Of a stretch of 49,491 bases of DNA, positions 1 through 49,491 are shown one piece after another. A model generated the notes under the pieces. It had not been told where the DNA came from. It saw nothing but the letters and a program-made list of their open reading frames with translations, and searched no databases. This DNA comes from an uncultured Gammaproteobacteria bacterium (lineage in GTDB: Bacteria > Patescibacteriota > Patescibacteriia > Magasanikbacterales > GWA2-37-8). The translations under genes were made by a program, and so were the position numbers. Location: assembly GCA_964640515.1 (NCBI GenBank), contig CAZXFG010000001.1, forward strand, positions 1 through 49,491, written 5' to 3'. Numbering within the stretch: the first letter of the stretch is position 1; every line of letters begins with the position of its first letter.

Positions 1-74
1 AAAAAATGCCCCAGCTCATGCGCCAAAACTAAAATCCCCAAAACAGCCAAAAAAACCACTAAAGTTAGAAGCAT
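1..74 (-). CDS. Site-2 (M50/RseP-like) zinc metalloprotease, first 24 codons only; gene runs off the left edge
   Basis: Reverse complement starts with ATG (72..74) and reads MLLTLVVFLAVLGILVLAHELGHF. HExxH sits in a first TM helix as in RseP-type proteases. Too short for the ORF track. Confidence 0.5.
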   Translation of the reverse strand, partial: MLLTLVVFLAVLGILVLAHELGHF

Positions 75-135
75 AAAATTGTGTCCAATTTAGTATTTCA
101 TTATTATATAATAACTGCGCGAAAAAGCAACCTTA

Positions 136-1503
136 TCACTCAATGATAATTTTTTTAATAAGACCTAATTTCTCTCGCATCATCTCCTCGGTTTTGGCCT
201 CCAAATTCAACCGCAACAATGACTCGGTATTGCTGGGCCGCACATTAAACCAAAAATCATCATAGGTAAAAGTCAAACCATCTAAAGGATTAATCTTGGC
301 ATCCTTGAATTTTTCTTTGAGTCTTTCCAAAATTTTATCTTTATCAGCCACTTTATAATTAATCTCTCCGGAATGAAAATACTTTTGCAGGGGTTTTACA
401 TAATCATGGGCCGACAAATTCTTTTCGGAAAGCTCTTGTAAAAATTGCAGGACGATGATTTCCGGCGCTTCATAAATTCCATGCGGAAATTTTACGAAAA
501 AATGCCCGGATGATTCACCTCCAAAAACCGCGCCAGTCTCAATCATCCGCTTTTTAATCAAAGAATGTCCAACGCGGGTGAGCAACGGCTGGCCGCCGGC
601 TTCTAAAATCATATCCTCGGTTATTTTTCCCGGACGAATATCATAACAAATAGTCGCCCCGGGATGCTTACGCAAAAATATCCGGGCGATTATCCCCCTC
701 ATGATGGCCGGTTCTATCTTTTCCCCTTGATTATCAAAGAAAAATATCCTGTCGCCATCGCCATCAGTCGCTATGCCCAAGTCTGCCTTTTCCTCCATAA
801 TCCTGCGGCGCAATTCACTCGTAAATTCATCTTGCATGGGATCGGCTTGGTGGGCGGGAAAGGAGCCGTCTAATTTTTCGTTCAATTTAATTATTTCCAA
901 TTGCGGTGTATGTTTGAAAAGCTCATCCAAATAAAGGATGCCCATGGCATTAGCCGTATCTATTATTATTTTCAGGGGTTTGATTTTTTCTAAATCAGCG
1001 TATCTAAGAGCAAAAGATACCTGTTCTTCTAAAACTCCGCTTTTCTCCGTGATTTCTCCCTCGCGCGATGGAGCGCTAAACTCTCCAAGAATCGCCAAAT
1101 CTTTCAATTCTTCCATGCCACTGCCCGCTCCTACCGGCATGGCTCGATTACGAACCATTTTTATTCCATTGTATTCTTTCGGATTGTGCGACGCGGAAAT
1201 TAACAAACCGCCATCATAACCATAGTATGAAACCGCAAAATAGAAGGTCGGCGTTGATACCAAGCCAATTTCCACCACATTAACACCTTGGGCGACCAAC
1301 CCTCGTCTAAGAGATTCGTAAAGTTCAGGCGAGGAAAGACGCATATCACGGCCAATCACCAAAGTGATATCTTCTTTTTTCAGCTCCTGTTGCCTCATTT
1401 GACCAAAAACGCGAGCGATGTTATATACTATCTCTCCGTCTAACTCCTCGGGATATTTCCCCCGTATATCGTATGCTTTGAAAATCTGCGGGTTAACCTT
1501 CAT
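136..1503 (-). CDS. Phosphomannomutase/phosphoglucomutase (alpha-D-phosphohexomutase family)
   Basis: 455 aa ORF with FKAYDIRG N-terminus, catalytic Ser loop SASHNPKEYNGIK and metal loop DGDGDR. Confidence 0.9.
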   Translation of the reverse strand: MKVNPQIFKAYDIRGKYPEELDGEIVYNIARVFGQMRQQELKKEDITLVIGRDMRLSSPELYESLRRGLVAQGVNVVEIGLVSTPTFYFAVSYYGYDGGLLISASHNPKEYNGIKMVRNRAMPVGAGSGMEELKDLAILGEFSAPSREGEITEKSGVLEEQVSFALRYADLEKIKPLKIIIDTANAMGILYLDELFKHTPQLEIIKLNEKLDGSFPAHQADPMQDEFTSELRRRIMEEKADLGIATDGDGDRIFFFDNQGEKIEPAIMRGIIARIFLRKHPGATICYDIRPGKITEDMILEAGGQPLLTRVGHSLIKKRMIETGAVFGGESSGHFFVKFPHGIYEAPEIIVLQFLQELSEKNLSAHDYVKPLQKYFHSGEINYKVADKDKILERLKEKFKDAKINPLDGLTFTYDDFWFNVRPSNTESLLRLNLEAKTEEMMREKLGLIKKIIIE

Positions 1504-1520
1504 AAATATATGCTTTTTCT

Positions 1521-1549
1521 TTGACTAAATAGTGTTTTCATTATATAAT
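1521..1549 (+). promoter_or_regulatory. Candidate sigma70-type promoter for clpC
   Basis: TTGACT (1521..1526), 17-nt spacer, TATAAT (1544..1549), about 100 nt upstream of the clpC ATG. Confidence 0.4.
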
Positions 1550-1649
1550 ATACCTGCAAAAATGGCAATTATAAGCGAAGCTTGAAATTTCGTCAGGTCT
1601 CGCAAAAAAATAAAATACATTTTATTTTTTTGACTCAACCTTAGAAATT

Positions 1650-4184
1650 ATGAATATAATAGATCGTTTTTCCACGCATCTTAAAGAGGTTTTGACTCGT
1701 AGCATCCATTTGGCCACCGAGTTAAAAAACCCGGAAGTGTTTCCCCTGCACTTTCTTTACACTATGCACACCCAAAAAGGCGCGGTAGCGGCCGAGATTT
1801 TGCGTCGTTTTAATATTGACCAAAAAATACTGGAACAAATTCTGCTCAATCTGCCGGTCGTGCCGAAGAAAAAAACCAATGAAGAAAATAATGTCGCCCA
1901 AGTCCAGCTCACCCCACTTTCAAATGCCTGCAAAACCATTTTGGAACGCGCCATGTTGATTGCCCAGGAAAACCAGCATAATTATCTCGGCACGGAACAC
2001 CTTTTGTCCGCCTTAATCCGTTCGGGAGATAATTATTGCGATGAAACTTTTCAGATTAACAATGTTAAAACGGCTGATTTAGAAAAACAGATGCAAACTG
2101 TTTTGCGTAATTCCACCCAATTTCCGCAAATCACCGAAGTGGCGGAATTAGCGGATAAAATCCAAGAAAATTTGATCACGCCTCCCGGACCTCTTGCGGG
2201 CGGAGAAAATATGATTATGCCGCCGGAAACAATAAACAAAAAAAAACACCGTAAAGAAACCGCTCTGGATTTTTTTGCCACCAACCTCACCCACCCGGAA
2301 ACACAAAAAAATATTGATCCGGTCATCGGCCGAGAGATGGAAATAGAACGGCTTATTCAGATACTCTGCCGCCGCGCCAAAAACAATCCGATATTACTGG
2401 GCGATCCCGGGGTGGGCAAAACCGCCATCGTGGAAGGATTGGCCAAAAAAATTATGGCTGGCGACGCGCCGGATCTTTTATTGAATAAAAAAATATACGC
2501 TCTGGACATGGGCCTGTTGGTCGCCGGCACCATCTATCGCGGTGAATTTGAAGCCCGTTTGAAACAAGTGATTGAAGAAGTGGCCCAAGATTCTTCTGTG
2601 ATTTTATTTATTGACGAAATCCACAATATCGTGGGCGCGGGAAGCAACCAAGGCACCATGGACGCGGCTAATATTTTGAAACCGGCTTTAGCCCGCGGAC
2701 AAATTCGCTGTATCGGCGCCACCACCCCGGCCGAATACAAAAAATATATTGAGAACGACGCGGCCTTGGAACGCCGTTTTATGCCCATTCAAGTAAAACA
2801 ACCGAGCGTGGAAGACGCGGTGAAAATCTTAAGCGGCATCAAAAAAAATTATGAGCTGTATCATCAGGTAAAAATATTGCCTGAAGCGGTAGAGGCCACG
2901 GTCCGCCTTTCCGACCGCTATATTTCCGGAAAATTCTTGCCGGACAAGGCTATTGATCTTTTGGATGAAACGGCCGCCGCCAAAAGATTGCTGGCCAAAT
3001 CATCATCTCTGGTGAGCCGTCTTCATCGGCTGGAACAAAAATTACAGACCGCCGTTTTAAATAAGGAAACCGCCGCGGCTGAAGATAAATTGGAGGAAGC
3101 TATAAAATTTAAAGAACAGGAAGCCAAATTAAAGGAAGAAATAAAAAAAATGCAAAAAAAATCCGGAGAAAAAAAGATTAAAATTTTGGGAACCATTACG
3201 GCGCGGGATGTGGCTGAACAAGTTGCTAAAATAACCGGCACTCCTCCGGCTGATTTGCTCTTAGCGGATAAAAGCCGTCTGTTGGGTCTGGAAAATGAAT
3301 TAAAAAAATATATTGTGGGTCAAGACCAGGTGATTGCCAAAATATCTCAATTGATTCGCCAGGCGGAGCTAAACCTCTCTCATCCCGAACGACCGCTCGC
3401 CTCTTTTCTCTTTGTGGGCGAAAGCGGAGTGGGCAAAACCGAACTGGGAAAAACGCTGGCTAAAGTGCTTTTTGCCAATCCGGACGCGCTCATCAAACTG
3501 GATATGAGCGAATTTCACGAGAGCTATAGCAGTTCCAAACTCCTGGGCTCTCCGGCCGGCTATGTGGGATATAAAGAAAGCAACCAATTTACGGATAAAA
3601 TAAAAATGAATCCCTATTGTGTCATCTTGTTTGATGAAATAGACAAGGCGCACAAGGATGTCACCAAATTATTGTTGCAAATGCTGGAGAACGGCGAGAT
3701 TACCGATTCCACGGGCAAAAAAATTTCCTTAAAACATGCTATAATAATCATGACTACCTCTCTCGGGGCCAGTGAAGCCAAGAAAGGTAATTTTGGGTTT
3801 GGCGCCCAAGACGGCGCGGTGGAAGAAGGTAAAAAACGGCTGATAGAAAAACTAAAAGAATATTTTTCCCCGGAATTAATCAACCGCTTGGATCAAATTT
3901 GCATTTTCCGTCCGCTCTCCAAAACAGATTTGGTTCAAATAGCTGAATTGGAAATCAATCATCTAAACGACCGCTTAAAAAATTATCATACCCGTTTGAA
4001 CGCGGAACAAGAAATATTGGATTGGATGGTGCGGCAATTGCCGGAAAAAAACACCGGAGCGCGCGACATTCGCCGCACGGTGCGAAAAGCGGTGGAAAGT
4101 CTGGTCTCCCAAACGATTTTAAACGGCAAAACAAAAAATAAATATCGCTTGCAACTAAAAGATGAGAGACTACAGCTTGTGTAA
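1650..4184 (+). CDS. clpC: ClpC-type AAA+ unfoldase (Clp protease ATP-binding subunit)
   Basis: 844 aa. Clp_N-like N-terminus, two Walker A motifs (GDPGVGKTA, GESGVGKTE), short coiled M-domain and a GNFGFG loop resembling the ClpP-docking [LIV]GF tripeptide. Confidence 0.9.
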   Translation: MNIIDRFSTHLKEVLTRSIHLATELKNPEVFPLHFLYTMHTQKGAVAAEILRRFNIDQKILEQILLNLPVVPKKKTNEENNVAQVQLTPLSNACKTILERAMLIAQENQHNYLGTEHLLSALIRSGDNYCDETFQINNVKTADLEKQMQTVLRNSTQFPQITEVAELADKIQENLITPPGPLAGGENMIMPPETINKKKHRKETALDFFATNLTHPETQKNIDPVIGREMEIERLIQILCRRAKNNPILLGDPGVGKTAIVEGLAKKIMAGDAPDLLLNKKIYALDMGLLVAGTIYRGEFEARLKQVIEEVAQDSSVILFIDEIHNIVGAGSNQGTMDAANILKPALARGQIRCIGATTPAEYKKYIENDAALERRFMPIQVKQPSVEDAVKILSGIKKNYELYHQVKILPEAVEATVRLSDRYISGKFLPDKAIDLLDETAAAKRLLAKSSSLVSRLHRLEQKLQTAVLNKETAAAEDKLEEAIKFKEQEAKLKEEIKKMQKKSGEKKIKILGTITARDVAEQVAKITGTPPADLLLADKSRLLGLENELKKYIVGQDQVIAKISQLIRQAELNLSHPERPLASFLFVGESGVGKTELGKTLAKVLFANPDALIKLDMSEFHESYSSSKLLGSPAGYVGYKESNQFTDKIKMNPYCVILFDEIDKAHKDVTKLLLQMLENGEITDSTGKKISLKHAIIIMTTSLGASEAKKGNFGFGAQDGAVEEGKKRLIEKLKEYFSPELINRLDQICIFRPLSKTDLVQIAELEINHLNDRLKNYHTRLNAEQEILDWMVRQLPEKNTGARDIRRTVRKAVESLVSQTILNGKTKNKYRLQLKDERLQLV

Positions 4185-4193
4185 TCCGCTCTT

Positions 4194-5816
4194 ATGGCCA
4201 AACCGGCCGCGCGACAAAATGACGATGAAGTTGAGGTAGAAAAAACCGGCCCGGGCGCGGAGGCGGTGAATATTGATATTGACCGGGATGGCGGACCGGG
4301 GACGGGAGGAGCGGCCAATACTGACATGGACATAAAATCAGTATCTGGAGATGGCGCTAAAGCGCGCAAAACAGGACCGGGGAAAATAGAGATAGAGACA
4401 GAAATAGAATTGCCTGAAGAAGCGGCGAATATAGACGAAGAGGCGCTAGCCGCTGCCGCCAACTTAGATCAGGAACCGGAACAAAATGAAACAGCAACAC
4501 CTACGCCTGCTTCATCTACGTCTACACCACCGGCAACGCCGGAAAAAGTAGAACCGAAAAAGGAGGGAGAAGAAACAGCGCCGGAAAAAACAGAACAGCC
4601 GGAGGAAGCGACTCCAAAGGAAAAGGAAGCAGACGAAACAAAGAAGCCGGAGGGAGAGAAACCGGAGGACGCTCCGGAGGCAGAGAGCGATGGCGAGAAT
4701 CCTACCGATGAACAAAAGCCGGAAGAAACGGCCCCCACGCCTGAAGAAACGCCGGCGGAAGATAAAAAAGAATCAGAGGATGCCACCCCGAGTGCGGAAA
4801 AAAAACCAGAAGGAGAAGCTAAGCCAGGAGAAGAAGAAAAACAAAAAGAAGAAGCAAAAAAGAAAGAAGATGAAAAAAAAGCCGCTGATGAAAAAAAATC
4901 GGCTGAAACAGAAACCGAATCGAAAAAACCAGATGGAGAAAAAACAACAGAACCTCCTAAAAAAGAAGGCGAGCAACAAACCGCCGAACCTGCTGAAGAA
5001 AAACCGGCAGAAACCCCTGCGGAGAAGACCCCCCAATCTGAAGAACAAGGTATCGGAACGACAGAGCCACCCAAAATGCCGGAACAGGAAACCGGTGAAG
5101 AAGCGACAGCCGCCGGGAACGCCCCGCCAGAACTGTCGGCCGAAGAACAAGGAAACGTTAACCCGCGACAACCAATTGAACCAGGGACTGACCAACCTAA
5201 GACATCAGGAGCTGCGGAACAGGGAGAAAAAGCCGAGGGTGGAGAACCAAAAAAAATAGAAGGTGGCGACACCGGGGCGGCAGCAACGGAGTTATCTCAA
5301 AAAAAATCAGCCCAAATTAAAACATCTGAAGGGACTACCAGCGATAGTTCTGGCGACATAGGTTCATTATTATCTGGGAACAAACTGGCGGCTATTTCTC
5401 GCTTTATGCCCGGCACTGGCGCAATGATAAACGGTACATTGGGGCAACTCGTAGGAAAAGGGAAAACCGCGGAAGCGAAATTAGCGGTATGCAATATCTT
5501 TTTGTTACAACTGAAACTAATCAAAAAAATTACAAACATCGTTGATGGATTCACACAATGGCTGGAAAAATGGGTTTCCTGGGCGCTTGAACTCTACTGG
5601 TGGACTATTATTGGAGCTATTTTTGATATTTTAATAGTATTGCCGTGTTTTTTACTCTGGTACTTTGTCTTTGACGGGCCAATCAGTAAAATCGTAGAAG
5701 AAATAATAAAAGTAGTGGAACAAGTAAAAAAAATGCTAGAAAAACAAATAGCTGAAGAGCGCGCAAAGCAACTCAAAAAAGCAAAAGAAGAACAAATGGC
5801 TCAGACATCCGGGTAA
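4194..5816 (+). CDS. Hypothetical acidic E/K/P/T-rich low-complexity protein with C-terminal TM anchor
   Basis: 540 aa ORF starting 10 nt after the clpC stop. About 400 aa have almost no hydrophobic residues. C-terminus has WWTIIGAIFDILIVLPCFLLWYFVF followed by a K/E-rich helix. Long ORFs in other frames are low-complexity shadows. Confidence 0.7.
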   Translation: MAKPAARQNDDEVEVEKTGPGAEAVNIDIDRDGGPGTGGAANTDMDIKSVSGDGAKARKTGPGKIEIETEIELPEEAANIDEEALAAAANLDQEPEQNETATPTPASSTSTPPATPEKVEPKKEGEETAPEKTEQPEEATPKEKEADETKKPEGEKPEDAPEAESDGENPTDEQKPEETAPTPEETPAEDKKESEDATPSAEKKPEGEAKPGEEEKQKEEAKKKEDEKKAADEKKSAETETESKKPDGEKTTEPPKKEGEQQTAEPAEEKPAETPAEKTPQSEEQGIGTTEPPKMPEQETGEEATAAGNAPPELSAEEQGNVNPRQPIEPGTDQPKTSGAAEQGEKAEGGEPKKIEGGDTGAAATELSQKKSAQIKTSEGTTSDSSGDIGSLLSGNKLAAISRFMPGTGAMINGTLGQLVGKGKTAEAKLAVCNIFLLQLKLIKKITNIVDGFTQWLEKWVSWALELYWWTIIGAIFDILIVLPCFLLWYFVFDGPISKIVEEIIKVVEQVKKMLEKQIAEERAKQLKKAKEEQMAQTSG

Positions 5817-5853
5817 AAAATAATAAAATAATAATTATTTTAAAATATCAACT

Positions 5854-7092
5854 ATGTCCCCCACTCTCAAAAAAGCTCTGTTACTGCTCCTAATCTTAGT
5901 CGTGGCCGGCGCTATCGGTTTTGCCCTGTATTATTTCTTTATCAAAGCCGGACCAGCCGCCTTGCGCCTGCCTACTGTTAAAAAAACTCCGGTTACGGGC
6001 GAACTGCCCCCAGCTGGCGAAAGAAAACCGGGAGAAGGAGCGGGAGTGGTTACCCCGGGCGCCGGACAATTGCCTACCGCCGGTGTGATTACCGGCACCC
6101 AACCCGGCGCCAGCTATTACCGTCCGGAAGCGGTAACCAAGATTATTTCCGACTACGCGGTTTATCCTTCCTTAAGTTATAGCGGCGCCATGCGCTACCA
6201 CAACGCGGCTGATGGAAAATTTTATCGTCTGGGACCGGATGGCCAGGCCAGCGCCATTTCCGACCAAGTTTTTTATAATGTTTCCAATGTCACCTGGGCT
6301 AAAAATCAAGACAAGGCGGTTATTGAATATCCGGACAATTCCAAAATAGTTTACAATTTTGAGACAAATAAACAAGTCACTCTTCCCAAACATTGGAGCG
6401 AATTTTCATTTTCCAACGACAGTTCACAAATCGTGGCGAAAAGTTTGGGGCTCTCACCCGAAAATCGCTGGCTGGTGGTAACTAATGACGACGGCACAGG
6501 CGCTAAACTAATTGAACCGATGGGTGAAAACGCCGATAAAGTGCAAATCAGTTGGTCCCCCAGCCGGCAGGTGGTAGCTTTTTCCCAAACCGGACAACCT
6601 TTAGGCGCGGACCGCCGAGAGGTATTATTGGTTGGTCTGAACCATGAAAATTTTAAATCTCTGACCGTAGAGGGAATGGGATTTCTGCCCGAATGGTCGC
6701 CCACAGGCAAAAAATTGTTATACAGCGTGTACAGCGGCCGCAGTAACCTCAAACCAGAACTCTGGATAACCAACTCTTACGGTGACGAGATCGGATCCAA
6801 TCGCCAATTACTTAACATCAATACCTGGGCGGATAAATGCGCTTTCGGCGGAGATGAAGTCATTTTTTGCGCCGTGCCCCGCGACCTACCGCAAGGAGCC
6901 GGCCTGTCTAGAAATATTTCCGTGGGCACACCGGATGATTTGTATAAAATAGATTTAAAAACCGGTTTAAAAACGCCCATCGGTTTGGGCGGAGAAAATT
7001 TTTCTATCAATAATATCTCCTATGACGCCGAAAAAAACAAAGTAATTTTTACGGATGTCAACAAAAATGGCATCTTTGAAGCTAATCTCTAG
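5854..7092 (+). CDS. Membrane-anchored PD40/TolB-like beta-propeller protein
   Basis: 412 aa. N-terminal TM helix (LLLLLILVVAGAIGFALYYFF), P/G-rich linker and WSPS.../WSPTGKKLLYSV PD40-type repeats. Confidence 0.75.
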   Translation: MSPTLKKALLLLLILVVAGAIGFALYYFFIKAGPAALRLPTVKKTPVTGELPPAGERKPGEGAGVVTPGAGQLPTAGVITGTQPGASYYRPEAVTKIISDYAVYPSLSYSGAMRYHNAADGKFYRLGPDGQASAISDQVFYNVSNVTWAKNQDKAVIEYPDNSKIVYNFETNKQVTLPKHWSEFSFSNDSSQIVAKSLGLSPENRWLVVTNDDGTGAKLIEPMGENADKVQISWSPSRQVVAFSQTGQPLGADRREVLLVGLNHENFKSLTVEGMGFLPEWSPTGKKLLYSVYSGRSNLKPELWITNSYGDEIGSNRQLLNINTWADKCAFGGDEVIFCAVPRDLPQGAGLSRNISVGTPDDLYKIDLKTGLKTPIGLGGENFSINNISYDAEKNKVIFTDVNKNGIFEANL

Positions 7093-7096
7093 CCCT

Positions 7097-7756
7097 ATGC
7101 GCCCAGCCAAAAAATTATTTCTCATTCTCGCCCTGCTGATTATCGCCGTCATGTTCCTTTTTACTCGCGAATTGCGTAAAGCTTTTGATATTACCACTGA
7201 AACGGAAACCCGGCCAATCGTTTCCGAAAATACGGCGAATACCTTTTTAGTAGACAAAAGCGACTATGTGCTCGGCAATCCGGGCGCGGATTTAGATATT
7301 ATTATATTTGGAGATTTTAGCTGCGCCAAATGCCGAGAGGTTTATACCACTGTCTCGGCTTTAGTCCGGTCGCATCCCCAGGATATACGATTGGTTTGGA
7401 AAGGCGCTCCAATCGGAGGTATTTTTACTCGCGGCAATTTTCTCCCTCATCAGGCCGCTTACTGCGCCGGCCGGCAAAACAAATCTTTTGAATTCATGGA
7501 GCTTCTGATGGCGGACAAACATAATTTGAGCGAAGCGGGATTAAAAAAAGCGGCCGAAGGCCTCAAATTAAATGAAAACGCTTGGTGGCAGTGCTCCAAT
7601 TCTGAAGAAGCGAAAAATAAAGTGACGGATTCGGTATCATTATTTGACGCTCTGGGCTTAAGAACTCTTCCCGCTTTGTTTGTCAACAACAAATTGCTTA
7701 ATACTGACGCGGATATAAATTTGGAGGAAATACTGCTGTCCTTCATTAAAAAATAA
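7097..7756 (+). CDS. DsbA-like thiol:disulfide oxidoreductase, membrane anchored
   Basis: The track ORF starts at 7055 and overlaps the upstream gene. The ATG at 7097 gives MRPAKKLFLILALLIIAVMF. Thioredoxin-fold CxxC motif in FGDFSCAKCREVY. Confidence 0.8.
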   Translation: MRPAKKLFLILALLIIAVMFLFTRELRKAFDITTETETRPIVSENTANTFLVDKSDYVLGNPGADLDIIIFGDFSCAKCREVYTTVSALVRSHPQDIRLVWKGAPIGGIFTRGNFLPHQAAYCAGRQNKSFEFMELLMADKHNLSEAGLKKAAEGLKLNENAWWQCSNSEEAKNKVTDSVSLFDALGLRTLPALFVNNKLLNTDADINLEEILLSFIKK

Positions 7757-7761
7757 TTTTT

Positions 7762-8901
7762 ATGCGGAAAAAAATCGCCAACACGATTTTCTTTAGCTGG
7801 CTATTCCTATGGTCATTCTGCTTGAACGCGCCTTTAACTCTCGCGGCTGATGACATTAACCCCGGTGTTACCACTATTGAAGGCGAACTGCAGATCAAAA
7901 AACCGATTCTGAAGATTAATATCCCTAAATTAAACTTTAGTGAAGCGGCGCAAAATGTAGACGACTTGGGATACCTGCATCTCCCTTGGATCGGAGAATA
8001 TGTGACTGCCATTTACAAATTCGCCATGGTGATAGCCAGCATTATTGCCGTAATAGTGTTAATCATGCAGGGCGCGCGGGTAATCATTTCTGCCGGCGGT
8101 GAAGAAAAAAACGCCGCTTATAAAAGAATACTCCAAGCCGTGGTCGGATTATTTATCTGTTGGGGTTCTTACGCCATTTTATACAACATCAATCCGGATT
8201 TAGTGCAATTTAAGGCCTTGAAAGTAAAATACATCGAGAGAATACCGCTTATAGATGTAATAAACGAGCCTCTTGATAATTTACAAACTACCTACCAACA
8301 AATTGGATCTCTGAACATGCCTGACTTTAAACAATTTGATCAACGCTGGGGGAATATCACTTACGGCAATATAGATAAATTATGTGACAAAACAAAAGAT
8401 GCCGGGGAAATAAGTAAAAAATCCAACGAGTGCTGCACCTCTATCCAGGCATCCGGTTGCGGTCCAACTTCCCTTGCTATAATATTAACCGCATATGGAG
8501 CGCGAGCCACTCCTGAACAAACAAGCAAATTTTCCGGTAAAGGAGAAGAATACGGGAGGGTTTGCAATGTTGGGACGGCAATAGGCGTTACTATCAGCAA
8601 GTTAGACGAAAGTCCGTGGCCAAATTTTACAGGATCTAGGGTCAATAAAGAAAAGGCCTTGAATTTACTAAGAGAAGGAAGACCCATTATCTTTTTATGC
8701 ATCGGTTGTACGGGGCAAAAAACAAATAATGAAACAAGAAAATATAATGGACATTATATGGTTTTATCGGGAATCAACTCCGAGGGGAAAGTATTGGTCA
8801 GCGACCCGGGAGGTAATAAAAATACTGCCATAATATGGATGAACGAAAGTCAGCTTGATCAAAACGGCGGATTCTGGCATGTGTATCCGAGAAACAATTA
8901 A
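7762..8901 (+). CDS. Fusion of a T4SS-pilin/VirB2-like two-TM module with a C39-like (papain-fold) cysteine peptidase domain
   Basis: 379 aa with a signal-like N-terminus. The TM-loop-TM segment AMVIASIIAVIVLIMQGARVIISAGGEEKNAAYKRILQAVVGLFICW resembles TrbC/VirB2-type pilins. C-terminal domain has Cys in SGCGPTSLAI, His in GHYMVLSG and Asp in VSDPGG. Confidence 0.7.
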   Translation: MRKKIANTIFFSWLFLWSFCLNAPLTLAADDINPGVTTIEGELQIKKPILKINIPKLNFSEAAQNVDDLGYLHLPWIGEYVTAIYKFAMVIASIIAVIVLIMQGARVIISAGGEEKNAAYKRILQAVVGLFICWGSYAILYNINPDLVQFKALKVKYIERIPLIDVINEPLDNLQTTYQQIGSLNMPDFKQFDQRWGNITYGNIDKLCDKTKDAGEISKKSNECCTSIQASGCGPTSLAIILTAYGARATPEQTSKFSGKGEEYGRVCNVGTAIGVTISKLDESPWPNFTGSRVNKEKALNLLREGRPIIFLCIGCTGQKTNNETRKYNGHYMVLSGINSEGKVLVSDPGGNKNTAIIWMNESQLDQNGGFWHVYPRNN

Positions 8902-8909
8902 CATATATT

Positions 8910-10349
8910 ATGGCCAGCGGCAAACCGGGGACTATTTTTACCTGTTCCAAATGCGGCGCTCAATTCCAAAAATGGGTTGGGCGCTGTTTAGAATGCGGGC
9001 AATGGGGCACGGTGGAAAAAAATCAAAATGTAAATACCAAAAATCAAAAATCGGCAGAAGATAATAAATATAGTCCGGTCAAGACTGTTTCTTTAAACGA
9101 GATTGAAGGAAAAAATTTAGAACGGATAAAAACCGGCGTGGAGGAACTAGACCGCGTGCTCGGCGGCGGGTTGGTGCCCGGCAGTTTAATACTCTTAGGC
9201 GGCGAACCGGGTATAGGCAAATCTACCTTGGCTTTGCAATTAGCCACCCTACTCCCCCACACCATATATATTTCCGGCGAAGAATCGGTGGAACAAATTA
9301 AATTGCGCGCCGAAAGATTAAAAATAAAATCGGAAACTCTGCGCGTGGGCAATGCCACCAGCGTTGAAAGTATAATCGCAACAATAAAAAATAGTCATTG
9401 CGAGGAACCCGCCTGGGGCGGGGACGAAGCAATCCCCCGTGTGAAAGAAGATTGCCGCGCCCCTAAAGGGGCTCGCAATGACAATACTGTAGCCGTAATA
9501 GATTCCATTCAAACCATTCATTCGGATGAAGTAGAAGGTGAAGCCGGCAACATCAACCAGGTGCGCGCCTGTACCGTAAAATTGATGGAGTTGGCCAAAA
9601 ATTCCGGAACCACTATTATTTTAATCGGCCAAGTAACCAAAGAAGGCGCGGTGGCCGGACCAAAAACTCTAGAGCATCTGGTGGATACCGTGCTTTATCT
9701 GGAAGGCGACCGGTTCCACCAATTCCGTATTTTACGCGCCGCTAAAAATCGCTTTGGCTCCACGGATGAAGTGGGAATTTTTTCCATGGAGGAAAACGGT
9801 CTGGTGGAAGTAAAAAATCCCTCTTTAGCCCTGTTGGCCGGACGACCGCAAGGCGTCCCCGGGTCAGCGGTGACTTGTCTCATGGAAGGAACCAGACCGA
9901 TACTGGTGGAAGTTCAGGCCTTGGTCACCAAAACCAGCTTTGGTTATCCGCAACGCAAGGCATCGGGATTTGACTTAAATCGCCTGCAGATGTTGATTGC
10001 CGTGCTTTCCAAACGCACCGGCCTGCCTTTAGATTCCTATGATGTTTTCCTTAATGTGGTTGGCGGCTTGCGAGCCGAAGAACCGGCGGCTGACCTGGCC
10101 GTGGTGCTGGCCGTGGCTTCAGCCATGAAAAATAAAGAATTGCCCAATAATCTAGCGGCCTTTGGCGAGGTAGGTTTAGGCGGTGAAGTCAGAGTCGTCG
10201 GACAAACTAAAAAACGCTTGGAAGAAATTAAAAAAATCGGTTTTGAAATTGCGGTTATCCCAGATTCCAGCACAGACAATAAAGTAACCGGAATCAAGAT
10301 CGCTTCGCTAAAAAATGTTCAGGAAATAGTGGAAAAAATTATCCAATAG
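8910..10349 (+). CDS. radA: DNA repair protein RadA/Sms, carrying a ~30-aa in-frame insertion
   Basis: 479 aa. C4 zinc ribbon (CSKCGAQ...CLECGQW), Walker A GGEPGIGKST, KNRFG motif and a Lon-like C-terminal domain. Confidence 0.95.
   Translation: MASGKPGTIFTCSKCGAQFQKWVGRCLECGQWGTVEKNQNVNTKNQKSAEDNKYSPVKTVSLNEIEGKNLERIKTGVEELDRVLGGGLVPGSLILLGGEPGIGKSTLALQLATLLPHTIYISGEESVEQIKLRAERLKIKSETLRVGNATSVESIIATIKNSHCEEPAWGGDEAIPRVKEDCRAPKGARNDNTVAVIDSIQTIHSDEVEGEAGNINQVRACTVKLMELAKNSGTTIILIGQVTKEGAVAGPKTLEHLVDTVLYLEGDRFHQFRILRAAKNRFGSTDEVGIFSMEENGLVEVKNPSLALLAGRPQGVPGSAVTCLMEGTRPILVEVQALVTKTSFGYPQRKASGFDLNRLQMLIAVLSKRTGLPLDSYDVFLNVVGGLRAEEPAADLAVVLAVASAMKNKELPNNLAAFGEVGLGGEVRVVGQTKKRLEEIKKIGFEIAVIPDSSTDNKVTGIKIASLKNVQEIVEKIIQ
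9394..9482 (+). repeat. Palindromic interspersed repeat (two hairpin units) inside the radA ORF
   Basis: Perfect 11-nt terminal inverted repeat GTCATTGCGAG / CTCGCAATGAC with internal hairpins CCCGCC-tgg-GGCGGG and CCCC-taaa-GGGG. The first unit recurs at 46427..46466. Confidence 0.7.
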
Positions 10350-12410
10350 TTACTCCAAATGCACTTTCTCTTCCCAATCGCTCACCCGCTCTGAAAGACT
10401 AGGATATTTTTTTATGTTCTTCACCGCTTCTTTGGCCGCCTCGCGCGTCTTTTTTATAATCTCTTGATCCGTAAGTTTGGCCAGCCGCAAATTCATCATC
10501 CCGCTCTGCGCCAAACCATAAACTTCACCCGGACCGCGGATCTCCAAATCTTTTTCCGCCAATTTAAAGCCATCTAAATTCTGTTCAAAAAACTTCAAGC
10601 GTTCTTTGACTGTTGAAGACAAAACCGTAGTAAACAACAAACAATAAGACTGGTGTTCGGACCGGCCGACCCGCCCGCGAAATTGGTGCAATTGGGCCAA
10701 GCCAAAACGCTCGGCGTCTTCAATCATCATCACGCTGGCATTGGGTATGTCTACCCCCACTTCCACCATGGAAGTAGCCACCAAAATATCCAGAGAATGA
10801 TTCTTAAATCCTTCCATGACCATGTCTTTTTCCTTAGCCGGCATCCGGCCATGCAAATAACCCAGTCGTAAATCAGGAAAAGTCGTTTCCGATAATTTTT
10901 TATACTCATTCATCACAGTTTTCTTCTCCATCGCTTCGTTCTCAATCAAAGGACAAATCACAAACACTTGCCGTCCTTGGCGGACTTGCTCGCGGATGAA
11001 TTTATAAGCTAATTCGCGCTTGGCCGGCTCTACCAAACGGGTAATAATTTTCTTCCTCCCTGGCGGTAATTCATTAATCACGGACAAATCCAAATCGCCA
11101 TAAATCATTAGAGCCAAAGAACGCGGAATAGGCGTGGCCGTCATACTCAAAAAGTGCGCTCTTCTCCCTTTTTCCTTCATGGTCTTTCTTTGGCCTACTC
11201 CAAAACGATGTTGCTCGTCCACAATCACCAATCCTAAATTGTTAAAATCCACTCCCGCGGATAAGAGAGCGTGCGTGCCCACTATCATCTTCACTTTCCC
11301 CTCTTTAATATTTTCCAACACTACTCGCCTCTGGCCGGCTTTGGACTTCTCTTTTATTTCTAACCCCGCCACTTCATTTTTAGAGTTGGTCATTAATCCC
11401 AACGGCGCATCGGCGCCTAACAATTTTTTTAGAGAATTAAAATGCTGAACCGCCAGAATCTCCGTCGGCGCCATCAAAGCCGCCTGATAATCATTTAGAG
11501 CCGCATCATACATGGCCATGGCCGCCACCACGGTTTTGCCTGAACCCACATCGCCTGAAAGCAAGCGATTCATCGGCTGAACTTCAGCAATATCTTGCAA
11601 AATTTCCCAAGCCGATACCTTTTGCGACTTGGTAAGAGTGAAAGGCAGAGCTTGAACAAATTTTTTGATCAAGGCCTCTTTGAACTCTAATTGCGGCGCT
11701 CGCTCGCTCCCTTTTTTCTGCCGCGCCAATTCAGCTCGCATTTGTAATAAAAATAACTCATCAAATTTCAGGCGTTCCGTACTTTTTGTCAAATCAGTAT
11801 TGTCCGCGGGAAAATGTATTCCGCGCAAAGCCGCGCCTAGGGGTATTAAATCGTATTTTTCCAAGATTTCTTCCGGCAACCACTCGGGCACTGACGCAGT
11901 CAAATTAATAATCTGACTCACTAAAAAACGCAGCTGCTTTTGGCTAATACCTTCGGTTAAAGGATAAATCGGCACCAGACGGGCCGTGTGCGCTGTCTCC
12001 CCTTGGCCCGCTTTTTCATAAGTCGGGCTAATCATCTCCGCGCCGAACATTCCCAGTTGCACCTTGCCGGAAAGATAGACCTCTTCGCCTACATAGAGCG
12101 TCTTGGCCAGATAAGGTTGATTAAACCAAATCACCTTAATGCTCCCGCTGACATCGCTGACCAGCCCCTCGGTAATCATTTTCCTTCGCCGCAAAGTGCG
12201 TTTGTTGGCAATGAGCTCAATTTTCCCTTTTACGGTCACCAAACTGCCGTTTTCCAAAGTGGCAATCGGCGCCAAATGACGAAAATCTTCATAACGAAAA
12301 GGAAAATAATACAAAAGATGACCGGCCGTCGTGATATTGAGCCGTTGTAGATATTTAGCCGCAGTTTTGCCTACTCGGCTTAAAACGCCAATGGGAGTCT
12401 GTGGGTTCAC
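10350..12410 (-). CDS. recG: ATP-dependent DNA helicase RecG
   Basis: 686 aa. Wedge-type N-terminus and helicase motifs GDVGSGKT and VDEQHRFG. Confidence 0.95.
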   Translation of the reverse strand: MNPQTPIGVLSRVGKTAAKYLQRLNITTAGHLLYYFPFRYEDFRHLAPIATLENGSLVTVKGKIELIANKRTLRRRKMITEGLVSDVSGSIKVIWFNQPYLAKTLYVGEEVYLSGKVQLGMFGAEMISPTYEKAGQGETAHTARLVPIYPLTEGISQKQLRFLVSQIINLTASVPEWLPEEILEKYDLIPLGAALRGIHFPADNTDLTKSTERLKFDELFLLQMRAELARQKKGSERAPQLEFKEALIKKFVQALPFTLTKSQKVSAWEILQDIAEVQPMNRLLSGDVGSGKTVVAAMAMYDAALNDYQAALMAPTEILAVQHFNSLKKLLGADAPLGLMTNSKNEVAGLEIKEKSKAGQRRVVLENIKEGKVKMIVGTHALLSAGVDFNNLGLVIVDEQHRFGVGQRKTMKEKGRRAHFLSMTATPIPRSLALMIYGDLDLSVINELPPGRKKIITRLVEPAKRELAYKFIREQVRQGRQVFVICPLIENEAMEKKTVMNEYKKLSETTFPDLRLGYLHGRMPAKEKDMVMEGFKNHSLDILVATSMVEVGVDIPNASVMMIEDAERFGLAQLHQFRGRVGRSEHQSYCLLFTTVLSSTVKERLKFFEQNLDGFKLAEKDLEIRGPGEVYGLAQSGMMNLRLAKLTDQEIIKKTREAAKEAVKNIKKYPSLSERVSDWEEKVHLE

Positions 12411-12424
12411 AAAAGATATAATAA

Positions 12425-12450
12425 CAAAAAAGAACTGGCTAGGCCAATTC
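12425..12450 (-). terminator. Intrinsic terminator downstream of tRNA-Arg
   Basis: The - strand RNA GAAUUGGC-cua-GCCAGUUC forms 8 bp including one G-U, followed by UUUUUUG. Confidence 0.5.
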
Positions 12451-12461
12451 TTTCGTCTTAG

Positions 12462-12533
12462 TGCGCTCGTTAGGAATCGAACCTAAATTTTCGGCTTCGC
12501 AGGCCAATGTCCTATCCGTTGAACGACGAGCGC
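12462..12533 (-). tRNA. tRNA-Arg (anticodon GCG)
   Basis: Manual cloverleaf: acceptor GCGCUCG/CGAGCGC, D arm, anticodon stem UUGGC/GCCGA with loop CUGCGAA, T arm UUAGG-UUCGAUU-CCUAA, discriminator A. No encoded CCA. Confidence 0.85.
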
Positions 12534-12594
12534 CTATTAATTAAAATCCCACTCATTTTAAGCGGGATTATCATAGCATAAATTGGGAAAAAAA

Positions 12595-13101
12595 TCAATG
12601 TAACTGGAGGAACCGCCCTAGCCGGTCGCTCAAGGGTTCATCTTCCTGCTCCAAATCCTCTTTTAAAAATCTGTTCAAAAAATCCCGGATCGGCCGCGGA
12701 TCATAATCCAATAACGGCACCTGCAAGCGGTTCTTAAGCAAACTGTTGGTAGAGAAATACAAATTTTTTACAGCCGGCGGATTATATATAATCCAAAAAC
12801 TGGTCAGCTCGCTGAATTTATAATATTTATCCCCTACCACCACTCCGGTCTCAACTATCGTAAACGACACCTTTAACGGGTCCTGCATCTCATGCAAAAA
12901 CAACACAATGCCAAATAATACCAGTATTAAGGCAAAAATATAATTAGCCGTCACCACCGCGTAAAGCAAAAGCAATACCGCCAATATCCCCATCACCAAA
13001 TACCACCTTTTGCTACGGTCGTATTTTTCATATTCATTCACTTTCCACTGATAAACCACTCGGCCCACATTGACCGAATTTTTTGCTAAATTTATTGGCA
13101 T
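12595..13101 (-). CDS. Hypothetical two-TM membrane protein
   Basis: The track ORF runs to 13209, but its first 36 codons are read through a palindromic element. The ATG at 13101 gives MPINLAKNS..., then two TM helices (WYLVMGILAVLLLLYAVV, IFALILVLFGIVLFL) and a soluble C-terminal domain. Start is uncertain. Confidence 0.6.
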   Translation of the reverse strand: MPINLAKNSVNVGRVVYQWKVNEYEKYDRSKRWYLVMGILAVLLLLYAVVTANYIFALILVLFGIVLFLHEMQDPLKVSFTIVETGVVVGDKYYKFSELTSFWIIYNPPAVKNLYFSTNSLLKNRLQVPLLDYDPRPIRDFLNRFLKEDLEQEDEPLSDRLGRFLQLH

Positions 13102-13115
13102 ATTATAGATTTTAT

Positions 13116-13215
13116 ATTTGGATGTTAGATATTTTCCGAGCGGGTTATGCGCCCAAAGCGCATCCCCGAGGCCTTGACGGCCGAGGAAAGCGAGGAAATT
13201 ATCTAACATCCAAAT
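13116..13215. repeat. 100-nt palindromic element with 16-nt perfect terminal inverted repeats
   Basis: ATTTGGATGTTAGATA (13116..13131) pairs with TATCTAACATCCAAAT (13200..13215). Inner hairpins are ATGCGC-ccaaa-GCGCAT and GGCC-ttgac-GGCC. CCGAG occurs three times in direct orientation, plus one GCGAG variant. Confidence 0.6.
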
Positions 13216-13287
13216 CCAAGATTATATATATTTTAGCACACTTCCTACTGGCCCGCAAACAAAAACCCGAGCCCAAAGCCCGAGTCG

Positions 13288-13361
13288 TGGATGATACTGG
13301 GATCGAACCAGTGACCTTTGCAATGTGAATGCAACGCTCTAACCAGCTGAGCTAATCATCC
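13288..13361 (-). tRNA. tRNA-Val (anticodon CAC)
   Basis: Manual cloverleaf: acceptor GGAUGAU/AUCAUCC, D arm GCUC..GAGC, anticodon stem UUGCA/UGCAA with loop UUCACAU, T arm ACUGG-UUCGAUC-CCAGU, discriminator A. Confidence 0.9.
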
Positions 13362-13375
13362 CCAAAAGTAAACAT

Positions 13376-13404
13376 AATGTATCATAAGGACTGGTAAAAA
13401 TCAA
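13376..13404 (-). promoter_or_regulatory. Candidate promoter for tRNA-Val
   Basis: On the - strand: TTGATT, 17-nt spacer, TACATT, ending about 15 nt upstream of the tRNA 5' end. Confidence 0.3.
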
Positions 13405-13479
13405 GCCGTTATGTTACAATTCAGACATTGAATATTAATAAGGAAAGACCCTTTCCTTATTATTTTACTTCTGCCAAAT

Positions 13480-14985
13480 ATGGATGATTTACAAATAGAT
13501 TTACTGCGCCACAACCAAAATTTCACTTCCGAACCGGAAATAAAAAGGGGTAAAGGACGCTATATCTTATATCTAATACTAATCATCCTTATGTCAGGGG
13601 TTGCTTCTTGCGCGGTGAAGCGTTATTCCATCGCCCGATGGCCAACTAACCCTTATTCTTACGACCCGGTCACTCTCCAGCCAAAAAACTACAACTTTTT
13701 AAACTCTGTCAAAAATCTAATTTTCCAATCTGATAATGTATTGGAAGGCCAGCGCGACGATCAGGTGAATATTTTGCTTTTAGGCATGGGCGGGACAGGG
13801 CATGACGGGCCTTACCTGACTGATACGAATATGGTGGCCAGTTTAAAACCCAGCACTAAAGAAGTGGCTTTACTGTCCATACCGCGTGATTTGGGAGTAA
13901 AAATGGATAGCTATGGCCTCGGAAAAATTAACCATGCCAATGCCTATGGAGAAAACGCTTCCCCCGGACAAGGCGGTGAATACGCCAGAAAAATTTTTTC
14001 CGAAACTTTAGGTGTCGATATCCCATATTACATCCGAGTGGACTTTAAGGCCTTCGTAGATATTATTGATGCCGTGAACGGAATAACGATTAATGTGGAG
14101 AGAGCATTTAGCGACTACATGTTCCCCGGAGAAAACGACAGCTATCAAACTATTCAATTTATCGCCGGCCCGCAACAAATGGACGGCGCCCGCGCTTTGG
14201 AATACGCCCGTTCTCGCCATGGCACCAATGGCGAGGGATCGGATTTCGCTCGAGCTAGACGCCAGCAACAAGTACTTGCCGCTCTAAAAGAAAAATTACT
14301 CTCCTTTGGAACTTACACCAACCCGCTGAAAGTGCAAAAAATATTAGAATCGCTGTCTAATCATATTTCCACCAATCTAGATTTTGGACAGATCATGTAT
14401 CTAGCCGCGTTATACCGAGAAGTCCATGGTTATCCGCGCGCGCTGGTACTGGACAACGGCCCGAATGGCTATCTCTACAGCGCTAACTCCCCCACTGCCG
14501 GTTATATTCTTTTGCCTAATGATGGAAATTTTGATGAGATACGCAATGCCTTTGAAAATATTTTCGGCGACATCCCTCTTCCGGTCGCCCTCCCGCCACA
14601 AACCGTTTCCGTACCCGAACAAAATACCTCCTCCACAATTTTTGAATCAGCGAAAATTGAAGTGCAAAATGGAACCTGGGTCATGGGATTAGCTAGCCGT
14701 ATGGAGAAACGACTAACCGAGAGTGGTTTTACCGTCAACAATATAGGAAATAGCAGTCAACGACCTTTTCCCCTTACCACTATTTATTTAATTAACCCTG
14801 ATGTTTCAAGGGAGATATTATCCTCTCTCTCCATGCAACTTGCCGCCCCGATAGAAAAAACTCTTCCCGATTGGCTAAAAGCAGGATATAATACTAGCAC
14901 TGCTTCTTCTGTCGGGGAAGAAAAACCAAAATACAATCCTGATACCGATATCTTGATTATTCTGGGCGAAGACACTAACGAATAA
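13480..14985 (+). CDS. LytR-CpsA-Psr (LCP) family cell-envelope phosphotransferase
   Basis: 501 aa. N-terminal TM anchor, LCP core (NILLLGMGGTG, LLSIPRDL, INHANAYG, ALEYARSRH) and a LytR_C-like C-terminal domain. Confidence 0.9.
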   Translation: MDDLQIDLLRHNQNFTSEPEIKRGKGRYILYLILIILMSGVASCAVKRYSIARWPTNPYSYDPVTLQPKNYNFLNSVKNLIFQSDNVLEGQRDDQVNILLLGMGGTGHDGPYLTDTNMVASLKPSTKEVALLSIPRDLGVKMDSYGLGKINHANAYGENASPGQGGEYARKIFSETLGVDIPYYIRVDFKAFVDIIDAVNGITINVERAFSDYMFPGENDSYQTIQFIAGPQQMDGARALEYARSRHGTNGEGSDFARARRQQQVLAALKEKLLSFGTYTNPLKVQKILESLSNHISTNLDFGQIMYLAALYREVHGYPRALVLDNGPNGYLYSANSPTAGYILLPNDGNFDEIRNAFENIFGDIPLPVALPPQTVSVPEQNTSSTIFESAKIEVQNGTWVMGLASRMEKRLTESGFTVNNIGNSSQRPFPLTTIYLINPDVSREILSSLSMQLAAPIEKTLPDWLKAGYNTSTASSVGEEKPKYNPDTDILIILGEDTNE

Positions 14986-14989
14986 ATCT

Positions 14990-16366
14990 ATGGCCACACC
15001 CGCTAAAATAGTAAATTTAGAACTACCGATAGTCGTCTTAATCGGTCGAGTCAATGTCGGCAAATCCACGCTTTTTAATAAGATAGTGGAATATAACCAA
15101 GCTATTGTTTCCAACATCCCCGGCACCACCCGCACCCGTAATGTGGGCATCGCTGTCTGGCGCGGTAAAAATTTTCAAATAGTGGACACAGGCGGTCTGA
15201 CCTTTGACGAAACAGTGCCTCTGGAAAAAGACATCATCCAACAAACTGAAACAGCCGTAATCGAAGCTGATGTTATTGTCTTTGTTGTAGATTTGCAAAC
15301 CGGACTTTTGCCTCAAGAAAAAGCGCTGGCTAAAAAAATCGCCCAAAAACACAAAAATAAAACGATTATTTTAGTGGGCAACAAGGCTGATAATAACACT
15401 TGGCGCTTGCAAATCCACGACCGGGAATGGCTGCGGTTGGGTTTAGGAGAACCCCTGCCTCTTTCAGCTAAAAACGGTAACGGTATCGGCGATTTATTAG
15501 ATAAAATTTTTAAAACGCTCAATAAACAACCGCGCCGGCCGAAAAGAATTAAAGAATTCTCACCAATCCGCGTCGCTATCATGGGCAAACCAAATGTCGG
15601 CAAATCCAGTCTTTTCAACCATCTCATTGGACAAGAGCGGGTCATTGTCTCGGCTATGCCGCACACTACTCGCGAACCGCACGACACTTTAGTGGAATAT
15701 GAAGGACAACATATTCTGTTTATTGATACGGCCGGCATCAGACGCAAAGCCAAGGTTTCCGGCGATTTGGAAAAACAAGGCATTGGCAAAAGTATAGAGA
15801 TGATTACCAAATCAGACATTGTTCTGCTCCTTTTGGACGCTTCCGAACCTATTACCGACCAAGATAAGCAGTTGGCCGGACTATTGCGCGAACAAACCAG
15901 AAGCGTCATTATCGTTATTAATAAATGGGATACGGCCGATGATAACGACGATGCTTTCAGAAATGAGGTGCGAACTAAAATTTATAAAGAATTTCCCCAC
16001 TTAGATTTCGCTCCGATTGTCTTTACCAGCTCTCTGACCCAATATCGCATTCATCAAATTTTCCCGATGATCATCCGGGCATGGAATGAACGCCAAACTC
16101 AAATCCCGTCAGACGCTCTGCAGGATTTTATCAAAAGAGCGACTCGCAAGCATTTACCCTCGCGCGGCAAAGGCGTGCGACATCCGCAAATTATGGGCTT
16201 CACTCAACTGCGAGCCAACCCCCCAATGTTTGAGATGACCATTAAGAATAAAACTTCGGTACATTTTTCCTATGTGCATTATTTGGAAAATAAACTGCGG
16301 GAACAATTCAGTTTTTATGCCGCGCCTTTGATTATCAAATTGAGCAAACTAAAAAGAAACGACTAA
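14990..16366 (+). CDS. der: Ribosome-associated GTPase Der/EngA
   Basis: 458 aa. Tandem G domains (GRVNVGKSTLFN and GKPNVGKSSLFN; NKAD and NKWD) plus a KH-like C-terminus. Confidence 0.95.
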   Translation: MATPAKIVNLELPIVVLIGRVNVGKSTLFNKIVEYNQAIVSNIPGTTRTRNVGIAVWRGKNFQIVDTGGLTFDETVPLEKDIIQQTETAVIEADVIVFVVDLQTGLLPQEKALAKKIAQKHKNKTIILVGNKADNNTWRLQIHDREWLRLGLGEPLPLSAKNGNGIGDLLDKIFKTLNKQPRRPKRIKEFSPIRVAIMGKPNVGKSSLFNHLIGQERVIVSAMPHTTREPHDTLVEYEGQHILFIDTAGIRRKAKVSGDLEKQGIGKSIEMITKSDIVLLLLDASEPITDQDKQLAGLLREQTRSVIIVINKWDTADDNDDAFRNEVRTKIYKEFPHLDFAPIVFTSSLTQYRIHQIFPMIIRAWNERQTQIPSDALQDFIKRATRKHLPSRGKGVRHPQIMGFTQLRANPPMFEMTIKNKTSVHFSYVHYLENKLREQFSFYAAPLIIKLSKLKRND

Positions 16367-16374
16367 ATTCAAAT

Positions 16375-16896
16375 ATGAAATTGATCGTCGGATTGGGCAA
16401 TCCGGGCAAAAAATACGCCTTCACTCGTCATAACGCGGGCTGGATGGTTTTAGATGCTTTGACCGGAAAAAATCAATGGAAAGAATCAAAAAAAGCTCGC
16501 GCTTTTATCTATAAAACCGAAATTGGGGGGAAAGAAGTGGAGCTGTTGAAACCTAACACCTTCATGAATAATTCCGGAGCGGCCGTGGTTTACGCCATAA
16601 AAAAACACCCCACGGCCGAACTGATTGTCGTCCATGATGATAAGGATATACCTCTGGGAAAAATTAAAGTGCATACCGACCGCGGCGCCGCCGGACATAA
16701 TGGCGTAAAATCCATTATTGAGCATCTGGGCGCGCAAAATTTTACCCGCGTCCGCGTTGGCATCGCCCCGGATGATCCTATGGCGATGGATGACACGGCT
16801 GATTTCGTTTTAAAAAATTTTACTAAAGAAGAAAAAGAAAAATTGAACGAAGCGATTGTGGAAACCGGGCGGATAATAAGAGAACTAATTCAATGA
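16375..16896 (+). CDS. pth: Peptidyl-tRNA hydrolase
   Basis: 173 aa with the LIVGLGNPGKKYAFTRHNAGW signature. Confidence 0.95.
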   Translation: MKLIVGLGNPGKKYAFTRHNAGWMVLDALTGKNQWKESKKARAFIYKTEIGGKEVELLKPNTFMNNSGAAVVYAIKKHPTAELIVVHDDKDIPLGKIKVHTDRGAAGHNGVKSIIEHLGAQNFTRVRVGIAPDDPMAMDDTADFVLKNFTKEEKEKLNEAIVETGRIIRELIQ

Positions 16897-17975
16897 ATTA
16901 TCACGCCGCTTTAGCTCATTTTCCCAAGATTACCTATAGCCGATACAAGAAATTGCTCGGCTATTTTTCTAATTTGGAACAACTTTGGGATTCCGAACTG
17001 GATGACTTAATCAAATCTAGACTGGAAGAAAACATCGCCTATGAATTCATCGTCTGGCGCGAAAAAAATCCGGTGGAAAAAATTGAAGAACAGCTTGATA
17101 AAGAAGGAATTTATACCATTTCTCTAAATGAAACGGGTTATCCGCGGTTATTGGCAGAGATCGCGGACCCGCCTCACACTCTTTTTATCCGCGGCCGATT
17201 ACCAAATGATGAACGGCCCCGCCTGGCGGTGGTGGGCACGCGCCGCCATAGTCTCTATGGGCGACAGGTAGCTCAAGATCTGGTAGCTACCCTGGCTCGC
17301 CGAGGACTGGTGATAGTCAGCGGGTTGGCTCTAGGTATTGACGGGTTATCCCATGAAGCCACTTTGTCAGCCGGCGGACAAACCATTGCCGTGCTGGGCT
17401 CGGGGATTGATCGCCAGCATATTTATCCGGCCAGTCATAAACAACTGGCTGAACGCATCATTGTCCAAGGCGGAGCAATAATTTCTGAATACCCGCCCGG
17501 CTTTATACCCACTCAATATTCTTTCCCTGCGCGCAACCGCATCATCGCCGGTTTGGCCTTGGGCACTCTCGTAATTGAAGCGCCGGAAGAATCAGGCGCC
17601 TTAATTACGGCCAAATGCGCTTTAGATTACAACCGCGAGGTTTTTGTCATACCGCATCAAATCACTTCGCCTCAAGGCGCCGGGGGCAATAATTTGCTCA
17701 AACAAGGCGCTACTCCGGTCACCAACAGCAAAGACATCACTAACGCCCTAAATTTGCTTGATTTGAAAGAAATGGCGCAAACACCCGGACCTTGCCCCAC
17801 CTCTCCGGCCGAGGCGACGCTCCTTAACAATCTCTCCCGAGAACCACAACACATAGATGCCATCGCCAAAATCTCCGGACTTGACAGTTCTACAATAAAT
17901 AGTACACTTATTCTAATGGAAATGAAGGGCTGGGTGCGCAATCTGGGCGGTATGATGTATATAAAAAATAACTGA
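16893..17975 (+). CDS. dprA: DNA processing protein DprA/Smf
   Basis: 360 aa. GTRRHSLYG and SGLALGIDGLSHEA Rossmann-like core with a winged-helix-like C-terminus. 4-nt overlap with pth. Confidence 0.9.
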   Translation: MNYHAALAHFPKITYSRYKKLLGYFSNLEQLWDSELDDLIKSRLEENIAYEFIVWREKNPVEKIEEQLDKEGIYTISLNETGYPRLLAEIADPPHTLFIRGRLPNDERPRLAVVGTRRHSLYGRQVAQDLVATLARRGLVIVSGLALGIDGLSHEATLSAGGQTIAVLGSGIDRQHIYPASHKQLAERIIVQGGAIISEYPPGFIPTQYSFPARNRIIAGLALGTLVIEAPEESGALITAKCALDYNREVFVIPHQITSPQGAGGNNLLKQGATPVTNSKDITNALNLLDLKEMAQTPGPCPTSPAEATLLNNLSREPQHIDAIAKISGLDSSTINSTLILMEMKGWVRNLGGMMYIKNN

Positions 17976-18033
17976 TATGTCGTAAAAAACCACCATTTTA
18001 TCAAAAAATATATAAACCAAATAATTTCATAAT

Positions 18034-18711
18034 ATGAAAAAAAAGTTTGATAATAAAAAACTAATTTTTATCGCCATTTTCGCTCTGGTCGGTTTCGGCC
18101 TGATGCAGGTGCCATTCACGAAAATTATCGGATCTAATCTCAAATTCAGTTTGTTTGATTTTTACGGCCCAATAGCCGCTGGTTTTGTCGGTTCCATCTG
18201 GGGCCTGGCGACAGTACTCATCATGCAATCGGCCAACTGGATTTTACATGGTTTTGCCACTGACATCTCTACCTTGATTCGCTTCTTACCCATGCTGTTT
18301 GCCGCCCTTTACTTTGCTAAAAAATCCAAATTAGTTCTACTGGCTCCGATACTGGCCATGGTCGCTTTCTGGCTACACCCTGAAGGACGCGGCGCTTGGT
18401 ATTATGCCTTTTACTGGCTAATTCCGGTCGCCATGTATTTTCTCTATGACAGATTCCTCCTGGCCCGCGCTTTGGGAACGACTTTCACCGCTCATGCCGT
18501 AGGCAGTGTGCTTTTTCTCTACGCTTTAAACTTAAAATCCGCCGTTTGGGTGTCGCTCATTCCAATTGTCTGGAAAGAACGAGGATTGATGGCTATTGGC
18601 ATCGCTTTAACTTTCATTGTTTTTAATTATCTCTTGGCTCTGCTCAATAAAAAATACCACTGGCTGGATTTTGCGCGAATCAATAAAAAATACCTCTTGG
18701 GAATTAAATAA
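18034..18711 (+). CDS. Hypothetical polytopic membrane protein (about 6 TM); possible substrate-capture/transport component
   Basis: 225 aa, hydrophobic throughout, immediately upstream of folC. No diagnostic motif recognised. Confidence 0.55.
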   Translation: MKKKFDNKKLIFIAIFALVGFGLMQVPFTKIIGSNLKFSLFDFYGPIAAGFVGSIWGLATVLIMQSANWILHGFATDISTLIRFLPMLFAALYFAKKSKLVLLAPILAMVAFWLHPEGRGAWYYAFYWLIPVAMYFLYDRFLLARALGTTFTAHAVGSVLFLYALNLKSAVWVSLIPIVWKERGLMAIGIALTFIVFNYLLALLNKKYHWLDFARINKKYLLGIK

Positions 18712-18715
18712 AAAA

Positions 18716-18742
18716 GAAAGACCTCGCCTCACGAGGTCTTTC
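18716..18742 (+). terminator. Terminator-like hairpin between the membrane protein gene and folC
   Basis: GAAAGACCTCG-cctca-CGAGGTCTTTC (11 bp), but only a weak U tract (GUGUUAUA). Confidence 0.35.
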
Positions 18743-18749
18743 GTGTTAT

Positions 18750-20030
18750 ATGAATTATCAGCAAGCCCACGATTTTTTGATCTCACTGCATAATATCCCG
18801 CGGCAGGAGTATTTAAAAAATAAAAATAAAAGCGAAATTTATCTTAAACGCGTTCAATTTTTATTGAATATTTTAGGTAATCCGGAAAAAAAAATCCCGC
18901 ACTATATTCACATCACCGGCACAAGCGGCAAAGGGTCGGTAGCCATTATGCTTTCCTCTATCTTGCGGGCGGCCGGAAAAAAAACCGGTCTGCTCACCTC
19001 GCCGCATCCTTCAGCTATCACCGAACGCTGGGAAATCAACGGCCGGCCTATGAACCGAAAAATTTTTATTCAAATAGTGGAAAAGATAAAACCGGCCTTG
19101 GAAAAATATATTAATACTTCCCCTTATGACATGCCTTCCTTCTTTGAAATTGTTACTGTCGCGGGATTAATGTATTTTGCGCGAAACAAAGTCCGATGGG
19201 CGGTAATTGAGGTGGGTCTGGGCGGACGCAATGACTCCACCAATGTCATCCCTTATAAAGATCTGGCTATCATTACCAATATCGGCCTGGATCATGCCGA
19301 TTTGATCGGCCCCGCTAAAACTGACATAGCCAAAGAAAAATCCGGCATAATTAAACCGGGTTGTCTGGCGCTGACTGCTGAAAAAAATCCTAAAATTTTA
19401 AAAATTATTAAAGATGAGAGCAAAAAACAAAAAGTCACTCTTAAAATATCAGACCCGGCCAGCCAAAAACCACCATCTTCTCCGGCTGTCTTGGGACGAC
19501 ATCAGATTAACAATGCTAAACTGGCCATGGAGGCGGCCGCCATGCTTGGAATCAAACCACAATATATCCAAAAAGGAATTTCTTCCGCGCGCTTGCCCCT
19601 CCGCATGGAAATAATCTCTCGCCATCCTTTGATTATCCTGGATGGGGCGCACAATCCGGACAAGATGAAAACAACCATTCAAACCGCCAAGGAGCTTCAA
19701 GCAACGGGTCAAAAGATACATCTGGTTATCGGATTTAGCGCGGATAAAAATATATCAAACATGCTCAAACAACTGGCTGTCCTGCGTCCGACTACCGTGG
19801 CCTGCGCGCGTTCCACCTCTAATCCTTTCCGCCAAGTGGCTAACCCGCGATTATTGCAAAAACAGATAAAAACCCTGCTTCCTCAAATAAAAAGCCGGGT
19901 TTTCTTGGACCCGCTAACAGCTTTCATCTGGAGCAAAAAACAAACCAAAAACAACGACATACTGCTCATTACCGGCTCTATTTTCCTAAGCGGCGGACTG
20001 CGCCCCTATTTGACAGACTGGCGGCAATAG
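18750..20030 (+). CDS. folC: Folylpolyglutamate synthase/dihydrofolate synthase (Mur ligase family)
   Basis: 426 aa. P-loop HITGTSGKGS and the Mur-ligase central and C-terminal pattern (DGAHNPD). Confidence 0.85.
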   Translation: MNYQQAHDFLISLHNIPRQEYLKNKNKSEIYLKRVQFLLNILGNPEKKIPHYIHITGTSGKGSVAIMLSSILRAAGKKTGLLTSPHPSAITERWEINGRPMNRKIFIQIVEKIKPALEKYINTSPYDMPSFFEIVTVAGLMYFARNKVRWAVIEVGLGGRNDSTNVIPYKDLAIITNIGLDHADLIGPAKTDIAKEKSGIIKPGCLALTAEKNPKILKIIKDESKKQKVTLKISDPASQKPPSSPAVLGRHQINNAKLAMEAAAMLGIKPQYIQKGISSARLPLRMEIISRHPLIILDGAHNPDKMKTTIQTAKELQATGQKIHLVIGFSADKNISNMLKQLAVLRPTTVACARSTSNPFRQVANPRLLQKQIKTLLPQIKSRVFLDPLTAFIWSKKQTKNNDILLITGSIFLSGGLRPYLTDWRQ

Positions 20031-20081
20031 TTTATGCTTAAAATCAAATATCTCTGTTTCTATTTCCATATATAATATATT

Positions 20082-22295
20082 ATGTCTAAATTAGTTATCG
20101 TAGAATCCCCCACTAAGGCTAAAACTATCGCCAAATTCCTCGGCAAAAATTTCATCGTTAAATCTTCTTTCGGTCATGTGCGCGATTTGCCCAAAACCAA
20201 GATGGGTATTGATATTGACCATGGCTTCGAACCGAAATATGTAGTCAGCCGCGATAAAAGCAAAACAGTGAAAGAACTGAAAGAAGCGGCTAAAAAAGCG
20301 GACGAGGTGCTGTTCGCCACTGACTCGGATCGCGAAGGAGAAGCTATCTCATGGCACCTGGCCCATATCCTGGGCATAGCGCCCGAAGAAACCAAACGCA
20401 TAACTTTTCATGAAATTACCAAATCCGCCATTGAGCATGCTCTAAAAAATCCTCGAATGCTGGATTTAAAATTAGTGGACGCTCAACAAGCGCGCCGTGT
20501 ATTGGATCGTCTGGTGGGTTACGAACTCTCCCCTTTTCTCTGGCACAAAGTAGCTAAAGGACTTTCCGCCGGACGCGTACAATCAGTAGCTGTGCGTTTG
20601 GTCGTGGAAAGAGAAAAAGAAATCAAAAATTTTAAAATTGAAGAATATTGGTCCGTGGAAGGCGTCTTCAAACCAACTAAAGAAACATTGGAATTCCCTG
20701 CCACTTTACACGCGATAGACGGGAAAAAAATAGATAAACTGGAAATAAAAAACAAAGAACAGGCGGATAAAATTCTTTCAGAATTACAAAACGGACAATA
20801 TGCTGTTTCTAAAGTTGAAGAAAAAAAGACCCGCCGTCTGCCTTCTCCGGCTTTCACCACCTCTACTCTGCAACAAGAAGCCAACCACCGTTTGGGTTTT
20901 TCCGCTAAACAAACCATGCGCTTGGCCCAACAACTTTATGAAGGTGTGGAGTTAGGGCCTGAAGGTTCGGTGGGTTTGATCACTTATATGCGCACGGATT
21001 CAGTGAATGTATCAGAAAAATTTTTAGGCGAAGCTAAAGAAATTATCGGCCGAGATTTTGGCGCGAAATATCAACTGGAAAAACCGCGCGCTTATCACAA
21101 CAAAAGCAAGAATGCTCAAGAAGCCCACGAAGCCATTCGCCCCTCCGAGCCGAGCCGAATACCGAGCGAAGTTGAATCATTTTTAGATAAAAACCAATTT
21201 CGACTATACGACCTCATCTGGCGCCGAGCGTTAGCGACGCAAATGGCCGCCGCCGAACTTAACGCCGCTGTAATAGACATCGCCTCCGGGTCTTATGAAT
21301 TTCACGCGACCGGCCAAACCATTGTGTTTGACGGCTTTTTAAAACTCTATCCGGAAAAAGCCAAAGAAAATATCTTGCCGAAACTTACCGTTGGAGAAAA
21401 AATGGATTGTCTCAAAATATCTCCGGAGCAACATTTTACCGAACCGCCGGCCCGCTATAGCGATGCCACTCTGGTTAAATCCCTGGAAGAATACGGGATT
21501 GGCCGCCCTTCCACCTATGCCCCGACCATCGCCACCATAGAAGACCGCGGCTACATTGAACGCGACGAGAAGAAGCGCTTAGCGCCTAAAGAAATCGCCT
21601 GGGTGGTCAACGACCTCTTGGTTGAACATTTCCCGCATATCGTAGATTATAAATTTACAGCCGAGATGGAAGAAGAATTAGATGAAATCGCCCGCGGAAA
21701 GAAAAAATGGCCGCCGGTCATAGCTAATTTTTATGGTCCATTCAAACAAAATCTGATACTGAAAGAAAAAGAAATCAACAAAAAAGACATAACCGAAGAA
21801 GCCACCAATGATATCTGCGAGAAATGCGGAAAACCAATGATCATTAAAATGGGGCGCTACGGAAAATTTCTGGCTTGCAGCGGATTTCCGGAATGTAAAA
21901 ATGTAAAATCTTTGGCCAAAGACGGCAACGGTGTTAAACCGGTAGCCGAACCCACTGATGAGGTCTGCGAAAAATGCGGCGCGGGCATGGTAAAAAGGGT
22001 GGGGCGCTACGGACCATTTTTAAGTTGTTCGGCTTATCCCAAGTGTAAAAATATCAAAAAAATCGAGGTCAAACTGGATCTAAAATGTCCAAAATGTAAA
22101 ACCGGCCAGATAGTGGAAAGACGCACCAAATTCAATAAAATTTTCTATGGCTGCAGTTGCTATCCGGATTGCGACTTTGCCATCTGGGAGCGTCCAAACG
22201 GAGAAATATGCCCCAATTGCCAAAATCCCCTGGTTTTCGCCGCTAAAGGCGGGATAAAATGCTCCAACAAAGAGTGCGACTTCCAAAAAAATTGA
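20082..22295 (+). CDS. topA: DNA topoisomerase I
   Basis: 737 aa. TOPRIM (LVIVESPTKAKTI, DSDREGEAISWH), catalytic Tyr region ITYMRTDS and four C-terminal C4 zinc ribbons. Confidence 0.95.
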   Translation: MSKLVIVESPTKAKTIAKFLGKNFIVKSSFGHVRDLPKTKMGIDIDHGFEPKYVVSRDKSKTVKELKEAAKKADEVLFATDSDREGEAISWHLAHILGIAPEETKRITFHEITKSAIEHALKNPRMLDLKLVDAQQARRVLDRLVGYELSPFLWHKVAKGLSAGRVQSVAVRLVVEREKEIKNFKIEEYWSVEGVFKPTKETLEFPATLHAIDGKKIDKLEIKNKEQADKILSELQNGQYAVSKVEEKKTRRLPSPAFTTSTLQQEANHRLGFSAKQTMRLAQQLYEGVELGPEGSVGLITYMRTDSVNVSEKFLGEAKEIIGRDFGAKYQLEKPRAYHNKSKNAQEAHEAIRPSEPSRIPSEVESFLDKNQFRLYDLIWRRALATQMAAAELNAAVIDIASGSYEFHATGQTIVFDGFLKLYPEKAKENILPKLTVGEKMDCLKISPEQHFTEPPARYSDATLVKSLEEYGIGRPSTYAPTIATIEDRGYIERDEKKRLAPKEIAWVVNDLLVEHFPHIVDYKFTAEMEEELDEIARGKKKWPPVIANFYGPFKQNLILKEKEINKKDITEEATNDICEKCGKPMIIKMGRYGKFLACSGFPECKNVKSLAKDGNGVKPVAEPTDEVCEKCGAGMVKRVGRYGPFLSCSAYPKCKNIKKIEVKLDLKCPKCKTGQIVERRTKFNKIFYGCSCYPDCDFAIWERPNGEICPNCQNPLVFAAKGGIKCSNKECDFQKN

Positions 22296-22340
22296 AAAAA
22301 GACGGGAAAAAGCATATAATAGCTATGCCGGATCTATTGT

Positions 22341-23849
22341 ATGTTTAACGAAAAAACCTTAATCACTTCCATCCCCAAAGACATTTCTTTAAATGATCTG
22401 CTTCGAATTATAAAAAAATACATTAATTCAAACGACCTTGACTTAGTGCGTCTAGCTTTTGAATTCGCGGAGAGCGCTCACCGGGGACAGATGCGAAAAT
22501 CAGGTGTTCCTTATATCCAACATCCGCTGGCAACCGCCTATATTCTGGCTAACATGCGTCTGGATGTAAATATCATCATGGCCGCGTTATTACATGATGT
22601 GCCGGAAGACACTCAAGTGACTTTGGAAGAAATAGAAAAAAATTTCGGCCATGATATCGCTTCCATGGTCAAAGGCATTACCAAATTAGGCAAGGTCAAA
22701 TACCGCGGTATTGAACGTTACATAGAAAATCTTCGAAAAATGTTCGTGGCCATGGCTGAAGATGTTCGGGTCATGATTATTAAATTTGCCGACCGGATAC
22801 ATAATTTATCCACTCTGGAATCACTGCCGCCAAAAAAACGATTCCGCATCGCCCTGGAAAGTTTGGAAATCTATTCCCCCATTGCTAACCGTTTGGGCAT
22901 GGGCGAAATGAAGGGTTGGCTGGAGGATCTATCGTTTCTCTATGTCCATCCTAAAGAATATGAAAAAGTTAAGACCATGCGCGACCGAATCCTGGTTGGC
23001 GCGGGAACTTATCTAACAGGCATCATGGACATCGCGCGCAAAGAACTGAAACAATCCGGTATTAGCGCTTTAGATATACACGGCCGCCAAAAACAGCTCT
23101 ACAGCTTATACCAAAAATTGCTCCGTAAAGGTTGGGATTCGGAAAAAGTGTATGATATCGTCGCGGTGCGCATCATCGTACCGGATATCGGCGATTGTTA
23201 CGCCACTCTGGGTATCATCCACAAGCTCTGGCGCCCTCTCAAAGGACGGATCAAAGACTATATCGCCCAACCCAAACCTAACAGCTATCAATCTTTACAT
23301 ACCACCATTTTCGGTTCGGATGGCAAAACCGTGGAATTTCAAATCCGCACCAAAGAAATGCACGAGGAAGCCGAGTACGGCGTGGCCGCCCACTGGCATT
23401 ATGACGAAAAAGGCAATCGCCTGCCGGCCAAAGATATGGCTTGGGCCAAACAATTGGCCGAACTTCAAAAAGAAATTCTGAAAAACATCACTGATTTAGA
23501 TGAAATGAAGATAGATTTTTTCCATAATCGTATTTTCGTCTTTACCCCGAAAGGAGATGTGATTGATCTGCCGGAAGAAGCCACCCCGGTTGACTTTGCT
23601 TATCATATTCACAGCGAGGTGGGAAATAAATGCAACGGAGTAAAAATCAACGACCAAATGGTAAGTCTTGACACTCTCTTAAAAAACGGCGATGTGGTTG
23701 AGATTGTCACTGATAAAAACCGCAAAGGACCAAGTCCGGATTGGTTAAAATTCGTAAAAACACACCTAGCCAAAAGCCACATCAAAGGATACTTAAACAG
23801 CAGTCTTAAGATTTGGCTTAAAAATTTCTTACCCCACCCCAAGAAGTAA
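22341..23849 (+). CDS. RelA/SpoT homologue (HD hydrolase + synthetase + TGS), short form lacking the distal C-terminal domains
   Basis: 502 aa. HD region (HRGQMRKSGVPYIQHPL, LLHDVPED), synthetase region (YDIVAVRIIV, YQSLHTT) and TGS (VFTPKGDVIDLPEEATPVDFAYHIH). Confidence 0.9.
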   Translation: MFNEKTLITSIPKDISLNDLLRIIKKYINSNDLDLVRLAFEFAESAHRGQMRKSGVPYIQHPLATAYILANMRLDVNIIMAALLHDVPEDTQVTLEEIEKNFGHDIASMVKGITKLGKVKYRGIERYIENLRKMFVAMAEDVRVMIIKFADRIHNLSTLESLPPKKRFRIALESLEIYSPIANRLGMGEMKGWLEDLSFLYVHPKEYEKVKTMRDRILVGAGTYLTGIMDIARKELKQSGISALDIHGRQKQLYSLYQKLLRKGWDSEKVYDIVAVRIIVPDIGDCYATLGIIHKLWRPLKGRIKDYIAQPKPNSYQSLHTTIFGSDGKTVEFQIRTKEMHEEAEYGVAAHWHYDEKGNRLPAKDMAWAKQLAELQKEILKNITDLDEMKIDFFHNRIFVFTPKGDVIDLPEEATPVDFAYHIHSEVGNKCNGVKINDQMVSLDTLLKNGDVVEIVTDKNRKGPSPDWLKFVKTHLAKSHIKGYLNSSLKIWLKNFLPHPKK

Positions 23850-23851
23850 TC

Positions 23852-24700
23852 TTACTCGGAAATTTTTTTAATAAGACGCGATAACTCTTCACGAGAATAA
23901 TAGCTGACCACTATAGTTCCCCTTTCACCTTTTTGAGTGAGGGATACTTTAGTGCCGAGAGTGGCGCGTAATTTATCTTCTAAATATGTTAAATTGGGAT
24001 CACGACGCATCATGCCTCTGTTCGCACGCTGTCTATTCACCTCGCGTTCCAGTTCTCGTACAGTGATTTTTTGGCCCATCATAGAAGACAACAGAGCCAA
24101 CTGCTTTTTGGAATCATCTAAACTCAACAAAGCCTTGGCTTGACCGGTATTTATTTTCCCCTCAATTAACGCGCTTTTGGCTTCTTCAGGCAATTCTAAT
24201 AATCGAATAATATTAGCTACGGCCGGCCGGCTGCGCCCCACTTTCTCGCCCACTTCTCGTTGAGTCAGACCAAATTCTTCAATTAAACGCTTGTAAGCAA
24301 ACGCCTCTTCAATCGGATTTAAATCCTGGCGTTGGATATTTTCAATTAAAGCCACCTCTAATTTTTCCTGGTCGGCCATTTCTTTCACTATCACGGGCAC
24401 AGTGCTAAGACCGGCCTGTTTAGAAGCGCGCCAACGCCGTTCTCCGGCGATCAACTCATAACCGCCATTTGCCTTCTCATCTACCAACAAAGGCTGTAAA
24501 ACCCCATGTTTTTTTATTGATTCTGCCAATTCAGCCATTTCTTCGGCCGGAAAACTTTGGCGCGGTTGTTTTGGGTTGGGAAAAATATCTGACACCGGAA
24601 CATGCCAAATACGCTGGTTATCAAGTTTTTCTTTGGGACCATTTTTTTGGAAAGACGCGCTGGGAGTTATCAGAGCGCTAAGACCACGACCTAAAGACAT
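23852..24700 (-). CDS. parB: Chromosome partitioning protein ParB
   Basis: 282 aa. ParB box LIENIQRQDLNPIEEA, HTH and GERRWRA motif. Confidence 0.9.
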   Translation of the reverse strand: MSLGRGLSALITPSASFQKNGPKEKLDNQRIWHVPVSDIFPNPKQPRQSFPAEEMAELAESIKKHGVLQPLLVDEKANGGYELIAGERRWRASKQAGLSTVPVIVKEMADQEKLEVALIENIQRQDLNPIEEAFAYKRLIEEFGLTQREVGEKVGRSRPAVANIIRLLELPEEAKSALIEGKINTGQAKALLSLDDSKKQLALLSSMMGQKITVRELEREVNRQRANRGMMRRDPNLTYLEDKLRATLGTKVSLTQKGERGTIVVSYYSREELSRLIKKISE

Positions 24701-24703
24701 ATT

Positions 24704-25489
24704 TTATTGATTATTTAATTGGTTATGCTCAAAATAGTCTAACAATTCACGGGACAGGCGCTCGTACGCTTTGGCGCCTTTACCTCTCGGCTCATAATGA
24801 AATATGCTCTGGCCAAAGCTTGGCGCTTCGGCTAGACGGACCGTGCGCGGAATAACGGAACGAAAAATATTATTGGGAAAGTATTTATAAAGTTCATGCA
24901 ATACTTCCTCGGAAAGACGATTGCGGCTGTCAAACATGGTCAGTATCGCCCCTAACACATTCAATTCCGGCTTGATATTTCCTTTCACTAAATCAATGGT
25001 GCGCAATAACTGTCCTAATCCCTCTAAGGCATAATACTCGGCCTGCACCGGAATCAACACATGATCGGCGGCGACTAAACCATTCAGAGTCAAAAGGCCG
25101 AGAGAGGGCGGACAATCAATGATAATATAGTCGTAAGCATGTTTGACCTCGCTCAACAAGTCAGCCAACTTTTTTTCCCGGCCTTCCAAATTTACCAATT
25201 CTACATTAGCCCCGGCTAAATCAGGAGTAGCCGGCGCCACTCGCAAACCCGCATGCCCGGTATTGCAAATCACATCGTGCAAGCGATGCTGGCCCATGAT
25301 GGTGTGATAAAGCCCTTTTTCCAATTCTTGGTGTTTAATGCCCAAACCAGAGGTGGCGTTGCCTTGTGGATCCAGATCCACTAATAAAACAAACTTCCCC
25401 GATTCAGCCAACCCGGCGGACAGATTTACGGCCGTAGTGGTCTTTCCGACACCCCCTTTTTGATTTACGACAGAGATGATGGTTGACAT
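24704..25489 (-). CDS. parA: Chromosome partitioning ATPase ParA/Soj
   Basis: 261 aa with deviant Walker A NQKGGVGKTTT. Confidence 0.9.
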   Translation of the reverse strand: MSTIISVVNQKGGVGKTTTAVNLSAGLAESGKFVLLVDLDPQGNATSGLGIKHQELEKGLYHTIMGQHRLHDVICNTGHAGLRVAPATPDLAGANVELVNLEGREKKLADLLSEVKHAYDYIIIDCPPSLGLLTLNGLVAADHVLIPVQAEYYALEGLGQLLRTIDLVKGNIKPELNVLGAILTMFDSRNRLSEEVLHELYKYFPNNIFRSVIPRTVRLAEAPSFGQSIFHYEPRGKGAKAYERLSRELLDYFEHNQLNNQ

Positions 25490-25520
25490 AATTTTACAGT
25501 GCTAATATTTTAGCATATAA

Positions 25521-25549
25521 TTGACAAAAGGGCAAAAATGGAGTACGAT
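25521..25549 (+). promoter_or_regulatory. Candidate promoter for tRNA-Leu and the downstream gene
   Basis: TTGACA (25521..25526), 17-nt spacer, TACGAT (25544..25549). The tRNA starts at 25566. Confidence 0.4.
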
Positions 25550-25565
25550 ATTTCTACCAAAATAA

Positions 25566-25647
25566 GCCCGAGTGGCGGAATTGGCAGACGCGCACGACTC
25601 AAAATCGTGTGGAGCAATCCATGTGGGTTCAATTCCCACCTCGGGCA
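25566..25647 (+). tRNA. tRNA-Leu (anticodon CAA), long variable arm
   Basis: Manual cloverleaf: acceptor GCCCGAG/CUCGGGC, anticodon stem CACGA/UCGUG with loop CUCAAAA, 13-nt variable arm, T arm GUGGG-UUCAAUU-CCCAC. Confidence 0.9.
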
Positions 25648-25652
25648 CTACT

Positions 25653-26660
25653 ATGAACTTCTTTACTTTGGCAGTATTTGGCTATATATTTACTGCCTCT
25701 ATTCTCATTTATATCATCAGCCGCGACCAGCGTTTACCCGAACGATTTTTTGGCAAACTCAAAAAAATATCTTGGATATTTATAATAGTCTTGAGCGCCA
25801 CTTCAATGTTTGCCTTTTACGCCAGATTTATTGAACCATTTTTTATAATCACCAAACAACGGGATATCCATATAACTACGCTGTCCAGTCCCGTCAAAAT
25901 TGCTCTGGTGGCGGATATACAACTGAATAAATACAAGAATAACCATTGGGTAAAAAAAATAATAAAAAAAATAGAAGAAGCTAAACCGGATTTAATCATC
26001 TTTGTCGGCGACTTGATTTCCAACGAGGGATCTTTTCACGAAACAGGGGTAACAGCGACTAACGAAGCCGGCCTGCTGGCGTCATTTTTCACTCTTACTG
26101 AAAAATACCCCGGTTATTACACCTTGGGCAACCACGAATACGGGTTAGGCAACACCACCAGATCCTTTCCCGATCTCTGGACCGGTGATTACAGCGATGA
26201 AGTAAAAAATACAATGGACGACATAGGCGTTCAATCATTGATCAACCGCCTGGATTGTCCGAAAATTAAGAATCAAAAAATATGTTTTTTTGGGATAGAT
26301 GATATTTGGGGCGCGGAAAACAAACAAACCATCATAGACTTCTCTGGACTGAAAGAATGGGATCAAAAAACACCGTTAATCTTCGTAACTCATAATCCGG
26401 ACGGAATTTTATACTGGCCAAAAGAAATAAAAAAACCCGACCTAGTATTGGCCGGGCATACTCATGGCGGACAAATTTACCTACCATTTCTCGGTCCAAT
26501 AGGCGACGCCGGGGTGGTCTTAGGGAAAAAATACTATCGCGGACTGAATTATTTTGAAAACACACCCATTTATACTTCTGTGGGCCTAGGAGAATCCGGA
26601 GGACCGATTCGTTTCATGACTCCACCGGAATTATCTATTATAAATCTGACACTACAGTAA
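25653..26660 (+). CDS. Membrane-anchored calcineurin-like metallophosphoesterase
   Basis: The track ORF start (25572) lies inside tRNA-Leu. The ATG at 25653 gives MNFFTLAVFGYIF. Motifs GDLIS, GNHEY and GHTHGGQ. Confidence 0.85.
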   Translation: MNFFTLAVFGYIFTASILIYIISRDQRLPERFFGKLKKISWIFIIVLSATSMFAFYARFIEPFFIITKQRDIHITTLSSPVKIALVADIQLNKYKNNHWVKKIIKKIEEAKPDLIIFVGDLISNEGSFHETGVTATNEAGLLASFFTLTEKYPGYYTLGNHEYGLGNTTRSFPDLWTGDYSDEVKNTMDDIGVQSLINRLDCPKIKNQKICFFGIDDIWGAENKQTIIDFSGLKEWDQKTPLIFVTHNPDGILYWPKEIKKPDLVLAGHTHGGQIYLPFLGPIGDAGVVLGKKYYRGLNYFENTPIYTSVGLGESGGPIRFMTPPELSIINLTLQ

Positions 26661-26786
26661 ATACAAAAACGGGTATTACCCTTTCGCAAACAGTGTCGAT
26701 TTGCCCGCGGGCAAATCGCACTTCAGATCTCACCCGCCGCGAGGCGGGTTCCGATATGTTGCTCAAAGGTAATCCCGTTTTTGTAT
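26661..26786 (+). repeat. Structured ~126-nt element, copy 1 (Y-shaped: outer stem plus two hairpins with conserved junctions)
   Basis: It fills the whole convergent intergenic gap. A 19-bp outer stem (one bulged nt) pairs ATACAAAAACGGGTATTACC with GGTAATCCCGTTTTTGTAT. Junction blocks of 18, 14 and 17 nt are identical to the copy at 31751..31870, while both inner stems differ but stay paired. Confidence 0.65.
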
Positions 26787-26792
26787 ATATTA

Positions 26793-28085
26793 CTATGGTT
26801 TAAGTCGTCCAATAGTCCGAGGAAACGGAATACATTCACGGATATGTTCGGCTCCGGTAATCCAGCGCACGGTACGCTCTAATCCGATGCCAAATCCCGA
26901 ATGCGGCACACTGCCATAACGCCGTAAATCCAAATACCACTCATAATCCGCCTTATTCAACCCTTCGGACTCTATTCTCTTTTCTAATAATTCAATATCA
27001 TCTTCGCGTTGGCTGCCGCCGATGATTTCACCACCGCCATCAGTGGCTATCAGGTCATCGTTTAAAACCAATTCCTGATTCTCCGCGTCCCGCTTCATAT
27101 AAAACGGCTTGATGCTCTTTGGCCACTTTTCAATAAATACCGGCACCTCGCTGTCTTTGGTCAAGAGACCTTCGTCGTCGTTGCCCAAATCTTCACCATA
27201 TTTAATATCCGAACCCAGCTCATTTAATTTTTTAATGGCTTCGTCATAGGTATATCGTTTGAATGGCGCATCAACTTTTTTCAACTTTTCAATATCCCGT
27301 TCCATTATAGCCAACTCCTCCGCGCAATGCTCCAGACAATAGCGGACGATATATTTCACCAACGCCTCTTGCAGACGCAAATTTTCTTCATGCTCAACGA
27401 AGGATGCTTCCGCGTCCATCATCCAAAACTCGGTTAAATGGCGCTTAGTTTTGCTCTTTTCCGCCCTAAACACCGGGCCAAAATCGTAACAACGGCCAAC
27501 CGAGGCAATGGCCGCCTCAATATATAACTGCCCGGATTGCGATAAATAGGCCGTGCCCAAATCAAAATATGGTACGGGGAATAAAGTGGTGGTTCCCTCG
27601 CAAGCGTTTGGGGTAAAAATGGGAGAATCAGCGCGGATAAAATTTTCCTGGTGTAAATATTCGTTAATCGCGGTGGTAATAGCATCGCGTATTCGTAAAA
27701 TCGCCCATTGTTTTTTACTGCGCAACCACAGATGGCGGTTATCCATGAGGAAATCCGGGCCATGATCCTTTTTGGCAATTGGATAATCTTTAGATAACTG
27801 TAAAATCTTCAATCCGGTAATCTGCAATTCAAAAACATTTTCTTTTTTAGGATGTCTGGAAACTTCGCCTGTCACTTCCACGGCTGATTCTTGGGTTACC
27901 GTTTCCGCGGCCTGCCACACCTCGGCTGACGCCTCTTTTCGCGCTACCACTCCCTGCACCCAGCCATAACCATCGCGCAATTCTAAAAAGTATAACGGGC
28001 CGGACGAACGCTTGTTATAGAGCCAACCTTTTACCGTCACTTCTTCTCCAATATGTTCGGATATATTTTTAAATAATATAATCAT
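26793..28085 (-). CDS. asnS: Asparaginyl-tRNA synthetase
   Basis: 430 aa class II aaRS. OB N-terminus, FRAEKSKTKRHLTEFWMMDAE, GGSQRE and GFGIGLERTV...IPFPR tail typical of AsnRS. Confidence 0.9.
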   Translation of the reverse strand: MIILFKNISEHIGEEVTVKGWLYNKRSSGPLYFLELRDGYGWVQGVVARKEASAEVWQAAETVTQESAVEVTGEVSRHPKKENVFELQITGLKILQLSKDYPIAKKDHGPDFLMDNRHLWLRSKKQWAILRIRDAITTAINEYLHQENFIRADSPIFTPNACEGTTTLFPVPYFDLGTAYLSQSGQLYIEAAIASVGRCYDFGPVFRAEKSKTKRHLTEFWMMDAEASFVEHEENLRLQEALVKYIVRYCLEHCAEELAIMERDIEKLKKVDAPFKRYTYDEAIKKLNELGSDIKYGEDLGNDDEGLLTKDSEVPVFIEKWPKSIKPFYMKRDAENQELVLNDDLIATDGGGEIIGGSQREDDIELLEKRIESEGLNKADYEWYLDLRRYGSVPHSGFGIGLERTVRWITGAEHIRECIPFPRTIGRLKP

Positions 28086-28113
28086 AATAAAAAAATCATC
28101 TTTTTATATGCTA

Positions 28114-28776
28114 TCAAATTTGGCTAAAATAGGCAAGTTTTCGTTCGCTGTGATAAATCATAAAATCGTGCACCGCGCGCCGCAGAGCTTGAACAAATTT
28201 TTTATCCAAGCCAATCGGCAAATTATTCCAATCGCTTTTTGCCAAAATAATTATCTGTTTTTTTATCATTGGATCCAAATTTTCGGCATAAACCAAATCA
28301 AAACCAAGCAGACTAAACAATTTAATTAAAAAATTATCCAAAAGCAACGGAGACACCTCTTTTGTCCCGTTTAAAAATTCCAAAAAATCAACCAACAAAT
28401 AAAAAATGTGTTTATCCGGCGCTCCGGGTTTTAACAGCTGGTCCAATAATCTCATTAAATATCCCACCAAAGAAATTTTATCCAGATCAAGACGAATATT
28501 TTTAAACATTTCTATTGGCTGGGCCCTGGTCAGATGAGTCATCCCTTTACCGCCTATAATATCCGCCTCTACCAAAAAACACGGCTCTAAATAGGCCGCA
28601 TTTTTACTGTTAATCTTCTTTACTCCGCGAGCCAGTACTTCCAGCTTGCCCTTTTCTACGGTGTATAAAGAGATTATTTGATCATTTTCCCTGAAGTCCC
28701 TGCGAGCAAGGATTATAGAAAGCATAACAAAATAGCTTTGAGCGACATTGTGGAGCTTTGAAAATAAATTGAACAT
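28114..28776 (-). CDS. recO: DNA repair protein RecO
   Basis: 220 aa. OB-fold N-terminus ILARRDFRENDQIISLYTVEKGKLEVLARGVKK. The start may be the internal ATG at 28725. Confidence 0.85.
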   Translation of the reverse strand: MFNLFSKLHNVAQSYFVMLSIILARRDFRENDQIISLYTVEKGKLEVLARGVKKINSKNAAYLEPCFLVEADIIGGKGMTHLTRAQPIEMFKNIRLDLDKISLVGYLMRLLDQLLKPGAPDKHIFYLLVDFLEFLNGTKEVSPLLLDNFLIKLFSLLGFDLVYAENLDPMIKKQIIILAKSDWNNLPIGLDKKFVQALRRAVHDFMIYHSERKLAYFSQI

Positions 28777-28782
28777 TTTCTA

Positions 28783-28835
28783 GCCAAATACTGCTGTTTG
28801 AGCCCCGATTTATCGGGGCGAGTTCAGTATTTGGC
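28783..28835. repeat. Palindromic element sharing a hairpin with copy 2 of the structured element
   Basis: Outer 11-bp inverted repeat GCCAAATACTG/CAGTATTTGGC. The inner GAGCCCCGA-ttta-TCGGGGCGAG has the same stem sequence as 31782..31807. Confidence 0.5.
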
Positions 28836-28884
28836 GTTAAAGAAAATTATCAATTTATCCAAAGCGGAACACCAGAGCGAAAAG

Positions 28885-29271
28885 TTATTTTGTTATGCTT
28901 TGTAGATAATCTTCAAGTATAATCATGGCTGATTTTTCATCCCGGCTAACACCCTCCCCCATTCTATCGGCTTGTTTTGAGCTAAACATTTCATTCATAA
29001 ATCCCACCGGCGCTTCTATCTGCCTCTTCAGCTCTTCAGCAAATTCTCGGATACGCGCCGTATTTTTATTTTCTTGGCCATTCAAGCTTATTGGCAAACC
29101 AACCACTACCTTATCTATCTTCTCCGCTTTTACCATTTGAGACAATTGTTCCACTTTAGTCTTATTTTTCTCATCCTTAATAATACCGTACGGTAAAACC
29201 ACGCCAATCCCGGTATCCACCCAGGCCAAACCGATGTTTTTTGTCCCAAAATCTACACCTAAAATATTCAT
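28885..29271 (-). CDS. ruvX: Holliday junction resolvase-like protein RuvX/YqgF
   Basis: 128 aa with the ILGVDFGTKNIGLA N-terminal RNase H-fold signature. Confidence 0.9.
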   Translation of the reverse strand: MNILGVDFGTKNIGLAWVDTGIGVVLPYGIIKDEKNKTKVEQLSQMVKAEKIDKVVVGLPISLNGQENKNTARIREFAEELKRQIEAPVGFMNEMFSSKQADRMGEGVSRDEKSAMIILEDYLQSITK

Positions 29272-29290
29272 AATCGTGAATCAACCTACA

Positions 29291-29683
29291 TTAATTACTT
29301 TTTTCGTGTTTTCCTCTCTTTAGATCGGCGCGAACTGCGTCAACTATTTGCCAGAACTCTTTCTTGTCATGAGGACATTGCGGATTATCTATAAAATCTC
29401 TTAAAATTTTATTTTCATCCAATCCTCCTCTCCTGGCAGTTTCTATTATTCCTTTTACTGTATTAAAGAACTCCCTCGCCCTGGTCTCATTTAAAGATTT
29501 AATTCGGCCAAGACTTTCCCTTGTACTTCTGTTTAAAGAATCCATCTCTTTTTGAACTACCTCTTCATCTTTGTGAGCGCTTTGTTCGGATGATTGATCA
29601 TCTTCAACAACCCCGGCTGGTTCATCTGATTTTCTTTTACCAAAAATACTGCCAATCGCATCCCAAATTTTTTTCCCTGCCAT
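29291..29683 (-). CDS. Hypothetical protein
   Basis: 130 aa ORF in the operon with map and ruvX. Charged and helical-looking, with no recognisable motif. Confidence 0.55.
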   Translation of the reverse strand: MAGKKIWDAIGSIFGKRKSDEPAGVVEDDQSSEQSAHKDEEVVQKEMDSLNRSTRESLGRIKSLNETRAREFFNTVKGIIETARRGGLDENKILRDFIDNPQCPHDKKEFWQIVDAVRADLKRGKHEKSN

Positions 29684-29705
29684 AAAATTTAATTTAGATT
29701 ATTAA

Positions 29706-30524
29706 TTAAATTATTTTTCTCTCACTTGGACGGCGTGTAGCCACCACACAACCCTTTTCCGCCACAATAACCGTGTGCTCATAATGAGCGCAAAGCGACC
29801 CATCAGCCATCACAATCGTCCAGCCATCGGCTCCGGTTTTCACTTTATAACTCCCTAACGCAATCATGGGTTCAATGGCTATCACCATGCCGGGTTTTAA
29901 AATAAATTTCTCCAATTTGGGATCATAATAATTAGGCACGCGAGGTTCTTCGTGCACCTCATGACCCACTCCATGACCCACCAAATCGCGCACAATACCA
30001 TATTTGCCCGCGGAATTCACATAATCTTCTATGGCTCGGCCAATAGAAGCCACGCTATTCCCCGGCTTAACGGCCCGAATACCTACCTCCAGGGCTGTCT
30101 GGGTCACTTTCATCAACTCCTTAGTTTTATCTGGTATGCTGCCAATAGCCACGGTAATGGCCGTATCCGTGAACAAACCACGCCCGGTAACTTTAGAGCC
30201 GTGTAATGGGTATTCCATGCCAATATCAATGCTAAATATATCCCCGTCTTTCAGTATGACATCCTTTTTTGCTATGCCATGCACTAGTTCTTCGTTCACC
30301 GAAGCGCAAATAGAAGTGGGAAAAGGTGTCTCTCCCGCCCGATTCACATAGCCCTTAAAAGCCGGCAATCCTCCGACTTTTAATATCATTTTTTCAGCCA
30401 CTTCATCAATCTCGGCCGTGGAAGCTCCGGGCTGACAAAGCTTAACCAGTTGGGCCACAATTTCTCCCAAAATCTTCCCGCCTTTTCTGATCTGTTGTAT
30501 ATCTTGTTTTGACTTGATAAGCAT
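29706..30524 (-). CDS. map: Methionine aminopeptidase, type I
   Basis: 272 aa. Pita-bread fold metal-ligand regions (DIFSIDIG, VGHGVGHEVHEEP, IAIEPM, HYEHTV). Confidence 0.95.
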   Translation of the reverse strand: MLIKSKQDIQQIRKGGKILGEIVAQLVKLCQPGASTAEIDEVAEKMILKVGGLPAFKGYVNRAGETPFPTSICASVNEELVHGIAKKDVILKDGDIFSIDIGMEYPLHGSKVTGRGLFTDTAITVAIGSIPDKTKELMKVTQTALEVGIRAVKPGNSVASIGRAIEDYVNSAGKYGIVRDLVGHGVGHEVHEEPRVPNYYDPKLEKFILKPGMVIAIEPMIALGSYKVKTGADGWTIVMADGSLCAHYEHTVIVAEKGCVVATRRPSERKII

Positions 30525-30533
30525 AATTTAATT

Positions 30534-31193
30534 TTACGCTGATGTCCGTTCAATTTCTTCCCAAACGCTTTCAATATTTTCCATGCCATCCACTTTTTTG
30601 AGTAAACCCAGCTTTTGATAATAATCAGCAATAGGTTGCAAGGCCTGATTGCCCTGCTCCACAATTCTTTTCCTAATCACCTGTTCATCGTCATCTTTTC
30701 GCACCATTAATTCACCCCCGCATTTCGGGCAAGCGATTAATTCCTTGGTGGCCGGCAACCAGGGGATAATCTCTCCGCATTTGGAACACATTCGCCGCTT
30801 GGTCAAACGATTCAAAGATTCTTCGTCAGTCAAAGCCACTTCTATGACCACCACTTCCTTGCTCAAATTCTTCTGGCCAAAATACTTTTGATATTCTTCA
30901 GCTTGAGCCACATTCCTAACGGCTCCATCCAACACCACCCCCCGCCCTTTATCCAAATACTCATCCATTTTACGAAAAGCCAAACGATAAATCAGCCAGT
31001 CGGAAACCAGCTTGCCGGATTTCATTTCTTCCAGAGCTTGTTTTTCCCTCGGGTCTGCTTGCGCGCCATTGGCTAGCGCGCGCAACAAATCTCCGGTGGA
31101 AATATGACCATAATGATACTTTTCCGCAATCCGCTTGGCTTGAGTGCCTTTTCCGCATCCGGGCGGGCCGATTAAGATAATTATTTTTTTCAT
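30534..31193 (-). CDS. adk: Adenylate kinase with zinc lid
   Basis: The track start at 31241 is a TTG. The ATG at 31193 gives MKKIIILIGPPGCGKGTQA. Lid cysteines CSKC...CPKC. Confidence 0.9.
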   Translation of the reverse strand: MKKIIILIGPPGCGKGTQAKRIAEKYHYGHISTGDLLRALANGAQADPREKQALEEMKSGKLVSDWLIYRLAFRKMDEYLDKGRGVVLDGAVRNVAQAEEYQKYFGQKNLSKEVVVIEVALTDEESLNRLTKRRMCSKCGEIIPWLPATKELIACPKCGGELMVRKDDDEQVIRKRIVEQGNQALQPIADYYQKLGLLKKVDGMENIESVWEEIERTSA

Positions 31194-31296
31194 AGCTGAT
31201 ATATTTTTATTCTCCAAAATGTTCTTTAAAATGATTGACAAAAGAAAGAAAAAATAGACATATTATATAAAAATATGGCTTAGATAAGGCAAAAAT

Positions 31297-31325
31297 ATTA
31301 TACCACCACCCTCCACTCTTGACAA
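31297..31325 (-). promoter_or_regulatory. Candidate promoter for the adk-map operon
   Basis: On the - strand: TTGTCA (31320..31325), 17-nt spacer, TATAAT (31297..31302). Its -35 box overlaps the -35 box of the divergent + strand promoter. Confidence 0.4.
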
Positions 31326-31347
31326 CTCTCTCTCTCTTTGCTATAAT
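31319..31347 (+). promoter_or_regulatory. Perfect-consensus sigma70-type promoter for an orphan + strand transcript
   Basis: TTGACA (31319..31324), exactly 17 nt spacer, TATAAT (31342..31347). Confidence 0.55.
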
Positions 31348-31402
31348 TAAATGTTCAAATATCTGCTATCTGCCAGAACAACCAGAACAAGAAGGAGGGA
31401 TA

Positions 31403-31537
31403 ATGTACTTTCTCAAATACCTGCCGGCCTCGGTGCCGCTCCTCATGGCCTTGGCCCTCTTCGGGGCCGATGCCGAAATGCTCTTCGTTGGAGGATGCAC
31501 GACCTGCATCCTCCTGGAATTGCAGCGGAGGGGGTGA
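31403..31537 (+). CDS. Candidate 44-aa hydrophobic mini-protein (alternatively part of a structured ncRNA)
   Basis: AAGGAGG lies 4 nt upstream of the ATG. Peptide is MYFLKYLPASVPLLMALALFGADAEMLFVGGCTTCILLELQRRG. By hand count, 36 of 44 codons end in G/C, unlike neighbouring genes. Confidence 0.35.
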   Translation: MYFLKYLPASVPLLMALALFGADAEMLFVGGCTTCILLELQRRG

Positions 31538-31617
31538 AAAGAGGACTCCTGCTCCCCAGCTCGAGTCCCCAAGAAGATAAATTTTGTCTTTTTAGGGACG
31601 CTGGAGAACAGACCCTA

Positions 31618-31643
31618 GATCCCCGTTTTCACGGGGATGACAG
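31618..31643 (+). repeat. Hairpin repeat with ATGACAG tail
   Basis: GATCCCCG-ttttca-CGGGGAT followed by GACAG. Confidence 0.5.
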
Positions 31644-31646
31644 ATG

Positions 31647-31683
31647 AAAAACCCCGTCCACTCGGACGGGGTTTTTGTTTTTT
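31647..31683. terminator. Strong bidirectional intrinsic terminator
   Basis: AAAAA-ACCCCGTCC-actc-GGACGGGGT-TTTTTGTTTTTT. It has a U tract in both orientations, ending the orphan + transcript and probably secY read-through on the - strand. Confidence 0.7.
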
Positions 31684-31685
31684 AA

Positions 31686-31739
31686 GGGATTCCTCGACGG
31701 AGTTTATCCCGAGCGTAGTCGAGGGACTCGGGATGACAG
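31686..31739 (+). repeat. Compound hairpin repeat with ATGACAG tail
   Basis: Interleaved arms CCTCGAC/GTCGAGG and ATCCCGAG/CTCGGGAT, ending in GATGACAG. Confidence 0.5.
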
Positions 31740-31750
31740 ATAGGATATAA

Positions 31751-31870
31751 AAAAGAGGAGATATTCTTGAGCAACATATCGGAGCCCCGACCTGGCGTCG
31801 GGGCGAGATCTGAAGTGCGGCTCGCCCGCAGGCGAGACGACACTGTTTGCGAAAGAGTATCTCCTCTTTT
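31751..31870 (-). repeat. Structured ~120-nt element, copy 2 (inverted relative to copy 1)
   Basis: Its reverse complement aligns with 26681..26767. Blocks CTTTCGCAAACAGTGTCG, CGCACTTCAGATCT and TCCGATATGTTGCTCAA are identical. Hairpins CTCGCC-tgcg-GGCGAG and GCCCCGAC-gccag-GTCGGGGC replace those of copy 1. It has its own outer stem AAAAGAGGAGATATTC/GAGTATCTCCTCTTTT. Confidence 0.65.
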
Positions 31871-31889
31871 AATTTTTTATAGGACAAAA

Positions 31890-33164
31890 CTAAATCCGGT
31901 CGTATTCATGCATGGTCACCTGCGCGTCCAGCTGTTTCGCCGTTTCAATGGCCACAGCCACCACGATGAGCAAGCTGGTGCCTCCCCAACGGAGAGCTTG
32001 ACTGCCGGAAGCGGTCTGTAAAATCAAAGGCAGAATAGCGATAACACCCAGGAATAAAGCTCCGATCAAATTGACGCGATTAACTGTATCGTGGAGATAC
32101 TTCTCGGTTTCTTTGCCCGGTCTGATACCCGGTATAAAACCGCCCTGGCGCTGTAAATTTTCAGCGATTTTTTGCGGATGAAAGATTACCGCGGTGTAGA
32201 AAAATGTAAAACCAAATACTAATAAGAAATACGCCACCGCATAGAAAGTCTGGTTCTGAAATATGCCAATCACCTGTGTGGCCGCGCCAACGATCCAATC
32301 AGTCTTGGCCCGGGTGAAAAACTGCGCCACCATGGGTGGAAACAAAATCAAAGAAATAGCGAAGATAATCGGGATAACGCCGGCCATATTCACTCGCAAA
32401 GGCAGATGGGAACTGGATCCGCCATAGGTGCGATTCCCGCGCACCTGCTTGGCGTAATTCACCGGAATGTTGCGCTGGCCTTCACTGATAAACACTACGC
32501 CCACCACGGTCGCCACCGCGATTACACCGAAAAAGATAAAGGTATAAAGGTCGGAAGGGTTATAGTTAATTAAGGCGTTCCTAACCGCTCCCGGAATACT
32601 GGCCACGATACCGGCAAAAATCAAAAGAGAGATGCCGTTGCCAATCTTCTTTTCCGAGATCAATTCACCCAGCCACATCAAAAACATCGTGCCGCCGCTG
32701 ATCGTAATCATGATAGTCGCCAATCTAAAAGTATTCAAATCGGTGATAATCGGGCGGGCTGAACCAGACAATAATTTAATCATGGCGTAGGATTGCAAAA
32801 AAGCCAAAGGCACGGTCAGCCAACGAGTATACATGTTGATTTTTTGCTGGCCATATTCACCTTCTTTAGATAATTCTTCCAACTTAGGCACGATCATGGC
32901 CAAAAGCTGGAAAATAATAGAGGAGGTGATATACGGCCCCACGCCTAACATGACTATAGAAAAATTCTCCATAGTGCCGCCGGAGAAAACATTAAGCATT
33001 CCCAAAATCTGATTACCTTCCAGAAACTGCCTTAAATTGGCCAGATTAACTCCGGGCACAGGAATATGGGCCACTAAACGAAAAATAACCAGCATGGACA
33101 AAACAAAAAGAATCTTATTTCTAATGTCATTAATCGCCCAAGCTTGTTTAATGCGATCCCACAT
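31890..33164 (-). CDS. secY: Preprotein translocase subunit SecY
   Basis: 424 aa, 10-TM pattern, N-terminus ...IRNKILFVLSMLVIFRLVAHIPVPGV. Confidence 0.95.
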   Translation of the reverse strand: MWDRIKQAWAINDIRNKILFVLSMLVIFRLVAHIPVPGVNLANLRQFLEGNQILGMLNVFSGGTMENFSIVMLGVGPYITSSIIFQLLAMIVPKLEELSKEGEYGQQKINMYTRWLTVPLAFLQSYAMIKLLSGSARPIITDLNTFRLATIMITISGGTMFLMWLGELISEKKIGNGISLLIFAGIVASIPGAVRNALINYNPSDLYTFIFFGVIAVATVVGVVFISEGQRNIPVNYAKQVRGNRTYGGSSSHLPLRVNMAGVIPIIFAISLILFPPMVAQFFTRAKTDWIVGAATQVIGIFQNQTFYAVAYFLLVFGFTFFYTAVIFHPQKIAENLQRQGGFIPGIRPGKETEKYLHDTVNRVNLIGALFLGVIAILPLILQTASGSQALRWGGTSLLIVVAVAIETAKQLDAQVTMHEYDRI

Positions 33165-33194
33165 AAAAATTAGATAATGTATATATCTTACACC

Positions 33195-33635
33195 CTACTT
33201 CACTTCCCCGCCAAGAGCCTTGATTTTTTCAGCCACAGTTTTAGTGGTCTTAATACCCGTCACAATCAACTTTTTAGTCAGTTCACCCTTGAACAATATC
33301 TTAGCCGTCTTAGCGTTGACGCCGATAATTTTTTTCTCTTTTAAAGACGCTATATCCACCGTATCCCCGGCTTTAAATACTTTGTCCAATTGACTCAAGT
33401 AAACCTCGGCCGGTTTTTCGGCTAAACTGCGGAATCCGCGCAACTTAGGAGTGGATTGCAACAACCTCTTAAAAGCTTTTAATCGCAGACCGCTGCCCCC
33501 GCCCGAACGAGCGGTTTGGCCCTTTCCGCCGCGAGTAGAAAAAGTGCCGTGCCCGGAGGCATTGCCGCGGCCGATTCTTTTCACGCGATGTTTAGCTCCG
33601 CGAGCCGGTTTAAGTGTGTGTGCTTGTAATTTCAT
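33195..33635 (-). CDS. rplO: 50S ribosomal protein L15
   Basis: 146 aa with RIGRGNASGHGTFSTRGGKGQTARSGG. Confidence 0.95.
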   Translation of the reverse strand: MKLQAHTLKPARGAKHRVKRIGRGNASGHGTFSTRGGKGQTARSGGGSGLRLKAFKRLLQSTPKLRGFRSLAEKPAEVYLSQLDKVFKAGDTVDIASLKEKKIIGVNAKTAKILFKGELTKKLIVTGIKTTKTVAEKIKALGGEVK

Positions 33636-33640
33636 AAAAA

Positions 33641-34222
33641 TTAAGAAGTTGTTTTCTTTTTAATTTTAACAATTTTATCGCTCGGATCTTCTACTTCTAT
33701 TTTTACTTGCACTTCCGGCGGGACAGGCGTTGCTTTGGTCGTATGCCTCTTGAATTGATTCAAAGCGTCAAAAGTGGCTTTAACTATCAAAATCTTGTCT
33801 TTTGTGCGGCTCAAAATCTTAGAAGACACATTGGGGATGCCGGCTAATTCCAAAACCGCGCGCACGGCTCCGCCGGCGATAATACCAGAACCGCGAGGAG
33901 CCGGCTTTAACATCACCCGAGCAGACTTAAATTTACTCTCCACCCAATGCGGTATGGTTTCATTAACAATCGGCACGGAAATAAAATTCTTTTTGGCCTG
34001 ATGCACCGCTTTTTCCACGCCTAACTGCACATCCTTGCCTTTGGCAACACCATAAGCCACTCTTCCCTTGCGGTCGCCCAAAATCACACAAACGCGAAAA
34101 CTCAAATGCTTGCCGCCTTCGGTGACACGAGTTACACGAGACAAATCCAAAATATATTGGTCAAAGGCCGGTTTTTCATCTTGTGGCCGACCGCCTCTTT
34201 TGTTGCGCATCATTTTATTCAT
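33641..34222 (-). CDS. rpsE: 30S ribosomal protein S5 (with C-terminal extension)
   Basis: The track start at 34249 is a TTG; the first ATG is at 34222 (MNKMMRNKRGG). S5 core RVTRVTEGGKHLSFRVCVILGD and GSGIIAGGAVRAVLELAGI. Start is uncertain. Confidence 0.9.
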   Translation of the reverse strand: MNKMMRNKRGGRPQDEKPAFDQYILDLSRVTRVTEGGKHLSFRVCVILGDRKGRVAYGVAKGKDVQLGVEKAVHQAKKNFISVPIVNETIPHWVESKFKSARVMLKPAPRGSGIIAGGAVRAVLELAGIPNVSSKILSRTKDKILIVKATFDALNQFKRHTTKATPVPPEVQVKIEVEDPSDKIVKIKKKTTS

Positions 34223-34308
34223 AATCGAAATGAGTGAGGAAACAATCAAATGTATTTGATTATTTTCGAACGAATGAGATTATACCGTAAATATACTTAA
34301 TATATATT

Positions 34309-34677
34309 TTAAAATTGTAAACCGCCGGCGCGAGCGCCTTCAGCTACGGCTTTCACCCGGCCATGATATTTATACCCGCCTCTATCAAACACCACTTTTT
34401 CAATGCCTTTGGCTTTGGCTTTCTCCGCAATCAATTGGCCCAACTTTAAGGCTGCTTCGCTCTTCTTCACACCCGGTTTGACGCCGGCTTCACGGCTGGA
34501 GGCATAGCATAAAGTACGCCCTGTCACATCATCTATCAACTGCGCGACCATGCCTCGCAAACTGCGGTATACTGACAAACGAGGGCGTTCAGCCGTGCCT
34601 TTCACCACTGCGCGCACTCTTCGGTGGCGTTGCGCGCGCAAACCTTCTCCGGCTTTATTGTTAATCAATCTTTTCAT
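34309..34677 (-). CDS. rplR: 50S ribosomal protein L18
   Basis: 122 aa with [23 protein letters not shown] and a [13 protein letters not shown] tail. Confidence 0.95.
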
Positions 34678-34695
34678 AAAATTTTTATTAGCTCT

Positions 34696-35247
34696 TTAAG
34701 CGGCAGATGACTTAGCAGCTGTTTTTCCGGCCTTTCGTCTCAATACTTCATCTAAATACTTAACGCCTTTTCCTTTATAGGGCTCCGGTTTGCGTAAAGC
34801 GCGAATTTCGGCCGCCACCGCCCCAACCAACTGCCTGTCTATTCCCTCAATGGTAATAATATTTTTTTCTACGGTAAACTTAATACCATCCGGAGCTTTA
34901 AAAAAAACAGGATGAGTAAAACCCAGTTCCAAATTTAAATCGGCGCCTTTCAAACCCACTTTGAAACCAACCCCGTTCACTTCCAATTGTTTTTTAAATC
35001 CCTGGGTCACGCCGGTAATCATATTCTCAATTAAACTGGAAAAGGTGCCCCACAAAGCGCGGTCATCGGTGCTTTTCTCATTGGCCACATTCACGCTAAT
35101 CTGGCCGTCTTTGATTGTTACGGTAACTCGCGGATGAATAACCAAAGACAACTGGCCTTTCGGTCCCTTTACCAACAGCTGATTATCTTTCAATTCAGCT
35201 GTAACTCCGCCGGACAGCGCCCTTACTTTTTTACCTATGCGTGACAT
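34696..35247 (-). CDS. rplF: 50S ribosomal protein L6
   Basis: The ATG at 35247 gives MSRIGKKVRAL. The track start at 35286 would overlap rpsH. Confidence 0.92.
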   Translation of the reverse strand: MSRIGKKVRALSGGVTAELKDNQLLVKGPKGQLSLVIHPRVTVTIKDGQISVNVANEKSTDDRALWGTFSSLIENMITGVTQGFKKQLEVNGVGFKVGLKGADLNLELGFTHPVFFKAPDGIKFTVEKNIITIEGIDRQLVGAVAAEIRALRKPEPYKGKGVKYLDEVLRRKAGKTAAKSSAA

Positions 35248-35270
35248 ATCTTTACGATTAGTTTTGAAAA

Positions 35271-35660
35271 TTAATAGATCTCGCAAAGCAACTCTCCGCC
35301 TACTTTGGCTCGCCGCGTCTCGCCATCGGTTAATATCCCCTTGGGCGTGGACAAAATGGCCAAACCAAAACCATTCAAAATTTTACCGATTGCGTCTTTT
35401 TTTACATATTGGCGCGCTCCGGGACGGCTAATTCTCTTCAAATGCCTGATGGCCGGTAAACCATTGTCGTATTTTAAATTCAGAATGATAACCGGATGCT
35501 TATCTTGAGCTGATTCGGCTTTGGCCAAATACCCCTCGCGCACCAAAATATTGGCAATGGTCATTTTAATTTTGGAATAAGGCAACACCACCTCTTTTTT
35601 TCGCACTTGAGAGGCGTTTCTAATCCTTGTTAACATGTCGGCGATTGGATCAGTCATCAT
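35271..35660 (-). CDS. rpsH: 30S ribosomal protein S8
   Basis: 129 aa starting MMTDPIADMLTRIRNA. Confidence 0.95.
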   Translation of the reverse strand: MMTDPIADMLTRIRNASQVRKKEVVLPYSKIKMTIANILVREGYLAKAESAQDKHPVIILNLKYDNGLPAIRHLKRISRPGARQYVKKDAIGKILNGFGLAILSTPKGILTDGETRRAKVGGELLCEIY

Positions 35661-35711
35661 ACTTATAATTTTGATTATCTTTATTTTTATTATTGAAATA
35701 AATGATATCTC

Positions 35712-35897
35712 TTACCAGCTACTCTTCCTAATGCCCGGGATTTTACCGGCGTTAGCCAATTCGCGGAAACAGATGCGGCACAAACCAAAATCCCTGATAA
35801 AACCATGCCGGCGTCCGCACTTCCAACATCTGTTAACGATCCGGCTGGAAAATTTTGGTTTACGATTAGATTTAGCAATTTGCGCTTGTGTAGCCAT
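35712..35897 (-). CDS. rpsN: 30S ribosomal protein S14, zinc-binding type Z
   Basis: MATQAQIAKSNRKPKFSSR...CWKCGRRHGFIRDFGLCRIC. The ATG at 35897 avoids overlap with rplE. Confidence 0.92.
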   Translation of the reverse strand: MATQAQIAKSNRKPKFSSRIVNRCWKCGRRHGFIRDFGLCRICFRELANAGKIPGIRKSSW

Positions 35898-35901
35898 AAA
35901 T

Positions 35902-36459
35902 TTACTTAACAAAAGGAAAACCCATGTGAGTTAACAATGCCTTGCCTTCTTCCTTGTTTTTAGCCGTAGTATTAACTATTATCTGCAGGCCATGAATTTT
36001 ATCCACGTCTCCGGATTTAACTTCCGGAAAAGCCATGTTTTCCTTAAAACCGATAGTAAAATTCCCTTGGCGATCAAAACCTTTATCTGAAATACCGCGG
36101 AAATCTCGCGTGCGAGGAAAGGTGACTCTTACCAATTTTTCCAAAAAATGAAACATCTTGGGACCGCGCAAAGTTACCACCACCCCGATCTCCATGCCTT
36201 CGCGAATCTTAAAATTGGAAATTGACTGTTTAGCTTTGGCGCGTACCGGCTTCTGACCGGTGATCCTAGACAAAGTTTTTTCCACATTATCAATAAAGCC
36301 GGCTTCTTTGACAAAACGGCCTACTCCGGAGTTTATCACCACTTTAGTTATTTTTGGCGCCTGCATAATGTTTGCATAACCAAATAACTTTTGCAAAACC
36401 GGCGCCACTTCTTTGACATATTTTTCGTGAAAATTTGCTTTCATAAACATTTTATTCAA
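35902..36459 (-). CDS. rplE: 50S ribosomal protein L5
   Basis: L5 core APKITKVVINSGVG. The start may be an internal ATG (36450 or 36444). Confidence 0.93.
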   Translation of the reverse strand: MNKMFMKANFHEKYVKEVAPVLQKLFGYANIMQAPKITKVVINSGVGRFVKEAGFIDNVEKTLSRITGQKPVRAKAKQSISNFKIREGMEIGVVVTLRGPKMFHFLEKLVRVTFPRTRDFRGISDKGFDRQGNFTIGFKENMAFPEVKSGDVDKIHGLQIIVNTTAKNKEEGKALLTHMGFPFVK

Positions 36460-36760
36460 TAATTTCCTTGCATTGGCGACAAAGGCGTTTTTTTTCTTTG
36501 GCTTCCATCTTAAAACCTACTCGGGCGGCCTTGCTGCAACGCGGACAAAGCAACATAACCTTGCTCATTGCCATCGGTCCGGCCAATTCCAAACGCTGAC
36601 CCTTCTCACCTTGTTTCCGAGCGCGCACATGCCTTTTGATTATATTCAAACCCTCAACCACGACCTTCCGTTCAATCGGAAAAACTTGGATCACTTTACC
36701 GGTTTTGCCCCGATCCTTGCCGCTAAGCACTTTTACTTTGTCGTTGGTTTTTATTTTCAT
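36452..36760 (-). CDS. rplX: 50S ribosomal protein L24
   Basis: 102 aa. KOW motif KIKTNDKVKVLSGKDRGKTGKV and a C-terminal CxxC...CxxC. Confidence 0.93.
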   Translation of the reverse strand: MKIKTNDKVKVLSGKDRGKTGKVIQVFPIERKVVVEGLNIIKRHVRARKQGEKGQRLELAGPMAMSKVMLLCPRCSKAARVGFKMEAKEKKRLCRQCKEIIE

Positions 36761-36773
36761 AAAAAGAAAAAAA

Positions 36774-37145
36774 TTACAAAACTTCTGGAGCCAAAGAAAC
36801 GATTTTCTGAAAACCCTTTACGCGCAATTCTCTGGCCACCGGGCCGAAAATACGCGTGCCTCTTGGTTCTTTGGTTTTTCTATCGATAATCACGCCGGCA
36901 TTTTCACTAAAACGGATATAGGTGCCATCCGCTCGGCGGATTTCCTTGCGTTGGCGCACCACCACTAAATGCACTATTTCGCTTTTCTTCACTAAGCCAT
37001 GCGGCGCCGCTTCTTTAACCGTACCCGTGACTATATCTCCGATATTGGCATATCTTTTTCTATAGCCGCCCAAAACTCTAAAACACTGCACTTTTTTAGC
37101 GCCGGTATTATCCGCTACGGTTAACATGCTACGATGTTGAATCAT
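36774..37145 (-). CDS. rplN: 50S ribosomal protein L14
   Basis: 123 aa starting [21 protein letters not shown]. Confidence 0.96.
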
Positions 37146-37167
37146 ACAAGGACTTTTATCTTTATAA

Positions 37168-37425
37168 TTATTTTAGAATCTCGGCCAGATACCATCTTTT
37201 GGTTTTGGACAACGGCCGGCTCTCTATAAATTTTACTTTATCCCCCACTTTCGCTTCGCCCTTTTCATCGTGCACATGATATTTCTTGCTCACTCGAAAA
37301 TATTTATCATATTTCGCGTGTTGCTTCATTGTGTTGACTTCAACCACAACCGTTTTCTGCATGGCCGCTTTTACCACTTGACCGATAAAGCTTCTTTTAA
37401 TTTTTTTTGTCGCTGTTTTTTCCAT
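37168..37425 (-). CDS. rpsQ: 30S ribosomal protein S17
   Basis: 85 aa with [16 protein letters not shown]...[15 protein letters not shown]...[10 protein letters not shown]. Confidence 0.95.
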
Positions 37426-37434
37426 AAAAATATT

Positions 37435-37851
37435 TTATTTCATTTTGAGAGAAAATCTGGTTTTAACCCTGATTTTATAGCCGGCTAAATGCATTGCCTC
37501 TTCGGCTGACTCTTTGGTGATGCCGCCCATTTCAAATAAAACCGTACCTGGCTTCACGGGCACGACATAATGGTCCGGAGCCCCTTTCCCTCCGCCCATG
37601 GGCACTTCATTGCCTTTTTTGGTTACCGGTTTGTCAGGGAAAATACGGATCCAAATTTTACCTCCGCGGCGAGTATAGCGGGTCAAAACACGGCGAGCCG
37701 ACTCAATCTCCCGGCTAGTCACCCAACCGGCCTCTTTACTTTTCAAACCAAACTCTCCAAAAGCGACAAAATTGGTCCTGGTGGCCACGCCCATATTTCT
37801 GCGTCGGCCTTTGTGCCATTTACGGTGCGCTACCTTCTTCGGTATTAACAT
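37435..37851 (-). CDS. rplP: 50S ribosomal protein L16
   Basis: 138 aa starting [16 protein letters not shown], with [16 protein letters not shown]. Confidence 0.96.
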
Positions 37852-37852
37852 A

Positions 37853-38542
37853 TTATTTTCTTAAGCTTTTTTTATCTTCCTCTTTTTTCTCAAATTTATC
37901 CTTACGCCCGAAAGATTCTCCGTGATAAACCCAAACTTTCACTCCAATTTTACCGTAAAGAGTATGGGCCTCCACTAACGCGTAATCTACATCGCTACGC
38001 AAAGTAATCAAAGACATTTTACCGGCGCTCAAGACCTCGCGGCGGGCGATTTCCACTCCATTCAAACGGCCGGCCATTTTAATTTTTACCCCCTTGGCGC
38101 CCGCGGCCATCACTTTTTCCAAAACTTTTTTCATCACTCGACGGAACGGCCTGCGATTCTCAATCTCTTCCACCGCGCTTTGCGCCACCACTTGGGCGGA
38201 TAAAGCCGGCGACTTCAACGGCATGACATTCAATTTTACTTTCAATTTACAGCCCAGAATTTTCTTCTCAATCTCTTTTCTGATTACATCCAATTCCTGA
38301 CCGCTCCGGCCGATAATCATGCCGGGTTTAGCCGCCAAAATATTTACTGTTAATTCTTTAGGACCGCGTTCAATGCCGATAGCGTCCACCCCGGCGCTTT
38401 TTAATTTCTTGCCTAAATAATCACGAATGGATACCTCCTGTTTCAAAAACAAAGGCATCCGGTCTTTTTTAGCGAACCATTTAGAATCCCAGGTATAAAT
38501 CAGGGGTAAGCGATGTATTGTCGGATGGACTTTGTGACCCAT
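37853..38542 (-). CDS. rpsC: 30S ribosomal protein S3
   Basis: 229 aa starting MGHKVHP, with KH and S3-C domains ([10 protein letters not shown]). Confidence 0.96.
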
Positions 38543-38567
38543 ATTGATAAAAAATCAAAATGCAAAA

Positions 38568-38960
38568 CTATTTTTTAATTGACTTTTCCTCTTTAATTTC
38601 TTTTTTCTCCTCTTTTTGTTTCTTTTCCATAACAGTCAGAAATAAATTGATATGACTGGTTCGTTCACGAATCGGAGTGGCGCGGCCATGGGCTTTGGGC
38701 ATCCAGCGTTTCAAACTCGGGCCGCCATCCACGGTTATTCTAGCCACTCTTAAATCTTCCACGGATAAAGAATAATTATGCTTGGCGTTGGCCACAGCCG
38801 ATTCTAATAATTTTTTAATCGGGCGAGCGGCTTCTTTATTTAATAATGATAAAACATCCAAAGCTCGTGATACTTTTTTACCGCGAATCAAATCAGCGAC
38901 CAAACGCGCTTTGCGCGGTCCGCAACGGAGAAATTTTAATTTGGCTGTGACTTCCTGCAT
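38568..38960 (-). CDS. rplV: 50S ribosomal protein L22
   Basis: 130 aa with RCGPRKARLVADLIRGKKVSRAL. Confidence 0.95.
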   Translation of the reverse strand: MQEVTAKLKFLRCGPRKARLVADLIRGKKVSRALDVLSLLNKEAARPIKKLLESAVANAKHNYSLSVEDLRVARITVDGGPSLKRWMPKAHGRATPIRERTSHINLFLTVMEKKQKEEKKEIKEEKSIKK

Positions 38961-38972
38961 ATTGCAAAATTA

Positions 38973-39329
38973 TTACTTTTTAGGCGCGGCCGGGGCGGCT
39001 TTAGCCGGAGTCGCCGCTACAGATGGCGCGCCAGCTTTGGCTGTTTCAGCGGACACCTGATCTTTGGCCATTTTACCCCCATGTTTAACAAATTTTCTAG
39101 TTGGAGAGAATTCACCCAAACGATGCCCAACCTTATTTTCATCAACAAACACGGAAATAAAATCCTTGCCATTATGCACCAAAAATGTCAGGCCCACCAT
39201 TTCCGGAGAAATAACGCAAGCCCGAGACCAAGTCTTAATGGGTATAAACTTTTTATTCGCCCGCATTTTCAAAACCTTCTCTAGCAAGCGAGGATCAATA
39301 TACGAGCCTTTTTTTAAACTTCTGGACAT
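38973..39329 (-). CDS. rpsS: 30S ribosomal protein S19 with A/P/K-rich C-terminal extension
   Basis: [12 protein letters not shown]...VHNGKDF...[13 protein letters not shown], then about 30 extra residues (...[14 protein letters not shown]). Confidence 0.95.
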
Positions 39330-39339
39330 AAAAATTTAA

Positions 39340-40182
39340 TTATTTGGAATTTTTACGGGACTTGATGACAAATTTATCACTCCATTTTTCCGGTGAACGA
39401 GTTTTGACACCGCGAGCGGCCTTTCCATAAACAGTCTGCGGACCGCGCTTCTGACCGATCGGACTATGACCCTCGCCACCGCCGTGCGGATGGTCAACCG
39501 GGTTCATGTTTTTACCTTTCACTCTTGGTTTAATGCCTTGCAAACGGCGGCGGCCGGCTTTACCCCAACGAATCAAACGATAATCAGCGTTGCCTAACAC
39601 ACCGACACTGGCCGCGCATTTTTTCAAAACAGCGCGAATTTCTCCGGAAGGTAATTTTATCTGGGCATAATCGCCTTCAACACCCACAAACTGGGCGGAT
39701 AAACCAGCGCCGCGCACCAATTGCCCGCCCTTGCCCGGAGTTAATTCTATATTATATACAAATAAACCGATTGGAATATATTCTAAAGGCATGCGGTGTC
39801 CTAATTCGGCTTTAATGGCCCCATGAGAAGATTGAACACTATCGCCCACTTTTAATCCTTCCGGACATAAAATATAGGACTTGACATTATCCGCGTATTT
39901 AACCAACGCAATGCGCGGACCGCGATTCGGATCATATTCTATAGCCATGACTTCAGCCGGCAAATCAAATTTTTTCCTTTTAAAATCTACCAGGCGATAA
40001 AACTTCTTGACCCCGCCGCCTTGATGGCGCACGGTAATGATACCTTGATTGTTCCGCCCGCTTTTAGGCTGTAAAATGGTGATTAATGATTTTTCCGGTT
40101 CCGTTCTAGTGATATCAGAAAAAGCGTCCACGCTTGATCGGCGGCGTCCATTGCTGGTTGGTTTGTGGATTTTAATCGGCAT
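39340..40182 (-). CDS. rplB: 50S ribosomal protein L2
   Basis: 280 aa with GRNNQGIITVRHQGGG and VDHPHGGGEG. Confidence 0.97.
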   Translation of the reverse strand: MPIKIHKPTSNGRRRSSVDAFSDITRTEPEKSLITILQPKSGRNNQGIITVRHQGGGVKKFYRLVDFKRKKFDLPAEVMAIEYDPNRGPRIALVKYADNVKSYILCPEGLKVGDSVQSSHGAIKAELGHRMPLEYIPIGLFVYNIELTPGKGGQLVRGAGLSAQFVGVEGDYAQIKLPSGEIRAVLKKCAASVGVLGNADYRLIRWGKAGRRRLQGIKPRVKGKNMNPVDHPHGGGEGHSPIGQKRGPQTVYGKAARGVKTRSPEKWSDKFVIKSRKNSK

Positions 40183-40203
40183 AGCTAAAAATCTAATATC
40201 TTA

Positions 40204-40656
40204 TTAAACACCTTCATGAATGGTAATACTCTGGCCCTTGACCAATGTGATAATAGCCTTGCGATAATCAGAGCGACGACCGGTAGCGCGGCCAAAACGC
40301 TTCGGTTTACCCTGAATATTCATCACATTTACTTCTATCGGTTTGACGCCATATTTTTCCTTTACCGCCTGCTTAATCTGATGCTTGTTAGCGTCGCGGC
40401 TCACCAAAAAACTGTACTTATTTAAACTCTGCGAAACAGCTGCCTTTTCAGTTACCAACGCTTTAATCAAAATCTTGTCAGCTAAAACACCGCTTTTCGC
40501 TTCTGGTTTGGCCAATGCGTCTGCGGCCGCCGCCGCCGGCTTCTCAACTTCCTTAACCGCTATTTTCTTTTCTTTTTTGGGCGCAACCTGAACTTCAGCT
40601 CCTTTATCCAGCTGTTCTTGATTTTTCTTCTTAGTCCACCTGTCTAATAATCCCAT
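40204..40656 (-). CDS. rplW: 50S ribosomal protein L23 with ~55-aa K/E/A-rich N-terminal extension
   Basis: The L23 core begins at ...DKILIKALVTEKAAV. No in-frame ATG lies nearer the core. Confidence 0.9.
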   Translation of the reverse strand: MGLLDRWTKKKNQEQLDKGAEVQVAPKKEKKIAVKEVEKPAAAAADALAKPEAKSGVLADKILIKALVTEKAAVSQSLNKYSFLVSRDANKHQIKQAVKEKYGVKPIEVNVMNIQGKPKRFGRATGRRSDYRKAIITLVKGQSITIHEGV

Positions 40657-40677
40657 ATCATTTTGATCTTAAGATGA

Positions 40678-41313
40678 TTATTGTTTTTTCCCGAATACTT
40701 CTTCCAGCTTCTTCACCGCTTCTTGACTGGCAATCACTCCATCCCAATTGATTAAATCCATAACATTTACATCTTCAGCCCGAACCGTTTTTATATTGGT
40801 CAGATTCTTGGTCATGCGCATCACCTTTTCATCTTTTCCGGCGGTTAATACTAAAAATTTCTTACTCTTGCCTGGAAATAATTTCAATAAATTCACAAAC
40901 ATTTTGGTTTTGGCTTCAGCGAAAGAAAAATCTTGTAAAATCCACAAGACGCTATTGGCCACTTTATCGCTCAAACACATCCGGACAGCTAAACGACGGG
41001 TCTGTTTGTTGATTTTAGTATGGTAATTTCTGATAGTCAACGGACCAAAAGTCACTCCTCCGCCTTTCCAAATCGGCGAGCGGATAGAACCGTGGCGAGC
41101 GCGCCCCGTGCCTTTTTGTTGCCAGGGCTTTTTACCGCCGCCGGAAACTTCACCGCGATTTTTCGTATCAGCCCAAGGTTCACGCTGATTATTAGTTTGG
41201 GCGATAAATACCTCGTGCACCACCTCGGGTTTGATTTTCACCCCAAACACGGCCTCTGCCAATTCCATTTCGCCAACGGCCTGATTTTCTAAATTGTAAA
41301 CTTTTATTTTCAT
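40678..41313 (-). CDS. rplD: 50S ribosomal protein L4
   Basis: 211 aa with GGGKKPWQQKGTGRARHGSIRSPIWKGGG. Confidence 0.96.
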   Translation of the reverse strand: MKIKVYNLENQAVGEMELAEAVFGVKIKPEVVHEVFIAQTNNQREPWADTKNRGEVSGGGKKPWQQKGTGRARHGSIRSPIWKGGGVTFGPLTIRNYHTKINKQTRRLAVRMCLSDKVANSVLWILQDFSFAEAKTKMFVNLLKLFPGKSKKFLVLTAGKDEKVMRMTKNLTNIKTVRAEDVNVMDLINWDGVIASQEAVKKLEEVFGKKQ

Positions 41314-41318
41314 AAATT

Positions 41319-42035
41319 TTATTGAGCTATGGTCGCTCCGGCGCTTTCAGGCGAGGACCCGTCCTCTTGGGGCAATGGGACAACCGAAATATCTGAACCA
41401 TTTTTCTTAACCACTTTTAATTCTCCCGGAGCCATAATTTCCAACAAAGCATTGCGACCGCCCGGCACGGCGCCTTTTAAATAGATCTCATTAGTTTCCG
41501 GATGTACAGAAACCACTTCTAAATTTTTAACGGTAATTTGAGCATTCCCCATCTGGCCGGCCATGCGCATGCCTTTAAATACCCTTTGCACGCCACCGGC
41601 GCCAATTGAACCGGGAGCGCGTAAATTGTCCTTATGGCCATGCGAAGCCGGACCACCGTGAAAATGATGGCGTTTCACCACACCGGCAAAACCCTTGCCT
41701 TTAGAAATCCCGATCACGCTTACCTTTTCACCTGGAACAAAAGTTTCCACTGTTACTAAATCTCCGCGCGAAACGCTGTCGGTTGATTCAATTTCAAATT
41801 CCTTCAGCCAGCGCACGGGTTTCAAATCCTTCAAATGCCCGGCCATAGGTTTACTTAAACGGAATTCTTTTCTTTCTCCAAAACCAAGCTGGACAGCTTT
41901 ATTGTTGTCTTTATCTCCATTTTTTACCTGAACCACTTGGCAAGGTCCCGCCTGTATTCTAGTCACTGGCACCACCTCACCGCTGGGGACGAACACCTGC
42001 GTCATGCCTATCTTTTTCCCTAAAATAAATTTCAT
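41319..42035 (-). CDS. rplC: 50S ribosomal protein L3
   Basis: 238 aa starting MKFILGKKIGMTQVF, with GKGFAGVVKRHHF. Confidence 0.96.
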   Translation of the reverse strand: MKFILGKKIGMTQVFVPSGEVVPVTRIQAGPCQVVQVKNGDKDNNKAVQLGFGERKEFRLSKPMAGHLKDLKPVRWLKEFEIESTDSVSRGDLVTVETFVPGEKVSVIGISKGKGFAGVVKRHHFHGGPASHGHKDNLRAPGSIGAGGVQRVFKGMRMAGQMGNAQITVKNLEVVSVHPETNEIYLKGAVPGGRNALLEIMAPGELKVVKKNGSDISVVPLPQEDGSSPESAGATIAQ

Positions 42036-42083
42036 AAATAATGAATGTTAGCGGACCATTTAGCTTTTCCTTAATGGTCTTAA

Positions 42084-42136
42084 CAAAAAACTAGAAGCAA
42101 CAACATTGAATAAAAATTCAATTCTGTCGCTTCTAG
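42084..42136 (-). terminator. Long intrinsic terminator/attenuator hairpin 50 nt upstream of rplC, in the sense orientation
   Basis: 21-position stem over 42091..42136. On - strand RNA 20 positions pair (two are G-U); on + strand RNA only 18 pair. It is followed on the - strand by UUUUUUG (42085..42090). Confidence 0.55.
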
Positions 42137-42323
42137 CCTTTCGCGTCAGCGAAATCCGCCCACAGCGGATTCAACCCAATCGGAAACTTTGGGTTAAAAT
42201 GGCTATAAAAATATTTTATCAAATAATTTCCCCCGGTTTATTTTTTCCTAATAAATGTTTTCCCTAAGCCCGGTTTGGGCCGGATCTTATTTACTCGGTT
42301 AAATAAACCAAACACTGACCCTA

Positions 42324-42351
42324 ATTCTACTACTTTTTTCTTAATTGTCAA
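42324..42351 (-). promoter_or_regulatory. Candidate internal promoter just after the rpsJ stop
   Basis: On the - strand: TTGACA (42346..42351), 16-nt spacer, TAGAAT (42324..42329). Confidence 0.4.
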
Positions 42352-42356
42352 GCCCC

Positions 42357-42701
42357 CTACATCTTTATTTCCACATCAACTCCGGCCGGCAAGCTTAAGC
42401 TCATCAGCGCGTCAATACACTTCGGAGAGGCGTTGATAATGTCTATTAAGCGTTTATGCACACGCATTTCATATTGCTCCCGAGCATCCTTATGCACGAA
42501 GGTGGAACGATTTACGGTGTATTTCATCTTTTCCGTAGGTAAAGGAACCGGGCCGATTACCTTGGCATCATTTCTTTCTGCCGTCTCAATAATCGTCTTG
42601 GTGGCCTGATCTATAATCTTACTGTCATAAGCGCGGATCTTAATTCTAATCCGCGTGCCGTTCTCCTCCTTCTTTACAGTATTGGTGGTTGCAGAACTCA
42701 T
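42357..42701 (-). CDS. rpsJ: 30S ribosomal protein S10
   Basis: The track start at 42719 is a TTG that abuts a hairpin; the ATG at 42701 gives MSSATTNTVKK. Core RIRIKIRAYD...AKVIGPVPLPT...RVHKRLIDI. Confidence 0.93.
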   Translation of the reverse strand: MSSATTNTVKKEENGTRIRIKIRAYDSKIIDQATKTIIETAERNDAKVIGPVPLPTEKMKYTVNRSTFVHKDAREQYEMRVHKRLIDIINASPKCIDALMSLSLPAGVDVEIKM

Positions 42702-42721
42702 AAGGTAATAAAAGAACAAAT

Positions 42722-42750
42722 CCCCGCCCCGGCTAAAAGCCGGGACGGGG
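42722..42750 (-). terminator. GC-rich hairpin in the tuf-rpsJ spacer (partial terminator or processing/stability element)
   Basis: The - strand RNA CCCCGUCCCGGC-uuuua-GCCGGGGCGGGG forms 12 bp. The single non-Watson-Crick pair is G-U on the - strand but C-A on the + strand. It is followed by AUUUGUUCUUUUAUUA. Confidence 0.5.
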
Positions 42751-42758
42751 AAATATTT

Positions 42759-43949
42759 TTACTTAATAATTTTAGTTACAACTCCAGCGCCTACCGTCCG
42801 GCCACCCTCGCGAATGGCGAATTTCATTTTTTCTTCCAAAGCTACTGGAATAATTAATTTAACTTTCAAAACGACATTGTCGCCCGGCATTACCATTTCA
42901 ACGCCAGCCGGCAATTCCACTTCACCGGTCACATCGGTAGTGCGGATATAAAATTGGGGTTTATATCCCTTGAAAAATGGCTTATGTCGGCCGCCTTCTT
43001 CTTTGGTCAAGATCAACACTTGGGCTTCAAACTCGGTATGAGGAGTAATGGAACCGATTTTGGCCAAAACCATGCCGCGTTCAATATCCTCTTTCTTGGT
43101 GCCTCTCAAAAGCAAACCAGCATTGTCGCCGGCCACGCCTTCTTTCAAACTCTTGTTAAACATTTCTATGCCAGTGACTACGGTTTTAGAAGTTTCTTCT
43201 TTTAAACCGACAATCTCGGCATCATCATTAATATGAATAGTGCCGCGCTCGATACGACCGGTGACTACAGTACCGCGGCCTTCAATGGAAAAAACATCTT
43301 CCACGGGCATCAAAAACGGCTTATCAATCTCGCGTTGCGGTTCTGGAATATATGAATCTAAAGTATCAAGCAAATCCAAAATCGGTTTAGTGGCGGTCGC
43401 GTCAGTCGGGTTTTGCAAGGCCTGTAAAGCTGAACCGCGGATGATTGGAGTAGTGTCGCCGGGGAATTCATATTTCTTCAATAAATCACGCACTTCGGCC
43501 TCCACCAAATCAATTAATTCCGGATCGGAAACTTGATCCACTTTATTTAAGAAAACTACGATATATGGTACGCCTACTTGGCGAGCCAAAAGGATGTGCT
43601 CGCGGGTTTGCGGCATAGGGCCGTCAGCGGCTGAAACTACGAGAATAGCGCCATCCATCTGGGCGGCGCCGGTAATCATATTTTTTACATAATCGGCATG
43701 ACCCGGGCAGTCCACATGGGCATAATGTCTCTTCTCTGATTCATATTCCACATGGGCGGTAGAAATGGTAATACCGCGGGCCTTTGATTCCGGAGCTTTG
43801 TCCAAATCATCAACACCTTTCTTTTGGGCTACTCCACCGCGAGCATTCAATATCTGCAAGATAGCGGCAGTTAAAGTGGTTTTACCGTGGTCAACATGGC
43901 CAATGGTACCTACATTTACGTGCGGCTTTGTTCTTAAAAACTCAGCCAT
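42759..43949 (-). CDS. tuf: Elongation factor Tu
   Basis: 396 aa with [18 protein letters not shown] and NKVD. Confidence 0.98.
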
Positions 43950-44061
43950 ATGAATTAACTCTTTACGGCACTGCTCCGAGTGGTCGGCGCAGATTTGTAT
44001 CCAGCCGTATTATTTTATGTAAAGTTTATAAAGTTAACAAACAGATGACAACTCGTTGCCA

Positions 44062-44089
44062 ATTATACCAAATCCTACAGATTTTGCAA
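44062..44089 (-). promoter_or_regulatory. Candidate promoter for tuf
   Basis: On the - strand: TTGCAA (44084..44089), 16-nt spacer, TATAAT (44062..44067), about 110 nt upstream of the tuf ATG. Confidence 0.45.
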
Positions 44090-44135
44090 GGGGTAAGCCC
44101 AAAATAGAGCTGTGGACAAGAAATTTTGGCTAAGA

Positions 44136-44504
44136 TTACTCATCTATCGGCTCTAAATAGAACCTTTCTTCTTCGGCCACAGGCACCTCGCCCAACTTCT
44201 CTTCTGTGCCAATATTAGCAAAAATTTCCTCATGAAGATCCCGAACTTTGGAAGAAAAATCATCAATTTTCTCTTCAGCAGATACTTCTTCCGGTTCATG
44301 ATCCGCCATCAAGTCATCCGCTTCTTCTAAATCCTTGTCTTCAACGCAACAGGAACACGGTCTTTCATCGTTGTCCAACATTCGTTCATACTCATCCAAA
44401 TCCATCACCACCATGGCATCGCTATTTTCATTGTCTAACACCACGCAACGATCTCCGGTGCGGCGAATTAAGTTCATTACCCGATTGAGTTGGCAGTTGT
44501 CCAT
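44136..44504 (-). CDS. Hypothetical highly acidic protein; N-terminus weakly Phd/YefM-like
   Basis: 122 aa. LIRRTGDRCVVLDNENSDAMVVMDLDEYERML resembles the Phd/YefM antitoxin beta-alpha pattern and is followed by a long D/E-rich tail. No toxin partner is adjacent. Confidence 0.55.
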   Translation of the reverse strand: MDNCQLNRVMNLIRRTGDRCVVLDNENSDAMVVMDLDEYERMLDNDERPCSCCVEDKDLEEADDLMADHEPEEVSAEEKIDDFSSKVRDLHEEIFANIGTEEKLGEVPVAEEERFYLEPIDE

Positions 44505-44625
44505 ATACTTAAAAAATTCTAATTAAACTTCGTTCATATTATATCAATCCGGAATAAGAAGTCAACTGTTATTTTTGCATTAAATCTGATAGAATAAATT
44601 CAATACATAACCTAGCCCCATAACC

Positions 44626-45477
44626 ATGCCAACTTCAGAAATCATCATCACCAATATAGGAAGACTGGAGCTGACCAAACAGGCAATATCCAATGCCGGT
44701 TTGGATAAATTCCATGTGGTGGCTGATTTTGATCGCACCATTACCAAAAATTTTGTTAACGGCGCGCGTACTTCCTCTATTATTTCCGTATTATGCACCG
44801 AAAAAATGCTCACCCCGGATTATCCGGCCAAAGCCCGGGAATTATTTGATAAATATTATGCGATTGAAACTGATATCAATTATCCAGACGATAAAAAATT
44901 GATCGCCATGCATGAGTGGTGGACAAAACATTTTCAATTATTGATTGATTCCAAATTAAATAAAAAGGATTTGGAGAGGGTGGCCAGTACCGACAAAATA
45001 CAATTGCGCGCCGGCATCTGCGACATGATTAAATGGTTACATGAAAAAACTGTTCCTCTGCTAATCTTCTCTGCCAGCGGCCTTGGGGTGGACATAATCA
45101 CCCTTTATCTCAAAAAATGCCGGCATTTATACGACAACATTCATATTGTCTCCAATATTATAAAATGGGATGACAATGGCTATGCGGTTGGAGTCCGAGA
45201 GCCGATTATCCACAACATGAACAAAGGAGAACACGCGCTAAAAAATTATCCTATATTCAAATTAATAAAAAATCGTAAAAATATTTTACTCTTAGGAGAC
45301 GACGCGAACGATGTCGATATGGTGGAAGGAATTGAGTGTGAAAATATAATAAAGGTGGGATTTTTAAATACAGATGTAGAAAAGAATCTTGAAACATTTA
45401 AAAAACACTTTGATGTAATCATCACGAATGATGGGGAGATGAATTTCGTAAATCAATTATTGGAAGAAATGTTTTGA
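44626..45477 (+). CDS. Pyrimidine 5'-nucleotidase of the eukaryote-type UMPH-1/NT5C3 family (HAD superfamily)
   Basis: 283 aa. ADFDRT (DxDxT), KYYAIE, HEWWTKH, IFSASGLG, VSN, IHNMNKG and LLLGDDANDVDMVEG match the order of NT5C3 motifs as I remember them. Confidence 0.8.
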   Translation: MPTSEIIITNIGRLELTKQAISNAGLDKFHVVADFDRTITKNFVNGARTSSIISVLCTEKMLTPDYPAKARELFDKYYAIETDINYPDDKKLIAMHEWWTKHFQLLIDSKLNKKDLERVASTDKIQLRAGICDMIKWLHEKTVPLLIFSASGLGVDIITLYLKKCRHLYDNIHIVSNIIKWDDNGYAVGVREPIIHNMNKGEHALKNYPIFKLIKNRKNILLLGDDANDVDMVEGIECENIIKVGFLNTDVEKNLETFKKHFDVIITNDGEMNFVNQLLEEMF

Positions 45478-46341
45478 TTATTTCTGACAACTATTGCAAT
45501 ACACTGTTCCCCGGCCAGCGATGCGCTGGCTTTTTAGTTGGGTGCCGCAAACCAGGCATTTTTCTTTGTCACGGCCGTAAACTTTGAGATATTTTACAAA
45601 ATTCCCTTTTCTCCCTTCGCAATCGCGGTAATCGCTAAAAGTGGTGCCATGATGTTTAACCGCCAATTTCAATATCTTTTTGGCACAACTGACTATCTGG
45701 GCATATTCATTCTTCTTCAGCGCGCCTGCCCGCCTATCCGGCCGCACCCGGGCGCAAAAACAAATCTCGGCCGCATAAATATTGCCAACGCCGGCTATTT
45801 TTTCCTGATTCAAAAGTAGAGCTTTGATATTTCCTTTTTTGCCGTTCGCTAATTCTGCCAATTTCTTGGCAGTAAATTTTTTATCCAAAGCATCAATACC
45901 GAATTTAGCCGTGACTTTTTCTTTTTCTTCTCTGCTCGCTAATTTTACATAGCCAAATCGGCGCATGTCGTTGAAATATAATTTGGTGCCATTGGAAAAA
46001 TGAAAAACCAATTGAGTGTGTTTGTCGGGTAATTTACTTATATCGGCCTCACTTTGCACATGCCCACCTGCCACCAGGCAAGATTTCATCTGATAGACCA
46101 GCTGACCAGTCATTTTTAAATGAATCAATAAAAATTTATCTTTTTTATTTAACACAAAAACCAAGAGCTTGCCATAACGCTCAATATGTTTGATGCTACT
46201 GCCTTTCAGCACACTCTCTATTTCATGCAGACCGCCTTTCACCGCGCTGGGACGCAAGATTTCCAACCGCTTAATCTTTTTGCGCACAATGCGCTTCTCC
46301 AAATCACGGCGGATTGTTTCTACTTCTGGTAATTCAGGCAT
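45478..46341 (-). CDS. mutM: Formamidopyrimidine-DNA glycosylase (Fpg/MutM)
   Basis: 287 aa. MPELPEVE N-terminus, H2TH region and C-terminal zinc finger CLVCGTQ...CNSCQ. Confidence 0.92.
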   Translation of the reverse strand: MPELPEVETIRRDLEKRIVRKKIKRLEILRPSAVKGGLHEIESVLKGSSIKHIERYGKLLVFVLNKKDKFLLIHLKMTGQLVYQMKSCLVAGGHVQSEADISKLPDKHTQLVFHFSNGTKLYFNDMRRFGYVKLASREEKEKVTAKFGIDALDKKFTAKKLAELANGKKGNIKALLLNQEKIAGVGNIYAAEICFCARVRPDRRAGALKKNEYAQIVSCAKKILKLAVKHHGTTFSDYRDCEGRKGNFVKYLKVYGRDKEKCLVCGTQLKSQRIAGRGTVYCNSCQK

Positions 46342-46379
46342 ATATTTTGTGATAGTACTATCTTAACATAAAACAGAAA

Positions 46380-46407
46380 CAAAAAAAGCCCCGACTGATT
46401 CGGAACT
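46380..46407 (-). terminator. Intrinsic terminator downstream of fusA
   Basis: The - strand RNA GUUCCGA-aucag-UCGGGGC forms 7 bp including two G-U, followed by UUUUUUUG. Confidence 0.55.
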
Positions 46408-46426
46408 TTTTTCTTTTTTTATTAAA

Positions 46427-46466
46427 GATTGCTTCGTCGTCCCTACAGGACTCCTCGCAATGACAG
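46427..46466 (+). repeat. Hairpin repeat with ATGACAG tail, abutting the fusA stop codon
   Basis: GATTGCTTCGTC-GTCC-ctaca-GGAC-TCCTCGCAATGACAG. Its reverse complement matches the first unit of the radA insertion apart from a different, still self-complementary, inner hairpin. Confidence 0.6.
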
Positions 46467-48542
46467 CTATTTCTGTTTCCCGCTGATAATCTGCAGGGCC
46501 ACATTGTTCGGCACTTCGGCATAATGGCTGAACTCCATAGTAGAACTGGCCCGGCCTTGAGACATGGAACGAAGCGAAGTGACATAACCAAACATACTGG
46601 CCAACGGCACCAGGGCTTTTACCACTTTCATCTGCGCGCGTTCAGTCATTTCTTGAATCTGCCCGCGTTTAGAGTTCAGGTCGCCAATCACATCACCCAT
46701 ATATTGTTCCGGGGTCAGCGCTTCTACTTTCATAATCGGCTCTAAAATCACCGGCTTGGCCTTGCGGCACGCTTCTTGAAAAGCTAATGAACCGGCCATT
46801 TTGAAAGCAATTTCCGAAGAATCCACCTCATGATAAGAACCATCGTAGCAGGTCACCTTTATGTCTACCACCGGATAACCGGCCTGGATACCGCGAGTAA
46901 TGGATTCCTTGACGCCCTTTTCAATAGCCGGCAAATATTCGCGCGGGATAACACCGCCTCTGACTTCATCAACAAATTCAAAACCCTTGCCTTTTTCTTG
47001 CGGCTCTACCCGTAACCAGCAATGACCGTACTGACCGCGACCGCCGGACTGCTTAATATATTTTCCTTCCGCTTCGGCTACCACGCGAATGGTTTCTTTG
47101 TAAGCGACTTGCGGATTGCCTACATTGGCTTCCACCTTAAATTCGCGCTTCATGCGATCCACAATGATATCCAAATGCAATTCGCCCATGCCGGAAATAA
47201 TAGTTTGCAAAGTCTCTTCATCGGTGTGCACTTTAAAAGTCGGATCTTCTTCAGCCAATTTCTGCATGGCCATACCGATTTTCTCTTGATCAGCTTTAGT
47301 CTTGGGTTCAATGGCCACGGAAATAACCGGTTCCGGAAAAATAATTTTTTCTAAAACAATTGGACGATTTTCATCGCAAAGCGTATCGCCGGTAATGGTT
47401 TTTTTCAAACCAATGGCCGCCGCGATTTCTCCGGCATAGACATCGGTCACATCTTCTCGGTGATTGGCATGCATGCGCACGATACGGCCCAACCGCTCTT
47501 TTTCATTGGAAGTAGAATTATACACATAACTCCCGGCGGACACATGACCGGAATAAACACGGAAGAAAATCAATTTTCCCACAAAAGGGTCGGTGGCTAA
47601 TTTGAAAGCTAAAGCTGAAAACGGCTCTTCGTCGCTGACCTTACGAGTTTCTTCAGCTTCGGTATCGGGATTAACGCCTTTTACCGGAGGCAGATCCAAC
47701 GGTGAAGGCAAATAACAAACTACGGCATCCAGCATCAACTGCACCCCGATATTGGCTAAAGCCGAACCGCAAATTACCGGATACATTTCATTTTTTAAAG
47801 CTAAGACGCGAATGCCCTTTCTTATCTCTTCAGTATTTATAACTTCGGCATTCAAATATTTATTCATTAATTCATCCCCTGATTCGGCCACTTTCTCCAA
47901 CATAATTTTGCGATATTCGCTAACCTTGGCTTTCATATCTTCTGGAATCGGGATCTCCACCATATTTTCGCCATTCTTTCCCTCAAACTTATAGGACTTT
48001 TCTTCAATCAAATCAATCACGCCGGAAAATGTTCCTTCCGCTCCGATCGGCAACTGCACGGCCACGGCATGCTTGGATAAGCGTTCTTGAATGGAAGCCA
48101 AACTCATATAAAAATCCGCTCCCATTTTATCCATTTTGTTGATAAATGGTATGCGCGGTACTTCATATTTATCGGCCTGATGCCAAACGGTTTCCGATTG
48201 CGGCTCAACACCCTGGGAGCCGTCAAACACGGCCACAGCGCCGTCTAATACGCGGAGTGAACGCTCCACTTCCACGGTAAAATCCACATGACCCGGGGTA
48301 TCAATAATATTCAGGCGATGACTTTTCCAAAAACAAGTGGTGGCGGCGGAAGTAATGGTAATACCGCGCTCTTTCTCTTGTTCCATCCAATCCATCTCTG
48401 CCGCTCCCTCATGCACTTCACCGATTTTATGTTTTTTACCGGTATAAAAAAGCACGCGTTCGGTGGTAGTCGTTTTCCCGGCATCAATATGCGCGGCAAT
48501 ACCAAAATTACGCGTTTTTTCTAGGGAATATTCACGTGGCAT
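46467..48542 (-). CDS. fusA: Elongation factor G
   Basis: 691 aa with [20 protein letters not shown] and NKMD. Confidence 0.98.
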
Positions 48543-48565
48543 AATTAAAATTTAAAACTAATTAA

Positions 48566-49042
48566 TTATCTCGCGAAACGAGCGAAATGGGCAAAAGCCT
48601 TATTGGCTTCAGCCATGCGATGGACATCGTCCCTTTTCTTAATGGCATCGCCCAAACCTTGAGAAGTTTCAATGAGCACCGTGGCCAATTTCTTAGCCAT
48701 GGGCTGACCCTTTTTGTTGCGAGCGGCTTCAATAATCCAGCGAAAAGCCAAAGCGTCCTGGCGTTCTCCGCGCACCGGCAGAGGCACTTGATAGTTGGCG
48801 CCGCCGACGCGCTTGGAACGCACTTCCACTTGCGGTTGAATCAAACGCACCGCTTCCTCAAATAATTTAAGCGGGTCTTTATGGCCGGCCGCGATGATAT
48901 TTTTAAAAGCTTCGTAAACAATATCCTGGGCCACTGTCTTCTTCCCCTTTTTCATGATATAATTGGTAAATTTAGCCAAAGTTACATGGCCATATTTCGG
49001 ATCCGGTTTTATGATTCGTTTTACCACTTTTTTACCGCGCAT
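48566..49042 (-). CDS. rpsG: 30S ribosomal protein S7
   Basis: 158 aa with PDPKYGH...KFTNYIMKKGKK and a FAHFRF-like tail. Confidence 0.96.
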   Translation of the reverse strand: MRGKKVVKRIIKPDPKYGHVTLAKFTNYIMKKGKKTVAQDIVYEAFKNIIAAGHKDPLKLFEEAVRLIQPQVEVRSKRVGGANYQVPLPVRGERQDALAFRWIIEAARNKKGQPMAKKLATVLIETSQGLGDAIKKRDDVHRMAEANKAFAHFARFAR

Positions 49043-49066
49043 ATTTTAAAAAAATCAAAATTTAAA

Positions 49067-49491
49067 TTACTTTTTAGCCGCTTTTGGCCTCTTGTTGCCA
49101 TACAAACTGCGGCCGCGACGACGGGCTTCCACTCCCAAAGCATCATAAACACCGCGCACAATATGATAACGCACGCCCGGCAGATCCTTTACGCGTCCGC
49201 CTCTAATCATTACGATAGAGTGCTCCTGCAGATTATGGCCTTCACCCGGGATATAAGCGATAACTTCCATGCCATTGCTTAAACGCACCTTAGCTACTTT
49301 TCGCAAAGCAGAGTTCGGTTTCTTGGGAGTGGTGGTATAGACCTTGGTACAAACACCTCGTTTAAAAGAAGAACCTTTATCAAAATATGTCTTGCGACGA
49401 TGTAAATTATCAATGGTAAATTGCAGAGCCGGAACCTTGCTTTTTTTGATTTTATCTTGACGACCCTTGCGCGCCACTTGATTGAGTGTAG
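49067..49491 (-). CDS. rpsL: 30S ribosomal protein S12, 5' end cut by the window edge
   Basis: The frame stays open to the edge (..[13 protein letters not shown]..). The track start at 49477 is an internal GTG. Core [19 protein letters not shown]. Confidence 0.93.

Follow-up and report, generated by a model that had tools for sequence, protein, structure and literature searches.

What kind of sequence occurs twice, in inverted orientation, within a 49,491-nt stretch of DNA (the window), with three blocks kept identical while the hairpins between them are replaced? The first-pass annotation had taken the two copies for a selected fold of RNA or single-stranded DNA as opposed to repeat copies, with fully compensated stems, and had suggested that their core might have been inserted into terminator loops. 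The positions of both copies (Table 1), the layout of A-run, stem and T-run, and the gene contexts, between convergent genes for copy 1 and after secY for copy 2, were all confirmed. The three blocks are exact, and each occurs just twice in the 49.5-kb window even with 2–3 mismatches allowed, the chance expectation being 0.12–0.19 matches per block. Both copies fold as described, into an outer stem with two inner hairpins, with folding z-scores of −7.6 to −9.5 on either strand. The outer stems, described as paired in both copies, are indeed paired, but not perfectly, since each has one C·A mismatch in the orientation of copy 1, and copy 1 has a bulge as well. The window was assigned to Candidatus Magasanikbacteria by its SecY and AsnRS homologs (best named hits at 75–81% identity), and rpmD is missing between rpsE and rplO, which fits a CPR genome.

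A covariance model recovered both window copies. The wider search that had been proposed as a check led to a family with 18 distinct full members and two more that are cut (L012 and L047), from several groundwater metagenomes and one GTDB Magasanikiibacteriota MAG. The scan of GTDB genomes gave one true match (L002, in the Candidatus Magasanikiibacteriota MAG) and one chance match (L001); L002 has the core of the window copies with other hairpins and a different, perfect outer stem of 24 bp. The JGI metagenome scan gave 29 loci, 17 of them true copies; among these, two are L002 and window copy 2 found again, and a further one is truncated by the end of its contig. The other 12 were false, most of them a coding motif of MBOAT/AlgI (...LQIYFDFSGYSDMA...) and two of them chance matches. 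Synteny walks added two finds that are independent of the search pattern, L040/L050 and the cut copy L047. The pattern fixed blocks 2 and 3, and the invariance of these blocks is thus overstated, the independent finds being only L040/L050 and L047; block 2 is the same in L040, and block 1, which lay outside the pattern, is still 0.93 identical across copies. Copy 2 was found unchanged in six further assemblies of the window strain.

So far the family is limited to one clade of Candidatus Magasanikbacteria (CPR/Patescibacteria), and its distribution is patchy, with no copy in about 120 kb of relatives (L042–L046 and L048) compared with two in the 49-kb window. Viral contigs, scanned twice, gave one chance match and then none, and no BLAST match to the element was obtained in phage and plasmid collections. 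As in the first reading, no named RNA family was recognised: Rfam 15 gave no match at gathering thresholds for either copy on either strand and, at E values up to 10 and with the self-cleaving ribozyme classes included, the sole overlap was WT1-AS_5 at 14.3 bits, which is noise. A full-text literature search with the block sequences returned unrelated primers only, and the family was not found described in the literature on terminator-targeting MITEs and CPR RNA motifs. This folded repeat family of about 100 bases is previously undescribed.

The copies share one architecture. An outer stem, P1 (18–23 bp), leads through a 2x2 TC/TC loop and a 4-bp P2 (GCAA/TTGC) to a three-way junction, one branch of which is P3 (AGTG.CG/CGCACT) capped by hairpin 1 and the other P4 (CAGATC/GATATG), followed by a small loop and hairpin 2. 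The fold of the element is maintained across the family. Standard pairs occupy 90% of the pair cells of a 17-copy alignment, compared with 37–43% when the partners are slid, and 31 pairs are altered on both sides; no shuffle attains any of these measures. RNAalifold, unaided, yields the same P1, P2, P3 with hairpin 1, and P4, and an A-U to G-C switch was observed in P2 in five of the 17 aligned copies. No variation occurs in P3 or P4, and covariation is therefore no test of these two helices. The maintained fold claimed in the first pass is borne out by these figures, and two of its details had to be corrected: the hairpins, said to differ entirely, include a hairpin 2 whose versions across the family form two related subfamilies, and the stems, said to be fully compensated, include a hairpin 1 of which half the versions carry a conserved tandem mismatch. 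On checking by hand, the core was taken neither for a hammerhead-like motif nor for a K-turn, since neither reading fits the consensus.

Table 1. Positions of the two element copies, their parts and their neighbours in the window.
Feature	Position	Strand	Sequence	Remarks
Copy 1, as first placed	26661-26786	+		whole-element match by covariance model 26657-26790; cmsearch 124.1 bits
Copy 1, whole element	26657..26790	+		includes the distal stem read as host-derived
Copy 1, distal 5' arm and A-run	26661..26673	+	ATACAAAAACGGG	pairs with 26774-26786
Copy 1, inner 5' arm	26674..26683	+	TATTACCCTT	semi-conserved; terminal inverted repeat, family consensus TACYCTT
Copy 1, core block 1	26682..26698	+	TTTCGCAAACAGTGTCG	exact match to copy 2; TC side of the 2x2 loop, P2 5' strand (GCAA), P3 5' strand (AGTG.CG)
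Copy 1, hairpin 1	26699..26716	+	ATTTGCCC gc GGGCAAAT	module varying most
Copy 1, core block 2	26717..26731	+	CGCACTTCAGATCTC	exact match; P3 3' strand and P4 5' strand
Copy 1, hairpin 2	26732..26749	+	ACCCGCC gcga GGCGGGT	GCGA-loop subfamily
Copy 1, core block 3	26750..26766	+	TCCGATATGTTGCTCAA	exact match to copy 2; P4 3' strand, P2 3' strand (TTGC), TC side of the 2x2 loop
Copy 1, outer-stem 3' arm and T-run	26765..26786	+	AAAGGTAATCCCGTTTTTGTAT	
Copy 2, as first placed	31751-31870	-		covariance-model span 31742-31879; cmsearch 146.9 bits
Copy 2, outer stem	31853-31870 with 31751-31768	-		paired
Copy 2, blocks	31838-31854, 31806-31819, 31767-31783	-		
Copy 2, hairpin 1	31820-31837	-		
Copy 2, hairpin 2	31784-31804	-		
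Plain bidirectional terminator	31647..31676		AAAAACCCCGTCC gagt GGACGGGGTTTTT	about 70 nt beyond copy 2
Metallophosphoesterase gene	25572-26660	+		neighbour of copy 1 (Pfam)
Asn-tRNA ligase gene	26793-28085	-		convergent neighbour of copy 1 (Pfam)
secY	31890-33164	-		copy 2 begins about 20 nt past its stop codon

The hairpins of the element are free in sequence with their pairing mostly kept, and the core blocks are nearly invariant. Pairwise identity between non-orthologous copies was found to be 0.93, 0.99 and 0.94 for blocks 1, 2 and 3, respectively, followed by hairpin 2 (0.72), hairpin 1 (0.61), the inner 8 bp of P1 (0.54–0.60, with 0.60 for the inner 5' arm, alignment columns 20–27) and the remaining P1 (0.40–0.52, compared with 0.34–0.38 expected from base composition). 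Since similarity between copies is at composition level 7–8 bp beyond the core, the repeated unit measures about 100 nt. It ends in TACYCTT ... AAGRGTA, an inverted repeat of 7–8 bp with an identity of only 0.54–0.60, and the distal stem, A-run and T-run are specific to each locus. The distal 5' arm of copy 1 is read as a remnant of a host terminator stem, because similarity there is at composition level and the orthologous site in L042, L045 and L046 holds plain terminators. The distal arms of L004, L029 and L047 are alike despite their different loci, which suggests that the mobile unit may sometimes take in more of the stem.

Within the unit, entire hairpins appear to have been exchanged. 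In the orthologous pair L015/L018 the whole of hairpin 1 differs and the rest is alike, and in the pair L011/L027 the whole of hairpin 2 differs, L027 being 94% identical to its paralog L010 and nearer to it than to its ortholog L011. These whole-hairpin differences between orthologs indicate that part of the apparent perfect compensation probably consists of ready-made hairpins swapped between copies via the conserved blocks. Much of the hairpin diversity looks like the product of such swaps rather than of stepwise compensation.

The placement of the element relative to genes is regular. With 'sense' defined as the orientation of the + strand of copy 1, the gene on the 5' side of the element is co-directional in every determinable case and ends 9–70 nt before it. 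The flanking ORFs are real genes by Pfam (rplL, ndk, tsf, rpoD, rpsI, secY, ychF, tsaE, queH and others). All seven independent copies in tandem-gene contexts lie in the sense of the upstream gene (two-sided binomial p ~0.016), and both orientations occur solely at sites where genes converge and transcription covers both strands. A T-run (at least six T in eight) follows the stem in the direction of the upstream gene in 17 of the 18 copies, and only 11 of the 18 have an A-run of matching quality before the stem; the predicted structure is that of an intrinsic terminator, a stable hairpin with a U-run on the transcribed strand. Polarity is thus fixed relative to transcription. Since orientation differs at orthologous convergent sites, it follows transcription rather than replication, and a replication-linked polarity is unlikely. 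An outward promoter was also considered as the cause and set aside, as inspection by eye showed no conserved −35/−10 pair.

Comparison of orthologous sites showed them to be empty, filled or flipped. Relatives keep the gene order secY-adk-map-ruvX-recO-asnS, followed by the convergent metallophosphoesterase gene and parAB; they are given here with their AsnRS identity to the window. The site between asnS and the metallophosphoesterase gene is filled in the window's orientation in L047 (89%) and in the opposite orientation in L040/L050 (87%), whereas it is a plain terminator, AAAAAAATAGGCC ttac GGCCTATTTTTT, in L042 (87%) and plain terminators in L045 and L046 (78–79%); in L048 (86%) the two genes overlap and the intergenic region is absent. 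Of the L042 terminator, the filled L040 site retains the outer ATAGG/CCTAT together with the A/T runs and the flanks. This shows directly that the element lies within a terminator hairpin that was there before it, and the suggested insertion into terminator loops is upheld by the plain terminators at the copy 1 site of syntenic relatives. Similarly, L015 and L018 have flanks that are 85% identical and elements in opposite orientations. The secY site is filled in the window strain only, the element being absent there in relatives with 78–92% SecY identity. No empty site was recovered around copy 2, and a conserved plain terminator was found downstream instead (Table 1). This terminator is kept in relatives without the element, so copy 2 does not lie within it, and it was rejected as the landing target of copy 2, being downstream of the element and intact. 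No target-site duplication could be defined, because the junction is a palindrome throughout and protein-level identity within the best empty/filled pairs is only 86–89%; TA is placed symmetrically in about 14 of the 18 copies, at variable distance from the core and inside the palindrome. With a dispersed family that is polymorphic in presence and orientation at orthologous sites, the opposition of a selected fold to repeat copies does not stand.

The remark that a G-U pair on one strand of copy 2 becomes C-A on the other proved a good lead, as the complement of the strand represented by the + strand of copy 1 folds better throughout the family. It is the more stable strand in all 18 copies, by a mean of 6.6 kcal/mol, and by 8 kcal/mol in the alignment fold. 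Transition mismatches of the sense strand are C·A or A·C in 24 cases and G·U in seven (19 and 8, respectively, in the alifold table). Hairpin 1 has the form GGCTCGCC-nnnn-GGCTCGCC in nine of the 18 copies, with tandem U·C/C·U in the sense strand, and a GCCTCGCC variant in the cut copy L012; the complement of this form is GGCGAGCC-nnnn-GGCGAGCC, in which sheared G·A pairs occur in tandem, reportedly the classic stable context studied by SantaLucia and Turner. The tandem mismatch is retained while adjacent pairs covary, for example in L015 and L012. Additionally, on the complement GA/GA takes the place of the invariant TC/TC loop that separates P1 from P2, and GGA/GA that of the TC/TCC loop under hairpin 2. 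The sense strand, for its part, has features that point the other way: its hairpin loops include GCGA and UUCG/CUCG/UACG, and its P4 holds a G·A mismatch. The two strands thus fold unequally, and it is a puzzle that the mRNA carries the poorer folder. The strand kept foldable by selection would not be the one transcribed from the host gene, which would point to a stage as ssDNA or as antisense RNA.

The reading that we favour, with about an even chance of being right, is that of a non-autonomous mobile DNA element of about 100 nt that homes to the tips of intrinsic terminators and whose core is a probable recognition surface for an enzyme, folded as ssDNA of the complementary strand. Such an element would land at a gene 3' end, in the tip of an intrinsic terminator hairpin already present there, and the host A-run, lower stem and T-run would become the distal part of one long hairpin. 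Folding tightly on itself, the insert would rejoin the halves of the split terminator stem, and we propose that the terminator could for this reason keep working and the insertion be tolerated, so that terminators probably serve as safe landing sites. The invariant core would most likely be read by a putative mobilising enzyme, probably as folded ssDNA complementary to the mRNA; recombination through the conserved blocks would let copies trade whole hairpins, and flipping of the insert could take place between the inverted arms. Transposition, its enzyme, the ssDNA intermediate and the retained terminator function are what we infer. Pfam scans of the window and of the genes adjoining the copies gave housekeeping genes only, and no transposase, recombinase or reverse transcriptase was seen in the window or beside the copies examined. 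The IS5-like transposase of a variant assembly, L036, was rejected as a partner, its ends (GAGAACTT) being unrelated, and no IS with ends like TACYCTT/AAGRGTA was found. As in classical MITEs, the copies are dispersed, non-coding and shorter than 300 bp, with presence/absence differences among relatives. Counted against mobility is a conservation that is the reverse of the classical MITE, highest in the interior and lowest at the ends, a pattern that a host-selected RNA would also give.

Such a host-serving RNA, which we judge rather unlikely, would be a cis-acting structured domain at mRNA 3' ends, acting as a platform for a CPR protein or as a stabiliser against 3' exonucleases, and its spread would be secondary or long past, as in a domesticated element. 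It would accommodate a core conserved far beyond the ends, as in L011/L027, where the flanks are 71% identical and about 2 differences are found in the 50 positions of the core blocks, and the transcription of one sense from the upstream gene in the seven tandem contexts. The sense loops are often stable RNA tetraloops (GCGA in nine of 18 hairpins 2; UUCG, CUCG or UACG in seven of 18 hairpins 1), and the genes upstream are often highly expressed (rplL, tsf, rpsI, secY, rpoD and ndk). However, the conservation of the core between orthologs is equally explained by replacement from other copies, and the transcribed strand is the worse folder in every copy, with flaws (C·A/A·C over G·U, tandem U·C) that selection on an RNA should purge. 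The same genes in close relatives do without the element, and no function is common to the flanking genes.

A bolder form of the mobile-element reading, decidedly unlikely on present evidence, is a 'terminator rider', a structure-dependent mobile element in transcript 3' ends that would work through the strand complementary to its mRNA and spread via a folded ssDNA copy of the RNA (cDNA-like) or of the template strand. It may then re-enter terminator tips with a polarity derived from transcription, not replication, and would have no described counterpart in bacteria. In a related reading, Magasanikbacteria may possess a factor that recognises helices with tandem G·A pairs.

The chances are slimmer still for an IS200/IS605-type single-strand element (PATE), whose hairpins would be read by a Y1 HUH transposase and which would insert 3' of a tetranucleotide in ssDNA with polarity set by replication. 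The fixed polarity and strand-asymmetric folding of the Magasanikbacteria element would agree with such an origin, as would the failure to see a clear target duplication. WTAC lies a few bases before the core in 12 of the 18 sense strands (TTAC in four), the core ends with TCAA in 12 of 18 copies, and the empty L042 terminator has a TTAC loop; TTAC and TCAA are the tetranucleotides of the left and right cleavage sites of IS608 (PMC3201880). The match may nevertheless be due to chance. Both spacings are 17 nt here as compared with 19 and 10, TTAC...TCAA lies on the poorer folder while the complement folds better, and no tnpA gene was seen among the genes of the window or those adjoining copies. 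Furthermore, the hairpin sequences are unconserved although that transposase reads its hairpins, the two ends of the element are paired, unlike those of IS200/IS605, and the varying orientation at orthologous convergent sites would not be predicted from a polarity set by replication.

An ordinary decaying MITE, with an unselected structure as a by-product of inverted repeats, would explain the dispersed, presence/absence-polymorphic copies, the AT-rich inverted repeat at the ends, often with TA, and some non-compensated mismatches, but is highly improbable given that the replaced hairpin stems between the interior blocks stay paired, that the hairpin 1 tandem mismatch is retained beside covarying pairs, that the strand asymmetry is systematic and that neutral decay would not leave 45 internal bases intact. 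The interior blocks themselves are 0.93–0.99 identical, blocks 2 and 3 having been partly fixed by the search pattern. There is equally little to be said for an antisense small RNA gene, expressed from the complementary strand via the transcript of the convergent gene or a promoter of its own: the complement folds better in every copy, and only there do the odd pairs become G·U and tandem G·A, but seven tandem contexts lack obvious transcription of that strand (the gap to the next gene being 12–67 nt), no conserved promoter occurs outside the stem, and the A-run required for termination is weak in seven of 18 copies.

Among known elements, the closest to the favoured terminator-tip element, going by its published description, is SPRITE of Streptococcus pneumoniae, a bacterium whose phylum is unrelated to Magasanikbacteria. 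SPRITE is an interspersed repeat of about 105 bp with AAAA/TTTT ends and a long duplex followed by a U-rich tract; it lies near gene 3' ends with strong enrichment between convergent genes, has no known matching IS and occurs in about 30 copies per genome (PMC3049150). The two are alike as small repeats with A/T-run ends at gene 3' ends and in convergent contexts, with no matching IS. What is conserved as the repeat in SPRITE, however, is the terminator-like duplex, whereas in the Magasanikbacteria element the distal stem and runs are locus-specific, matching the host terminator, and the conserved part is a branched core inside the hairpin. REP/BIME and REPIN sequences are extragenic palindromes at gene 3' ends or between convergent genes, with RNA and DNA folding and compensatory change, and are thought to be mobilised as single-stranded hairpins by RAYT transposases (PMC3184786). 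In REPs it is the palindrome arms that are conserved, together with a 5' GTAG, whereas here the arms vary and the interior is conserved; the GTAG motif is absent from the copies, and no RAYT gene was seen on the contigs, which are fragmentary. The closest precedent for landing in a hairpin tip is offered by IS1397 and ISKpn1 (and IS621), which choose the loop or flank of short extragenic REP palindromes (PMC3184786). These are full IS with a transposase and target a repeat family, whereas the present element would be a 100-nt passenger targeting intrinsic terminators as a class, with no common sequence. ERIC, Correia (CREE), RUP and BOX elements measure 100–150 nt, have inverted ends, are co-transcribed into long RNA hairpins and can affect termination or mRNA decay (PMC10969869, PMC3184786). 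Unlike the Magasanikbacteria element, they have conserved terminal repeats flanked by TA or another duplication, are usually of mixed orientation and are not restricted to terminator tips.

The attC sites of integrons are imperfect palindromes of 60–140 nt directly after genes, in fixed orientation, one strand of which is recognised in folded single-stranded form. Structure is conserved over sequence in them, the outermost R''/R' boxes (RYYYAAC/GTTRRRY) are conserved and the inside varies. This is the reverse of the pattern found here, where similarity of the outer stem is at composition level, and the copies follow housekeeping genes whereas attC sites follow the cassettes of an array. Intrinsic terminators are also the homing sites of bacterial class C group II introns, whose polarity is likewise tied to transcription, but these introns insert after the terminator and not in its tip, measure at least 400 nt and have ribozyme domains; the group II intron models of Rfam gave no match to either window copy. 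Each of the known systems other than SPRITE has one or two traits in common with the element, and none of those compared shares the combination of a conserved branched interior, a host-derived distal stem, a transcription-tied polarity and a better-folding complement.

CPR genomes are tiny, with very short intergenic regions, and their mobile DNA and RNA biology is little known. If the favoured reading is true, a parasite would persist in them by occupying a near-universal non-coding structure of genes and rebuilding that structure around itself. In MAGs of Magasanikbacteria, the element could then be used directly to mark terminators, the direction of transcription and differences between strains; annotation pipelines would otherwise label these 130-nt hairpins as giant terminators or candidate small RNAs.

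A second, unrelated repeat was observed in the same genomes (window 34215-34320), and its helices likewise contain tandem G·A pairs.

In the family of folded repeats carried in terminator hairpins, one copy (L012 1-114, −), truncated by the contig end, is a variant in which an extra hairpin (CCCGCC tag GCGGG) stands in place of AACAGTG in block 1, the first of the three conserved core blocks; the family is therefore broader than a fixed-sequence search pattern could detect. The 3' arms of three copies at different loci (L004, L029 and L047) have A(T)TACCTGTTTTT(T)AATTT in common, beyond the inner repeat, and either such terminators are favoured targets or some copies take along more of the stem.

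A second repeat, unrelated to the terminator element, was observed in gaps between ribosomal protein genes, with the layout ATAATCGAAATGAGTGAGGA-[variable hairpin]-GARCGAATGAGATTATA. The copies from the window and from a Candidatus Magasanikiibacteriota MAG (L002) displayed identities of 78% (BLAST) to 84% (alignment). The former occupies the rplR/rpsE gap, antisense to both genes, and the latter the rplJ/rplL gap, in sense. On the + strand, the stem of this repeat is also broken by repeated GA/GA tandem mismatches. In the window, rplO directly follows rpsE (33635-33641) without an rpmD (L30) gene, an absence that matches the description for CPR bacteria.

Features located in the window and at related loci
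Feature	Sequence	Position	Strand	Remarks
Second repeat, copy a	window	34215-34320	+	sequence comparison
Second repeat, copy b	L002	695-805	+	sequence comparison
Small ORF between secY and adk	window	~31351-31647	+	convergent with secY
Counterpart of small ORF	L040 (syntenic relative)	7134-7415		conserved
IS5-like transposase gene (DUF772 + DDE_Tnp_1)	L036	3034-4870		inverted ends GAGAACTT
Three tRNA genes	window	12462-12533, 13288-13361 (−), 25566-25647 (+)

Near copy 2 of the terminator element, after secY, two small hairpins (region 31625-31745, −) begin with the same TCTGTCATCCC (31634-31644 and 31730-31740) and lie on either side of the plain terminator found downstream of this copy; a similar hairpin, TGTCATCC...GGATC, is present in the syntenic relative L048. 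The plain terminator (31647-31676) is positioned between secY and the small ORF, whose product appears to be a short hydrophobic protein, with no match in Pfam. Another assembly of the same secY locus (L036), which holds the transposase gene, departs about 160 nt past the element; the divergence stems either from strain variation or from a chimeric assembly.

The third tRNA gene lies immediately upstream of the metallophosphoesterase ORF and is overlapped by the long ORF call at 25572-26660, so the true start of the metallophosphoesterase gene is probably further downstream. A relative with 79% SecY identity (L043) carries an insert of about 650 nt in the asnS/metallophosphoesterase gap (15000-15650). 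This GC-rich insert contains a 108-aa ORF, for which Pfam gave no match, and several GC-rich hairpins.

Follow-up and report, generated by a model that had tools for sequence, protein, structure and literature searches.

The gap between secY and adk in a Magasanikbacteria-like Patescibacterium (candidate phyla radiation, CPR) raises the question of what is encoded by an antisense unit that runs from promoter to terminator inside the spc ribosomal-protein operon: a small gene, a regulatory RNA or the remains of inserted DNA. The window, that is, the whole stretch of DNA analysed (49,491 nucleotides, 49 kb), carries this unit flanked by ribosomal-protein genes, secY, adk and map, and the unit is oriented convergently with the spc operon. 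The gene adk encodes 219 aa and starts with the ATG at 31193, which corrects the earlier placement of its start and sets the gap at 31194–31889. The G+C-content has a local maximum of 0.58 here, against 0.44 over the whole window. Host genes have a GC3 of about 0.3–0.55 and are not preceded by a Shine-Dalgarno (SD) sequence. Three tRNAs and no tmRNA were detected in the window with ARAGORN. The JGI annotation calls a 72-aa ORF at this locus, with its start inside the cassette promoter.

All the sequence features listed in an earlier note on this DNA were found in place. The cassette promoter (TTGACA-17-TATAAT, 31319–31347, forward strand) matches the consensus in 12 of 12 positions, as had been claimed, and has a TG extended −10 in addition. 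No other site in the window, on either strand, reaches 12/12, and the near-consensus sites elsewhere in it precede real genes. The cassette transcript is predicted to start near 31354. A candidate adk promoter (TTGTCA-17-TATAAT with TG, 11/12 match) lies on the reverse strand at 31325–31297 and is presumably active. The two promoters are arranged back to back and have a quasi-palindromic −35 box in common, in agreement with the divergent adk promoter with an overlapping −35 box described previously. The 5′ leader (31354–31402) is CA-rich, largely unstructured and contains the perfect tandem 9-mer reported before (CCAGAACAA twice, 31373–31390). The tandem is followed by the SD AAGGAGGG (31392–31399) and, after a spacer of 3 nt, by the ATG at 31403 that opens the 44-codon ORF of the earlier note; the SD–ATG spacing is short (3–4 nt). 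The proposal that CCUCC tracts sequester the SD finds no support in the predicted fold, which pairs the SD core weakly with codons 2–4 in a local hairpin and locks the CCUCC at 31510–31514 within another hairpin, H2.

The open reading frame, ORF44 (31403–31537, forward strand; MYFLKYLPASVPLLMALALFGADAEMLFVGGCTTCILLELQRRG), would encode a peptide that has two stretches of hydrophobic residues and ends in a basic C-terminal sequence (QRRG); its GRAVY is 0.97, and its best 15-aa window has a value of 1.93. A recount again gave 36 of 44 codons ending in G or C. The G+C values by codon position are.59/.41/.82, and a GC3 of 0.82 compared with 0.46–0.55 in the neighbours adk, secY, map, rplO and rpsE upholds the claim of a host-atypical composition. 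The periodicity exceeds that of shuffled sequences: among 5000 dinucleotide-preserving shuffles, the chi-square value was reached by eight, and 36 G/C in any phase by two. We infer a foreign origin of the cassette; very stable hairpins lie inside ORF44, and selection on RNA structure could also have contributed to its high GC3.

The 332-nt RNA of the unit folds better than 100 of 100 shuffles (z = −5.5), so that the strong structure noted earlier is real at the level of prediction. Hairpin H1 (31447–31474, forward strand), GGCCUUGGCCCU-CUUC-GGGGCCGAUGCC, has G-U pairs on the forward strand, is found in both the MFE and the centroid structures and includes the GGCCCU-cuuc-GGGGCC hairpin reported before. 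Hairpin H2 (31490–31514, forward strand), a perfect 10-bp stem GGAGGAUGCA-CGACC-UGCAUCCUCC inside ORF44, corresponds to the 10-bp hairpin given previously as GGAGGATGCA/TGCATCCTCC. The long hairpin H3 (31542–31611, forward strand) occupies the 3′ UTR just past the stop codon. The strong terminator that had been recognised at 31647–31683 proved to consist of a 13-bp stem with a 4-nt loop (31647–31676) and a T-run, and its shape is bidirectional because of an A-run on the 5′ side. This terminator would end the cassette transcript, and by its shape can stop transcription of the spc operon too.

The same unit is present, at the same place and in the same orientation, in a related lineage (L175–L178; SecY 83% identical). 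The description of the unit as an orphan thus holds for the peptide sequence, which has no homologue, but not for the locus. The identity between the window and L175 is distributed very unevenly: it is 84% in the promoter block (31297–31347), 44% in the leader, 37% (the random level) in the ORF body, 77% in H3 and 93% in the terminator. The −35 box and spacer of the cassette promoter are conserved in L175–L178 and partly in L084, and the conserved frame is anchored by TTGACAACTCTCTC and CTGCTCCCCAGCNCGAGTCC. The L175 terminator lies about 35 nt past the secY stop. At the position of ORF44, L175 has AAGGAG, an ATG and a hydrophobic ORF of 50 codons (ORF50), whose G+C values by codon position are.52/.42/.78, with a GC3 of 0.78 versus 0.32–0.42 in its neighbours. 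The chi-square value of ORF50 was reached by 0 of 5000 shuffles, and its hydrophobic stretch, MVYMVVCLGIIAAAW, has a best window of 2.30. In both reading frames T is richer at the second codon position (43% in ORF44 and 38% in ORF50) than at the first or third, and opposite-strand ORFs carry no consistent signature. Within each of the two lineages, no contig deviates from the rest in the gap sequence; the window type comes from the samples JGI 3300009031, 3300009285 and 3300025152, and the L175 type from 3300023177 and ERZ27250192.

The peptide-coding reading of the earlier note thereby gains comparative support, as both lineages have an ORF that is led by an SD, would encode a hydrophobic peptide and agrees in periodicity and approximate length. 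None of the 48 host genes in the window has GGAGG upstream, an SD is absent from these 48 and from the 15 host genes of L175, and the whole window contains just 10 copies of AGGAGG, so that the SD is a specific trait of the unit that the two lineages have retained. Neither as proteins nor as DNA are ORF44 and ORF50 related, so purifying selection on the protein cannot be shown. The ideas that ORF44 derives from a longer gene, or is kin to ORF50 or to ORF120 (an ORF in the gap of L084) when read in a different frame, were also considered and rejected, with tblastx and alignment scores at shuffle level. Since the relative keeps the unit with an unrelated peptide, the comparison points to a lineage-specific small gene and not to a new kind of RNA.

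The same comparison bears on the possibility that the unit specifies a non-coding or mainly non-coding sRNA, with H3 and the terminator as the working part and the ORF incidental. In its favour, a G+C-rich, strongly structured region stands out from an A+T-rich genome, and it is the promoter, the 3′ hairpin and the terminator, not the ORF, that are conserved between the lineages. Three pairs of H3 are maintained through two-sided changes between the window and L175; however, the H3 consensus fold is equally good on either strand, and its G-U pairs do not discriminate between them. H1 and H2 have no conserved counterparts in L175. The host makes no use of an SD. A point against translation of the cassette is that, in addition, the anti-SD motif is missing from about half of Parcubacteria 16S genes (PMC9297842), so the SD may fail in this organism. 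Against the sRNA, both lineages keep the SD, the ATG, a frame of 44–50 codons, the periodicity and the T-rich second positions, which is unexpected for a non-coding spacer. The earlier note held that homologues with frameshifts in the ORF and structure-preserving changes would speak for an RNA: for the ORF the opposite was found, an intact though unrelated frame, and only H3 follows the predicted pattern. A search of Rfam 15, whose families include 6S, RNase P, SRP RNA and tmRNA, with the window gave nothing at the gathering score, and with E up to 10 the unit, its L175 counterpart and a second hairpin copy in the window (see below) returned only terminator-driven matches well below the cut-offs; inspection by eye detected neither RNase P P4 motifs nor an SRP domain IV motif. 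As the 5′ 200 nt are unconserved as RNA and the ORF signature is kept, the earlier suggestion of a structured sRNA is weakened. We consider it unlikely that the RNA is the main product, and favour a peptide-coding unit over a purely non-coding RNA.

The other function proposed earlier was that of a type I toxin mRNA, encoding a membrane-damaging peptide whose translation is curbed by mRNA structure and an antisense RNA. As in Hok/Sok, TisB/IstR-1, Fst/RNAII and TxpA/RatA, a gene for a short hydrophobic peptide has its own promoter, the mRNA is very structured (z = −7.5 in L175), sequence conservation is poor, and the terminator is common with a convergent transcript. Both peptides are hydrophobic and shorter than 60 aa, and the basic end of ORF44 fits this picture as well. 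In favour of this reading, too, the toxin sequences of type I systems are known to evolve fast. The L175 fold predicts long-range 5′–3′ pairing enclosing the ORF; however, no such pairing is predicted in the window. The best PHROG match of ORF50 is to the MokW/Hok-like phrog_251 (E = 0.12, non-significant), and neither peptide has a significant family match in Pfam, NCBIfam, PADLOC or PHROGs. Between 30500 and 32500, no promoter apart from that of adk was detected on the reverse strand, and BLAST found no sequence complementary to the ORF or the leader in the window; an antisense RNA might still arise from a weak promoter or from DNA beyond these 49 kb. The cassette thus differs from the known systems in having no detected antisense RNA gene, no strong predicted SD occlusion (the SD being weakly paired in the predicted fold, and not with the CCUCC tracts) and no family match. 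A literature search found no report of a type I system in the CPR. The toxin suggestion stays a guess, and we regard it as quite improbable.

Searches for relatives of the peptide itself returned only its own ORF, both in a full HMMER scan of 1.84 billion representative proteins and in a word-indexed search of 5.8 billion proteins. No DNA match was found in 50,697 phage records, and scans of viral contigs for promoter, H3 and junction motifs gave chance matches only, judged by eye or with the covariance model R1 of the junction element described below. In SecY-anchored scans of genomes and metagenomes, the matches listed did not exceed 76% and included no gap homologous to this one; the closer relatives were found through protein search and contig look-ups.

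The gap itself is highly variable among relatives. It is usually short, with a median of 49.5 nt over 62 loci, and L183 and L184 (79% SecY identity) have gaps of 78–95 nt without an insert. In other relatives the gap contains cargo genes that run antisense, are GC3-rich and have promoters of their own: a NUDIX gene in L182 and ORF233 in L180, each with a clear SD, and ORF134 in L188 and ORF120 in L084, each with GGAG. A single ORF is enclosed by its own promoter and its own intrinsic terminator in the window, L175, L180, L182 and L188. Judged from these sequences, the secY–adk gap of this clade is an insertion hotspot that has repeatedly taken up antisense, GC3-rich and mostly SD-led cargo. 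In its own sigma-70-type promoter and intrinsic terminator, its deviant G+C-content and its position between two genes that are direct neighbours in relatives, the cassette resembles phage morons, and the cargo of L084 at the same site matches a phage protein family (PHROG 8937, E = 3e-7). Unlike morons, it sits in the chromosomal spc ribosomal-protein operon, with no prophage or phage genes nearby, and has no match in phage genomes.

The window lineage has remodelled the surroundings of the cassette. REP-like hairpin 1 (CTAGATCCCCG-TTTTCA-CGGGGATGACAGATG, 31615–31646, forward strand) is an insertion specific to this lineage, opposite an alignment gap in L175, with look-alikes in L086, L181 and the distant L125 (42% SecY identity). 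REP-like hairpin 2 (31703–31743, forward strand) is likewise absent from L175 and has the exact 12-mer GGGATGACAGAT in common with the first. As short intergenic palindromes with this fixed flank, inserted here and with look-alikes in other genomes, they recall REP/BIME of enterobacteria and NIME/dRS3 of Neisseria, but they are accessory and do not belong to the cassette. A three-way-junction hairpin element with A- and T-run flanks (31749–31878, forward strand) adjoins the secY stop and is a putative second, decorated bidirectional terminator. Its second copy lies at 26665–26790 on the reverse strand. The two copies have covarying stems and identical junction sequences, and their consensus fold reaches −45.7 kcal/mol in the forward orientation versus −28.8 reversed. 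A six-frame translation search gave no further copies, and R1 matches only the two in the window. The element is absent from L175 and is outside the ancestral cassette. In the adk leader (31197–31261, reverse strand), the remnant of a small conserved gene of the orf98/orf96 type persists as fragments in two different frames (MSIFSFFCQSF* and ..FKEHFGE*). At this site L175 has 242 nt extra and carries orf98, which is visibly similar to orf96 of L187; the window has thus lost orf98 by deletion, and it has gained the REP-like hairpins and the repeated hairpin element. That the gap holds inert debris, with promoters and terminators insulating secY from adk around a core of decaying foreign DNA at a recombination hotspot with REP-like hairpins, would suit this variability, these gains and losses and the lack of a core homologue in the databases searched, but it is distinctly unlikely, because decay predicts drift towards host composition and stop codons, whereas two lineages keep an intact SD-led ORF with a GC3 of about 0.8 and the window's cassette promoter is a perfect consensus.

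The best explanation is an autonomous, foreign-looking antisense cassette that expresses a small membrane peptide from the secY–adk insertion hotspot, a reading to which we give about an even chance of being right. We infer its transcription and translation, the membrane insertion of the peptide and the competition of promoters. The sigma-70-type promoter would start a transcript of about 330 nt, and the unstructured leader would offer the canonical SD to the ribosome. ORF44 would then be translated, and its product, with its two hydrophobic stretches and basic end, would insert into the membrane. H3 and the terminator would end and stabilise the mRNA and prevent collision with the convergent spc operon. 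The gene adk would be served by its own promoter, because the same terminator also separates it from secY; as the −35 boxes overlap, the cassette and adk promoters may be rivals for RNA polymerase. Comparable products are known among small membrane proteins (AcrZ, KdpF, MgtS) and dual-function RNAs (SgrS/SgrT, RNAIII/hld, SR1/SR1P), which likewise have a 30–60-codon ORF for a transmembrane-like peptide on a structured RNA roughly 300 nt long. The cassette differs from them in having no sequence relationship to them and no known partner or target, and in that here the ORF body differs wholly between lineages and the untranslated frame is conserved.

A bolder extension, which we regard as speculative and improbable, is that the gap is a dedicated expression site, whose conserved frame, with the promoter pair at one end and H3 plus the bidirectional terminator at the other, takes interchangeable G+C-rich, SD-dependent foreign mini-genes, with ORF44 and ORF50 as hypervariable alleles of a membrane-active peptide. 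If this were true, the two could be the first CPR peptides of, for instance, a type I-toxin-like or bacteriocin/immunity-like kind, and SD-dependent translation in an SD-free genome would constitute a separate translational regime.

The small proteins and small RNAs of the CPR are almost unexplored, and standard annotation overlooks or mis-calls this promoter-to-terminator unit. The handle for finding more alleles is the conserved frame, not the ORF. If expressed, the cassette would be a concrete case of an ultra-small symbiont with a membrane peptide specific to its lineage, would show that foreign cassettes can split the otherwise highly conserved spc operon, and would provide a natural test of whether SD-led initiation works where the native genes of the genome have no SD.

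The window is a compact genome piece with a G+C content of 44%, in which secY (31890–33164) and adk (30534–31193) lie on the − strand together with the spc ribosomal-protein cluster and map. The named organisms with the closest SecY are Candidatus Magasanikbacteria and bins labelled 'Patescibacteria group'. The secY–adk gap of 696 nt is the longest non-coding stretch of the window and its only G+C-rich one; the median gap in the 62 fetched loci holding both genes is 49.5 nt. In L082, a contig of the same population, 18 nt are missing at window positions 32187–32204 inside secY, an in-frame loss of six residues (418 vs. 424 aa), and the flanks, including the entire gap, are otherwise identical.

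The + strand promoter at 31319–31347 reported in the earlier note matches the consensus at 12/12 positions, features an extended −10 TG and is the only perfect match on both strands of the window. The other near-consensus promoters of the window are located immediately 5′ of genes and a tRNA, and the promoter scan can therefore be considered meaningful in this organism. The remaining signals described for the gap were also found: the divergent promoter at 31325–31297 (11/12), whose −35 box overlaps that of the + strand, the tandem 9-mer (31373–31390), the Shine–Dalgarno (SD) motif AAGGAGGG (31392–31399) upstream of a 44-codon ORF (ORF44, 31403–31537, + strand), both hairpins and the terminator (31647–31683, a 13-bp stem with a T-run). 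At 1521–1568, two further near-consensus promoters (11/12 each) stand back to back between divergent genes, which suggests that such close apposition of divergent promoters, as at 31297–31347, is an ordinary arrangement here.

The count of 36 G/C-ending codons out of 44 was reproduced. The G+C content of ORF44 by codon position is.59/.41/.82, with third-position values (GC3) of.46–.55 in five neighbouring genes. Among 5000 dinucleotide-preserving shuffles, only 8 reached the chi-square of ORF44 and only 2 reached 36 G/C in any phase; hence, composition does not account for the periodicity. All 100 shuffles of the 332-nt RNA fold less well than the native sequence (z = −5.5).

A search of the unit with Rfam 15 gave no match at the gathering score, and with E up to 10 only terminator-driven matches (rnk and Leu leaders) far under the cut-offs appeared; no tmRNA was found. 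The 44-aa peptide matched only its own 72-aa JGI gene call, both in 5.8 billion clustered proteins and in a full HMMER scan of 1.84 billion representatives, and no Pfam, NCBIfam, PADLOC or PHROG family matched. The peptide is present on three contigs, all of one population and with an identical gap. By these searches, the unit belongs to no described RNA or protein family. The earlier description of an orphan thus holds for the peptide sequence, which has no homologue, but not for the locus, since a homologous unit exists in relatives.

SecY-anchored scans of collections gave nothing closer than 76% identity among the matches listed; a protein search with contig look-ups added relatives at 92%, 83% and 79–80%. 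The 92% contig stops 63 nt past secY and carries no information on the gap. Four loci at 83% (L175–L178) possess a unit in the same location and orientation. In L175, the frame is homologous: it shares the −35 box and spacer TTGACAACTCTCTCTCTCTTTG, has TG-N-TAACCT as its −10 box and keeps the partner promoter in back-to-back position; a long hairpin past the stop codon (H3, 31542–31611 in the window) and the terminator, about 35 nt past the secY stop, are homologous as well. Identity between the window and L175 is 84% for the promoters, 44% for the leader, 37% for the ORF, 77% for H3 and 93% for the terminator. Between the conserved ends of L175, seven bases separate AAGGAG from the ATG of a 50-codon ORF (ORF50), MRTDERMKEAKMVYMVVCLGIIAAAWTTRAAIKVARFALKKSLQIIALPL. 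The local protein alignment of ORF44 and ORF50 scores at the shuffle level (41% of shuffles equal it), and the global DNA score is not above shuffles. The G+C content of ORF50 by codon position is.52/.42/.78, in a genome of 39% G+C with a GC3 of.42 in secY and.32 in adk; its chi-square was reached by none of 5000 shuffles, 38% of its second positions are T, and it carries a clear hydrophobic stretch. Strong structure is likewise predicted for the L175 RNA (z = −7.5). The opposite-strand ORFs proposed by gene callers form no pattern consistent across the two lineages.

A type I toxin agrees with the peptide in size and hydrophobicity, and is kept as a specific but improbable identity. Neither the promoter scan at the locus nor a complementary-sequence search of the 49-kb window found an antitoxin RNA, and the best toxin-family hit, a Hok-like PHROG for ORF50, had E = 0.12. 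Predicted occlusion of the SD is weak or inconsistent. The proposal that CCUCC tracts sequester the SD is unsupported in the window, where the SD is predicted to pair weakly with codons 2–4 and the tract at 31510–31514 is locked in a perfect 10-bp hairpin (31490–31514); L175 shows predicted 5′–3′ pairing around its ORF, absent from the window fold. In H3, three pairs are kept through two-sided changes, and the opposite strand gives a consensus fold of about the same quality (−39.4 against −42.6 kcal/mol); H3 may serve either transcript.

The two lineages share the promoter, SD, ATG, an open frame of 44–50 codons, the H3-type 3′ hairpin and the terminator, as well as the character of the ORF, namely hydrophobic content and strong third-position G+C, while its sequence is not kept. 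A decaying foreign fragment is disfavoured, as drift to the host composition would be expected. In a non-coding spacer, neither an open frame led by an SD nor codon periodicity would be expected to recur in both lineages; we roughly estimate at about 0.2% the chance that 330 nt of such composition contain an SD, an ATG at the right distance from it and 44 codons free of stops. Since both explanations fit the pattern poorly, a translated small hydrophobic peptide is favoured, translation being predicted from sequence. Either the peptide would be constrained in general character alone and has diverged past recognition, or the core would have been exchanged between conserved flanks. Most likely, the unit is a gene for a small peptide, set in an insulated and conserved cassette that is foreign in character. 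The earlier interpretation is supported in part, without the SD held by CCUCC tracts, and the labels 'type I toxin' and 'sRNA' are unproven.

Comparison of relatives at 74–83% SecY identity indicates that the secY–adk gap is an insertion hotspot. Two loci (L183 and L184) have no insert. Same-strand genes in the gap encode an HD-domain protein (L179), an FGase-like protein (L004), RecG (L086) and a DUF4143 ATPase (L084). The L004 record (DATION010000001.1) is titled Candidatus Udaeobacter sp. (Verrucomicrobiota); this bin label looks wrong, because its SecY is 75% identical to the Patescibacteria SecY of the window and the gene order is the same. Four loci hold cargo antisense to secY with its own promoter and terminator; a clear SD leads this cargo in L180 and L182, a GGAG in L084 and L188. 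L182 encodes a 164-aa NUDIX protein (4393–4887; SD AAGGAGG; GC3.73, host genes.37–.59), L188 a 134-aa Cys-rich ORF with a hydrophobic N-terminus (4460–4864; GC3.72, secY.27), L180 a 233-aa ORF (2136–2837; GC3.70 vs..66 in secY) and L084 a 120-aa ORF (11428–11790; PHROG 8937, E = 3e-7) downstream of a 31-nt stretch common to the window promoter. The high GC3 of the cargo deviates from the host in L182 and L188, but not in L180 and L084; L180 and L182 have one common promoter segment with differing cargo. Given such antisense cargo in other relatives, the ORF44 unit is one among several autonomous cassettes of foreign appearance in this gap. It is similar in form to a phage moron, but is chromosomal and without phage context.

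GGAGG precedes none of the 48 long ORFs of the window, and any 4-mer of the motif about three; A+T-rich runs stand in front of these starts. Host genes in the window, L175 and L182 have essentially no SD, and GGAG- or GGAGG-type motifs precede the ATG of the foreign-looking gap cargo. AGGAGG occurs ten times in the window, with the copy at 31393 in the cassette leader, immediately 5′ of the ATG. According to a published survey, roughly half of the 16S genes in Parcubacteria have no anti-SD motif (PMC9297842). These findings make the SD of ORF44 as foreign to the genome as its GC3; it may be functional in this host.

Compared with L175, the window has gained two REP-like hairpins, at 31615–31646 (between H3 and the terminator) and 31703–31743, which carry the exact 12-mer GGGATGACAGAT 96 nt apart, flanking the terminator. 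Such palindromes are short with a fixed flank (..GATCCCCG-loop-CGGGGATGAC.. or ..GGATTCCCGC-loop-GCGGGAATGAC..), and look-alikes in L086 (1160–1230), L181 (2502–2529) and the distant L125 (11890–12090; 42% SecY) suggest a widespread class. A 130-nt three-way-junction element adjoining the secY stop was also gained (31749–31878, + strand). Its second copy (26665–26790, − strand) lies downstream of a class II aminoacyl-tRNA synthetase gene; the junctions TTGAGCAACATATCGGA, GAGATCTGAAGTGCG and CGACACTGTTTGCGAAAG are identical, and the stems covary, with six pairs changed two-sidedly. One orientation folds clearly better than its reverse (−45.7 against −28.8 kcal/mol). Each copy is placed between convergent transcription units, and A- and T-run flanks resemble a bidirectional terminator. 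No Rfam family matched, and no additional copy was found in the window, relatives or viral contigs; the element may be a small mobile hairpin or represent an RNA motif not described before. In the window, a small conserved gene that stands directly upstream of adk in relatives (L175 5699–5995; L187 3273–3563; 96–98 aa, without a Pfam domain) is missing its interior: a 242-nt deletion left the first ~10 and last 8 codons within the adk leader (31197–31261, − strand).

The novelty of the ORF44 unit is modest: it adds a lineage-restricted member to the broad group formed by small hydrophobic-peptide genes or moron-like cassettes. Worth following up are the SD-led, GC3-rich genes within an SD-free, A+T-rich genome and the conserved untranslated frame enclosing unrelated ORF bodies.

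Follow-up and report, generated by a model that had tools for sequence, protein, structure and literature searches.

The locus raises the question of why a structured spacer, which begins with a promoter and ends in a strong terminator, is located between rpsJ and rplC at the head of a large ribosomal protein gene cluster. The window, i.e., the whole stretch of 49,491 nucleotides that was analyzed, carries this cluster on its minus strand in the order tuf, a hairpin with a T run, rpsJ, the spacer, rplC, rplD, rplW, and rplB. Further downstream rpsS, rplV, rpsC, rplP, rpsQ, rplN, rplX, rplE, a short ORF, rpsH, and rplF follow. The identities of the genes from rpsS to rplF were obtained by a Pfam scan. 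The short ORF lies outside that scan and by its position between rplE and rpsH sits at the place of rpsN. Based on the ORF coordinates, consecutive ORFs from rplC to rpsH are separated by gaps of about 30 nt at most. The genes relevant here are:

42759 to 43949, minus strand: tuf
About 42357 to 42698, minus strand: rpsJ, encoding S10, the neighbor upstream of the leader
42036 to 42356: the rpsJ-rplC spacer, 321 nt
41319 to 42035, minus strand: rplC, encoding L3, the first gene past the leader
35271 to 35660, minus strand: rpsH, encoding S8 (Pfam Ribosomal_S8, E=9e-44), the gene of the candidate effector within the same tightly packed cluster

The initial annotation, which was made from the sequence of the window, had described 320 nt that split rpsJ from rplC, two genes said to be normally adjacent. 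The gap is real, and the figure is one nucleotide short. The adjacency is valid for E. coli, where 32 nt separate both genes, but not for the Patescibacteria sampled. Here, a scan with the L3 protein, using one genome per GTDB species, yielded 80 Patescibacteria loci, of which 79 include rpsJ on the fetched stretch, and in all 79 the gap amounts to 116–1091 nt.

Several features of the surrounding genes were observed in addition. The gap between tuf and rpsJ contains a 14-bp G+C-rich hairpin followed by a T run (42721-42751, minus strand), which ends roughly 22 nt before the ATG of rpsJ. Thus, rpsJ is flanked on both sides by terminator-like structures, and it is without an obvious promoter of its own. 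Only 9 nt separate rplP (L16) from rpsQ (S17) (window 37425-37435), and rpmC (L29) is absent from its canonical place. Directly downstream of secY an ORF-free gap of about 650 nt is present (window 31242-31889), containing only short overlapping ORFs with Arg/Gly/Pro-rich translations. This gap also harbors the second of two copies (window 26665-26790, plus strand, and 31745-31870, minus strand) of a noncoding element, which is about 125 nt long and 84% identical between the copies. Some of the differences look compensatory in a hairpin, as seen in GAUUUGCCCGCGGGCAAAUC compared to GUCUCGCCUGCGGGCGAGCC. No Rfam family matched this element, for which only leader-like matches below the threshold were obtained; either a short repeat or a small structured RNA may be present here.

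Within the spacer, the following elements were located:

42346 to 42351, minus strand: -35 box TTGACA, starting 5 nt after rpsJ
42324 to 42329, minus strand: -10 box TAGAAT, 16 nt away from the -35 box
42222 to 42310, minus strand: 5′ domain, in which a purine box comes after a long irregular hairpin made up of P0a, P0b, P1, the internal loop, and P2; matched by the covariance model R1 described below (57.5 bits, E=1.3e-9) and supported by covariation
42284 to 42290, minus strand: core strand a, AUAAGAU, comprising the last two P1 pairs, the loop AAGA, and the first P2 base
42255 to 42261, minus strand: core strand b, AAAACAU, invariant or nearly so
42267 to 42281, minus strand: variable apex of P2, GGCCC-AAA-CCGGGCU, free to vary in length and sequence in relatives, with covarying P2 pairs
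42227 to 42234, minus strand: purine box GGGGGAAA, GGAG-like, directly 3′ of the 5′ hairpin
42196 to 42204, minus strand: 5′ strand of P3, AGCCAUUUU, pairing with GAAAGGCU at 42135-42142
42135 to 42142, minus strand: 3′ strand of P3, GAAAGGCU, overlapping the base of the terminator by 2 nt, with GGCUAGAAG conserved
42140 to 42195, minus strand: variable hairpins enclosed by P3, three candidates
42091 to 42136, minus strand: terminator stem-loop with the arms 42136-42116 and 42111-42091
42085 to 42090, minus strand: U6 tract, followed by a conserved GUUA
42054 to 42079, minus strand: hairpin located behind the terminator and ahead of the rplC start, seen in the fold; a hairpin is located here in several relatives too

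The promoter TTGACA-16-TAGAAT, which the initial annotation had placed 5 nt past the rpsJ stop codon, was found there at 42351-42324. It reaches a score of 11/12, and within 10 kb it ranks among the top two promoter-like sites. Judged from the promoter spacing, we infer that transcription probably starts near 42317, and the structured RNA from the promoter to the terminator would be about 233 nt long. Four hairpins had been listed for this RNA, and all of them are present in the sequence. GCCC-aaacc-GGGC (42281-42267) is the apex of the 5′ hairpin, and the hairpins AACCCAA..UUGGGUU (42195-42173) and AAUCCGC..GCGGAUU (42171-42153) follow. However, the fourth one, UUCGC-ugac-GCGAA (42153-42140), is absent from the minimum-energy fold, since it competes with the AGCC/GGCU closing helix of P3, which is formed by AGCC-A-UUUU with GAAA-GGCU.

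The RNA ends in a stable G+C-containing hairpin and a U tract, as is characteristic of an intrinsic terminator, with a folding energy of about -24 kcal/mol. The 21 positions of the stem consist of 18 Watson-Crick pairs, two G-U pairs and one A-G mismatch. Here, the stem, the U6 tract and both G-U pairs had been described correctly, whereas the mismatch had been missed and the distance to the rplC ATG is 49 nt instead of 50. The fold z-score is similarly low for both strands (-6.7 for the minus and -7.1 for the plus strand) and therefore gives no indication of the strand. What sets the strand are four other features, all in agreement with the sense orientation that had been proposed, namely the promoter, the U tract, the G-U pairs and the matches of the covariance model, which are strand-specific. 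Behind the terminator, the hairpin found in L001, L007, L008, and L014 reads CUUCCC...GGGAAGCAAUGAC or similar in several of them, and it may represent a second, translational element.

Is this arrangement particular to one contig, or is it conserved? By the similarity of its L3 protein, the organism groups with Candidatus Magasanikbacteria-like Patescibacteria. The window and 22 loci of the GTDB set form a Magasanikbacteria-type group of 23 sequences, whose spacers display an identical block order. It starts with the TTGACA promoter, followed by GUAAAUAAGAUC and GAAAACAUUUAC with a hairpin between them, a GGAG-like purine box, an A/U-rich stretch, and AAGCCA. The 3′ part contains one to three unrelated hairpins, which in the relatives likewise make up the domain enclosed by P3, and then AAGGCUAGAAGC, a variable upper stem, GCUUCUAG, five to seven U, and GUUA. 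An exact TTGACA with a -10 box is present at the equivalent place in 21 of the 23, and the tract of U5–U7 in all of them. The purine box reads GGAG, GAGG, or AGAGG in the relatives as well as in other lineages, AAGCCA is conserved in the Magasanikbacteria-type group, L028, and L049, and in Uhrbacteria-type lineages GGCUAGAAG is replaced by GGCCAGAAG, for which a change in the 3′ arm compensates. In the MAFFT alignment of the 5′ domain, AUAAG.U and AAA.CAU are invariant. In L003 and L013 an extra ORF (at approximately 3047-3545 and 3209-3790, respectively) lies between rpsJ and the leader promoter, in spacers of 954 and 792 nt.

From the MAFFT alignment of the 5′ domain, the covariance model R1 was built. 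In the 674 kb searched, it gave exactly one match per Magasanikbacteria-type locus plus a weaker one in L025. All matches lie between rpsJ and rplC, with nothing elsewhere. A second scan, in which metagenomes were searched with a terminator pattern, yielded 80 loci, 48 of them with rplC directly downstream and two cut by the contig end. The R1 core was found in 47 of the loci at rplC or at a contig end, again in one copy per locus throughout this set of 536 kb. Taken together, the same leader is present in 24 loci of the GTDB set and at least 47 metagenome contigs, always directly before rplC and once per locus, and core strand a is invariant in 23 GTDB-set and 47 metagenome sequences. Since the whole cassette recurs in relatives, it is judged to be beyond chance, and the structured sense leader with its own promoter and intrinsic terminator before rplC, as initially described, is a recurrent arrangement.

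This distribution also bears on the idea that the spacer is a mobile or repeat element. Long inverted repeats and a T run can mark miniature mobile elements. Nevertheless, no second copy occurs in the window or in any locus, and the remaining 30 metagenome loci returned by the terminator pattern are of unrelated sequence, lack the core, mostly form no hairpin, and look like chance. The terminator is therefore no dispersed repeat. Relatives with adjacent genes and a spacer that is a multi-copy repeat, the case which had been named as speaking against a leader, were looked for; instead, the gap is present in 79 of 79 loci with a single copy in each. Attenuation by a leader peptide could be considered as well, because the window contains a TTG-initiated frame that extends from the purine box up to GGCUAG, where it ends at the UAG. 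In the relatives the frame ending at this UAG is open for 1–72 codons and usually without a start codon, and leader-peptide attenuation was therefore rejected. A mobile element or a peptide-based attenuator can hardly be credited. A search of Rfam 15 with the spacer gave nothing relevant, neither at the gathering threshold nor at E up to 10, and the best sub-threshold matches were terminator-only look-alikes.

The secondary structure is supported by covariation. RNAalifold, applied to an alignment made with MAFFT only, predicts P1 and the base of P2, and six of these nine pairs are compensatory with almost none broken; for example, UAAAU/AUUUA alternates with CAGAU/AUCUG. In the helices of the 5′ hairpin, 87.6% of the cells are paired in the GTDB set and 91.2% in the independent metagenome set, compared to 35–51% for slid partners. 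The covariation score is 0.55 and 0.57 in the two sets and 0.04–0.19 for slid partners. Here it has to be considered that fitting to the model, as done for A2 and A3, favors the structure, whereas the MAFFT alignment A1 was not fitted. The terminator stems of 70 distinct homologous terminators covary, too. Pairs 7–16, which are those not fixed by the search pattern, are 60–99% paired, with only one of the ten below 77%, and they use G-C, A-U, C-G, and U-A alike. The spacer thus combines a conserved secondary structure supported by covariation with a position directly upstream of a ribosomal protein operon, as is generally the case for ribosomal protein leaders.

How are rplC and the genes behind it transcribed, if a terminator precedes them? 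The terminator is separated from the ATG of rplC by 3–96 nt in the metagenome loci and by 8 nt in L023, the shortest locus of the GTDB set, and in the window no promoter-like site is present between the two. Therefore, no room is left for an rplC promoter, which means that rplC and the packed downstream genes are transcribed through the strong terminator. The read-through would be conditional or partial, in line with the earlier claim that such a terminator must be conditional.

Two further explanations have to be weighed at this point. According to the first, the spacer is an independent gene that is embedded between rpsJ and rplC and encodes a small RNA of about 233 nt with a function in trans; an independent sRNA gene had also been the alternative offered in the initial annotation. 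In favor of it, a strong promoter and a strong terminator belong to the element both in the window and in 21 of 23 close relatives, and terminated leaders can accumulate. However, rplC would then be left without a promoter of its own, as the above distances illustrate, the position directly before rplC is invariant, and most other lineages keep the hairpin and the terminator without a strict promoter (only 22 of 80 spacers have one). This alternative is disfavored and considered very unlikely.

The second explanation is a constitutive punctuation of the operon, in which the terminator ends the tuf-rpsJ transcripts and dampens rplC by a fixed fraction, or a checkpoint for processive antitermination (Nus-type or put/EAR-like), both without feedback by a ribosomal protein. 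The terminator indeed lies in the path of the tuf-rpsJ transcripts, a cluster of more than 20 genes would gain from terminator-resistant polymerases, and the lack of an antiterminator, as described below, fits as well. However, a plain boundary has its terminator before the promoter, whereas here it follows the promoter by 230 nt, and no boxA-like element was recognized by eye. Furthermore, an invariant loop and its flipped variants, to which we turn now, need a specific partner. Neither version is therefore regarded as likely.

The core predates the lineage of the window. The same internal loop is present in Uhrbacteria-, Falkowbacteria-, and Buchananbacteria-like as well as further lineages, in at least 30 further loci, where it is placed between unrelated helices. 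Around it, P1 varies as GGAG/CUCC, AGAG/CUCU, AAAG/CUUU, and others. Examples are:

GGAG-UAAGUUGCC...GGCAUAAC-CUCC
AUGGAG-AAAGAUCCC...GGGGAAAAC-CUCCAU
AUAAAG-AAAGGUUCC...GGGAAAAAC-CUUUAU

A simple descriptor of the loop matched 45 of the 80 spacers, with about 0.08 matches expected per 300 nt when scaled from random 16S-like sequence. In four loci the loop is flipped, namely in L022 (UGAAUGA-AAAC-UAUCCG...CGGAUA-AAGA-UCAUUCG) and in L028, L029, and L035 (P1-UAAC-CC...GG-AAGUG-P1′). Such flipped occurrences would fit a modular protein-binding loop. Near the 3′ end, a terminator-like hairpin with a U run occurs in 70 of the 80 spacers in sense and in 41 in antisense orientation. A strict promoter match was obtained for 22 spacers in sense and for none in antisense orientation. 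On this sequence evidence, the universal parts are the loop-bearing hairpin and the terminator, and the promoter is not always kept. Therefore, a cis-acting attenuator is favored over a free-standing RNA gene.

These observations also bear on the idea that the spacer is a riboswitch or senses some other factor from outside the ribosome, in which case a small molecule, e.g., a growth-rate signal, or another protein would set the termination. A promoter, an aptamer-like domain and an intrinsic terminator represent the layout of a transcriptional riboswitch, and several conserved single-stranded blocks are present (the loop, the purine box, AAGCCA, and GGCUAGAAG). However, the spacer matches no Rfam 15 family, and the core consists of a single small internal loop whose flipped form occurs as well, a property common among protein sites but rare among ligand pockets. 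Furthermore, the RNA is found only before ribosomal protein genes, and no mutually exclusive antiterminator was found. Sensing of a non-ribosomal factor thus appears improbable.

The explanation that fits best regards the spacer as the 5′ leader of the rplC operon and as a member of a ribosomal protein leader family of the Patescibacteria, which acts as a transcription attenuator. We consider this probable, though well short of certain, and the leader would then most likely be a feedback switch for the production of ribosomal proteins. Mechanistically, transcription would start at the promoter just after rpsJ or, in the lineages without this promoter, come in from tuf-rpsJ. The nascent RNA would fold into the long hairpin, which presents the invariant A-rich internal loop with AAGA opposite AAAC and probably a central G-C pair. 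It would be followed by the purine box, the small multi-hairpin domain closed by AGCC/GGCU and the strong intrinsic terminator. A ribosomal protein encoded downstream and present in excess over rRNA would bind the loop and thereby increase termination at the U tract, so that rplC and the downstream genes are transcribed less. If this protein is taken up by ribosome assembly, more polymerases would read through. The binding of a protein, its identity and the direction of its effect are what we infer from the observed anatomy, conservation, covariation and exclusive position before rplC.

The weakest part of this model is the coupling of the loop occupancy to a terminator about 120 nt downstream. 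No conserved antiterminator helix was found when duplex energies with either terminator arm were calculated, since the best partners lie at inconsistent places, and P3 and the terminator overlap by only 2 nt in the lineage of the window. Therefore, the nearest precedent is the S10 leader of E. coli, where termination is increased by L4 and NusA and no alternative helix is involved. In L042, L050, L059, L078, L024, and L027, a CCAGA or CAG(U)UUAA segment upstream of the terminator is also complementary to the 5′ arm of its stem, UCUGGA or GCUGG. Unlike the situation in the lineage of the window, this looks like a terminator/antiterminator pair, and for L042, L050, and L024 an overlapping helix of this type was seen by eye.

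The E. coli S10 leader likewise places an intrinsic terminator before the genes rplC-rplD-rplW-rplB and so on, and the presumed logic is shared, i.e., an excess of a ribosomal protein leads to termination with no obvious antiterminator. In contrast, it precedes rpsJ, whereas the Patescibacteria leader follows rpsJ and has its own promoter. In the E. coli S10 leader region no significant R1 match was obtained and no similarity was detectable. Rfam 15 gave no match there either, which means that the absence of an Rfam match says nothing on a kinship to the S10 leader. Hence, the proposal of an S10-like attenuator relocated to precede rplC-rplD stands with regard to a conserved leader at this place, but not with regard to similarity to the E. 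coli leader.

Which protein could be the effector of such a putative attenuator? In E. coli, L4 acts on the transcription of the S10 operon and S8 on the translation of the spc operon. Among the candidates, S8 is tentatively preferred on account of the similarity between the loop and the S8 site in helix 21 of the 16S rRNA, and S8 could be the effector if the leader is an attenuator. L4, proposed by analogy to E. coli, would be a less likely choice, and L3, suggested by its adjacency, a rather improbable one. A point for S8 is that rpsH is located in the same tightly packed cluster as the leader. For the comparison, 16S genes were taken from leader-bearing contigs, and the pairing of helix 21 from the Rfam SSU consensus. 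A 16S gene lies on the contig of the leader in L158 (7107-8600), L154, L107, L135, and L201, and a partial one in L109 and L018; in L158 and L154 it is located on the same strand about 3 kb from the leader. The strands facing each other are:

Helix 21, L158: GA-AAAGUUGG...CCAAAAC-UU
Helix 21, L107: GG-UAAGUUGA...UCAAAAC-UA
Helix 21, L154: UG-UAAGUUGA...UCAAUAC-UG
Leader, Magasanikbacteria-type: AU-AAGAUCC...GGAAAAC-AU, also as AUAAGAUCC..GGAAAAC
Leader, Uhrbacteria-type: GGAG-UAAGUUGCC...GGCAUAAC-CUCC

Both helix 21, with the S8 operator, and the leader display a helix broken by a small A-rich loop, in which an AAG(N)U and an A(A/U)AC strand are arranged around a G-C pair; in both cases the loop is found in either orientation, and the S8 gene is part of the regulated cluster. 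If A-A-G-A-U and A-A-A-A-C of the leader are set in register with 595-599 and 639-643, nine of the ten positions are identical, and core strand b shares the pentamer AAAAC with the S8-site strand of helix 21 in the related 16S genes. Features reported to matter for S8 are the pair G597-C643, A640, N641, and the invariant A642 (PMC4176348). In the leader, they correspond to a G at 42286, a C at 42257 and the AAA before this C, positions at which 70 sequences show no or almost no variation. Natural S8 sites have a bulged A and an A596-U644 pair that forms the base triple A595-(A596-U644), whereas the leader has an A bulge of 2–3 nt beside the helix. The P1 register, which is fixed by covariation, leaves these two to three A/U unpaired and without an equivalent of U644, and the triple is thus not reproduced. 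At position 641, helix 21 carries A or U, which is not tracked by the leader, being invariant there.

On sequence alone the look-alike is not significant, as comparable two-strand matches occur about 3–5 times per 1.5 kb of random sequence, and loose descriptors of helix 21 did not discriminate against random sequence. The S8 idea rests on the register and the biology, not on statistics. In the spc operator of E. coli, CGAAACUGC is present at +5 to +13 and GCAAGUCCC at +78 to +86 of rplE. The motif of this natural operator has the opposite orientation to helix 21 (PMC4176348), which would parallel the forward and flipped leaders. There, S8 acts on translation at rplE, whereas the leader would act on transcription before rplC.

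When the 16S genes of relatives and the 23S rRNA of E. coli were compared, the sole rRNA look-alike found pointed to S8 and not to L4. A search of the E. coli 23S rRNA with R1 returned nothing. Here, H97 (GAGAUAAGUGCUGAAAGCAUCU) was considered and rejected, since its loop (AUAA/GAAG) and its pairing differ. H43 (GGCUUAGAAGCAGCCAU) was rejected as well, since it matches in permuted order only and probably by chance. In E. coli 23S (L081), H43 at positions 1060-1085, which is the L11 site, reads GGCUUAGAAGCAGCCAUCAUUUAAAG, and the window contains AGCCAUU and GGCUAGAAGC at 42135-42204, i.e., in permuted order.

A more specific proposal would be that the leader is a relaxed mimic of the S8 site of helix 21, used in either orientation and coupled to the terminator between rpsJ and rplC, by which S8 would throttle the whole cluster from rplC to rpsH and beyond in several Patescibacteria lineages. 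This is possible, yet somewhat doubtful. If true, a single small-subunit assembly protein would control transcription of genes whose regulation is split in E. coli between L4 and S8.

With regard to known systems, the leader is of an already known kind, namely a ribosomal protein leader with a terminator. The L10 and L20 leaders of Firmicutes bind ribosomal proteins and use an intrinsic terminator as expression platform. These are other RNAs in other operons with other proteins, and terminator/antiterminator alternatives are known there, whereas none was found in the leader described here. The closest published item is the L4-Archaeoglobi candidate, an archaeal motif curated in Rfam (Eckert and Weinberg, 2020; PMC7247131). 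It is likewise a conserved RNA directly upstream of rplC, rplD, rplW, and rplB, and its ligand is assigned by precedent only (PMC7247131). In contrast to this motif, the Patescibacteria spacer matches no Rfam family.

No report of a ribosomal leader in Patescibacteria was found in full-text literature searches, and the family appears to be previously undescribed. What appears to be new is the RNA family itself, its position behind rpsJ with its own promoter, the spread over the sampled Patescibacteria lineages and the possible S8 logic.

Patescibacteria have tiny genomes, few regulators, and unusual ribosomes. To our knowledge, almost nothing is known about gene regulation in these organisms of the Candidate Phyla Radiation. 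The leader would be the first ribosomal protein feedback element described for Patescibacteria, and R1 represents a ready covariance model for the annotation of their genomes. The natural series of forward, flipped, and sequence-variant loops could show how much change a mimic of an rRNA site tolerates. The leader is widespread, and its position separates the gene for S10, a protein that also serves as the transcription factor NusE, from the remaining genes of the classical S10 operon. The whole cluster behind the leader may be under one sensor.
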